A DNA stretch of 32,000 nucleotides, from positions 2,460,001 to 2,492,000 of the forward strand of contig NC_010296.1 in NCBI RefSeq assembly GCF_000010625.1, read 5' to 3'. The notes under the pieces were generated by a model. That model searched no databases. It saw only the letters and a list, made by a program, of their open reading frames with translations, and was not told the DNA's origin. Shown piece by piece: positions 1-32,000 of this stretch. This stretch comes from Microcystis aeruginosa NIES-843. Its GTDB lineage: Bacteria > Cyanobacteriota > Cyanobacteriia > Cyanobacteriales > Microcystaceae. A program made the translations under genes and the position numbers. Numbering within the stretch: position 1 is the stretch's first letter; every line of letters starts with the position of its first letter.

Positions 1-191
1 CGGGCCACTTCCATGCCTTCCTCTGGAGTCAAGCGCCCATTGCGGCTCTCCTCCAAAAAAGCTTGATTATCCCCATCTGCTAAACCGCGACGGCCGCGAT
101 TAGCCAACACTGTCCCCAAAACACCGCCCACTAAACCACCGACAATCGCACCGGCTAAAAAACCGCCCGTAAACCCATCTCGCTGACTCAT
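1..191 (-). CDS. Gly-rich small membrane protein (YtxH/glycine-zipper-like), partial; C-terminus lies beyond the window edge
   Basis: ATG at 191-189 on the minus strand. The frame MSQRDGFTGGFLAGAIVGGLVGGVLGTVLANRGRRGLADGDNQAFLEESRNG... stays open to base 1. It starts 14 nt after the upp stop on the same strand. It is missing from the ORF track because the window truncates it. Confidence 0.45.
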   Translation of the reverse strand, partial: MSQRDGFTGGFLAGAIVGGLVGGVLGTVLANRGRRGLADGDNQAFLEESRNGRLTPEEGMEVA

Positions 192-205
192 AATCCCTTT
201 TTCTC

Positions 206-859
206 CTAATAGGTTCCAAAAGCTCGATCGCCGGCATCGCCCAATCCCGGCACGATGTAACCGCCGCTATTTAATCCTTCATCGATAATAGCCGTATAGA
301 TGTTCAAGCTGGGATAATTTTGACTCAATTTCTGTAAAGCTGGCGGGGCAGCCACCACGGAAATCAGGCGAATCAGGGTAGGATCAACGCCTCTGCCGGT
401 AATTTCTGCCATTGCCATGGAAATTGATCCCCCCGTGGCTAACATCGGTTCGAGAATTAAGACTCTCGTGGCCGGATCAAAACTGGCCGGTAATTTATTT
501 AAATAACAACTCACCTCCAGGGTTTCCTCATTTCTGGCCAAACCGAGGTGATAGGTACTAGCTAGGGGTAAAAGGCTTTGGGCCCCTTCCAACAGGGCTA
601 ATCCTGCCCTTAAAATCGGAACTACGGCGATCGGTACGCTAGGATCGATAAAAGTAGCGGCACATTCCGCTAGAGGGGTTTTAACGCTAGTTTCCAGGGT
701 CGGCAACCATTGCCGCGCCGCTTCGTAGGTTAACCAGCGCCCTAGTTCCGTCATCGCTGTTTTAAACAGTACCGAGGGGGTATTTTGATCGCGGGCGACC
801 GCCAGCCAATGCTTAACCAGAGGATGTTCGGGAACGTAGACCCGCAGTTGTAATACCAT
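206..859 (-). CDS. upp: uracil phosphoribosyltransferase
   Basis: 217 aa. UPRTase hallmarks: VPILRAGL, the PRPP loop LEPMLATGGS, and the C-terminal uracil-binding YIVPGLGDAGDRAFGT. Confidence 0.9.
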   Translation of the reverse strand: MVLQLRVYVPEHPLVKHWLAVARDQNTPSVLFKTAMTELGRWLTYEAARQWLPTLETSVKTPLAECAATFIDPSVPIAVVPILRAGLALLEGAQSLLPLASTYHLGLARNEETLEVSCYLNKLPASFDPATRVLILEPMLATGGSISMAMAEITGRGVDPTLIRLISVVAAPPALQKLSQNYPSLNIYTAIIDEGLNSGGYIVPGLGDAGDRAFGTY

Positions 860-1032
860 GAAAACACTAGAACTCGATCGAGGGCTAAACTTTATCTTAA
901 GCGAAAAAGCCTTCAGGAGTCAGTTATCAGTGATCAGTGATCAGTAATCAGCTTTTTTCTCCCTATCTCCCCATCCCCCAACCCCACACCCCACTTCCCA
1001 CACCCCTAAAACCCAACCCCCACCACTAGGTT

Positions 1033-1070
1033 AAAATAAAAGCAAGCCAGAAGCTTGCGAGCGGCTTCTG
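1033..1070 (-). terminator. rho-independent terminator downstream of rpsU
   Basis: On the minus strand, CAGAAGC-cgctcgcaa-GCTTCTG (1070-1048) is followed by gcttgcTTTTATTTT. It begins 13 nt after the rpsU stop. Confidence 0.6.
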
Positions 1071-1082
1071 ACTTGGGGAGTT

Positions 1083-1265
1083 TTAACGACGACGGGTTCT
1101 TTGTCGTCTCCGGGCTACTGCTTTACGCTTTCTCTTTTCTTGAGGGGTTTCAAAAAATTGATGCTTTTTGATATCCGCATAAATTCCCGCTTTCGCTACC
1201 TGTCGCTTAAAACGACGCAGGGCTGATTCGATCGCCTCGTTCTGACCAACTACCACTTGGGTCAT
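1083..1265 (-). CDS. rpsU: 30S ribosomal protein S21
   Basis: 60-aa highly basic protein, [48 protein letters not shown]..., a typical bS21. Confidence 0.95.
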
Positions 1266-1331
1266 TAACCTAATTCACCTCCTGTAATCGCTCTCTGCCT
1301 AAAAAATGCCAACTTCTCATTATAGCACAAT

Positions 1332-1685
1332 CTAGGGTAAAAAGCGATCCAAGGCGGCCTTTAATTCTTCAATTTCTGTCTCGATACTACCTTCCTGGGC
1401 AGCCCGGGCAATACATTCGCTCAGATGTTCGTCGAGGATCATTCTGGCGACGCGATCAATCGCCCCGCGAATAGCGGCAATTTGCATCAAAACTTCGGGA
1501 CAGGGACGATTTTCCGATACCATCGTCTTGATGCCGCGAATATGTCCTTCGATGCGCGAGAGACGGTTAATAATTTGCTTCAGGGAAGCTTCGCTATGGA
1601 CGTGGGGAGTCCCTTTTGACTCGTGGTCATGTCCCGTCTCGTCGTGGTTGTGAAGGGGGTCGAAAGGGGTAATTTGATTAGTCAA
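1332..1685 (-). CDS. CsoR/RcnR (DUF156) family metal-sensing transcriptional repressor with a His-rich N-terminal tail (InrS-like)
   Basis: 117 aa. Family core LKQIINRLSRIEGHIRGIKTMV...RPCPEVLMQIAAIRGAIDRVARMILDEHLSEC, with Cys in helix 2 and H-x3-C in helix 3. The N-terminal segment HNHDETGHDHESKGTPHVH is rich in His. Confidence 0.85.
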   Translation of the reverse strand: MTNQITPFDPLHNHDETGHDHESKGTPHVHSEASLKQIINRLSRIEGHIRGIKTMVSENRPCPEVLMQIAAIRGAIDRVARMILDEHLSECIARAAQEGSIETEIEELKAALDRFLP

Positions 1686-1855
1686 GACCTTACCGTCAAT
1701 TCAGTTCTACTCTCTAGTGTGCCACAGTTGCGAACCCCAGTCCCTAGAATGGTTTTGTCTGGTTTAAATTTCCGTTCAGGGGTCTTCGGTTTGAAAGTGG
1801 GAAGTGGGAAGTGGGAAGTAGGTTTTTTAAAGTTCGATTGGGAGTGAGAGATTAA

Positions 1856-1927
1856 AGCTGGTGATGGGATTTGAACCCGCGACCGGCTGATTACAAATCA
1901 GCTGCTCTACCACTGAGCTACACCAGC
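1856..1927 (-). tRNA. tRNA-Thr (anticodon UGU)
   Basis: Minus-strand sequence GCTGGTGTAGCTCAGTGGTAGAGCAGCTGATTTGTAATCAGCCGGTCGCGGGTTCAAATCCCATCACCAGCT. It has a 7-bp acceptor stem, a D arm GCTC/GAGC, an anticodon stem GCTGA/TCAGC with loop TT-TGT-AA, and a TTCAAAT T-loop. The T stem has one C-A mismatch. CCA is not encoded. Confidence 0.8.
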
Positions 1928-1957
1928 ATTTTTGACCAACCAATTATAACACAAATA

Positions 1958-2030
1958 GGGCTTGCTGAAAAAGTTTTTCCCGCGGGCAGGGTGTGGGGTT
2001 TTAAGCTAAGACCGATTTTAACCGTCTGTC
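1958..2030. repeat. end fragment of the GGGYYTGCTGAA... MITE family (family A variant)
   Basis: GGGCTTGCTGAAAAAGTTTTTCCCGCGGGCAGGGTGTGGGGTTTTAAGCTAAGA matches the reverse complement of 27640-27716 and the TIRs of the MITEs at 8947, 12310, 27196 and 30758. The inner boundary is uncertain. Confidence 0.5.
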
Positions 2031-2106
2031 CCCCCCGAGCAGATTCATCCCGCTGCTTTCCCTCCCTAGTCCGCGACCGGAAGACTAGGGAGCGATACAC
2101 AGAGGT

Positions 2107-4005
2107 TCAATGAGTCAAAAGGGATGACCAATAATCAGTTATCAATGACCATTGACCGTTTAATAAGAGCCAGATTAATCCCCCTATTCCCAAAAGAATA
2201 GTCAAAACATAAAACTGTGATTGACCAGAAACATTATACTTTAAGGCACTGCCGCTAAAAATCGTCGCTAAACTGACCAAATTAACCAGACCATCAATAA
2301 TATAACGATCGAGCCAAGCGGTAATTTTTGACAGGCTTCCCACCGCTAAAACCACGGTAAACTGATAGATGCGATCAAGATAGAAGTCATAAGCGAACAA
2401 ATCTTGCAAGAATCGCAGGATTAACCCAGTTGGTCTCGCCCAAGCTCGTCTTAACTCTACCATTAACCCGATAACTAGGCCAATTACTCCAGAGGCCATC
2501 AGTAAGGGAAAACCCCAGACAATAGTAAAACTCTGGTTATTAACGAGAGGATTGGTGAAAGATAGCCAAAAATCCCAACGTAGGGGAATAATCGGGGCCA
2601 ATAAAACGATTAAAATCAACGATACCATGGGCAAAGCCATCGGCCAAGCCACTTCCGGGGTGCGATGGGTCTTACTTTGGGTTTGTCCCAAAAAGACTAA
2701 ACGAAAGACCCGCGTGAGATTGACGATGCTAAGACAATTAACAAAGATTAAAACCGCTAATAACCACCAAGGAATCGCCCATTCACCACTTAACCACCGT
2801 TTTAATGTCCAAAACATCCCCAGGGGCATTAAAACCGTCATCCCCGCGGAACCTCCTAAAAAGGCCGTGGTTGTAGCCGGCATTCTTGCCCAAATTCCCC
2901 CCATTTCCGTGATATTCTGGTTACTGGTGGTGAGAATTAAGGCTCCTGCGCTCATAAACAATAAAGCTTTTGCAATCGCATGGGAGAATAAAATTAGTAA
3001 AGCGATATCCACATGACCTAATCCCACCGCAATAAAGACCAAACCGAGATAGGCACTGGTGGAGTGGCATAAAACCCGTTTAATATCAATTTGGGATAAG
3101 GCCATCAGAGAAGTACCAATTGCCGTCATTGTCCCCAACACTATTAAAACATTGGCAGCGATCGGAGATAGGGTAAACACCGGCTGCAGCTTAATTAAAA
3201 CATAGGCCCCCGCCGAAACCACGATCGAATTCCGCATGATTCCGGCTGGATTTGGTCCCTCCATCGCCTCATCTAGCCACAAATTCAGGGGAAATTGGGC
3301 GCATTTACCCGTTGGACCAGCAATAAGGGCTAATCCTAACAAAGTCGCCGTCAGAGGCGGTACAGGGTTATTTACTGCCCAATTTTCTAACTGAGAAAAA
3401 CTCAATCCTTCTCCGTAACTGGACAGAGCCACCAAACCCATCAATAAAATAATATCGCCGACGCGCTTGGTTAAAAAGGCATCTCGGGCCGCGGTTACTA
3501 CCAAAGGTTGGGCATACCAAAAACCGACGAGGAGATAGGTAGAGACCGTTAACATCTCTAGGAAAGCGTAACTGAATAGTAGGGAGTCACTCAGGGCAAT
3601 TCCCCCCAAAGCTGCCTCAAAAAAGCCCATTAAGCCATAAAATCTCGCCAAAGACCAATCCTTTTCCATGTAGCCAAGGGCATAGATTTGGGCCAAGAGA
3701 CTGACGAGGGTAATCACTTCCAGCGTCCCCAAACTGACGGGAGAAAGTTCGATCGAAAGGGATAAACTAAGATCGGCCACTTTTACCCATTCAAAAGTCA
3801 GTTTAATCGTCTCTCGATGCCAAATTTGATTAAAAGCGATCGTTCCGTGTATTAACCCTAATACGGTCATCAATAGGTTAATATAAGCGGCCGGCCGCGG
3901 ACCGGTGCGACTAATAATGCCTAAAGACCAAGGCAAGGTTAAAATCGAACCAATTAAGCCATAAATGGGAATTAACCAGCAAGTGTAAAGGAATAAATCT
4001 TTCAT
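2107..4005 (-). CDS. ndhF: NAD(P)H-quinone oxidoreductase subunit 5 family protein, NdhF3/NdhF4 (CO2-uptake NDH-1) type
   Basis: 632-aa polytopic membrane protein of the NuoL/ND5 proton-pumping antiporter-like family. The N-terminus ...WLIPIYGLIGSILTLPWSLGIISRTGPRPAAYINLLMT resembles cyanobacterial NdhF3/F4 as I recall them. Confidence 0.8.
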   Translation of the reverse strand: MKDLFLYTCWLIPIYGLIGSILTLPWSLGIISRTGPRPAAYINLLMTVLGLIHGTIAFNQIWHRETIKLTFEWVKVADLSLSLSIELSPVSLGTLEVITLVSLLAQIYALGYMEKDWSLARFYGLMGFFEAALGGIALSDSLLFSYAFLEMLTVSTYLLVGFWYAQPLVVTAARDAFLTKRVGDIILLMGLVALSSYGEGLSFSQLENWAVNNPVPPLTATLLGLALIAGPTGKCAQFPLNLWLDEAMEGPNPAGIMRNSIVVSAGAYVLIKLQPVFTLSPIAANVLIVLGTMTAIGTSLMALSQIDIKRVLCHSTSAYLGLVFIAVGLGHVDIALLILFSHAIAKALLFMSAGALILTTSNQNITEMGGIWARMPATTTAFLGGSAGMTVLMPLGMFWTLKRWLSGEWAIPWWLLAVLIFVNCLSIVNLTRVFRLVFLGQTQSKTHRTPEVAWPMALPMVSLILIVLLAPIIPLRWDFWLSFTNPLVNNQSFTIVWGFPLLMASGVIGLVIGLMVELRRAWARPTGLILRFLQDLFAYDFYLDRIYQFTVVLAVGSLSKITAWLDRYIIDGLVNLVSLATIFSGSALKYNVSGQSQFYVLTILLGIGGLIWLLLNGQWSLITDYWSSLLTH

Positions 4006-4835
4006 TCAGGGTGTTGGGGTGTTGGGGTGTTGGGGTGTTGGGGTGTTAGGGTGTTAGGGTGTTAGGGTTTTAGGGTGTTAGGGTGTTAGGGTTTTAGTTG
4101 AAATTCCCCATTCCCCCATTTCCCCATTTCCCCATTTCCCCATTTCCCCACTTCCCCACTTCCCCACTTCCCTGTTTTTGGCCATAAAAAACTAACACTC
4201 GATCGAGAAGGGAGCGAGTTTAGTCAATTTAGTTATTTTACAGTTAATCCCGGGATCAGGCTAAATGCGCTGTAATAAAGATTTACCGTGGGAATCGGTG
4301 CTACAGGTGGCGAATAGGTGTTAGGGTTTTAGGGTGTTAGGGTGTTAGGGTTTTAGTTGAAATTCCCCATTTCCCCATTTCCCCATTTCCCCACTTCCCC
4401 ACTTCCCCACTTCCCTGTTTTTGGCCATAAAAAACTAACACTCGATCGAGAAGGGAGCGAGTTTAGTCAATTTAGTTATTTTACAGTTAATCCCGGGATC
4501 AGGCTAAATGCGCTGTAATAAAGATTTACCGTGGGAATCGGTGCTACAGGTGGCGAATAGGTGTTAGGGTTTTAGGGTGTTAGGGTGTTAGGGTTTTAGT
4601 TGAAATTCCCCATTTCCCCATTCCCCCATTTCCCCATTTCCCCATTTCCCCATTTCCCCACTTCCCCACTTCCCCACTTCCCCACTTCCCTGTTTTTGGC
4701 CATAAAAAACTAACACTCGATCGAGAAGGGAGCGAGTTTAGTCAATTTAGTTATTTTACAGTTAATCCCGGGATCAGGCTAAATGCGCTGTAATAAAGAT
4801 TTACCGTGGGAATCGGTGCTACAGGTGGCAAATAA
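4006..4835. repeat. tandem triplication (units 4006-4317, 4318-4560, 4561-4835) with internal 8-nt microsatellites
   Basis: CGAATAG recurs at 4311 and 4554, giving a 243-bp period. The third unit, 275 bp, merges into the real 3' end of the PHP gene. Each unit contains (GGTGTTAG/GGTTTTAG)n, (CCCCATTT)n, (CCCCACTT)n, a unique ~110-bp core, and a copy of the last 19 codons of ORF 4779..5462. Confidence 0.9.
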
Positions 4836-5462
4836 TTGATATTGACGACTAAGAGCGAGAGCTTGTTCGGTTTCCCGTTGACTCGGTAGCCAGGGTTTGG
4901 GATTGCCGTAGGCATAAAAGGCCTCAATACCATCAATACCCAATTCTACCGCCGCCGCTACTAAATCGGCTGCGGGGCGATGGTAACGAAAGGGATGGGC
5001 GAGAACCACTAAGGCCCCCGCTTGCTGTAAACTGTTAATGACTCTAGAGGCCAAAGCTAGATCTCCTTCCGGTTTGGCTCTTTGCAGATAGGGAGTCAAA
5101 ACGGTATGAGTAGGATCGAAACCATAGCCAAGAATATGCACTTCTGTCTCTAAGAGATTCGCCGTAATTTCTACCCCTGTCCAGAGATGGGGTAGAGAAC
5201 CCTTTAAATGCTCATTTTCTAGCCAAATTTGGGCTTGTCGATAACCTTCGATCGAGTGATGATCAGTAATTGCTAATCCTTTTAGTCCGATGTCTAACGC
5301 TTGTCTCATCAAGTCTTGGGGACTCATTTGACCATCGGAACAATGGGTATGAAGATGGAAATTGTAATGGTAGGGACAACTATCATAGCCGACATTTGCC
5401 CACACCGCTTTCAGGGCGAGGGTATCTTGAGCTAGGGGTGGAATTGTAGCAGAAACGACCAT
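4779..5462 (-). CDS. PHP-domain metal-dependent phosphoesterase (TrpH/YciV-like)
   Basis: 227 aa. PHP motifs HLHTHCSDG, AITDHH, VLAHP and STDSHG. Confidence 0.8.
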   Translation of the reverse strand: MVVSATIPPLAQDTLALKAVWANVGYDSCPYHYNFHLHTHCSDGQMSPQDLMRQALDIGLKGLAITDHHSIEGYRQAQIWLENEHLKGSLPHLWTGVEITANLLETEVHILGYGFDPTHTVLTPYLQRAKPEGDLALASRVINSLQQAGALVVLAHPFRYHRPAADLVAAAVELGIDGIEAFYAYGNPKPWLPSQRETEQALALSRQYQLFATCSTDSHGKSLLQRI

Positions 5463-5531
5463 GCAGTATTGAGGAAATTTCCCAAAGATTACAAATTGTT
5501 AACAATCAGCATAGCAAATACCAAAAAAAAT

Positions 5532-5827
5532 TGGGTAGCTGCTGTTACCACTAATACTAAATCCTGTTTCAAAGGTGTGGGGAAGTGGGGAAGTAGGGAA
5601 GTGGGGAAATGGGGAAATGGGGAAATGGGGGAATGGGGAATTTCAACTATAGCGTTTCCTGTTCGCAAGAGGTACACTATCGATGTTGAAAAGCTTAATT
5701 AGCAAAGGTTTAAGTGTGCCACACAGGTGTGAGAACCGCTATAAAACCCTAACACCCTAACACCCTAACACCCTAACACCCCACACCCCACACCCTGCCC
5801 CCAGGAAAAACTTTTTGCCGCAAACCC
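5532..5827. repeat. mosaic MITE-like repeat with 8-nt and 7-nt STR tracts
   Basis: (GGGGAAGT)n(GGGGAAAT)n at 5576-5650 is the inverted copy of 4094-4172. (CCCTAACA)4(CCCCACA)2 is followed by CCCTGCCCCCAGGAAAAACTTTTTGCCGCAAACCC, the family-A right TIR, ending at 5827. The left boundary is uncertain. Confidence 0.55.
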
Positions 5828-6026
5828 TAACTAGAAAAACTTTTAGTCTTGACTTGACATCCTCGCCGCCGTGAAACGGACGGTGATTCCCAAACCTCAC
5901 GATTTAGGTTTCTGCTTCTTTCCCGAAGGATTTTTCGCACCTGCCTTAACAGATTTACTCTGTTCTGGTCTTATGGTCGCTCTACAGACTGACACCGCAA
6001 GCCCTGCGGCCAAAATATTTTTACTA

Positions 6027-7256
6027 AGCTTTTACGCATTTAAGTTACATTGACAGCATTACCCTTATTTTTAAGTTTTCTACTCCATTTAATAATCAAT
6101 CCCCCTTCATTTAAAAGCTGATTGACTACTTTTTCCAGTTCTTCTTTATTTTCAAATTCTCGATTAGCTATGTATTCTTTAGCGGAATGCCATACTAATT
6201 CTATTAGGTTGTAATCTGGACTATAAGCTGGTAAAAACTCTAGCCTAATATTGGGCAACTCTTTTTCCACCTGCTCAATAACATCTTTCTTTTTGTGATA
6301 ACTAGCATTGTCTAATATGATGATAATTTTCGGTCCTTTTTCTCGAAAATCTTCGGGCAGATTTCCCAAGTTTATCCATTCTTGACGAATCTCTTCATGA
6401 AGTTTCTTTAATTGTTCATGGAAAGTTTCTGAATTTCCTTTTTTGATCATAAAACAGACTCGTTTTTTGTCATTATATCTTAAGGCTCCCATCACATTCA
6501 CCCTTCCTCTTTTTCTTTGTCCATTCACTTTTTTTCGCTTTCCTTTTTTTGTCCAAGCTCTCCTTCTTATTACTCTCAAACTAAATCCACACTCATGAGG
6601 GGCTGTGTGGCGAACCTGCGTCGCCACCTTGAAAGCCCCGTCCCAAAACCATACCTGGATTGACTCTGGCTTTTCTTTAGCCAACCTTAAATATTCATCT
6701 AATTTTTCTTTAAATGCTTTTCTTAATTTCTTGTCTTGCTTATCTTCTAGACTATATTTCGCCCAGATATACACATACTTTTTTCTTCTCAATATTCTTC
6801 TCACTTGCGAGCCACTCAGTTTAATTCCTGTTTCCTTTTCTAGATGCTCTGCTAATCTTGCCGCTGTCCATCTCCCGAATTCATATCCAAATTCCTTCGG
6901 GTCTTCATCAACTATTTTTAATAGTAAATTAATATATTCCTCTGTGGCTTTTTTATGATTTCCATTTTTTCTCCCATCTTCTAGACTTTCTAAATTGTTA
7001 GGATCGCCGTGAACACACCAAGGGGCGACCGTTTTGAGTGAACAGCCAATAAAGTCAGCTATTTCTCGTTGAGTTTTTCCGTCGTTTAGCAAGAGAAACA
7101 TTAAAATTCTTTCCCTAACCTCTGCTCTTTCTTCTTCTTTAAGAGCTTTTTGTAAGTTTTTCTTTTCTTCTAAGTCTAGGAAATCTTTGGCTGGCATAAG
7201 TAGGATTTTTCTAAAATTACTATTTCTATTTTAGGTGGTTTAAGTGCGTTTTAGCT
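6027..7256 (-). mobile_element. IS630-family insertion sequence (#1), 1230 bp, TA target duplication
   Basis: Imperfect ~25-bp TIRs: AGCTTTTACGCATTTAAGTTAC at 6027 and the reverse complement of 7235-7256, AGCTAAAACGCACTTAAACCAC. TA flanks both sides (6025-6026 and 7257-7258). The uninterrupted twin site at 31541-31556 reads TTTTTAC-TG-GCGTTAAT. Confidence 0.85.
6040..7197 (-). CDS. IS630/Tc1-mariner family DDE transposase
   Basis: 385 aa. N-terminal HTH (KTQREIADFIGCSLKTV). DDE_3 region IILDNASYHKK...LPAYSPDYNLIELVWHSAKEY. It carries a 15-aa insertion inside the first catalytic motif (see findings). Confidence 0.85.
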   Translation of the reverse strand: MPAKDFLDLEEKKNLQKALKEEERAEVRERILMFLLLNDGKTQREIADFIGCSLKTVAPWCVHGDPNNLESLEDGRKNGNHKKATEEYINLLLKIVDEDPKEFGYEFGRWTAARLAEHLEKETGIKLSGSQVRRILRRKKYVYIWAKYSLEDKQDKKLRKAFKEKLDEYLRLAKEKPESIQVWFWDGAFKVATQVRHTAPHECGFSLRVIRRRAWTKKGKRKKVNGQRKRGRVNVMGALRYNDKKRVCFMIKKGNSETFHEQLKKLHEEIRQEWINLGNLPEDFREKGPKIIIILDNASYHKKKDVIEQVEKELPNIRLEFLPAYSPDYNLIELVWHSAKEYIANREFENKEELEKVVNQLLNEGGLIIKWSRKLKNKGNAVNVT

Positions 7257-8946
7257 TAGCGTTAATATCTCGGTCATGGTGAGTCCCACAGTCTGGACAG
7301 TCCCATTCTCGAACATTTAACGGCATTTTCAAGGGCAATATACCCGCAATTACTACACCTTTTAGAGCTAGGAAACCATCTATCTATTTCGATGTAATTT
7401 CTCCCATACCAACGGCATTTATAGGCTAATTGTCGGGTGATTTCTCCCCAGCTTACATCAGATATTGCCTGAGATAATTTCGGGTTTTTGACCATATTCT
7501 TGACGGCTAAATTCTCAACCACAATCGTTTGGTTTTCACGAACTAATTGAGTGGTTAGCTTATGTAAATGGTCTTTTCTACTATCGGTGATTTGAGCGTG
7601 AATCTTGGCTACTTTGATTCTTGCTTTTTCCCGATTTTTTGACCCTTTCTGTTTTCTAGAAAGGCTTTTTTGGGCCTTTCGCAGTCTCCGATAATGCTTT
7701 TTAAAATGCTTGGGATTAGACACTTTATCGCCATCGCTGGTAATCACGAGGCTACTAATTCCTAATGGGACTTAAACAAATTTCAAGCCCAAACAAAGCC
7801 TAAACTGGCTTTGTAAGCGGCAAACACATCCCGATTCTCGGTCAGCCACTCAAAGAAACGGAAAGACATCGCTGTCCGAAAAGCTTCCAAGGCTTCCACA
7901 AAAGTGTTTAAAGGTCGATTCGCCCACCGCCTTTGCAATCCCCCAGTTAACTTATGCCACAGGATAAATGTATAGGCACAAAACACCAGGATAAAATGAC
8001 GAAGTAAGCTTCGTTTATCCCTGACTTGATATTCCCTTAACCCTAACCATCCTTTGGCTTCTCGGTAGAATACTTCCACCCAATTTCTTTCGGTGTAAGT
8101 CCTCACTATCCACGAAGCTGTTACTGTATCTGCCTCAACTACATTGGTGATGAAATAGTCCACCTCTGTGGCTTTTTCCATTGAACTTGCATTCATGACG
8201 ATCGCCAAGTTCCTTTCTCCTTCTAGTTGAGATATTTTCGCTCTGAATACCGCTACCCAAACCGTTTTCTCTTTATCTAGATTTAGGGTGATTTTCTCCC
8301 AATCCTTTTCTGATAGGCTTTTTGCTAGTTGCTCAAGCTGGATTGTTTCTTCCACACCCCCTTCTTTTTCAATAATTACTTTTCGATTTTTTGCCAATCC
8401 TCCTAAGTATTTTAGCTTTCTTTCTTCCAGGGCTTTGAGAAAATTTGTGTTGTTGCCATAACCAGCATCTATTAAGACGATTTTCGGTCGATAGCCTCTG
8501 GTTAAGCTCCGGTCAATTAAATCTATCGCTATCTCTGGTTTCTTCTTAAATTCTTTGTCTTCTTTCCCCTCGGCTAAGGAACTAGCCGGTTGATAAATTT
8601 CAATGTCTAGGGGGACACTTTTTTTGCCGTCGTAGAGATGAGTAGTGACGGCGACTATTCCGTTGTCTGTCTTGCCAATTTCTCCTAGGTACTGCCTGCC
8701 AACTCCGGCGGTCAGATTGCCACTTTTTCGATGTCCTGAGTCATCGACAATCAGGGAAAATCCTCGGGGGATTTGCGTCTGGCGGCATTGGTTCATCACT
8801 TGCAACCGACATTCATTCACCTGACGGTCTGACCAAGGAGATTCGGTCAAAAAGTGATGTAATCGGTTATAAACTACTCCGACGGCATTATTGGCCATTT
8901 GAGTGAGGTTTTTCCTCTCACTTTCCCCTAATAATCCTCCTAAATA

Positions 8947-9944
8947 GGGCTGGCTGAATAAATCTAAAAACCTTGTTGGATAAGACTTTTGGACTTTTTT
9001 CCCCTCAAAAAGTACCAGATATGGGAGTGATCAGGGGTAAATTCAGGGACTTTTTCCCTGAAAATTAGGTAATTGACCCCCTCAAAATCGGTAAAACCCC
9101 ACACCCGTTACAGTAGAGCAGGAAGTCGCCTTCCCACCCCCTGCTTCAAAACCGGACTTACGACTTTCGCCGTATCCGGCTCCTGAGTAACTAGGCTACT
9201 GTCATTAGTAGAATAATAATGGGAATTATTATTTCCTTGTCTATTCAACCCTCTTGGCTGTATCCCCACCAGACAAGATTGTTGGTTTTAGGGCGTATAT
9301 GACCGTTGATTGTTGCTTAGACTTCCTAGTTACCCGTCCTTTGTCAGCATATCTTTGATATTACTCAAAGCCTTGGCTTTTAAGGACATCCTCTCCCTCT
9401 ATTGACTTGCGGATGGTTTCCTACTGCCCCGAACGGGCAGAGTCAATCAGGGTTACTTCGTTCCCTATAACCATTGGTTGAACCCTTAGGATGATACTGT
9501 CCACAACAGAGTAACGGGAATGCCTTACTGATAGTGGTATGAGCTATCAGCCCCAACTCTGTTAACTTTTGTTTCGAGCCTGTCAGCCTTTTGGCTCGTG
9601 GGTGTTGACGATGGTTAATTCGTATCTTCGCCCCAGGGCTATCCATAGGTTCTGGCTCAACGGGTTTCTGATTTAGGCTATCAGATACCGCTTTTTTTTT
9701 CCTCGCTCACTACCTCAGATGTACCAAGTCTAAAGCAGCAGGAAATGCCGTCACTCTAGGCATCTAGAGGACAGGACTAAGGTTATTACTAACCCGCACC
9801 TGTAGGGTTATAAAGTTATCAAGGTACTACATTTACCAAGCGGCTAATCCTCTAAACGTCTTACTGTCTAGTTTCTAGCCAACGAATCGCACCACACCCC
9901 ACACCCTACACCCTGCCCCTAGGAAAAACTTTTTCAGCAGACCC
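8947..9944 (-). mobile_element. family-A MITE copy A1 carrying a group II intron (998 bp; ~212 bp without the intron)
   Basis: Ends GGGCTGGCTGAATAAATC... and ...CTTTTTCAGCAGACCC form the TIR GGGTCTGCTGAAAA. Flanked by direct TAAATA at 8941-8946 and 9945-9950. Confidence 0.8.
9107..9892 (-). ncRNA. ORF-less group II intron, copy 1 (786 nt)
   Basis: 5' GUGCGAUUCG at 9892. Domain V GAGCCGGAUACGGCGAAAGUCGUAAGUCCGGUUU at 9182-9149. A domain VI-like helix with a GCGA loop and a bulged A. 3' end ...CUGUAAC at 9107. No RT-like ORF. Excision restores the (CCCCACA)n tract. Confidence 0.8.
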
Positions 9945-10543
9945 TAAATATTGTCTGAAGCCGTTTTTTTGCGCTTCGTTTTTGAAGCAATTGTCAAACC
10001 GCCGACACCATCGGTCAAAGCATGGGGGCATCGCGGCTGGGGTTGTCTCTTTCATCGCTGATCTTTCAACGTAAAGTGCTTATTCTTTAACAATTATACT
10101 CTATTATACTCTTGTTGATCGTTTAAGTCCCACTAGCATCACTGCTGAGAATTTCTGGCTCAACGAGTCCACTTGAATTAGATTCCTGGCGAAATCCAAC
10201 TCAGAGGTGGTTCTCTCCTCAGACTTTCGCGACCTTACAGAAGCCTGTTCTCCTATGCCCTACGATACAGTTCAAAACCTCTAAAATACGGTTCTTCGGT
10301 TTGTCTTATGCAACGTACAGGGTTATAAGGAATGAAACTCTCATAGAGAAAGACATTTGGCGATTTTTGTTAATTGTTTTCGATCTAGAGCGAACTAATC
10401 AATCAAATCTCTTACCAGATAAGGATTTAGTCGATTTATGCCACCCTATTGAACCATACCAAGTAACGAAGAACCTAAAATACTTGGTTTCTCTGGTACT
10501 TGACGCTGAGAATTTTTACCTATAAGTACCTAAGCAAAATTAA

Positions 10544-12229
10544 GGGACTTCCAGAGAATAAAATACCCAACAAAAAAATAGAAAAGTGTTTTTTTGAAAA
10601 AGTAATTATTTTTGTCTAGGAAAACAAAGAGTCTCCCATTATACCATTTTTCTTTATTTGCGTCACAACGAATGAAGGTTTGGCAAGCATTCGAGCGTGG
10701 ATGTCTGTCATGGATTTAGAAATTTGGTATTACAACCTATTTTTCCGAAAAAATAGGCAGCACAAACTCTTATACTTCCGAGCTTTTTCGAGTATAACAA
10801 GGACAAGTTAAAGAATCAAAGACAGTTTTTAGCTAACCATCTTAGTTAACTACAAACTAGGTCTTATCATAATAGATATCAATAAACCATTGTCCCAAAT
10901 CGGGAAAGTCTTGATTCGTTGATTCTGTGAGACGTTCGATTTTTTCTTCGATTTTTTCCATGGCTTTTTTAGTAAGCTTTACTCCTTTTTCATAAGTTTC
11001 AGTAATCAACTTAACAATCGGGTGTTTTCCTTTCCAAGTCATAGTTTGGGCGAATTTCAAAGCCGTTTCGATTTCATCTAAAATACTCCCATTCCAAGGG
11101 TTTTCTAACACAGCCCAGGTTCGTTCAATAGGATTATATTTACTATGGTAAGGGGGATAGTAAGCTAAACGTATATTAACTTGATATTTTTGGGAAAACT
11201 CAACTATACGTTTCATGAACTGAGTTCGTCTCGAATTATTTTCTGGTCCATTATCTTGATTAATTATCAAAGTTTTAATTTTCTCAAAACGAGATTTTTC
11301 CGACTCCCAGAAATCTTCTAATATATCAACAATAAAGTCACTGGTGACTGTGGAGGCAGTGAAATACAAAAACAACTCATCAAATTCTGGAATAAATATT
11401 CCGTAAGGGGTTAGGGTTGTTTTCGGATTAAAATCATGATCGTTTGTTTCGACAGTTATTCTATTCTTACCTCCTCGATCAAATAGTCCAATATTAACAC
11501 GGGCTTTGGCATCCAAACTAAGACGTAACATCGTAGGGTCTTCATCCGCTTCCCGATTAATGTTAGCTAATTCCTCAAAGATTGCCTCGGTTTCTGGAAT
11601 TTTTTTTGAGGTAAAACTTTAGCGACTCTTTTCAGACGATAACCTAAGTTATTTAATTTAACCCGAATAGTTTCCTCGCTCGGTAAATCCTCATCACTGT
11701 ACCCATATTTAGAGATTAATTGCTTTCGGACTTCGGCCGCACTCAGTCTCACATAAAGCCTTTGGCTTTTAAAACTTGGGTCAGTTTGGCTTTGAGAATC
11801 CACTAAACTTTTGATGTTTTCCAATAGAAAAGGTAAATGTTCTTCTGCTTTTTTCCGCCCCTTAGCTGAATGATTATCAACACAAATAATACCTCTTTTT
11901 AGTTCTTTAATTCCTTTACGAATAGTAGTTCGATTCCAGCCTAACTCCTGTGCAGCAAGGGTTTGTCCCCCATAGCCTAATTCTAAGACTGTTTGGGCCA
12001 TGAATCTTCTTTTAGCTGCACCTTTTAATTGAAGTGCAGTTTCACTGAGCAATTTCTTGAGGGAATCAGTTAATTCCATATACACTTACAAAGAAAAACT
12101 TGATTAATAATGTACAGGATTAATTCTACTACAAAATTGGAAGGAGGAGGCAACCATCGACCCCTACCTCCTACACTCCGAGAATGATTATTATTCTTGA
12201 GCATGAATAGTTTATTTTTTGGAAGTCCC
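10544..12229 (-). mobile_element. ISAzo13-like insertion sequence, 1686 bp, 3-bp TAA target duplication
   Basis: TIRs are GGGACTTCCAGAGAATAAA at 10544 and the reverse complement of 12211-12229, GGGACTTCCAAAAAATAAA. TAA is duplicated at 10541-10543 and 12230-12232. Joining the flanks rebuilds GCAAAATTAATTAC of the host MITE. Confidence 0.8.
10857..12085 (-). CDS. ISAzo13-family transposase in two frames (11567-12085 HTH part; 10857-11600 DDE part), joined by a -1 shift on an A8 run
   Basis: ORF1 ends ...LPQKKFQKPRQSLRN*. Re-reading one base back on CAAAAAAAAT (T-run 11600-11607 on the plus strand) gives ...LPQKKIPETEAIFEELANINREADEDPTMLRLSLDAKA..., continuous with ORF2. C-terminal motifs: IINQDNGPEN, YYPPYHSKYNPIERTW. 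Confidence 0.7.
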
Positions 12230-12309
12230 TAATTACACATATCTAACCACCTCTTGCCTCTTGCCTCTTGCCTATCTTCACTAGGAAATTAATTTTGCAC
12301 GACTACTTA

Positions 12310-13306
12310 GGGTTTGCTGAATAAATCTAAAAACCTTGTTGGATAAGACTTTTGGACTTTTTTCCCCTCAAAAAGTACCAGATATGGGAGTGATCAGGGG
12401 TAAATTCAGGGACTTTTTCCCTGAAAATTAGGTAATTGACCCCCTCAAAATCGGTCAAACCCCACACCCGTTACAGTAGAGCAGGAAGTCGCCTTCCCAC
12501 CCCCTGCTTCAAAACCGGACTTACGACTTTCGCCGTATCCGGCTCCTGAGTAACTAGGCTACTGTCATTAGTAGAATAATAATGGGAATTATTATTTCCT
12601 TGTCTATTCAACCCTCTTGGCTGTATCCCCACCAGACAAGATTGTTGGTTTTAGGGCGTATATGACCGTTGATTGTTGCTTAGACTTCCTAGTTACCCGT
12701 CCTTTGTCAGCATATCTTTGATATTACTCAAAGCCTTGGCTTTTAAGGACATCCTCTCCCTCTATTGACTTGCGGATGGTTTCCTACTGCCCCGAACGGG
12801 CAGAGTCAATCAGGGTTACTTCGTTCCCTATAACCATTGGTTGAACCATTAGGATGATACTGTCCACAACAGAGCAACGGGAATGCCTTACTGATAGTGG
12901 TGTAAGCTATCAGCCCCAACTCTGTTAACTTTTGTTTCGAGCCTGTCAGCCTTTTGGCTCGTGGGTGTTGACGATGGTTAATTCGTATCTTCGCCCCAGG
13001 GCTATCCATAAGTTCTGGCTCAACGGGTTTCTGATTTAGGCTATCAGATACCGCTTTTTTTTCCTCGCTCACTACCTCAGATGTACCAAGTCTAAAGCAG
13101 CAGGAAATGCCGTCACTCTAGGCATCTAGAGGACAGGACTAAGGTTATTACTAACCCGCACCTGTAGGGTTATAAAGTTATCAAGGTACTACATTTACCA
13201 AGCGGCTAATCCTCTAAACGTCTTACTGTCTAGTTTCTAGCCAACGAATCGCACCACACCCCACACCCTACACCCTGCCCCTAGGAAAAACTTTTTCAGC
13301 AGACCC
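12310..13306 (-). mobile_element. family-A MITE copy A2 carrying a group II intron (997 bp)
   Basis: Near-identical to 8947-9944. Flanked by direct TACTTA at 12304-12309 and 13307-13312. Confidence 0.8.
12470..13254 (-). ncRNA. ORF-less group II intron, copy 2 (785 nt)
   Basis: Same 5' GUGCG, domain V/VI and 3' end as copy 1. It differs by a handful of substitutions and one T in a homopolymer run. Confidence 0.8.
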
Positions 13307-13569
13307 TACTTAGGAGCATTCCCCTAGAGAACCCCATAACTCTAGTTTTCAAGGTGCGTTCATCGGTTGATGACTGGGTTTTTTAAGCGGTTGCTTACCC
13401 GGCCCCCTATTCTTAATATCATACATCAGATCAAGTCGCCCTCAAAGGGCGAGGCTTTAAACCCAATTTTTTGGTAATATATCAATTAACTGGCAAGATG
13501 GGCATGAGCAAGTTAACCCCTTTGGCTGTTAACCGTCCCGTCAAGCTGCTCTAGGGTAAAGATAATCCT

Positions 13570-15075
13570 ATGGCTACCATGAAACTAATTATCGGGGGAC
13601 GTTACCAGGTTATTAAACCTCTAAGTCAAGGGGCTTTCGGTCAAACTTTTTTAGCCCAAGATAACTATCGCCCCGGCCGTCCTCAATGTGTGGTCAAACA
13701 GTTAATCCCCCAAGTGGTTAACGAAGTTACTATAGGATTATTTGAGAGTGAGGCCAGAGCTTTAGAAAAACTCGGCCATCATCCTCAAATACCGCAATTT
13801 TTCGCCAGTTTTCAGGAAAATAAGTCTTTTTATATCGTTCAAGAATTTATCGATGGTCACGATCTTAGTCAGGAAATCTCTAAGGGTAAGCGTTTAGAAG
13901 AGAGTCAGGTAATTCAGTTATTAAAAGATATCTTGGAAGTTCTCGCTTTTGTCCATCAAAATAACATTATTCACCGAGATATCAAACCCCATAATATTAT
14001 CCGTCGCCAAGAGGGCCAGCTAGTTTTAATCGACTTTGGCGGAGTCAAACAAGTGGGGACTCAATGGCTAAAAGCAAAACAGACCAGTGTGTCTATTGGG
14101 ATTGGCACCCCTGGTTATATGCCTAGTGAACAGGCGCAAAATAAACCGCGATTGTCTAGCGATGTCTATGCCGTGGGAATCATCGCTATTCAAGCCTTGA
14201 CTGGTCTCAAACCGACGCAATTTCCCGAAGATGCCGAAACCGGAGAAATCGCTTGGCGCGATCAGGCCGATGTTAGAGATGATCTAGCAGTTATTATCGA
14301 TAAAATGACCCGTTATGACTGGCGCCAACGCTTTCCCTCGGCAGCAGAAGTTTTAGATGCCATAAAAGAGTTACTGCAATTGCGTCAACAACAAGCTTTA
14401 GTGCAGGAAATTTCAGCCGAGGAGTTGTTTTATCGCGGTAACGCGCATCTCGATTTGGGGCAGCATTGCGAAGCAGTTCAATTGTATCAGCAGTCCCTGC
14501 GGAAAAAGCCCAATTTTGTCAATGCTTGGTATAACCGCGGTCTGGCCTTGCAACGATTAGGGCGTTTTCCTGAAGCTTTAGGGTCTTTTAATCAGGTAAT
14601 TCAATTAGAGACTAATAATGCTCGGGCTTGGTTTTATCGCGGCATCGCTTTAGCTAATTTACGACAAATCAGCGCCGCAATCGCATCTTTGGATAAGGCG
14701 ATTCAACTGCAGCCAGATTATCTGGAAGCATGGCATTACAAAGGCATGATTTTCTGTCAGATGCAACGTTATGCCGAAGGTCTAGCGGCCTATAATCAGG
14801 CCCTGGCCATTAAATCCGATGCTAATGTTTGGTTTAGCAAAGGCGAAGCTTTACGGGAATTAGAACGACTCAGTGAAGCGGTCGCCGCTTATAATAAGGC
14901 TTTACAGTTACAATCCCAAAAGGCTGAGGCGTGGTATCAACGGGGTTGTTGTCTCTACAAGTTAAAATGTTTCTCGGAAGCAGTGGTTTCTTTTAACCAA
15001 ACCCTACAACTAGAGCCTAGCCATCAATTCGCTCTCCAACAACGGAATTTAGCCCTTAATCACCTGAAATTGTAG
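13570..15075 (+). CDS. Ser/Thr protein kinase with a C-terminal TPR repeat domain
   Basis: 501 aa. Hanks kinase motifs LSQGAFGQTF (Gly loop), VVKQL (Lys), HRDIKPHN, IDFGGVK and GTPGYMPSEQ. The C-terminal ~220 aa consist of repeated A/W/Y-x-G-x-A-L-type 34-aa TPR units. Confidence 0.9.
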   Translation: MATMKLIIGGRYQVIKPLSQGAFGQTFLAQDNYRPGRPQCVVKQLIPQVVNEVTIGLFESEARALEKLGHHPQIPQFFASFQENKSFYIVQEFIDGHDLSQEISKGKRLEESQVIQLLKDILEVLAFVHQNNIIHRDIKPHNIIRRQEGQLVLIDFGGVKQVGTQWLKAKQTSVSIGIGTPGYMPSEQAQNKPRLSSDVYAVGIIAIQALTGLKPTQFPEDAETGEIAWRDQADVRDDLAVIIDKMTRYDWRQRFPSAAEVLDAIKELLQLRQQQALVQEISAEELFYRGNAHLDLGQHCEAVQLYQQSLRKKPNFVNAWYNRGLALQRLGRFPEALGSFNQVIQLETNNARAWFYRGIALANLRQISAAIASLDKAIQLQPDYLEAWHYKGMIFCQMQRYAEGLAAYNQALAIKSDANVWFSKGEALRELERLSEAVAAYNKALQLQSQKAEAWYQRGCCLYKLKCFSEAVVSFNQTLQLEPSHQFALQQRNLALNHLKL

Positions 15076-15099
15076 GCAGCGAGCCAGCATTTTGGGGGA

Positions 15100-15795
15100 T
15101 TAATCCTGTTCCTCTAGCCATTTTTGCCAGATATCCGGACGACGTTCCTTAGTGCGATCGAGTTGTTGTTGATAGCGCCAATCAGCGATATCCTGATGAT
15201 TACCCGATCGCAAAACCGGCGGCACTTGCCAACCGCGAAAGACTGGCGGCCGGGTATATTGGGGATAATCCAATAAACCTGCCTCAAAACTCTCCAATTT
15301 CAACGATTCTGCCTTACCTACCGTCCCAGGTAACAACCGCGTCACCCCGTTAATAATCGCTAAAGCAGGGATTTCCCCACAAGTTAGGACAAAATCCCCT
15401 AAAGATACCTCTCTAGTCACCAAATGCTCACAAACCCGCTCATCTACCCCTTCATAATGCCCGCAGATGAGAATTAACTGCTGATAACTACCGGCCCAAG
15501 TTTTCAGTAAAGCTTGATGGAGAGGTTCCCCCTGGGGAGTCATCAGCACGATCTCCCGGGGTGGTAAAATTTCTAAAGACTCGATCGCCTCAAAAATTGG
15601 CTCTGGTTTTAGTAACATTCCCACACCACCACCGTAGGGTTCATCATCGACACGACGGTGTTTATCGTGGGCAAAATCCCGGAGATTGACCAAATTTACC
15701 CTAGCGATGTCGCGTTCGAGAGCTTTTGCCAACAACCCCGACTGCAGCGGTGAAGTAAAAAAATCGGGAAAGAGAGTAATAATGTCAAACTGCAC
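15100..15795 (-). CDS. trmD: tRNA (guanine37-N1)-methyltransferase
   Basis: 231 aa. MQFDIITLFPDFF..., ...DDEPYGGGVGMLLKPEP..., LICGHYEGVDERV..., SLGDFVLTCGE; typical TrmD. Confidence 0.92.
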   Translation of the reverse strand: MQFDIITLFPDFFTSPLQSGLLAKALERDIARVNLVNLRDFAHDKHRRVDDEPYGGGVGMLLKPEPIFEAIESLEILPPREIVLMTPQGEPLHQALLKTWAGSYQQLILICGHYEGVDERVCEHLVTREVSLGDFVLTCGEIPALAIINGVTRLLPGTVGKAESLKLESFEAGLLDYPQYTRPPVFRGWQVPPVLRSGNHQDIADWRYQQQLDRTKERRPDIWQKWLEEQD

Positions 15796-16039
15796 GGGGA
15801 AAATTAAGGCCTAGACTGGGATAGTGTTTAATGTATCATTTTGTCACGGTTCGATCGGTTAAAATCTTGCTAATTTGGCGCTAGTCTATCTCGATAACAT
15901 GATAGACTATGCTGTACTGTCTAGGGGTTTTTCTGGCTCTAGCTTGAGTGATCGAAGTCTAGCCTAGACTTAAAGTTAACTAACAGTCCGTCATTGCCAG
16001 TGGATCGAAGAAAATTGCTAAAATCGCCTCTACTATTGC

Positions 16040-17023
16040 TTGATGTCCCGAAAAATATTCCTAAACCGCATTTTTTTCCGTCAACCGTTCAGGGAAAATA
16101 ACATCAAGATACCTGTCCATCTTCCCGAAAAACCTTCCATCCCTAAAAATGTCTATTCGTTCAGTGACATGATCATCGAGCTAGAAACCCAACACCACCA
16201 AAATCCTACCCCCATATCTCTCAAAACGGCGATTTTAGTCATTGGAGGTGCCGAGGATAAAGTCCACGGTAAAGAGATACTGCATACCTTTTGGAATCGC
16301 GCTGGGGGTAGCGAAGCAGTGATCGCTATTGTTCCCTCCGCTTCCAGAGAACCGGTTTTAATCGGCGATCGCTATCAGAAGATTTTCGAGGAAATGGGGG
16401 CAAAATACGTCAAAGTTATCGATATTCGTGATCGCGTACAGGGAGAAGACCCCCAATTTCAAGCCTACATCGAAGAGTGTACAGGTGTATTTATGACCGG
16501 AGGCGACCAGCTGCGTTTATGCGGTTTGCTCTCCGATACTCCCCTGATGGAAAGAATCAGACAAAGAGTGCAACAGGGAGAATTAACCCTGGCCGGAACT
16601 AGCGCCGGGGCCGCCGTTATGGGTCATCACATGATTGCTGGGGGCAGCAGCGGGGAAGCACCCAATCGGGCCCTAGTGGATATGGCCATGGGATTAGGTC
16701 TCATTCCTGAAGTCATTGTCGATCAACACTTCCACAATCGCAACCGCATGGCTCGGTTAATGAGCGCTATCTCCGGTTATCCCGAACGTTTAGGAATTGG
16801 CATCGATGAGGATACCTGCGCTATGTTTGAACGGGATGGCACGATGACGGTAATCGGCTGCGGTACAGTGACGGTAATTGATGCTAGGGAAATGTCCCAC
16901 ACCAACCACCATCACGTCACCGCTAACGAACCCCTGAGTCTGCATAATCTGCGGGTACATATTCTTGCCTACGGTGATGGCTATCATCTCAAAAAACAGC
17001 AAGTGATCGCTAAATTGGGGTAA
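16040..17023 (+). CDS. cphB: cyanophycinase; the conserved start is probably ATG 16169
   Basis: AILVIGGAEDKVHGKEILHTFW..., TGGDQLRLCGLL, the nucleophile motif LAGTSAGAAVMGHHMIAGG, and VDQHFHNRNRMARL. The 43 codons upstream of 16169 (from a TTG) have no counterpart in the cyanophycinases I recall. Confidence 0.9.
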   Translation: MMSRKIFLNRIFFRQPFRENNIKIPVHLPEKPSIPKNVYSFSDMIIELETQHHQNPTPISLKTAILVIGGAEDKVHGKEILHTFWNRAGGSEAVIAIVPSASREPVLIGDRYQKIFEEMGAKYVKVIDIRDRVQGEDPQFQAYIEECTGVFMTGGDQLRLCGLLSDTPLMERIRQRVQQGELTLAGTSAGAAVMGHHMIAGGSSGEAPNRALVDMAMGLGLIPEVIVDQHFHNRNRMARLMSAISGYPERLGIGIDEDTCAMFERDGTMTVIGCGTVTVIDAREMSHTNHHHVTANEPLSLHNLRVHILAYGDGYHLKKQQVIAKLG

Positions 17024-17130
17024 AAAAACTCCTGAAAAACTGTTCACTATGAACAGTTTACTAATCTCGGAAAACCAGACAATAAACAACGGCTTCTTTG
17101 TGCTTCTCAACAGCGAACATCAGCTATATC

Positions 17131-19764
17131 ATGAAAATTCTCAGAACCCAAACCCTGCGCGGTCCCAACTACTGGAGTATTCGTCGCGACAAGCTCATTG
17201 TTATGCGTCTGGATCTCGAAGATCTGGCAGAGAAGCCATCGAATGAAATCCCAGGCTTTTACGAGGGACTAATCGACGTTCTCCCTAGTTTAGTCGAACA
17301 TTACTGCTCCCCTGGTTATCGCGGCGGTTTCTTTGAACGAGTCCGCACTGGTACTTATATGGGCCATATTATCGAACATATCGCCCTAGAATTGCAGGAA
17401 TTGGCAGGAACTCCCGTCGGGTTTGGTCGCACTAGAGCCACCTCCACCCCCGGAGTCTATAACGTGGTATTTGAGTACGTTGACGAGCAAGCGGGACGTT
17501 ATGCGGGTAGGGCTGCCGTGCGTTTGTGTCAATCCCTTGTCGATACGGGAACCTATTCTAAGGAAGAATTCGACCAGGATTTAGCCGATTTACGCGATTT
17601 ATGCAATAATGCTGCCCTTGGTCCGAGTACCGAAACCATCGTCAAAGAAGCACAAGCTAGAAATATCCCCTGGTTACTCCTGAGCGCTCGTGCCATGGTG
17701 CAATTGGGCTATGGCGTTCACCAAAAGCGCATTCAAGCCACTTTAAGCAGTTTTTCGGGGATTTTAGCCGTTGAGTTGGCCTGTGACAAGGAAGGCACGA
17801 AAACTATCCTCAAGGATGGTGGGATTCCAGTCCCCCGGGGTACGGTGATTCAATACTTGGATGAGTTGTCAGCGGCAATTGAGGAAGTGGGAGGGTTTCC
17901 CATCGTCATTAAACCCCTCGATGGCAACCACGGCCGGGGCATCAGCATCGATGTTAAAACTCAACAGGAAGCAGAGGAAGCTTATGATCTAGCCAGTGCC
18001 GCCTCGAAAACCCGCAGCGTGATCGTAGAAAGGTATTATAAAGGCAGTGATCACCGAATTTTAGTCATCAATGGCAAAGTCGCCGCCGTGGCCGAACGGA
18101 TCCCCGCTCACGTCGTCGGTGATGGGCGCTCAACTATAGAAGAATTAATCGAAATTACTAATCAGGATCCCAACCGGGGTGACGGTCATGCCAACGTTTT
18201 AACTAAAATAACCATTGACAAAACCGCCCTTAATGTGCTAGGAAAACAGGGCTATGAATTAACCAGCATTTTACCCCAAGGAGCGATCGCCTATCTGCGG
18301 GCCACGGCTAATTTAAGCACCGGCGGCATCGCCGTGGATCGTACCGACGAAATTCACCCCGAAAACGTCTGGATCGCCCAAAGAGTGGCAAAATTAATCG
18401 GTTTGGACATTGCCGGTATCGATGTGGTGACAGATGATATCCGCAAACCCCTGAAAGAAGTGGACGGGGTGATCGTAGAAGTCAACGCCGCCCCCGGTTT
18501 TCGGATGCACGTCGCCCCTAGTCGCGGTTTACCTCGCAATATCGCCGCCCCAGTTATCGATATGTTATTCCCCCCCGGGACTCCCAGTCGCGTGCCAATT
18601 CTGGCGATTACGGGAACTAACGGCAAAACCACCACTAGCCGCTTAATTTCTCATATTTGCCGACAAACGGGGAAAGTAGTCGGATTTACCACGACGGACG
18701 GCGTATATATCGATGATTATCTGGTAGAAAAGGGCGATAACACCGGTCCTTACAGTGCCAGTATGATTTTGAAGGATCCCACGGTGGAGATTGCCGTGTT
18801 AGAAACGGCCCGGGGTGGTATCCTGCGATCGGGTTTAGCTTTTAATCAATGTGATGTGGGGGTGGTGTTAAATGTGGCCGCCGACCATTTGGGTATCGGT
18901 GATATCGACACCATCGAACAAATGGCGAAAGTAAAAAGCGTTGTGGCCGAGGTGGTTAGCGCCGAGGGTTACGCGGTTTTAAATGCCGATGACCCTTTGA
19001 CCGTTGGTATGGCCGAAAAAGTTAAGGGAAGAGTCGCTTATTTTTCCATGAGTCCCGATAACCCGATTATTCACGACCATATCCGTCGCGGTGGCATGGC
19101 CGCCATTTATGAGAATGGCTATCTGTCGATTCTAGAGGGAGAATGGACGCTGAGAATCGAGGAAGCGGTCAATATTCCCGTGACTATGCAGGGAATGGCT
19201 CCTTTTATGATTGCTAACGCCCTGGCTGCCTGTTTAGCGACTTTTGTGCAGGGTATCGATATCGAGTTAATTCGCCAAGGGGTGCGAACTTTTAAACCTT
19301 CCGTGGCCCAGACCCCCGGCAGGATGAACCTGTTTGACTTGGGACACCATCACGCTTTAATCGATTATGCCCATAATCCGGCCGGATACGAAGCCGTCGG
19401 CGGTTTTGTCGGCAATTGGTCCGGGGAAAAAGTCGGCGTGGTCGGGGGACCTGGCGATCGACGCGATGATGATTTAATTTTATTAGGGAAATTATCGGCG
19501 CTTATGTTCGATCGAATTATTGTTAAGGAAGATAACGATACTCGCGGTCGCCGCCGGGGGGAAGTGGCCGATTTAATTCTCAGGGGAATTAGCCAAGAAA
19601 ATGCCAGTTTGCGTCCGGAAGTTATTCTCGATGAAACGGAGGCTTTAGAGAAGGCTTTAAGTACGGTTTCTGAGGGTGGTTTAGTGGTAATTTTCCCGGA
19701 AAGTGTCACCCAGGCGATCGATTTGGTCGAGAAACATCGACCCCTGACCGATAACCAGGGTTAG
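17131..19764 (+). CDS. cphA: cyanophycin synthetase
   Basis: Starts MKILRTQTLRGPNYWSIRR, the canonical CphA N-terminus. The track ORF begins 11 codons earlier at 17098. ATP-grasp region (FPIVIKPLDGNHGRGI). Mur-ligase-like P-loop ITGTNGKTTTSRL. Confidence 0.93.
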   Translation: MKILRTQTLRGPNYWSIRRDKLIVMRLDLEDLAEKPSNEIPGFYEGLIDVLPSLVEHYCSPGYRGGFFERVRTGTYMGHIIEHIALELQELAGTPVGFGRTRATSTPGVYNVVFEYVDEQAGRYAGRAAVRLCQSLVDTGTYSKEEFDQDLADLRDLCNNAALGPSTETIVKEAQARNIPWLLLSARAMVQLGYGVHQKRIQATLSSFSGILAVELACDKEGTKTILKDGGIPVPRGTVIQYLDELSAAIEEVGGFPIVIKPLDGNHGRGISIDVKTQQEAEEAYDLASAASKTRSVIVERYYKGSDHRILVINGKVAAVAERIPAHVVGDGRSTIEELIEITNQDPNRGDGHANVLTKITIDKTALNVLGKQGYELTSILPQGAIAYLRATANLSTGGIAVDRTDEIHPENVWIAQRVAKLIGLDIAGIDVVTDDIRKPLKEVDGVIVEVNAAPGFRMHVAPSRGLPRNIAAPVIDMLFPPGTPSRVPILAITGTNGKTTTSRLISHICRQTGKVVGFTTTDGVYIDDYLVEKGDNTGPYSASMILKDPTVEIAVLETARGGILRSGLAFNQCDVGVVLNVAADHLGIGDIDTIEQMAKVKSVVAEVVSAEGYAVLNADDPLTVGMAEKVKGRVAYFSMSPDNPIIHDHIRRGGMAAIYENGYLSILEGEWTLRIEEAVNIPVTMQGMAPFMIANALAACLATFVQGIDIELIRQGVRTFKPSVAQTPGRMNLFDLGHHHALIDYAHNPAGYEAVGGFVGNWSGEKVGVVGGPGDRRDDDLILLGKLSALMFDRIIVKEDNDTRGRRRGEVADLILRGISQENASLRPEVILDETEALEKALSTVSEGGLVVIFPESVTQAIDLVEKHRPLTDNQG

Positions 19765-19795
19765 AAGTTAGGAAAAATAGCTAGAAAATAAAGTA

Positions 19796-19960
19796 GTGCC
19801 AATTGTTACTGAGTACGATGGTTTAATCAAAATCAGCCGAAATCCCTATTATGAGACTCGGCTTGGTTCTGCTTATTTGGGTAATAGCCTGACACTGATG
19901 GGGGAGTTGCCGGATGAGAGTGTCGATTTGATTTGTACTTCCCCACCTTTTGCCTTAGTA
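19796..19960 (+). pseudogene. N-terminal 55-codon fragment of an N4/N6 DNA methyltransferase (N6_N4_Mtase type) truncated by IS/MITE insertion
   Basis: GTG at 19796 preceded by an in-frame TAG. VPIVTEYDGLIKISRNPYYETRLGSAYLGNSLTLMGELPDESVDLICTSPPFALV has the beta-class motif IV (S/D)PP(F/Y) after SVDLI. The frame then runs into the TIR AGTACCTAAGCAAAATTAATTAC at 19961 and stops. Confidence 0.65.
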
Positions 19961-20073
19961 AGTACCTAAGCAAAATTAATTACACATCTAAGCCACTACT
20001 CCGTCAGACTTCTGGTGTGAGGAAACAGTGAACTGAAAACTCAGGTGGTGATTCGGTAGTAGTGATGGCGGCT

Positions 20074-21262
20074 TAATCCTTTGCTTTGCTGTGCATTGTA
20101 GTCATGGATAAAATACCAAAGGGCTCCCCAACGTGATTCTCCATTTTTTTAGAGAAAGATAGACTCTCTCTCACCAGCCGAGAAATCCTTTGTCGAAAGG
20201 TATTATTTAATCTTTCAATATCTGGACTTCCCCCATACAGAAATACTAAAAAATTAACAAAACCCTTACTGCCTGGAGCTTCTCAGAAAAAATTGAAAAG
20301 ACGCTACTGGGTACATTTTCCCTTTGAAAATGGCTGTACCGTTGACTGTATCTAGAGTAGAGCGATTCCGTAGAGTTGGCTGTATAGTGATCGCTAACCT
20401 TATTGTAACAGATGGTGTCATTAATCTCTAGAGTCAGCGATTCCCTCTGTAGCCATGTTTTTGCTGGTTTTCTGCCTGGAAACAAGCTATAATGGTCGAA
20501 GGGTCAAATTTGAAAAATTTTTCAAAATTTTGCCTCAAACCCTGTCTGCGTAAGGATTTCAGGAGTTTGTACCCAGTAGTTTATTAGTATTACATTGCTT
20601 TAACTCAGGCTCTGTAAGACTTTGAGCCATAGCTAGTATATTTATACGGGGGAAGTTCAGCAATATGATTAGTTTGACCAGTTTCTTTACCTACTGCCCG
20701 ATGACGTTTACTAGGAATTACTGTCTTATAGGACTCCCAAAAGTCTGTGTAAGCAACCGCGCATTGTCGGTAAACACCTGGTAAACTGGCCCCAAAGTTT
20801 TTTAGCTGATTGACGACTCCTATCTCCGCGCATAGCAACCAATAATTTCTCTTGTCTTTCTATCAATTAACCGCCAAATATAAACCTTTATCGTCTTAGA
20901 AAAAACCCAAGACCACATCTCATCACATTCTCTAACTAATTTACCTTTTAGTTTGTCCGAAACCTTTATTTGAAGGGGGACAGCCGCCAGTTTATTGTTG
21001 ACATAGTTTTGTAACCATGACCAACTTACCCCTGTTACTCTAGCAATTCCTCGCAAGGAAATTCGTTCGAGCAAGAGTTTATCAATTAATTGTTTGGTTT
21101 CGTCAGAGACGGTTTTATTAGTGGGATTGATCACCAACTGACGACCACACTCTTTACCTTGACGTTTGGGTTTTCCATTATGAATAGAACCATTCTTGAT
21201 AGTATGGTGAGAACCACAATTAGGACAGGGGAATAGAGGTGAAGGGGGTACTTTGTTCGGTG
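20074..21262 (-). pseudogene. IS1-family transposase (InsA zinc finger/HTH + InsB DDE), multiply frameshifted and split by a MITE
   Basis: ...PCPNCGSHHTIKNGSIHNGKPKRQGKECGRQLVINPTNKTVSDETKQLIDKLLLERISLRGIARVTGVSWSWL...DEMWSWV...IWRLIDRKTREIIGCY, then out-of-frame GDRSRQSAKKLW, then SLPGVYRQCAVAYTDFWESY...GKETGQTNHI. Across the MITE it continues ERLNNTFRQRISRLVRESLSFSKKMENH. No ATG was found for the zinc-finger frame. Confidence 0.7.
20222..20660. mobile_element. family-B MITE copy B1 (439 bp), 6-bp CAATAT duplication
   Basis: TIRs CTGGACTTCCCCCATACAG and CGGGGGAAGTTCAG. CAATAT at 20216-20221 and 20661-20666. Excision restores NHIERLNNT in the IS1 transposase frame. Near-identical twin at 24876-25304. 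Confidence 0.85.
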
Positions 21263-21273
21263 CTAGACTGATA

Positions 21274-22357
21274 AGTACCTAGGCAAAATTAATTACATAC
21301 TCGCCTCCAAAATTGTCCAGCACTTTTTTAACGTAAGCGAGGAGGCTCTTTCGGTCTTTATAGGCGCTAAATTCAATCCATTCATATTTTAAAAATCTCC
21401 ATAATATTTCAATTAAATTTAAATGAGGTGAATAAGTGGGCAACCAAAATATTTTCAAGTTTTTCTTTTCCCATTCCTCAAGTTTCTCCATAAATGCCTC
21501 GCTGGTATGAATGGAAGCTTGGTCAATTATTATGACAGTTTTTTTCTGTATATTTTGGCAATATTTATCCAGAAAATTAATAACTATCTCGCTAGTAACC
21601 GTTCCGACCTGTGTCTCATAAAATAATTGATTATCTCGTTTCATTATTCCTAAAATATTTAGTCTTTTACCTTCAATTGGTGGTAACTTTATCGTGGTTT
21701 TTTCTTCTTGCCAAGCGTCAGGAATACAAGGCTTTGAATCCCCTCCCATTTCATCCAAATATCCTATCTCAATCTCTCCTCTTTTTTCCTGTTTTTTTAG
21801 TTCTTCTAAAATAGGTAGTTTGACCTCAAGCTCCCACTCATCAGGGGTTTTGGCGACCCCTCTTCTCACCCTTTTCCACCTCATGTTGATTTTTTTTATG
21901 AGTCTTTTTATCGTGTCTTTGCTTACGGTTAATTTCCCTTCTTCTACAATTTTTATCTGGATTTTTTTTAAGCTTTTCGGTTCTTCTTTTACCCAGTCAA
22001 TAACTTGTTGACCTTGTGCTTCTGTCAATTTAGGTTTTCTCCCTCTTCCTCGACGATTATAAAAACCAATTAGTTTTCTATCTTCCCAGGCCGTCAACCA
22101 ATTATAGATGGTCTTTCTCGTAACTCCAAATATTCCGCTCAATTCTTCTATCGTGGTTCCCTGAAAACTTAAGAGTATACATTTCGCTCGCTCTCTTACT
22201 TGATGATGTTTACTAGCTCGATAAATTCTCTCTAGCATTTTCTGGCTCTCGGGGTTTAGGTCTCTAATCAATCTCATTGTATTTTCCTGCTGCTTCGTTT
22301 TTTTATGTATTATACTTCTTAATTTTTTATTTGGGTAATTAATTTTGCATGACTACT
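21274..22357 (-). mobile_element. IS630-family insertion sequence (#2), 1084 bp, TA-flanked
   Basis: TIRs are AGTACCTAGGCAAAATTAATTAC at 21274 and the reverse complement of the right end, AGTAGTCATGCAAAATTAATTAC. TA at 21272-21273 and 22358-22359. Confidence 0.85.
21279..22277 (-). CDS. IS630/Tc1-mariner family DDE transposase
   Basis: 332 aa. HTH (TIEELSGIFGVTRKTIYNW). GYLDEMG (first D). IIIDQASIHTS (second D). LPTYSPHLNLIEILWRFLK. Confidence 0.85.
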   Translation of the reverse strand: MRLIRDLNPESQKMLERIYRASKHHQVRERAKCILLSFQGTTIEELSGIFGVTRKTIYNWLTAWEDRKLIGFYNRRGRGRKPKLTEAQGQQVIDWVKEEPKSLKKIQIKIVEEGKLTVSKDTIKRLIKKINMRWKRVRRGVAKTPDEWELEVKLPILEELKKQEKRGEIEIGYLDEMGGDSKPCIPDAWQEEKTTIKLPPIEGKRLNILGIMKRDNQLFYETQVGTVTSEIVINFLDKYCQNIQKKTVIIIDQASIHTSEAFMEKLEEWEKKNLKIFWLPTYSPHLNLIEILWRFLKYEWIEFSAYKDRKSLLAYVKKVLDNFGGEYVINFA

Positions 22358-22561
22358 TATTTGAGTAAGCCAGACAGGAGCCAGAAAAAGATATTTATCA
22401 GAAAAGTCATGATCAAGCTAGAGGTTTAAAGACTGAGCGGGTTGCAATTATTTTTATTCATAAATATTTTACACAATTCATACCAGGTAAGCAAGAGGGC
22501 TACGCCACTACTACCAAATCATTACCAAACCTGACTACTGACTTCCGATCACTGACAAAAC

Positions 22562-23560
22562 CTATCCCAAAACGATCAAATCGCGCAGGGATTGAATTTC
22601 CTCGGTTTGTAAACGCGCCCCAAAAGTAGAAACCACCCGGGCAGCCGCTAGAGAAGCGAGATTTCCCGCTCCTTTGTAACCCATACCGTGGGTAATACCG
22701 TAGAGAAACGCACCTGCATACATATCCCCCGCACCGACGGTATCGATCGCCTGTACGGGATGGGGGTCAATTTCCAGGAGATTTTCGCCATCATAGATCA
22801 AAGAACCATTGGCACCCCGGGTGATAGCGAATCCTTTGGCAATGGTTTTAAAATAGGCGATCGCTGACTCAATTTCCTCGCTGCCGGAAATAGTCAAAGC
22901 TTCCGACTCATTAGCGAAAACGAAATCTAACCCCGTTCCGATCATTTCCAGTAATCCCTCCCGGAAGAAGATCGCCATATTGGGATCCGACAGGGATAAA
23001 GCGGTTTTGACTCCAGCAGCCTGAGCAATTTCTCGCCCTTTAATAGCGGCAGCTTTGGCAGTGGGAGAGGTGACGAGATAACCTTCGAGATAGAGATAAT
23101 CGGCATTAACGATCGCTGAAGGGACTAATTCCCGTTCGGAAATTTCCCCGGTGATGCCGAGAAAAGTATTCATGGTGCGATCGGCATCGGGAGTCACAAA
23201 AACTAGACATTTTCCCGTGATTCCCACCTCTTTTTCGCCGCCGTGTTCATTGGTATGCAAACCACAGGCGCGCAGATCTTGCAGATAAAACTTGCCCAAT
23301 TCGTCATTGCCCACTTTACAGGAATAGAAACCTCTACCCCCCAACTGAGCGATCGCTACTAGGGTATTCGCCGCCGATCCGCCACCGCTGCGTTTACAAT
23401 CAAGAGCCAATTTTTCCATCAACTGGGTTTGACGATTTTCGTCCACCAGCGTCATCACTCCTTTATCGATGCCCAATTCTTGCAGTAATTCAGGAGAGAC
23501 TTGAAATTCCATATCGACGAGCGCGTTACCGATCCCATAAACGTTGTATTGTTTGCCCAT
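22562..23560 (-). CDS. PfkB-family carbohydrate/nucleoside kinase (adenosine kinase-like)
   Basis: 332 aa. N-terminal [18 protein letters not shown], and the C-terminal catalytic motif [16 protein letters not shown]. Confidence 0.8.
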
Positions 23561-23652
23561 AATTTAGTCGATCGCCTAAAAATACTTTGTTATTGATAGT
23601 AGGGAAAGAAGGGGCAAAAAGCTAGGGGCTTTTTTCAGCCGGAGAATATCAT

Positions 23653-23686
23653 AATCAAAAATAATGGGTGTGCTAGTCTCACACCC
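23653..23686 (-). terminator. rho-independent terminator after the 70-aa ORF
   Basis: On the minus strand, GGGTGTG-agactag-CACACCC (23686-23666) is followed by ATTATTTTTGATT. Confidence 0.6.
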
Positions 23687-23724
23687 CCAGTAATTTGTGT
23701 TAAGTTTTGTTTAACTAAGCCACT

Positions 23725-23937
23725 TTAAGCCTCATCGTAGGCTTCTAGATCCAACAGATAAAGATAAGATTCGGCTAATTCCTGCCTTTGAAAAGCGATC
23801 GCTCGCAGCAGATGCCAATCCCGCAAAGCCTCGAAGGGGTTACTATACTCATCTTTTTCTAGTCGTTCGGCCAAAGACGCAATATCAGCGGCGGTATACT
23901 TGGCAATATCTTGATCAGTGAAGCTTATAACTGTCAT
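23725..23937 (-). CDS. small acidic hypothetical protein
   Basis: 70-aa ORF with a terminator downstream. No recognisable motif. Codon usage resembles the neighbouring genes. Confidence 0.45.
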   Translation of the reverse strand: MTVISFTDQDIAKYTAADIASLAERLEKDEYSNPFEALRDWHLLRAIAFQRQELAESYLYLLDLEAYDEA

Positions 23938-24085
23938 TTCTGCACCTCCCTCGACCTTTGTTCTATTTCTAGCCTAACATATATTCTGAGTTGAAAAAAT
24001 GCCTTCCCCGCCAAGTTAAGAACTGTAAATGGAAGGGTAATTGTGGTACAATTCCAGCAAAAAAGCTATTTTTGATTGATCTTCT

Positions 24086-24772
24086 ATGAAAACAGCCCTC
24101 ATTACCGGTGCTTCCACTGGTATCGGTGTCGTCTTTGCCCGTCAACTTGCCCAACGGCAAATGGAGCTAATTTTAGTCGCTAGATCCAGAGATAAACTAG
24201 AACAATTAGCAGCGGAATTAGAGGAACAATACGGGGTAAAAGTGACAGTTATCGTTCAAGATCTGACCGTTGCCGGGGCGGGAAAGCTTGTATATGATAC
24301 GATGAACCAAAAAGGAATCAACGTTGATTTACTGGTCAATAATGCCGGTTTTGGTGATTATGGTGCTTTTAGCGAGCAGGATTTAGCCCGACAGTTAGAA
24401 ATGATCCAGTTAAATAATCTGGTATTGGTGGAATTAAGCCACTATTTTCTCCGTCCGATGCTTGCTGGTGCTGGGGGGGCAATTATCAATGTTGCTTCCA
24501 TTGCTGGGTTTCAACCGCTGCCCTATCTTTCCGTCTATGCGGCGACAAAAGCTTTTGTCCTCAGTTTTAGCGAGTCTCTCTGGGCAGAAAATAAAGACAA
24601 AGGCGTTGAAATCCTTGCTCTTTGCCCCGGTCCGACGGAATCGAATTTTTTTGAGGTGGCCCGATTTCCCAGTGCCTTTATGGGCAAAAACGGCCGGTTA
24701 GATTCGGCGGAAGTGGTAGTACAAGAGGCTTTAACTGCCTTGGCAAACAAGCGCCCCAACGTGGTAAGCTAA
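24086..24772 (+). CDS. SDR-family oxidoreductase whose native 3' end (24856-24875 + 25311-25386) is displaced by two MITE insertions
   Basis: TGASTGIG cofactor motif, NNAG, catalytic S...YAATKAF. The current ORF ends in MITE sequence (..NVV-S*). Removing both MITEs and one copy of each duplication gives ...NVVAGKFANKIIVNLPRFLPRSWIVSLIEKQFKL*, about 260 aa. Confidence 0.85.
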   Translation: MKTALITGASTGIGVVFARQLAQRQMELILVARSRDKLEQLAAELEEQYGVKVTVIVQDLTVAGAGKLVYDTMNQKGINVDLLVNNAGFGDYGAFSEQDLARQLEMIQLNNLVLVELSHYFLRPMLAGAGGAIINVASIAGFQPLPYLSVYAATKAFVLSFSESLWAENKDKGVEILALCPGPTESNFFEVARFPSAFMGKNGRLDSAEVVVQEALTALANKRPNVVS

Positions 24773-24853
24773 ACGGCTTTTACTTCGGATCACCGATATA
24801 GACTCCAAAAGGGTTATAGCTGTTGGATCATGCAGGTTAAGCGCCGTTTAGCT
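24767..24853. mobile_element. 87-bp IS630#1-related MITE (family C), TA-flanked
   Basis: TIRs AGCTAAACGGC and GCCGTTTAGCT resemble the IS630#1 ends AGCTAAAACGCAC. TA at 24765-24766 and 24854-24855. Confidence 0.7.
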
Positions 24854-24875
24854 TAGCCGGTAAATTTGCTAATAA

Positions 24876-25304
24876 CTGGACTTCCCCCATACAGAAATAC
24901 TAAAAAATTAACAAAACCCTTACTGCCTGGAGCTTCTCAGAAAAAATTGAAAAGACGCTACTGGGTACATTTTCCCTTTGAAAATGGCTGTACCGTTGAC
25001 TGTATCTAGAGTAGAGCGATTCCGTAGAGTTGGCTGTATAGTGATCGCTAACCTTATTGTAACAGATGGGGTCATTAATCTCTAGAGTCAGCGATTCCCT
25101 CTGTAGCCATGTTTTTGATGGTTTTCTGCCCGGAAACAAGCTATAATGGTCGAAGGGTCAAATTTGAAAAATTTTGCCTCAAACCCTGTCTGCGTAAGGA
25201 TTTCAGGAGTTTGTACCCAGTAGTTTATTAGTATTACATTGCTTTAACTCAGGCTCTGTAAGACTTTGAGCCATAGCTAGTATATTTATACAGGGGAAGT
25301 TCAG
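24876..25304. mobile_element. family-B MITE copy B2 (429 bp), 6-bp TAATAA duplication
   Basis: Same TIRs as B1. TAATAA at 24870-24875 and 25305-25310. It differs from B1 by a 10-bp indel and a few substitutions. Confidence 0.85.
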
Positions 25305-25401
25305 TAATAAAATTATCGTCAATCTGCCCCGTTTTTTACCTAGAAGTTGGATCGTGTCTTTGATAGAAAAGCAATTTAAGCTATAACTAGAATCACGCCA
25401 A

Positions 25402-26088
25402 TTAGAGCAATTGCTGATAGGATTTTAAGGGAATACCTGTCCGGTTTCTCACTTCGATCGCCGAACGATAGACACCGTTTTTTTCTCTTTCGGCGACAAT
25501 TTTATCAGCCAGGGAAAAGTCAAGACCGAGATTGACTAATTCCGCAACGGAGTAGTAGTTTAAACAACGCCAAGAAACGTCAACTTCTTGGCGAATATCG
25601 TAGGCAAAGATAATCAAAGGTTCCAATTTTTTGAGATAATTTTCTGGTAAACCAGCCAGGAAGTGTAATTCTTCTAAATGGGTAAAAATATGTCCTTCAT
25701 TACGGACAGAAACGATATCATTGGCATAGACAATCGGCAACCCTAATTTATAAACCAGATCGTTGGTGGAACAGCTGTTAATATCAATTTTTTCGAGAGG
25801 AGAGGATGACTGTCTGGAATCGGTTCTATTTGCCGAAGCTATTGGATGGGAATTAAGCTGTTGACGGATGTATAAACCCAGGCCGATTTGGGCAAACCAA
25901 ATTACGATAAAAGACTCTTGTGTAAGGAAAATAAGGGAGATAATTGTCAAAGCAATGCCGACGGATAACCAGCTTTGGTTATTAGTTTTTTTGCCAGCAT
26001 TAGCAATGGCAAGCCCACCGAAAACTGGGACTAAGGATAGCCAGATCCACTCGGAAGATTCGGGAGGGCGAGGAGAGAGATTAGACAT
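25402..26088 (-). CDS. membrane protein with C-terminal degenerate helix-hairpin-helix (ComEA-like) repeats
   Basis: 228 aa. About three N-terminal hydrophobic segments. Two C-terminal units resemble HhH modules (INSCSTNDLVYKLGLP...; SVAELVNLGLDFSLADKIVAEREKNGVYRSAIEVRNRTGIPLKSY). Confidence 0.55.
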   Translation of the reverse strand: MSNLSPRPPESSEWIWLSLVPVFGGLAIANAGKKTNNQSWLSVGIALTIISLIFLTQESFIVIWFAQIGLGLYIRQQLNSHPIASANRTDSRQSSSPLEKIDINSCSTNDLVYKLGLPIVYANDIVSVRNEGHIFTHLEELHFLAGLPENYLKKLEPLIIFAYDIRQEVDVSWRCLNYYSVAELVNLGLDFSLADKIVAEREKNGVYRSAIEVRNRTGIPLKSYQQLL

Positions 26089-26094
26089 ATTTTT

Positions 26095-26448
26095 TTAAAG
26101 AGAATCTAAATATTTTCTGCGTTTTTCTTCGTATTCTTCAGCAGTAATAATTCCCTGATCGTAAAGTTTTTTAAGCTGGAGTAAAGTAGCGGTTTTTTGC
26201 TGACCTGATTCCGGCAGTCCTCGCTCTGTACTGCTGGGGAGATAGTTAGGATTGTATTTAGCATCAAAAGCTTGATCTGACATGATGATTAAACCAATAA
26301 ATTCAAAAAAAGCAATGATGCCGGGGATAAAAGTCCAGAAGAAAAGTAGATAGAGAACACCTGCCAAATTCTCCCCTAGATAAAACTTATGGATGCCAAG
26401 ATAACCAAGAAAAAAGGCTAGTAAAGCCGCTATAGTTCTATTTCTCAT
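26095..26448 (-). CDS. TM2-domain membrane protein with a C-terminal SHOCT-like motif
   Basis: 117 aa. RTIAALLAFFLGYLGIHKFYLG...GVLYLLFFWTFIPGIIAFFE is TM2-like. LLQLKKLYDQGIITAEEYEEKRRKYL is SHOCT-like. Confidence 0.7.
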   Translation of the reverse strand: MRNRTIAALLAFFLGYLGIHKFYLGENLAGVLYLLFFWTFIPGIIAFFEFIGLIIMSDQAFDAKYNPNYLPSSTERGLPESGQQKTATLLQLKKLYDQGIITAEEYEEKRRKYLDSL

Positions 26449-26657
26449 AATTTTTGAGATTTCCCTAATTTAGCCAAAAGAAAGTATAAAACCACGATGC
26501 CTGTCTGTAATTCCAAGAGAGTAATATAACCCTTAACTAGATAATTTAATTCTAGGGAGGAATTAAAGGCAAAAACTAGCACACCCAAGACTAAAAAAGG
26601 CAGTAAACGCCAGCCAGACTTGGGTATTTTTATTCCCGTACTATTAACCTGATTCAT
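26445..26657 (-). CDS. small two-helix membrane protein
   Basis: 70 aa with two hydrophobic spans. Its stop overlaps the start of the TM2 gene by 4 nt (ATGA), suggesting translational coupling. Confidence 0.5.
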   Translation of the reverse strand: MNQVNSTGIKIPKSGWRLLPFLVLGVLVFAFNSSLELNYLVKGYITLLELQTGIVVLYFLLAKLGKSQKL

Positions 26658-26711
26658 GGGCTACTTCTCTAGGTTGGTCTTTTTCGGTGATAGTCGCAAA
26701 ATCGGGCTTTG

Positions 26712-26993
26712 TCAAGGGGTAGTTTGATTAACTTTTAGCATCTCAACGAGGATATTATGGGCATCCTTGGCTGATTCTAGGGTGCGCTCAAAAGGTATTC
26801 TAATTGTTTGACTCTCCCCTAATTTTTCTACGGCTAAATCCATGCCTTGGGGATCTATGGAGAGCATTTGAGCGGTTTCTGCATCGGTAATATTACCGTA
26901 AACTTGAGCGTAGAAAAGCACGGCATCACCGTGATCTTTGTTCATGTGTTTACAGATGCGATCGCTAAGGGCGGGAGTGATAGTTTCAGACAT
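26712..26993 (-). CDS. DUF2470-family protein (haem-utilisation/GluTR-binding-like fold)
   Basis: 93 aa. N-terminal ICKHMNKDHGDAVLFYAQ, as I recall for DUF2470. Confidence 0.65.
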   Translation of the reverse strand: MSETITPALSDRICKHMNKDHGDAVLFYAQVYGNITDAETAQMLSIDPQGMDLAVEKLGESQTIRIPFERTLESAKDAHNILVEMLKVNQTTP

Positions 26994-27136
26994 AATATTC
27001 CCGAAAAAAATCGATAATAAGGTGGGGACGGATAAAAGCCAGTTCTAAATCGAGGCCAATGGGGGGGATATTAGTTAGGGTAGCTTAATTAATCGCTAAT
27101 TGCCAGATAATTTGGGCGTGGGCATGGCAGACATCA
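26910..27136. repeat. segmental duplication, copy 1 (5' 28 codons plus the upstream region of the DUF2470 gene)
   Basis: 227 bp, about 95 percent identical by eye to 28172-28399. Confidence 0.9.
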
Positions 27137-27195
27137 ATAATAAGTTTAATATTATTTTCTTGACAAAAATCCTTAATTGTGCATCGATCTAATTG

Positions 27196-27410
27196 GGGTC
27201 TGCTGAATAAATCTAAAAACCTTGTTGGATAAGACTTTTGGACTTTTTTCCCCTCAAAAAGTGCCAGCCATTGCGGGGATCGGGGGGAAAATTCCTGGAC
27301 TTTTTCCCAGAAAATTAGGTAGTTGACCACCTGAAAATCGATAAAACCCCACACCCCACACCCCACACCCCACACCCTGCCACCACCGAAAAGCTTTTTG
27401 CCGCAAACCC
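27196..27410. mobile_element. family-A MITE copy A3 (215 bp, intron-free), 6-bp TAATTG duplication
   Basis: GGGTCTGCTGAATAAATC...(CCCCACA)4...GCTTTTTGCCGCAAACCC. TAATTG at 27190-27195 and 27411-27416. Confidence 0.8.
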
Positions 27411-27721
27411 TAATTGTCCCACTGAAGGTCAATCGGGGTAGAGAGTAAGATCCCGGGGCTGCCCGCGCATTTAATACTAAATCCGTTGAGTATAGGCTAC
27501 TTATGAGGATAGGCAAGAGGCAAGAGGCAAAAGGAGGAATAGAGAATCAGTCTTTAATAACTGGATTTAGTATAAATTGCCTGTTGAGATGAAACAAGAG
27601 GCAACAGTAAAGGGATTGGGAGAGATTCAGCTAATCTAAGGAGAGGCGATTAAAATGCCTCTTAGCTTAAAACCCCACACCCTGCCCCCGGGAAAAACTT
27701 TTTCAGCACACCCTATATATT

Positions 27722-28255
27722 TTATCGTTCACAACCGACAACAGAAGCGGTGTAGGTATTACCGATGTGCTGAATACCATTGACAAAAAGATTGACTAAA
27801 AAAGGTTGATCATTTGCCCGTACTGTGGCAGTAATTGTTAAGGGTTTATCGGGTTCGATTCGTACTCCATTAGTATTAAAAAATTCCTCGTTAGTTTGAT
27901 CGCTATACTTGAGAAACAGCCGGATATCAAAGGAGGCAGCCCGGGGGACAGAAACCGTAACGATAAACCTCTGAAAACTTCTACCCCCCGGCACTGCCCA
28001 ATCGGTATTCCAATTATTACGAGTTATGGTGACACCGAAAGGCCCTGGAACAGTGGGTTGTGAGACAGTTTTCGTAACTTCACTACCTTCACCGCCTAAT
28101 AGAGAAAGTGGCCGACAATTTTGCGCCGCTGCCGGTAGATGTAAGCTTAATAATACCGCCGATAGACCTAAGTAGAAAAGCACGGCATCACCGTGATCTT
28201 TGTTCCTGTGTTTACAGATGCGATCGCTAATGGCGGGAGTGATAGTTTCAGACAT
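27722..28255 (-). CDS. chimeric ORF: DUF2470 N-terminal 28 aa fused to a predicted secreted beta-rich protein
   Basis: 177 aa. Residues 1-28 derive from the duplicated block, whose boundary at 28172 falls exactly at the end of codon 28. They are followed by LGLSAVLLSLHLPAAAQ (signal-peptide h/c region) and a ~130-aa domain bounded by Cys residues. Confidence 0.6.
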   Translation of the reverse strand: MSETITPAISDRICKHRNKDHGDAVLFYLGLSAVLLSLHLPAAAQNCRPLSLLGGEGSEVTKTVSQPTVPGPFGVTITRNNWNTDWAVPGGRSFQRFIVTVSVPRAASFDIRLFLKYSDQTNEEFFNTNGVRIEPDKPLTITATVRANDQPFLVNLFVNGIQHIGNTYTASVVGCER

Positions 28256-28399
28256 AAGATTCTGGAAAAAAATCGATGATAAGGTGGGGACGGATAAAAG
28301 CCAGTTCTAAATCGAGGCCAATGGGGGGGGATATTAGTTATAGTAGCCTAATTAATCGCTAATTGCCAGATAATTTGAGCTTGGGGATGGCAGACATCA
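28172..28399. repeat. segmental duplication, copy 2
   Basis: See 26910-27136. It ends at the TSD of the IS1634-like element. Confidence 0.9.
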
Positions 28400-28404
28400 T
28401 TAAC

Positions 28405-30478
28405 CCCACATTCCGCACCCTAAGTGTCACAACGTCTCAAAAGAGGAAGGGGCGCGAGTCAAAATACTTATCTAGAGGAGTGAGTTGGCGGCAAGCTGCC
28501 GGCAACTAAGCCGAAAATTTCAGAGTTCCCCCGGTCATTCTCAATAAACAGTGCTTGTTGAGAATGGCTGGGCAATCAGACTTAACATCTAGCGTCGAGA
28601 TGTTCGAGTAGTGCTTAAGTTTTGTCACCCCTTGAAGTCAATCCATCTGGTCAAGATAAGAGATAATATTCCTGGCAAGGTTTGGGAAAAAATCTCAAAA
28701 TGTTGCGCCTCTCATCCGTTAAGTTGCTAATCTTTTGATTGTCTTGAATACGTAGGAGATGAATCCCTTGAAAGCACTGAAATATCCAGCGTAACGTCGG
28801 TCGGTCAGTTAACTTACCCAACGGATTTTTCAGTCCCGTCTCCTGCTGTTTTAAACTTAAACGAAGTTGTCTTTGACCAATAGTATAAACCAGCAGGCAC
28901 AAGCCCATGAGCATGGCCATGACCTCGATTCTATGGGGAGATTTGAGAAAGACACTGTGGGCAAAAAAGCAGGGGTCTTTGAGAAAAGAAAATCCTCTTT
29001 CCGGAGCTTGTTGCCCTTTATATTTTTTGAGTATATCCTCACTGCTTAATCGTTGTTTCTCCAAATCGTTAGTTGCTAAAACGAATCGTCCTGCTCGTTT
29101 CTTTAGCCTCTCAATGGCGGTCAAATTCAACTCTAATTTGGCTTGAACTTGATAGCTTTGAGAGGGTAAATCGTCTTTTGATTTGAGTTTTGACCCCTGG
29201 GACTCAGGCGGAATGAGATTGACTTTAATCTCCGTTAACTGATGAGATTTTAAGGAGTCAGATAATCCTTTGGCTATCGCCAACGCCACCGCTCTATTCT
29301 CAAATTCTCTTCGGGATAGTTGCCGGATTTTTTCTTGGGCAGAATTCTTTTCCTGCTCGATTTTTTTCTCTAATTTTTTCAAGTCTGATTCTTGTCTAGC
29401 TTGACTTTCAACTAGCAACCATCTTTGTTCTATCCCCCCATAGTTAGAGCTTGTTTCCCGCCAGGAATAACCCGGTATTTCTGAATCGGTTAACTCTTTT
29501 TCTGAGATGCTATCGACTAACTCTTGAGCCTCTTTAATGCTTAATGGTACTCGAGACAACCAACGCATTTCTTTCATTAGTTTTAAATTCTCTTTGCTAT
29601 AGAGGGCGCTATCGCCGACTATTAAACTGTCAAAGTCAACTTGTTTTTTAAATTCTCGGGCGATTTGACCAAAAACCGCTTTGTCCGCTTCATTTCCGTC
29701 CCCTACTTTCAGGAATAAAGGTACATCTCCATCCCCACTTACGATTAAGTCAATCATAAATTGTTTTAAGTCAGGTCGTCGGTCGCGGGAGTATCCGTAG
29801 GTAATTTTTATTGGCTGTTGTCTGGTTTCAATTTCTTCTCCCACTGCTCCTGATTTCAGGATTTCTACTGTTGGGTATTCCTTTTTATATTCTCCTTCTA
29901 CTGATAGAGAAGTCGAATCTAAATGGGAGTTCTCGGTTGCTACACCAAATTTTTTCACGGCGGCTAAACTGATGAGTAGGAAAATGACCGAAACATTAAG
30001 TTGATAAAGTTTGTCCATTACTCGACCAATTTTATCATCATTCAAGTGCTTGGGTTCGATGCCCTCTCCCAGCAGATGTTCGGTTGCTTTATCTTCAAAA
30101 AATTGAGGAAATAAATACAAGGCTCGGGAGACAAATCCCAATCCATTCAGGATAATTGCTTTCACGACTTGCCCCGCTGTGACAATTTCTCCTCGCTCAA
30201 TTGAGACTTGTTCGTTGATAATTTCAACGATTCCTATTTCATCGATAATTCCGGCTACTAATCCCAGATGGTCTAGATTTTTGACTTCAATTTCTGTTGA
30301 TTGATTCATGGTCGAACAGTCCACTCGCCTCAGTTTTCCAACAATTCCTATTTTTTCATAATTAGGGGTCTCAAGACCCCCCTAGCGGCCACCGAGAAAA
30401 CCTTCACCAGCTAGGTATTTTTACTCAAGTCTCTGGAGGGGGACAGCTTATGTGACAGTTGAGGGTGCGGAATGTGGG
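28405..30478 (-). mobile_element. IS1634-like (IS4 superfamily) insertion sequence, 2074 bp, 6-bp ATTAAC duplication
   Basis: TIRs are CCCACATTCCGCACCCTAAGTGTCAC at 28405 and the reverse complement of the right end, CCCACATTCCGCACCCTCAACTGTCAC. ATTAAC at 28399-28404 and 30479-30484. Confidence 0.85.
28651..30324 (-). CDS. IS1634-family transposase
   Basis: 557 aa. The N-terminus ...VKNLDHLGLVAGIIDEIGIVEIINE is typical of IS1634-group transposases. There is a long central coiled-coil-like region. Confidence 0.75.
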   Translation of the reverse strand: MDCSTMNQSTEIEVKNLDHLGLVAGIIDEIGIVEIINEQVSIERGEIVTAGQVVKAIILNGLGFVSRALYLFPQFFEDKATEHLLGEGIEPKHLNDDKIGRVMDKLYQLNVSVIFLLISLAAVKKFGVATENSHLDSTSLSVEGEYKKEYPTVEILKSGAVGEEIETRQQPIKITYGYSRDRRPDLKQFMIDLIVSGDGDVPLFLKVGDGNEADKAVFGQIAREFKKQVDFDSLIVGDSALYSKENLKLMKEMRWLSRVPLSIKEAQELVDSISEKELTDSEIPGYSWRETSSNYGGIEQRWLLVESQARQESDLKKLEKKIEQEKNSAQEKIRQLSRREFENRAVALAIAKGLSDSLKSHQLTEIKVNLIPPESQGSKLKSKDDLPSQSYQVQAKLELNLTAIERLKKRAGRFVLATNDLEKQRLSSEDILKKYKGQQAPERGFSFLKDPCFFAHSVFLKSPHRIEVMAMLMGLCLLVYTIGQRQLRLSLKQQETGLKNPLGKLTDRPTLRWIFQCFQGIHLLRIQDNQKISNLTDERRNILRFFPKPCQEYYLLS

Positions 30479-30757
30479 ATTAACGAAGGCAGGGGGCGGT
30501 CGGCAGGGGGCGGTCGGCCGTTTTTGTAACGGGGATTTATGCCCCGCTCCCAAAACTTTTCGCCTTAAGGCGAGGTTTTAGACCCGATTTTTTCGATAAC
30601 AGAGTTTACCCACAGATGGTGGAATTAAACCGATGCTCTGGGGTTGACCCTTCGGCTTCGCTCAGGGTCATTGATATTCTGGTCGGATTTCATCCCCCGC
30701 AAAGGTGAGTATCTTGTCGAAAAATCTAGCGGGGGCATTCATTCGACATTTTAGGTA

Positions 30758-30983
30758 GGGCTTGCTGAATAATGGTAAAACCCTTTTAAAATAAGGCTTT
30801 TGACCTGTTAAAGTCCGATGTTAGTGCAAGAAAATAGGATTGGGACTTTCAAAAACCTTGCATTATCCTTCTTGTGGTACATCGCTTGGTACAAAAAACA
30901 AGGGCAACAAAGCCTGAAACGACCGACTCCTGACTCCTGACTCCTGACTCCTACCCCCAGGAAAAACTTTTTCAGCAGACCCT
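30758..30983. mobile_element. family-A MITE variant A4 (226 bp) with a (CTCCTGA)n core, 6-bp TAGGTA duplication
   Basis: GGGCTTGCTGAATAATGG...(GACTCCT)4...CTTTTTCAGCAGACCC. TAGGTA at 30752-30757 and 30984-30989. Confidence 0.75.
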
Positions 30984-31373
30984 AGGTAAGATCCGGGGCT
31001 GCCCGCGCAGTTAAATTGCTTGTTTAGATGAAACAAGAGGCAACAGTAAAGGGATGGGGAGAGATTCAGCTAATCGGATAGGCGATTAAAATGCCTCTTA
31101 GCTTAAAACCCCACACCCGTTCGGACCTCGGCGTGAGACTTCGGTGTGAGACTTCGGCGTGAGCTTTTGTCGAACGCTCAGTAGTTGGCGTTGTCAGATC
31201 AGAATATGAAAGATGCAATGCAATCCTTGCTATCAAAGTAATTTCAGTTCCGGTGCTGATTCGGATCATCTTTCAATTTGACAACGCCTTTCCACCTCTT
31301 CGACCCCATCTTGCTCCCAAAAATGAGCGGACGATGAGTTAAGACTCTTCCTCACTCTTGATGGCAGGACAAA

Positions 31374-31660
31374 TTGACATCCTCGCCGCCGTAAAACGGA
31401 CGGCGATTCCCAAACCTCACGATTTGGGTTTCTGCTTGGGGTCCCGAAGGATTTTTCGCACCTGCCTTAACAGATTTACTCTGTTCTGGTCTTATGGTCG
31501 CTCTACAGACTGACACCGCAAGCCCTGCGGCCAAAATATTTTTACTGGCGTTAATATCTCGGTCATGGTGAGTCCCACAGTCTGGACAGTCCCATTCTCG
31601 AACATTTAACGGCATTTTCAAGGGCAATATACCCGCAATTACTACACCTTTTAGAGCTAG
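31374..31660 (-). pseudogene. tnpB: IS200/IS605-family tnpB 3' remnant, copy B (not interrupted by IS630)
   Basis: [44 protein letters not shown]... It is identical to copy A over 31549-31660 and shares the same frameshift. The element end ...GGCGGCGAGGATGTCAA lies at 31374. It is cut at 31660 by the IS701-like end. Confidence 0.75.
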
Positions 31661-32000
31661 TGGGACTTAAACAAATTTCAAGCCCAAACAAAGCCTAAAC
31701 TGGCTTTGTAAGCGGCAAACACATCCCGATTCTCGGTCAGCCACTCAAAGAAACGGAAAGACATCGCTGTCCGAAAAGCTTCCAAGGCTTCCACAAAAGT
31801 GTTTAAAGGTCGATTCGCCCACTGCCTTTGCAATCCCCCAGTTAACTTATGCCACAGGATAAATGTATAGGCACAAAACACCAGGATAAAATGACGAAGT
31901 AAGCTTCGTTTATCCCTGACTTGATATTCCCTTAACCCTAACCATCCTTTGGCTTCTCGGTAGAATACTTCCACCCAATTTCTTTCGGTGTAAGTCCTCA
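31661..32000 (-). mobile_element. IS701-like insertion sequence, copy B (partial; runs off the window) with the 3' end of its transposase (31678-32000)
   Basis: TGGGACTTAAAC at 31661. The sequence is nearly identical to 7766-8108. The encoded C-terminus is ...VEVFYREAKGWLGLREYQVRDKRSLLRHF...ASLGFVWA. Confidence 0.8.

Follow-up and report, generated by a model that had tools for sequence, protein, structure and literature searches.

Nested elements at the locus

We analysed a window of 32,000 nt from the genome of Microcystis aeruginosa NIES-843. An IS701-family (DDE_5) transposase gene lies on its minus strand and is split by a 998-bp element, with the N-terminal 37 codons (10055-9945) on one side and the remainder (8940-7783) on the other (Table 1). 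Removal in silico of this element together with one copy of its TSD gave a transposase ORF of 422 codons. The split gene fits ISMae34 of Kaneko et al., the comparison being one of family and size alone. The inserted element is a composite of a MITE and an ORF-less group II intron, and by its sequence the whole arrangement is an intron nested in a MITE, which is nested in turn in an insertion sequence.

Table 1. Position of the intron copies, the MITEs and the associated features in the window (domain ranges marked as intron coordinates are counted from the first nucleotide of the intron).
Feature	Position	Strand	Evidence or remark
ORF-less group II intron, copy 1, 786 nt	9107..9892	-	Rfam RF00029, fold, DI homology
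5' splice-site consensus GUGCG	9888..9892	-	sequence
Approximate domains DI, DII, DIII	intron coordinates ~1-433, ~436-493, ~501-552		MFE fold
Approximate domains DIV (without ORF), DV, DVI	intron coordinates ~553-708, 712-745, 749-783		MFE fold
Domain V	9148..9181	-	AGC triad, AA bulge, GAAA tetraloop; Rfam
Domain VI	9110..9144	-	Rfam alignment and MFE fold
EBS1 CAUACC	9536..9541	-	9-nt terminal loop of hairpin CUGAUAG/CUAUCAG
EBS2 CCCACG	9597..9602	-	inside CAACACCCACG, a candidate of the first-pass annotation
5' exon, three heptamers GGGTGTA GGGTGTG GGGTGTG	9893..9913	-	with IBS2 and IBS1; MITE core
Composite MITE::intron, copy 1	8947..9944	-	GGG...CCC, 998 bp, 212 bp of it MITE
Arms of composite 1	left 9944-9893, right 9106-8947	-	terminal inverted repeats TAGGGTCTGCTGAA / TTCAGCCAGCCCTA
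TSD of composite 1, TATTTA	left 9945..9950, right 8941-8946	-	
IS701-family (DDE_5) transposase gene, split by composite 1	7783..10055	-	Pfam PF13546, E 4.5e-35
ORF-less group II intron, copy 2, 785 nt	12470..13254	-	Rfam, 55 bits
Composite MITE::intron, copy 2	12310..13306	-	TSD TAAGTA at 13312-13307 and 12309-12304
Intron-free MITE, same family	27196..27412	-	TSD CAATTA
Unoccupied heptamer tract, perfect target	5775..5795	-	in partial MITE left arm 5758-5829

Identity of the intron

The first-pass annotation had proposed a group II intron from the two ends of the segment, a textbook domain V and a domain VI helix with an unpaired A, and sequence analysis confirmed copy 1 as such. On the minus strand the intron starts with GUGCGAUUCG at position 9892, its GUGCG agreeing with the expected GUGYG, and it terminates with CUGUAAC at 9107, in agreement with a 3' AY end. 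The start GTGCGATTCGTT is common to three relatives (L138, L059 and L122), and the GUGCG and ...UAAC termini are the same in all 11 full-length copies. Domain V, GAGCCGGAUACGGCGAAAGUCGUAAGUCCGGUUU, has 34 nt and contains the AGC triad; its lower helix is 9 bp long and its upper helix 5 bp, and it has an AA bulge and a GAAA loop as well. In domain VI the A at window position 9114 is bulged in both the Rfam alignment and the MFE fold; at a distance of 8 nt from the end of the intron, it is the candidate branch point. The covariance model proposed as a check, RF00029 (Intron_gpII, domains V-VI), scored 55 bits at both copies in the window, the gathering threshold being 40; at copy 1 the match covers 9107-9184 on the minus strand from end to end (model 1-77), with an E-value of 2e-8 for the whole window.

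This was the only model to rise above its Rfam threshold, as the RF01999 (D1D4-2) match at 9678-9746 reached 24.5 bits versus the 36 needed, and the segment might on that account be taken for a mere fragment resembling domains V and VI, degenerate or arisen by chance, with no functional intron around it. We attach next to no probability to this reading. In domain I the segment shows homology to an RT-encoding intron on a Fremyella plasmid (L138), with 64% identity over 443 nt (E 4e-23), and the RT of that intron scores 357 bits on TIGR04416. The EBS loops and the GUGCG start are present, copy 1 has a strongly non-random fold (MFE -259.5 kcal/mol, z-score -5.8) in which domains V and VI are recovered, and the boundaries are conserved in the 11 full-length copies. 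The domain I homology and these boundaries can be regarded as effectively refuting the idea of a fragment.

The longest sense ORFs have 67 and 88 codons, the former being the longest in copy 1, as had been stated. The intron ORFs gave no NCBIfam match and no tblastn similarity to the RT of the related Fremyella intron, which agrees with the earlier reading that no RT or maturase motif is encoded. Remnants of an ORF in domain IV were not found by tblastn with the Fremyella RT against all Microcystis copies, a weak test in that the query is the RT of a relative and need not be that of the parent. When the spurious ORFs of the intron and MITE arm were used as exact queries, most were unmatched, while the 67-aa ORF and 88-aa ORF homologues were matched.

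The ribozyme looks chloroplast-like (IIB-type). The best further domain V matches were the plastid ndhA/ndhB models, all relatives of the intron are cyanobacterial, and the related RT contains RT, maturase and HNH domains; CL types predominate among cyanobacterial group II introns (PMC8919778). The exact domain V pattern had no match in viral contigs, and a contig scan with a degenerate pattern retrieved introns of many phyla, with no Microcystis among the at least 120 matches listed.

The MITE and its composites

Without the intron the MITE is 212 bp long and non-coding, has the ends TAGGGTCTGCTGAA...TTCAGCCAGCCCTA and is multi-copy, at least 10 copies being present in some 190 kb from Microcystis; its TSDs are 6 bp long and perfect in 5 of 7 copies. 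In size and abundance, the two terms of the comparison, it is like MaeMITEa, an element of 219 bp with 240 copies (Kaneko et al., 2008). The intron-free member of the family in the window has arms 87% identical to those of copy 1 and a core of five heptamer units offering three free 12-nt targets. Excision of copy 1 in silico likewise left a continuous tract of five units, so the claim that removal of the segment rebuilds the heptamer tract was borne out.

A second composite in the window, inside the same type of MITE, had been overlooked by the first-pass annotation. Its intron is 99.2% identical to copy 1, and two of the 6 differing positions fall in EBS1. Composite 2 adjoins the edge of another inserted element and is missing at the orthologous place in three strains (L001, L003 and L005); further insertions are nested in this region, and a clean empty site was not present in the other strains compared.

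The arms of the two composites are 98-100% identical, whereas seven empty MITEs are 83-90% identical to them. In both composites the intron follows 3 heptamer units and precedes 1.5, in an identical register, and the GGGTGTA variant unit is common to the two, while their TSDs differ (TATTTA and TAAGTA). No empty MITE of the composite-1 arm subtype was found in the approximately 190 kb of Microcystis sequence. From this small sample of MITEs we consider that the MITE::intron composite is probably also mobile as a whole. Arm identity, register, variant unit and the missing empty subtype all count against two separate homing events into closely related MITEs, by which the composite would never have moved as a whole. 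We hold such separate homing to be possible, if doubtful: the intron plainly inserts alone into heptamer tracts, one copy (L142) entered a MITE-like element of another kind independently, and copy 1 is no closer to copy 2 than to the copy in a free-standing tract at L128. The intron tree is thus star-like, with copies 1 and 2 ungrouped.

The heptamer tract as insertion target

In Microcystis, 11 full-length copies were found in at least 9 contexts. They are 99-100% identical; six equal the consensus and the others depart from it at 4-8 positions out of 784. The heptamer (GGGTGTG) closes every known 5' exon, every 3' exon begins with G, and in five cases the 3' exons are unrelated beyond a common G or GGG, namely at L128 (GGGAGATT), L131, L132 (GCCCCC), L133 and L136. 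At L127/L128 the intron occupies a free-standing tract of about 14-15 heptamers without MITE arms. In the complete genome of strain NIES-102 one tract holds two introns, whereas a paralogous tract at a distance of 170 nt, with the same flanks, is empty; the two introns are separated by a spacer of 21 nt, as is another pair at L144. A direct intron|intron junction at L141 was given no weight because the metagenome assembly may be chimeric.

On this pattern of occupied and empty sites, the insertion target is the heptamer microsatellite and not the MITE as such, since filled tracts stand free of any MITE and NIES-102 offers filled and empty paralogous tracts. The earlier view of the homing site as a microsatellite is supported, beyond what the window alone could show, by introns found in tracts without MITE arms. 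The accompanying description of an intron in a MITE core applies to both copies in the window, but the association is with the heptamer repeat. A 14-mer of the repeat has 18 occurrences in the window, where 0.11 would be expected. Many perfect targets are empty, two tracts of them in the window, and therefore either insertion is inefficient or more than the 12-nt target is needed.

The putative guide sequences of the intron fit this target. The 5' exon UGUGGGGUGUG is complementary to EBS1 and EBS2, where EBS1 CAUACC pairs with IBS1 GGUGUG (exon -6 to -1) and EBS2 CCCACG with IBS2 UGUGGG (exon -11 to -6). The segment CAACACCCACG, put forward earlier as a candidate EBS, does contain EBS2 (9602-9597), but EBS1 lies elsewhere (CAUACC, 9541-9536). 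Both pair with the GGGUGUG exon, and together with the homology and fold of domain I described above they answer the call of the first-pass annotation for a foldable domain I with EBS-IBS pairing. EBS1 of copy 2 reads UACACC, two transitions away from copy 1, with the pairing kept in both via G-U. The homologous loop of the Fremyella intron is UUCUG, complementary to its own exon CAGAA, and the segment homologous to EBS2 is GCAUA, which pairs with UAUGC at -9 to -5 of that exon; the own exon of the Fremyella intron differs from the heptamer exon.

Other candidate features of the family were rejected. A further guide at intron positions 85-92 (ACCCUACA), with a perfect 8-bp pairing to exon -18 to -11, was unsupported in the Fremyella homologue. 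The divergent domain IV of L130 was considered as the C-terminus of an intron-encoded protein, but its 47-aa frame matches 65 tiny hypothetical ORFs of Microcystis; as this frame is spread across Microcystis genomes, it marks another short repeat inserted in L130. Contig breaks at intron positions 663-677, considered as a boundary between ORF-less and ORF-containing forms, are explained by k-mer overhang at a repeat. Changes at MFE-paired positions within the family keep the pair in 6 cases and break it in 10, and covariation was unusable because there are too few substitutions.

Reverse transcriptase and mode of spread

An RT-encoding relative was not found by tblastn in any of the Microcystis loci examined, and with the Fremyella RT as query no Microcystis protein was among the best 120 homologues. 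In a tblastn search of plasmids for a Microcystis RT, enterobacterial matches dominated. Seven group II intron RTs are reported for NIES-843, six of which are 97-99% identical and carry an HNH domain (PMC8934634), and T. elongatus offers a precedent for ORF-less introns moved in trans (PMC2882425). We infer that copy 1 and its family are mobilised by an RT acting in trans.

If the ribozyme were dead and the intron a passenger, its spread would have taken place at the DNA level, through MITE transposition together with homologous recombination or gene conversion and unequal crossing-over among heptamer tracts, and would have required no reverse transcription. The missing RT in the Microcystis loci and among the best 120 Fremyella RT homologues would suit such a passenger, as would the heptamer homology around many copies and the constant 21-nt 5' exon, which is expected if flanking DNA travels with the intron; the tandem copies of NIES-102 and L144, with their 21-nt spacer, could come from unequal crossing-over. 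However, several 3' exons have only 1-3 nt in common, too short for homologous recombination, and the junctions are exact at the intron termini without exception. Identical copies stand at separate sites with all catalytic motifs intact, and EBS1 and EBS2 fit the exon, the EBS1 changes of copy 2 keeping the pairing. A spread as a dead passenger is therefore very unlikely in our judgement.

Conservation of the 5' exon reaches beyond what EBS pairing accounts for. The 21-mer GGGTGTAGGGTGTGGGGTGTG stands upstream of the intron in the composite MITE, at L128 and at both copies of NIES-102, and 3-4 of the 4 independent sites have an A at -15, versus 25% A-type units in empty tracts.

An improbable explanation would be a link between intron and heptamer that goes beyond the choice of target, with about 21 nt of exon carried along or with an RNP that reads or extends the repeat. 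If true, a bacterial group II retroelement would integrate by annealing to a telomere-like, G-quadruplex-prone (GGGGTGT)n, perhaps helping to propagate the repeat, and the classical reverse splicing guided by EBS would not be its way in. On an RT-dependent route of this sort the mobile unit would be the intron together with some 21 nt of the heptamers before it, with the cDNA of an unspliced transcript annealing to the tracts without reverse splicing and being primed at GGG microhomology on the 3' side. The recurrence of the 21-mer is consistent with this, and so is the fact that G or GGG is enough on the 3' side. We give this cDNA route very little credence, as reverse splicing guided by EBS-IBS pairing accounts for the exact junctions with no new mechanism, and the upstream units vary at L129 and L142. 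Group II intron-encoded proteins recognise distal 5' exon positions, and such recognition alone could select the A at -15.

A model for the proliferation of the intron

Taken as a whole, the explanation that we consider likely is that of a young, multi-copy family of ORF-less introns that is mobilised in trans into heptamer tracts. In this model, the intron would be transcribed and then spliced with the RT/maturase of an ORF-containing group II intron located elsewhere in the genome, leaving the ligated junction GGGGUGUG|GGGUGUG. The lariat RNP would reverse-splice into the G-rich strand of (GGGGTGT)n, between ...GGGGTGTG and G, and the inserted intron would then be copied into DNA. Heptamer tracts form the core of the abundant 212-bp MITE and are part of other repeats, and therefore offer many harmless targets. 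Once within a MITE, the intron would probably be moved by the MITE's transposase as part of the 998-bp MITE::intron composite, which would give the two copies of the window with their near-identical arms and different 6-bp TSDs.

Comparison with known systems

Bacterial group II introns are usually low-copy because one specific homing site soon fills. Ways around this saturation are known, through divergence of target specificity in T. elongatus and through repeated structural motifs in class C introns. The Microcystis intron would represent a third way, in which ordinary EBS1/EBS2 pairing is aimed at a microsatellite that provides several registers per tract. A MITE at hundreds of copies multiplies these tracts, so that a retroelement acting at the RNA level would ride on a DNA-level transposon that lands in insertion sequences.

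Among the known systems, the Microcystis intron is closest to the ORF-less introns of T. elongatus, where TeI3 (ORF-less) and TeI4 (ORF-containing) were described by Mohr, Ghanem and Lambowitz in 2010 (PMC2882425). These are likewise cyanobacterial, and the ORF-less introns depend for splicing and mobility on the 'driver' RTs of related introns (PMC2882425). There, proliferation went along with EBS divergence into six target families, which spares the introns target saturation, and TeI3 keeps recognisable ORF remnants (PMC2882425), whereas none were detected in the Microcystis intron. In contrast to the T. elongatus introns, the Microcystis intron has one EBS set, and the target itself is a multi-copy tandem heptamer. 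Microcystis is also a mesophile, unlike T. elongatus.

Class C (IIC) introns insert after repeated structural motifs such as Rho-independent terminators and integron attC sites (PMC8919778). Like the Microcystis intron, they use a repeated and mostly non-coding motif as the insertion site, which supplies many harmless targets. They differ in that IIC introns read a DNA stem-loop and short IBS1/IBS3, without EBS2, and have a shortened domain V. The marks of class C were not found in the Microcystis intron, which has a full 34-nt domain V and both EBS1 and EBS2, and which reads its upstream exon, a linear tandem repeat, by base pairing.

The natural homing site of RmInt1 of Sinorhizobium meliloti reportedly lies in the insertion sequence ISRm2011-2. 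It resembles the present case in having its homing site within a multi-copy DNA transposon, such that the copy number of the intron tracks that of the host element and the intron can ride along. RmInt1, however, has its own RT and recognises a unique IS sequence, whereas the Microcystis intron is ORF-less and its microsatellite target occurs outside the transposon as well.

TRAS and SART of Bombyx mori are non-LTR retrotransposons specific for telomere repeats. The likeness is one of working only, a retroelement at a fixed position in a short G-rich tandem repeat, for TRAS and SART are eukaryotic, derive their specificity from a protein endonuclease and involve no ribozyme, with homology no closer than the general kinship of group II and non-LTR RTs. 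The Microcystis intron bears by analogy alone on retroelements and G-rich terminal repeats. With its 784 nt it is a compact ORF-less intron of natural origin, apparently active at present, whose target is simple and predictable. It could serve studies of trans-acting RTs and of genome plasticity in an organism that forms harmful blooms, and might also provide a scaffold for gene targeting.

The NIES-102 copies 21 nt apart and the junction at L141 can also be compared with the twintrons of Trichodesmium, in which introns lie beside or inside other introns (PMC4649490). The Trichodesmium cases are introns within introns in protein-coding genes, with sequential splicing demonstrated (PMC4649490), whereas the Microcystis copies stand side by side in non-coding repeats.

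Intron Identity and Exon Pairing

Read on the minus strand, copy 1 starts with GUGCGAUUCG and ends with CUGUAAC, and its 3' part matched the Rfam Intron_gpII model (domains V and VI) over the full length with 55 bits, where the gathering score is 40. The AGC triad, the AA bulge and the GAAA loop are all present in domain V, and the Rfam alignment and the fold place the bulged A of domain VI 8 nt before the 3' end. The longest sense ORF has 67 codons, for which no protein-family match and no similarity to a reverse transcriptase (RT) were found, and deletion of the copy makes the heptamer tract (GGGGTGT units) continuous, as in the intron-free MITE of the same family. The first-pass annotation, made from sequence only, had described an ORF-less group II intron in the heptamer core of a MITE; both termini, both domains, the missing RT and the rebuilt tract were borne out, as was its proposed covariance-model check. 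It had seen one of two introns: a second Rfam match with the same score belongs to a complete copy 2. Copy 1 RNA (786 nt) folds at -259.5 kcal/mol (z = -5.8 against shuffled controls), and one Rfam D1-D4 model matches domain I, but below threshold.

Coordinates of the features (window unless a locus is named)
Feature	Position	Strand	Remark
Intron copy 1	9107-9892	-	
Intron copy 2	12470-13254	-	
MITE::intron composite 1	8947-9944	-	
MITE::intron composite 2	12310-13306	-	
Intron-free MITE	27196-27412	-	start and end approximate
Rfam match, copy 1	9184-9107		
Rfam match, copy 2	12470-12547		
Bulged A, domain VI	9114		
EBS1 CAUACC	9541-9536	-	intron 352-357; pairs exon GGUGUG, -6 to -1
EBS2 CCCACG	9602-9597	-	intron 291-296; pairs exon UGUGGG, -11 to -6
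MITE fragment with heptamers	1956-2002	+	
tRNA-Thr (UGU)	1856-1927	-	
Nest of insertions	10133-13311		
ISAZ013-type transposase	10857-11531, 11567-12085		two ORFs, inside nest
~190-bp insert	between 10288 and 10475		inside nest
Truncated OrfB ORF	7274-7747	-	
(GGCAAGA)n or complement (CCTCTTG)n	12258-12285, 27515-27545		
ORF pair, 332 aa twice	21279-22277, 22562-23560		
ORF pair, 228 aa twice	24086-24772, 25402-26088		
(GGGGTGT)n tracts	27343-27377; L139 8003-8072		
First NIES-102 intron	L139 4730-7032		AP019314.1
Palindromic insert, 87 nt	L139 ~4901-4987		
IS insert	L139 ~5081-6488		
Intron|intron junction	L141 889/890		
Domain IV replacement	L130 1-112		

An exhaustive pairing search combined with RNA folding assigned EBS1, in the 9-nt loop of a hairpin (CUGAUAG/CUAUCAG), and EBS2, and both pair with the heptamer exon, as the annotation had suggested checking; its candidate segment CAACACCCACG contains EBS2, with EBS1 lying elsewhere. 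Two independent observations support these assignments. At the aligned positions, the RT-encoding intron of a Fremyella diplosiphon plasmid (L138) has the loops UUCUG and GCAUA, which are complementary to its own unrelated exon (CAGAA, -5 to -1; UAUGC, -9 to -5). Copy 2 differs from copy 1 in the EBS region by two substitutions, both transitions within EBS1 (CAUACC to UACACC), and pairing with GGUGUG is kept through G-U pairs. From these pairings, the RNA-guided target would therefore be UGUGGGGUGUG|G, which is present at each pair of adjacent GGGGTGT units.

The Heptamer Microsatellite as Target

Genes flanking the introns mark the host as Microcystis. Other copies were found by scanning metagenome contigs for the exact domain V and via spurious ORFs annotated within the intron, including that of the complete M. 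viridis NIES-102 genome (L139). Six of the 11 full-length copies are identical to the 784-nt consensus, the rest having 4-8 differences. By junction comparison, at least nine contexts hold the intron, and its termini are exactly alike in all of them. Every known 5' exon ends in GGGTGTG, and the 3' exons always begin with G, almost always GGG, with no other relation among them: the MITE right arm, GGGAGATTAAAT in L128, GGGGGGGTTAGG in L131, GCCCCCCC in L132, GGGTTTAGTT in L133, GGGAAGGAAA in L136, and more heptamers followed by non-MITE sequence in L134, L135, L137 and L142. The intron of L127/L128 is located where a free-standing tract of ~14-15 heptamers without MITE arms ends, and that of L142 lies within another MITE-like element, whose arms are divergent. 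In NIES-102 two introns, 21 nt apart, occupy one tract, and a paralogous unit ~170 nt downstream, whose flanks are the same, contains a tract of ~10 heptamers without interruption; this genome thus has both a filled and an empty site. Related introns in other cyanobacteria lie outside repeats. Because of these junctions, the three loci and the non-repeat location of the relatives, we regard the microsatellite itself as the target and the MITE core as just one of its locations; the annotation's view of the homing site as a microsatellite thus holds for free-standing tracts as well (L127/L128).

We infer from the exact termini, the lack of a TSD, the EBS-matched 5' exon and the minimal 3' need a signature of retromobility, by which, on the basis of established group II biology, the intron would have spread through reverse splicing. 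Shared 5' exon sequence at filled sites is longer than the 11-nt IBS: the composite lineage, L128 and both NIES-102 copies all have GGGTGTAGGGTGTGGGGTGTG| (A at -15) before the intron, and A-type units make up ~25% (13/52) of those in empty tracts. This may be caused by a protein that recognises the distal 5' exon, by additional RNA-DNA pairing (intron 85-92) or by co-transfer of exon sequence. Numerous perfect targets are unoccupied, including two window tracts. Tracts of (GGGGTGT)n with at least four units fit the canonical G-quadruplex motif and are telomere-repeat-like; they recall the STRR heptamers of heterocystous cyanobacteria.

The first NIES-102 copy is disrupted twice, by a palindromic insert and an IS that encodes a DDE_Tnp_1 transposase, so the introns themselves are landing pads for other elements. 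In an ENA metagenome contig (L141) one intron directly adjoins another at CTGTAAC|GTGCGATT, no exon lying between them. Such a junction could in principle arise, since a resident intron begins with G, the whole 3'-side requirement; it may be an assembly artefact, and the right flank of the contig looks chimeric. At L130, a short sequence takes the place of domain IV upstream of domain V. Homologues of its spurious ORF form 65 clusters across Microcystis genomes, two of them in NIES-843, which identifies this odd domain IV as a further small, abundant repeat.

Probable Joint Transposition of the MITE and Intron

The MITE is 212 bp long (GGG...CCC), with inverted ends TAGGGTCTGCTGAA.../...TTCAGCCAGCCCTA and 6-bp TSDs (TATTTA, TAAGTA, CAATTA, TAAATA and TACTTA in five copies). 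Compared by size and abundance only, it fits MaeMITEa, for which Kaneko et al. give 219 bp and 240 copies in NIES-843. The two window composites share 99.1% identity over 1,002 bp; arm identity to copy 1 is 98-100% for copy 2, ~96% for a third intron-bearing MITE (L129, a 13-nt deletion set aside) and 83-90% for seven empty MITEs. Copies 1 and 2 share the intron register and the variant unit and differ in their TSDs, which would most simply be read as a single homing event, after which the 998-bp composite transposed as a unit; that the intron homed independently into two sister MITEs seems less likely. Such joint transposition would make the intron probably a hitch-hiker on the heptamer-core MITE.

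Lineage and Possible Source of the RT

Intron nt 1-443 have 64% identity (E 4e-23) to the 5' part of the L138 intron, which starts with nearly the same GTGCGATTCGTTAGCTAGAAACTAG and encodes an HNH-containing group II RT/maturase (TIGR04416, 357 bits). The Microcystis intron comprises ~597 nt of 5' and ~190 nt of 3' ribozyme, and the full intron ~2.4 kb. Because domain I aligns with this RT-encoding intron, the Microcystis intron appears to be an ORF-deleted representative of a cyanobacterial intron lineage. Other ORF-less relatives are found in Okeania (L059), a marine cyanobacterium (L122) and Hormoscilla (L008/L049/L081/L116), and such derivatives seem widespread among cyanobacterial genera. 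These relatives are ~830-880 nt long with highly divergent interiors and non-repetitive exons, some beginning GTGCGATTCGTT and finishing CGACTGTAAC.

No RT-encoding sequence was found among the Microcystis loci examined, and the best 120 homologues of the Fremyella RT come without exception from Nostocales or Oscillatoriales. NIES-843 has been reported to carry seven group II intron RTs, of which six have an HNH domain and share 97-99% identity (PMC8934634), and an RT acting in trans is therefore plausible. The closest described system is the TeI3/TeI4 family of T. elongatus, with ORF-less introns, driver RTs in trans and insertion into other mobile elements (PMC2882425). What sets the Microcystis intron apart is how it reaches many copies: one EBS set is directed at a tandem repeat, and the MITE multiplies this repeat as well. 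Our literature search found no description of group II introns that home into tandem heptamers or into MITE cores, in line with the first-pass annotation, or of ORF-less group II introns in Microcystis, and group II introns go unmentioned in the NIES-843 genome paper (Kaneko et al.).

Nesting in the Window

When composite 1 is removed together with one copy of the TSD, a 422-codon IS701-family transposase becomes intact again, so that copy 1 represents an intron in a MITE in an IS. The same insertion is present in two ENA metagenome contigs, L141 and L143. Copy 1 is in sense orientation relative to the transposase gene, and 218 nt of MITE and TSD would be left after splicing, so splicing cannot rescue the gene. 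Composite 2 is located at the edge of another inserted element, and compared with three strains (L001, L003 and L005) the window has ~2.8 kb more nested mobile DNA (13311 to 10524).

Against the same strains, a nest of strain-specific insertions lies upstream of a Ser/Thr kinase gene and holds composite 2, the ISAZ013-type transposase, the ~190-bp insert and then the IS701-type element with composite 1. Directly downstream of the latter element is a truncated IS605-type OrfB (TnpB-like) ORF with a Cas12f1-like TNB domain. A different heptamer microsatellite adjoins composite 2 and the intron-free MITE and looks like part of another repeated element, and a heptamer-bearing MITE fragment stands directly beside tRNA-Thr. 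The two pairs of equal-length ORFs are probably duplicated IS copies.

Follow-up and report, generated by a model that had tools for sequence, protein, structure and literature searches.

Two nearly identical repeats of about 1 kb, composites A and B, were found in the window analysed here (32,000 nucleotides of the Microcystis aeruginosa NIES-843 genome; contig NC_010296.1, positions 2,460,001 to 2,492,000). Each consists of a 212-bp MITE of family A and a 786-nt ORF-less intron, which lies on the minus strand and carries the hallmarks of group II. Our main reading, to which we give a probability of about 0.85, is that MITEs A and B were in place first and that each was then invaded separately by a trans-mobilised intron, the arm of MITE B being converted. 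The evidence comprises the anatomy of the composites, intron-free orthologous sites, the target sequence, many independent insertion contexts and a mosaic arm in MITE B.

Anatomy of the composite repeats

Composite A (positions 8947-9944) and composite B (12310-13306) lie in direct orientation 2365 bp apart, and positions 8945-9946 and 12308-13308 are 99.1% identical over 1002 bp. The initial annotation had described the pair as about 99% identical, directly oriented, about 2.4 kb apart and bounded by different 6-bp duplications, and all of this was borne out. In composite A, the left arm of the MITE (160 bp, 8947-9106, plus strand) begins with the terminal inverted repeat GGGCTGGCTGAA, ends with CCCCACA heptamers and forms the 3' exon of the intron. 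The intron follows on the minus strand (786 nt, 9107-9892; GUGCG start, AC end), and the right arm (52 bp, 9893-9944, plus strand), which forms the 5' exon, runs from heptamers to the terminal inverted repeat ...TTCAGCAGACCC. The duplication (TSD) of MITE A is TAAATA, at 8941-8946 and 9945-9950, the same duplication being present also in NIES-102. In composite B, the left arm (12310-12469, plus strand) starts with the B-specific terminus GGGTTTG, which is common to NIES-102, and is followed by the intron (785 nt, 12470-13254, minus strand) and the right arm (13255-13306, plus strand), between copies of TACTTA at 12304-12309 and 13307-13312.

Over the 998-bp element, A and B differ at nine places, three in the arms and six in the intron. 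Two of the arm differences are in the left terminus (GGGCTGG in A versus GGGTTTG in B) and the third is at 9093/12456, so that the arms are identical at 209/212 positions. The intron differences are five substitutions and one change of poly-A length, and the introns are 99.2% identical.

The flanks were also confirmed to differ as previously described, one being an IS701-like transposase gene and the other the edge of a family-D MITE. Composite A is hosted by an IS701-family (ISMae34-like) element on the minus strand (7762-10136; ends approximate, from repeat matches), which is about 1.37 kb long without the composite and whose IS701-type transposase matches Pfam DDE_5 (PF13546, E = 4.5e-35). 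When composite A and one TAAATA were excised in silico, a continuous ORF of this transposase was restored. MITE B adjoins a TA-flanked MITE of about 100 bp ('family D'; left part 10525-10543, right part 12230-12309), which received both MITE B and an ISAzo13-family insertion sequence. The latter (1686 bp, 10544-12229, minus strand; terminal inverted repeats GGGACTTCC/GGAAGTCCC, TAA duplication) sits in the interval between A and B, and its transposase (DDE_Tnp_ISAZ013, PF07592, E = 3.2e-58) is split into two ORFs.

Family-A MITEs without an intron measure 212-215 bp, carry an internal (CCCCACA)n heptamer array and have the terminal inverted repeat GGGyyTGCTGAAwAArT at both ends; the window contains 10 matches to it versus 2.3 expected. 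About 20 distinct copies with 82-99% identity were recognised in Microcystis loci, and perfect 6-bp duplications of the TANNTA form flanked 10 of the 16 complete copies examined. No transposase-bearing element with family-A termini was found within the window. A third, intron-free copy lies at 27196-27410 (plus strand), flanked by TAATTG; its arms match at 188/215 positions, which agrees with the earlier description of this copy as much more diverged. On its minus strand, the intron target occurs at 27349-27377 in three registers, all of them unoccupied. The vacancy of this apparently perfect target suggests either that invasion is inefficient or recent, or that recognition depends on features beyond the 15 nt identified.

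Ribozyme features and target pairing of the intron

At 9107-9184 and 12470-12547, the minus strand matched domains V and VI of Rfam Intron_gpII (RF00029) with 55 bits, the gathering score being 40. Domain V (GAGCCGGAUACGGCGAAAGUCGUAAGUCCGGUUU) comprises 34 nt with the catalytic AGC triad and a GAAA loop, and the minimum free energy fold predicts for domain VI a 15-bp helix with a single bulged A, which lies 8 nt before the intron's 3' terminus. The domain V/VI fold of copy A has a z of -5.8, and the ends of this copy, GUGCG at 9892-9888 and AC at 9108-9107, fit GUGYG/AY. The match of domains I-IV to Rfam group-II-D1D4-2 was sub-threshold (24.5 bits versus 36), and cyanobacterial introns match the core of this intron in short stretches. 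Judged by these ribozyme hallmarks, the element appears to be a group II intron. It is ORF-less, with no RT/maturase in domain IV, which is a 22-nt hairpin; copy A contains no ORF of more than 67 aa, and the longest ORFs in the intron (53-88 aa) belong to no family.

In copy A, EBS1 (CAUACC, 9536-9541, minus strand), located in the loop of the hairpin CUGAUAG...CUAUCAG, pairs with IBS1 GGUGUG at exon positions -6 to -1, and EBS2 (ACACCC, 9600-9605, minus strand) pairs with IBS2 GGGUGU at -14 to -9. The corresponding elements of copy B are EBS1 UACACC (12904-12899) and EBS2 (12968-12963). The 5' exon was GGGUGU-R-GGGUGUG, namely two units of the (GGGGTGT)n heptamer array, in all ten full-length copies (10/10) whose 5' flank was read. 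Four EBS1 variants occur among the copies (CAUACC, UACACC, CACACC and UAUACC; positions C/U352 and U/C354), and every one of them stays paired with IBS1 via G-U wobble.

Assignment to class C (IIC) was rejected on the basis of the normal-length EBS1/EBS2 pairings with a linear repeat and the 34-nt domain V with its GAAA loop; in class C introns, domain V is shortened and a DNA stem-loop is recognised together with a short IBS1 (PMC4424553). The two are alike in that the targets of class C introns, for example terminators and attC sites, are also structural motifs that recur (Zimmerly and Semper 2015; PMC4424553), the landing site in both cases being a dispersed repeated genomic motif and not a single gene.

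Intron-free MITEs at both sites in NIES-102

In Microcystis viridis NIES-102, a close relative with flanks of 99.7% identity, both orthologous sites are occupied by the MITEs, TSDs and copy-specific termini being unchanged, and neither MITE contains the intron. The sequences corresponding to window positions 8685-9106 and 9892-10543 are contiguous there (99.7% identity), as are those corresponding to 12230-12469 and 13254-13416, the arms being joined exactly at the intron site. The two arms of MITE A in the window match the intron-free orthologue at 211/212 positions. A second copy of the IS701-family element with MITE A is likewise intron-free in this strain. The ISAzo13-family element is absent, its TAA site being clean, and MITE A lies only about 680 bp from MITE B. 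NIES-102 has the intron elsewhere, as two tandem copies in a heptamer array outside any MITE. In two other strains (L030 and L032), both the family-D MITE and MITE B are absent, and the site reads ACCTA|TAGGAGC, the ancestral empty form. Deletion of 9945-12309 by recombination between the direct repeats, which the initial annotation had anticipated, was not observed in these strains: NIES-102 retains both MITEs and is without the ISAzo13-family element only, and L030 and L032 represent the ancestral empty state.

These results contradict what the initial annotation took as the simplest reading, in which, after a single intron insertion, the MITE's transposase moved or copied the 1-kb composite, with a new TSD at the second site. 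The 209/212 identity of the arms, the 99.2% identity of the introns and the differing TSDs and flanks would fit such an event, as would the arms of other family-A copies, which are just 82-93% identical. However, the MITEs of NIES-102 are intron-free at both sites with identical TSDs, their arms match each other at just 202/212 positions versus 209/212 in the window, and MITE B has the GGGTTTG terminus in both strains and not the GGGCTGG of A. Furthermore, among the 48 loci compared, no pair of composites with shared arms was found at unrelated loci. The intron differences also disagree with it. The five substitutions are clustered at intron positions 245-408; the copy B states at 245, 354 and 381 are common to another locus (L009), and that at 408 to two more (L046 and L047). 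Because four of the five differences are polymorphisms shared with other copies and not private, the A and B introns are separate haplotypes and not the outcome of mutation after a duplication. We consider transposition of the composite as a unit to be very improbable.

The choice between gain and precise loss of the intron was made by parsimony, on the single relative recovered that has both MITEs. If the composites were ancestral at both sites, both introns would have been removed precisely in NIES-102, intron-free MITEs having acted, for example, as templates for conversion. Plentiful intron-free family-A MITEs could have served as donors, and close to the insertion site the arm B sequences of NIES-102 and the window are not the same. 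This history is nevertheless improbable: two precise losses would be required, arm A of NIES-102, at 211/212, bears no conversion footprint, and the second IS701-hosted MITE A is intron-free as well. In addition, a 3-nt deletion in arm B of NIES-102 is private, no potential donor having it, and the B-type terminus with an A-type interior in the window (see below) would be left unexplained.

Duplication of a single composite by mis-assembly, a possibility that the initial annotation had raised, was not the case, and we give it a practically negligible probability. The nine differences and the distinct flanks and TSDs are each consistent with NIES-102, and both the junction of A (in L043) and that of B (in L023) were recovered from independent assemblies of environmental DNA. 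Assemblers do struggle with the composite repeat, as judged from an implausible dimer joining A and B in a metagenome contig (L041). This head-to-tail intron dimer, in which the A 5' flank is joined to a B-type 3' exon and the sequence then diverges, was rejected as biology and is most likely an assembly chimera.

Other copies of the intron

Microcystis genomes and metagenomes yielded about 15 further intron copies, sitting in heptamer arrays; three are in other family-A MITEs and most are outside the family. The three MITE-hosted introns (L010, L046 and L047) are 98.5-99.7% identical, in MITEs whose arms are 88-93% identical (left arm 141-149/160 versus A). About 12 further insertion contexts have nothing in common but the heptamer 5' exon and the 3' G; their 3' flanks include GGGAGA, GGGAAG, GAAGGG, GCCCCC and GGGUUU, and homologous recombination cannot account for them. 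The composite as a query gave no match in a plasmid collection (near mode), and nothing was found among viral contigs with a domain V 24-mer and a MITE 22-mer.

The three other MITEs, together with the intron-free orthologues in NIES-102 and the separate haplotypes, support independent homing into two sibling MITEs, which had been named as the alternative to unit transposition. The accompanying statement that a retroelement and a cut-and-paste element are coupled holds only in a weaker form, in that the MITE carries the homing site as its heptamer array; most of the intron copies found are outside the MITE family.

Mosaic left arm of MITE B

The inner 80 nt of the MITE B left arm (12377-12456) are of A type, unlike in NIES-102. 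Six events lie in the inner 94 nt versus one in the other 308 nt (Fisher p = 0.0008), and five of six differences between the B copies make the window copy identical to A. The inner arm of copy B has thus become A-type, probably through gene conversion in a direction that we infer.

This mosaic could also mean that the intron and about 90 nt of adjoining arm were transferred jointly to B from an A-type composite, by ectopic gene conversion or double-strand-break repair without reverse transcription. The order of segments would be expected from such a transfer, with a B-type terminus, then the A-type inner arm by the intron 3' end and then the intron, and the clustering of differences is significant. 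In L010, too, the inner arm is A-like and the outer arm different, and A is close to B in NIES-102, at about 680 bp. However, the B intron is not a copy of the present A intron, given the five clustered differences of which four are common to other copies, so that another donor or a second conversion patch would be needed. L046 and L047 have the intron with non-A sequence adjoining it, and the homogenisation of the arm could be a separate MITE-to-MITE conversion. We regard such a transfer as possible, if rather unlikely. The generalisation that every MITE-hosted intron drags an A-type arm along was rejected on account of L046 and L047.

According to the preferred reading of two separate invasions, the ORF-less intron would recognise two consecutive heptamer units on the G-rich strand, the first base of the 3' exon being G, and would have entered each MITE because the MITE carries the 7-base repeat that the intron targets. 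Insertion would occur by reverse splicing and reverse transcription (retrohoming), with the reverse transcriptase presumably supplied in trans. Both MITEs, A in the IS701-type transposase gene and B bordering the small MITE, would predate the intron and would have been invaded separately within the lineage of the window strain. The inner left arm of B would have been homogenised to the A type afterwards or simultaneously, between neighbouring direct repeats. The MITE would merely multiply the landing sites, and the composite would not be moved by a transposase.

Candidate sources of the reverse transcriptase

No ORF with reverse transcriptase motifs was found in the window or in the 48 fetched loci. 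The closest ORF-bearing relatives by RNA similarity were from other cyanobacteria, for example Acaryochloris pREC1, which has an RT-X-HNH protein; the matches of these relatives cover 14-19% of the intron only. A homologue search with the Acaryochloris protein gave no Microcystis among the best 120 of about 8000 matches, a result that carries no weight. Since no related intron-encoded protein was found in Microcystis, we infer the retromobility of the intron and do not observe it.

A broader proposal, which is tentative and in our judgement doubtful, is that the intron is specialised on genome-wide (GGGGTGT)n repeats that give IBS1 and IBS2 from one unit, that the MITE is the main site amplifier, and that the intron also passes between MITEs with arm sequence by gene conversion. 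If this were true, gene conversion would be an RT-independent route, and an ORF-less intron could persist even without a matching intron-encoded protein.

Comparison with known systems

RmInt1 of Sinorhizobium meliloti, which spreads by retrohoming, has its natural homing site inside the multicopy ISRm2011-2 (PMC1802570). The present case is similar: the transposon spreads the targets, the intron colonises the copies singly, and occupied and empty copies coexist (PMC1802570). RmInt1 encodes its own RT-maturase and targets a unique sequence in an IS (PMC1802570), whereas the Microcystis intron has no ORF, its host is a non-autonomous 212-bp MITE, and its tandem heptamer target also occurs outside the MITE.

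The TeI3 introns of Thermosynechococcus elongatus are also ORF-less (Mohr, Ghanem and Lambowitz 2010; PMC2882425). They and the Microcystis intron are cyanobacterial, have many near-identical copies and presumably depend for mobility on a driver protein in trans (PMC2882425). ORF-containing relatives and driver proteins are known in T. elongatus, where mobility was shown experimentally (PMC2882425); in contrast, no related intron-encoded protein was found for the Microcystis intron, which targets a simple tandem repeat and not a set of diverged unique sites.

The MaeMITE families of M. aeruginosa NIES-843 are small (176-429 bp), multicopy and bounded by inverted repeats (Kaneko et al. 2007; PMC2779907). 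Compared by size alone, MaeMITEa (219 bp, 240 copies) and MaeMITEe (212 bp) fit the host MITE (PMC2779907); intron cargo in MaeMITEs is not mentioned in that paper. In the literature, we found no description of this intron, or of an intron within a MITE in Microcystis. Proliferated ORF-less group II introns of bacteria have been called rare (PMC4424553), and a Microcystis example is added here to the short list.

These findings suggest that a retroelement nested in a DNA transposon need not move together with it, the transposon here multiplying the homing site. As the target is unusually simple and predictable, occupied and empty sites can easily be scored across the many sequenced Microcystis strains, and such scoring, applied to natural bloom populations, would measure intron gain, intron loss and gene conversion. 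With regard to annotation, the composite accounts for a class of repeats of about 1 kb that break Microcystis assemblies.

Structure of the two composites

The initial annotation described two near-identical direct repeats of about 1 kb, each a MITE carrying an intron (copy A, 8947-9944; copy B, 12310-13306). This was borne out: 8945-9946 and 12308-13308 showed 99.1% identity over 1002 bp in direct orientation. Nine differences between A and B were found within the 998-bp element. Three lie in the arms, comprising the left terminus (GGGCTGG in A, GGGTTTG in B) and A versus C at 9093/12456. The other six, which are five substitutions and a change in poly-A length, fall in the central part. In each composite, 160 bp to the left of the central part and 52 bp to its right make up the MITE, a family-A element with (CCCCACA)n heptamers and the terminal inverted repeats GGGyyTGCTGAA. 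As annotated, the 6-bp target-site duplications differ (TAAATA at A, TACTTA at B) and a third MITE copy (27196-27410) is much diverged, matching at only 188/215 positions; it has no intron and is flanked by TAATTG. When 185,579 species genomes were scanned, a 22-mer from the MITE arm was found in Microcystis only. Microcystis MITE families of this size have been catalogued previously (PMC2779907).

The central part was identified as a group II intron. The Rfam domain V/VI model matched the minus strand at 9107-9184 and 12470-12547 with 55 bits (gathering score, 40). In copy A the intron runs from 9892 to 9107 on the minus strand (786 nt), starting with GUGCG and ending with AC. Its fold had a z-score of -5.8 against shuffled sequences, with a predicted 34-nt domain V bearing a GAAA loop and a predicted domain VI in which a single A bulges out 8 nt before the 3' end. 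Domain IV is merely a 22-nt hairpin. The intron contains no reverse-transcriptase ORF, its longest ORFs (53-88 aa) matching no family; none was present in the window or in the loci compared from other Microcystis genomes and metagenomes either, and the presumed trans-acting enzyme was not found there. According to one paper, reverse transcriptases of group II introns are encoded in Microcystis genomes (PMC11448079). The closest ORF-bearing relatives by RNA similarity belong to other cyanobacteria, the match being confined to the conserved core; a homologue search with the protein of one of them listed no Microcystis entry among the best 120 of about 8000 hits. If the intron is spliced from the IS701 transcript, the ligated exon junction would be GGGGTGTG joined to GGGTGTGG.

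Intron-free MITEs at the orthologous sites

The kinase protein encoded beside copy B (13570-15075) had an exact match in M. viridis NIES-102 (AP019314.1:412260-433765, locus L019), and across 6.5 kb of adjacent genes this locus and the window shared 99.7% identity. Both MITEs were present at the orthologous sites in NIES-102, and the intron was in neither. At site A, window segments 8685-9106 and 9892-10543 are joined (L019 6206-7278) with three differences in 1073 nt, the sequence being CCTCC TAAATA GGGCTGG...AAAACCCCACACCC/CACACCCC...GACCC TAAATA TTGTC, where the slash marks the join. At site B, segments 12230-12469 and 13254-13416 are joined (L019 7276-7676), reading CGAC TACTTA GGGTTTG...GACCC TACTTA GGAGC. 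The duplications and copy-specific termini are the same as in the window, and the arms meet exactly at the intron position. These results indicate that both MITE insertions are older than the intron and that the 1-kb composite was not the transposing unit.

The flanks were also as annotated, A lying in an IS701-like transposase gene and B at the edge of a family-D MITE. When composite A is excised together with one TAAATA, the DDE_5 (IS701-type) transposase regains a continuous reading frame. In NIES-102 the counterpart of this IS701-type element (window 7762-10136) was observed at least twice (L019 6206-7278 and 17631-19215), each time without the intron and with MITE A at the identical point of the transposase gene. 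The MITE is therefore carried by an IS that it disrupts, so this IS must depend on a transposase acting in trans.

The interval between the composites contains an ISAzo13-family element of 1686 bp (10544-12229). It has GGGACTTCC as inverted repeats, a TAA duplication, and a transposase split into two ORFs. A small MITE of about 100 bp with a TA duplication (10523-10543 and 12230-12309; inverted repeats AGTACCTAAGCAAAATTAA/TTAATTTTGCACGACTACT) is interrupted twice, by the ISAzo13 element and, at its right edge, by MITE B. It is absent in strains AP024565 (L030, 12484-12533) and JADBTY01. The more distant strains L030 and L032 have neither MITE B nor the small MITE, and their site reads ACCTA/TAGGAGC. 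Together with the NIES-102 state, this gives the order at site B: the empty site first received the small MITE, then MITE B, giving the NIES-102 state, and finally the ISAzo13 element and the intron, giving the state of the window.

A Microcystis MAG (SFCA01000231; L006 7805-7964) has a sibling of the A-type left arm without the intron. It shows 98.75% identity, lies within an IS605 tnpB gene, and is truncated after the heptamers.

Intron target and independent insertions

A domain V 24-mer scan of metagenomes and look-ups of the spurious ORFs of the intron gave further copies, with about 15 additional insertion contexts. In all ten full-length copies with a readable 5' flank, the 5' exon was GGGUGU-R-GGGUGUG, and the 3' exon always began with G. 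EBS2 (ACACCC, intron positions 288-293) is the perfect complement of GGGUGU at exon -14 to -9. EBS1 (CAUACC, positions 352-357) pairs with GGUGUG at exon -6 to -1 and occupies the loop of a hairpin with the stem CUGAUAG/CUAUCAG. EBS1 varies at positions 352 and 354, being CAUACC in A, UACACC in B, CACACC in a decayed, 5'-truncated copy (L009), and UAUACC in L040; all variants keep the pairing with GGUGUG through G-U wobble, which supports the assignment. The putative homing site accordingly comprises two heptamers from a (GGGGTGT)n array, and the MITE has four to five of these units.

Three of the contexts were other family-A MITEs (L010, L046, and L047), whose left arms matched A at 141-149 of 160 positions and whose introns were 98.5-99.7% identical to that of A. 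Here the intron clearly homed separately into diverged copies of the MITE, each time in the same kind of register. Most other contexts were heptamer arrays unrelated to the family-A MITE, and their 3' flanks differ right after G or GGG (GGGAGA, GGGAAG, GAAGGG, GCCCCC, GGGUUU). Such divergence excludes placement by homologous recombination and makes reverse splicing with reverse transcription the probable route into these arrays. Two perfect targets in the window, GGGTGT-R-GGGTGTG followed by G, are unfilled (27349-27377 and 5781-5795, both minus strand); with two filled copies in the same genome, colonisation is incomplete.

NIES-102 does have the intron elsewhere in its chromosome: a heptamer array that belongs to no MITE contains two copies in tandem (L039 3730-6838; AP019314.1:5057491-5065673), with 21 nt, or three heptamers, between them. 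The upstream copy has an 87-bp palindrome-ended mini-element inserted at intron position 171 and is also broken by a DDE_Tnp_1 IS of about 1.4 kb near position 244-263. A head-to-tail intron dimer with zero exon between the copies was seen in one metagenome contig (ENA ERZ28668926; L041 106-1673), having the 5' flank of site A and a 3' exon with the B-specific C variant, followed by divergence. It was rejected as a real arrangement, being most likely an assembly chimera across the repeat.

Intron haplotypes and the mosaic arm of copy B

Thirteen full-length introns from the window, NIES-102, and metagenomes were aligned. The five A/B substitutions are confined to intron positions 245-408. The A intron is of the consensus type. 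The B states at 245, 354, and 381 are also found in L009 and that at 408 in L046 and L047, 352T being the sole state private to B. Duplication of a unit would give private new mutations; the shared states suggest instead that A and B stem from two haplotypes that already existed, or that recombination with another copy patched B. Taken together, the intron-free MITEs of NIES-102 with the same duplications and termini and the shared haplotype states refute, for A and B, the mechanism preferred in the initial annotation, in which the intron hitch-hiked within a composite mobilised by the MITE transposase. Its alternative, independent homing into two sibling MITEs, is supported by the intron-free sites, the distinct haplotypes, and the diverged MITE hosts.

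The arms of B showed a further feature. In the B region, the inner left arm (12377-12456) shows six differences between the window and NIES-102, and the remaining 308 nt show a single one (Fisher p = 0.0008). Five of the six differences turn window B identical to A, and the B-specific terminus is retained. In the family alignment, the NIES-102 inner arm has the common family states plus a private 3-nt deletion, and its states are probably ancestral. The A and B arms agree at 209/212 positions in the window and 202/212 in NIES-102, where the two MITEs are only about 680 bp apart. We read this pattern as an apparent gene conversion of the B arm by an A-type copy in the lineage of the window. The intron at B might have been acquired at the DNA level in the same tract. 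That the converted arm adjoins the intron 3' end favours this; that the intron at B was not copied from the one now present at A speaks against it. We consider DNA-level acquisition at B possible, but less likely than not. Separate homing into A and B, overlaid by gene conversion, is the supported reading.

Comparison with known systems

Bacterial group II introns usually reside in other mobile DNAs, and ORF-less ones have been called rare (PMC4424553). In Sinorhizobium, the homing site of RmInt1 lies in the multicopy transposable element ISRm2011-2 (PMC1802570), and the Microcystis homing site is likewise inside such an element. The TeI3 introns of Thermosynechococcus are ORF-less, proliferating, and mobilised by trans-acting proteins (PMC2882425); the Microcystis intron is also ORF-less and proliferating. 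No description of this intron family was found in the literature. Particular to the Microcystis case are the simple tandem-heptamer target and the MITE as host.

Other repeats

The GGGyyTGCTGAA terminal repeat also occurs with other interiors at 30758-30982 and as solo termini at 1958-1969 and 27702-27713. A single transposase probably serves several MITE families. One family-A MITE (L007 7209-7415) is flanked by TAAGTA/TACTTA, which are reverse complements and not direct repeats, the arrangement expected if two MITE copies in inverted orientation had recombined and caused an inversion. Large 8-nt tandem-repeat arrays (AGGGTGTT and TTCCCCAT, with inverted counterparts) occupy 4008-4690 and 5578-5796, arranged in a 243-bp higher-order repeat between an ndhF-like gene and a PHP-domain gene. 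Furthermore, a 449-bp direct repeat, 96% identical (20217-20665 and 24871-25309), brackets IS630-type transposase, pfkB, and short-chain dehydrogenase genes.
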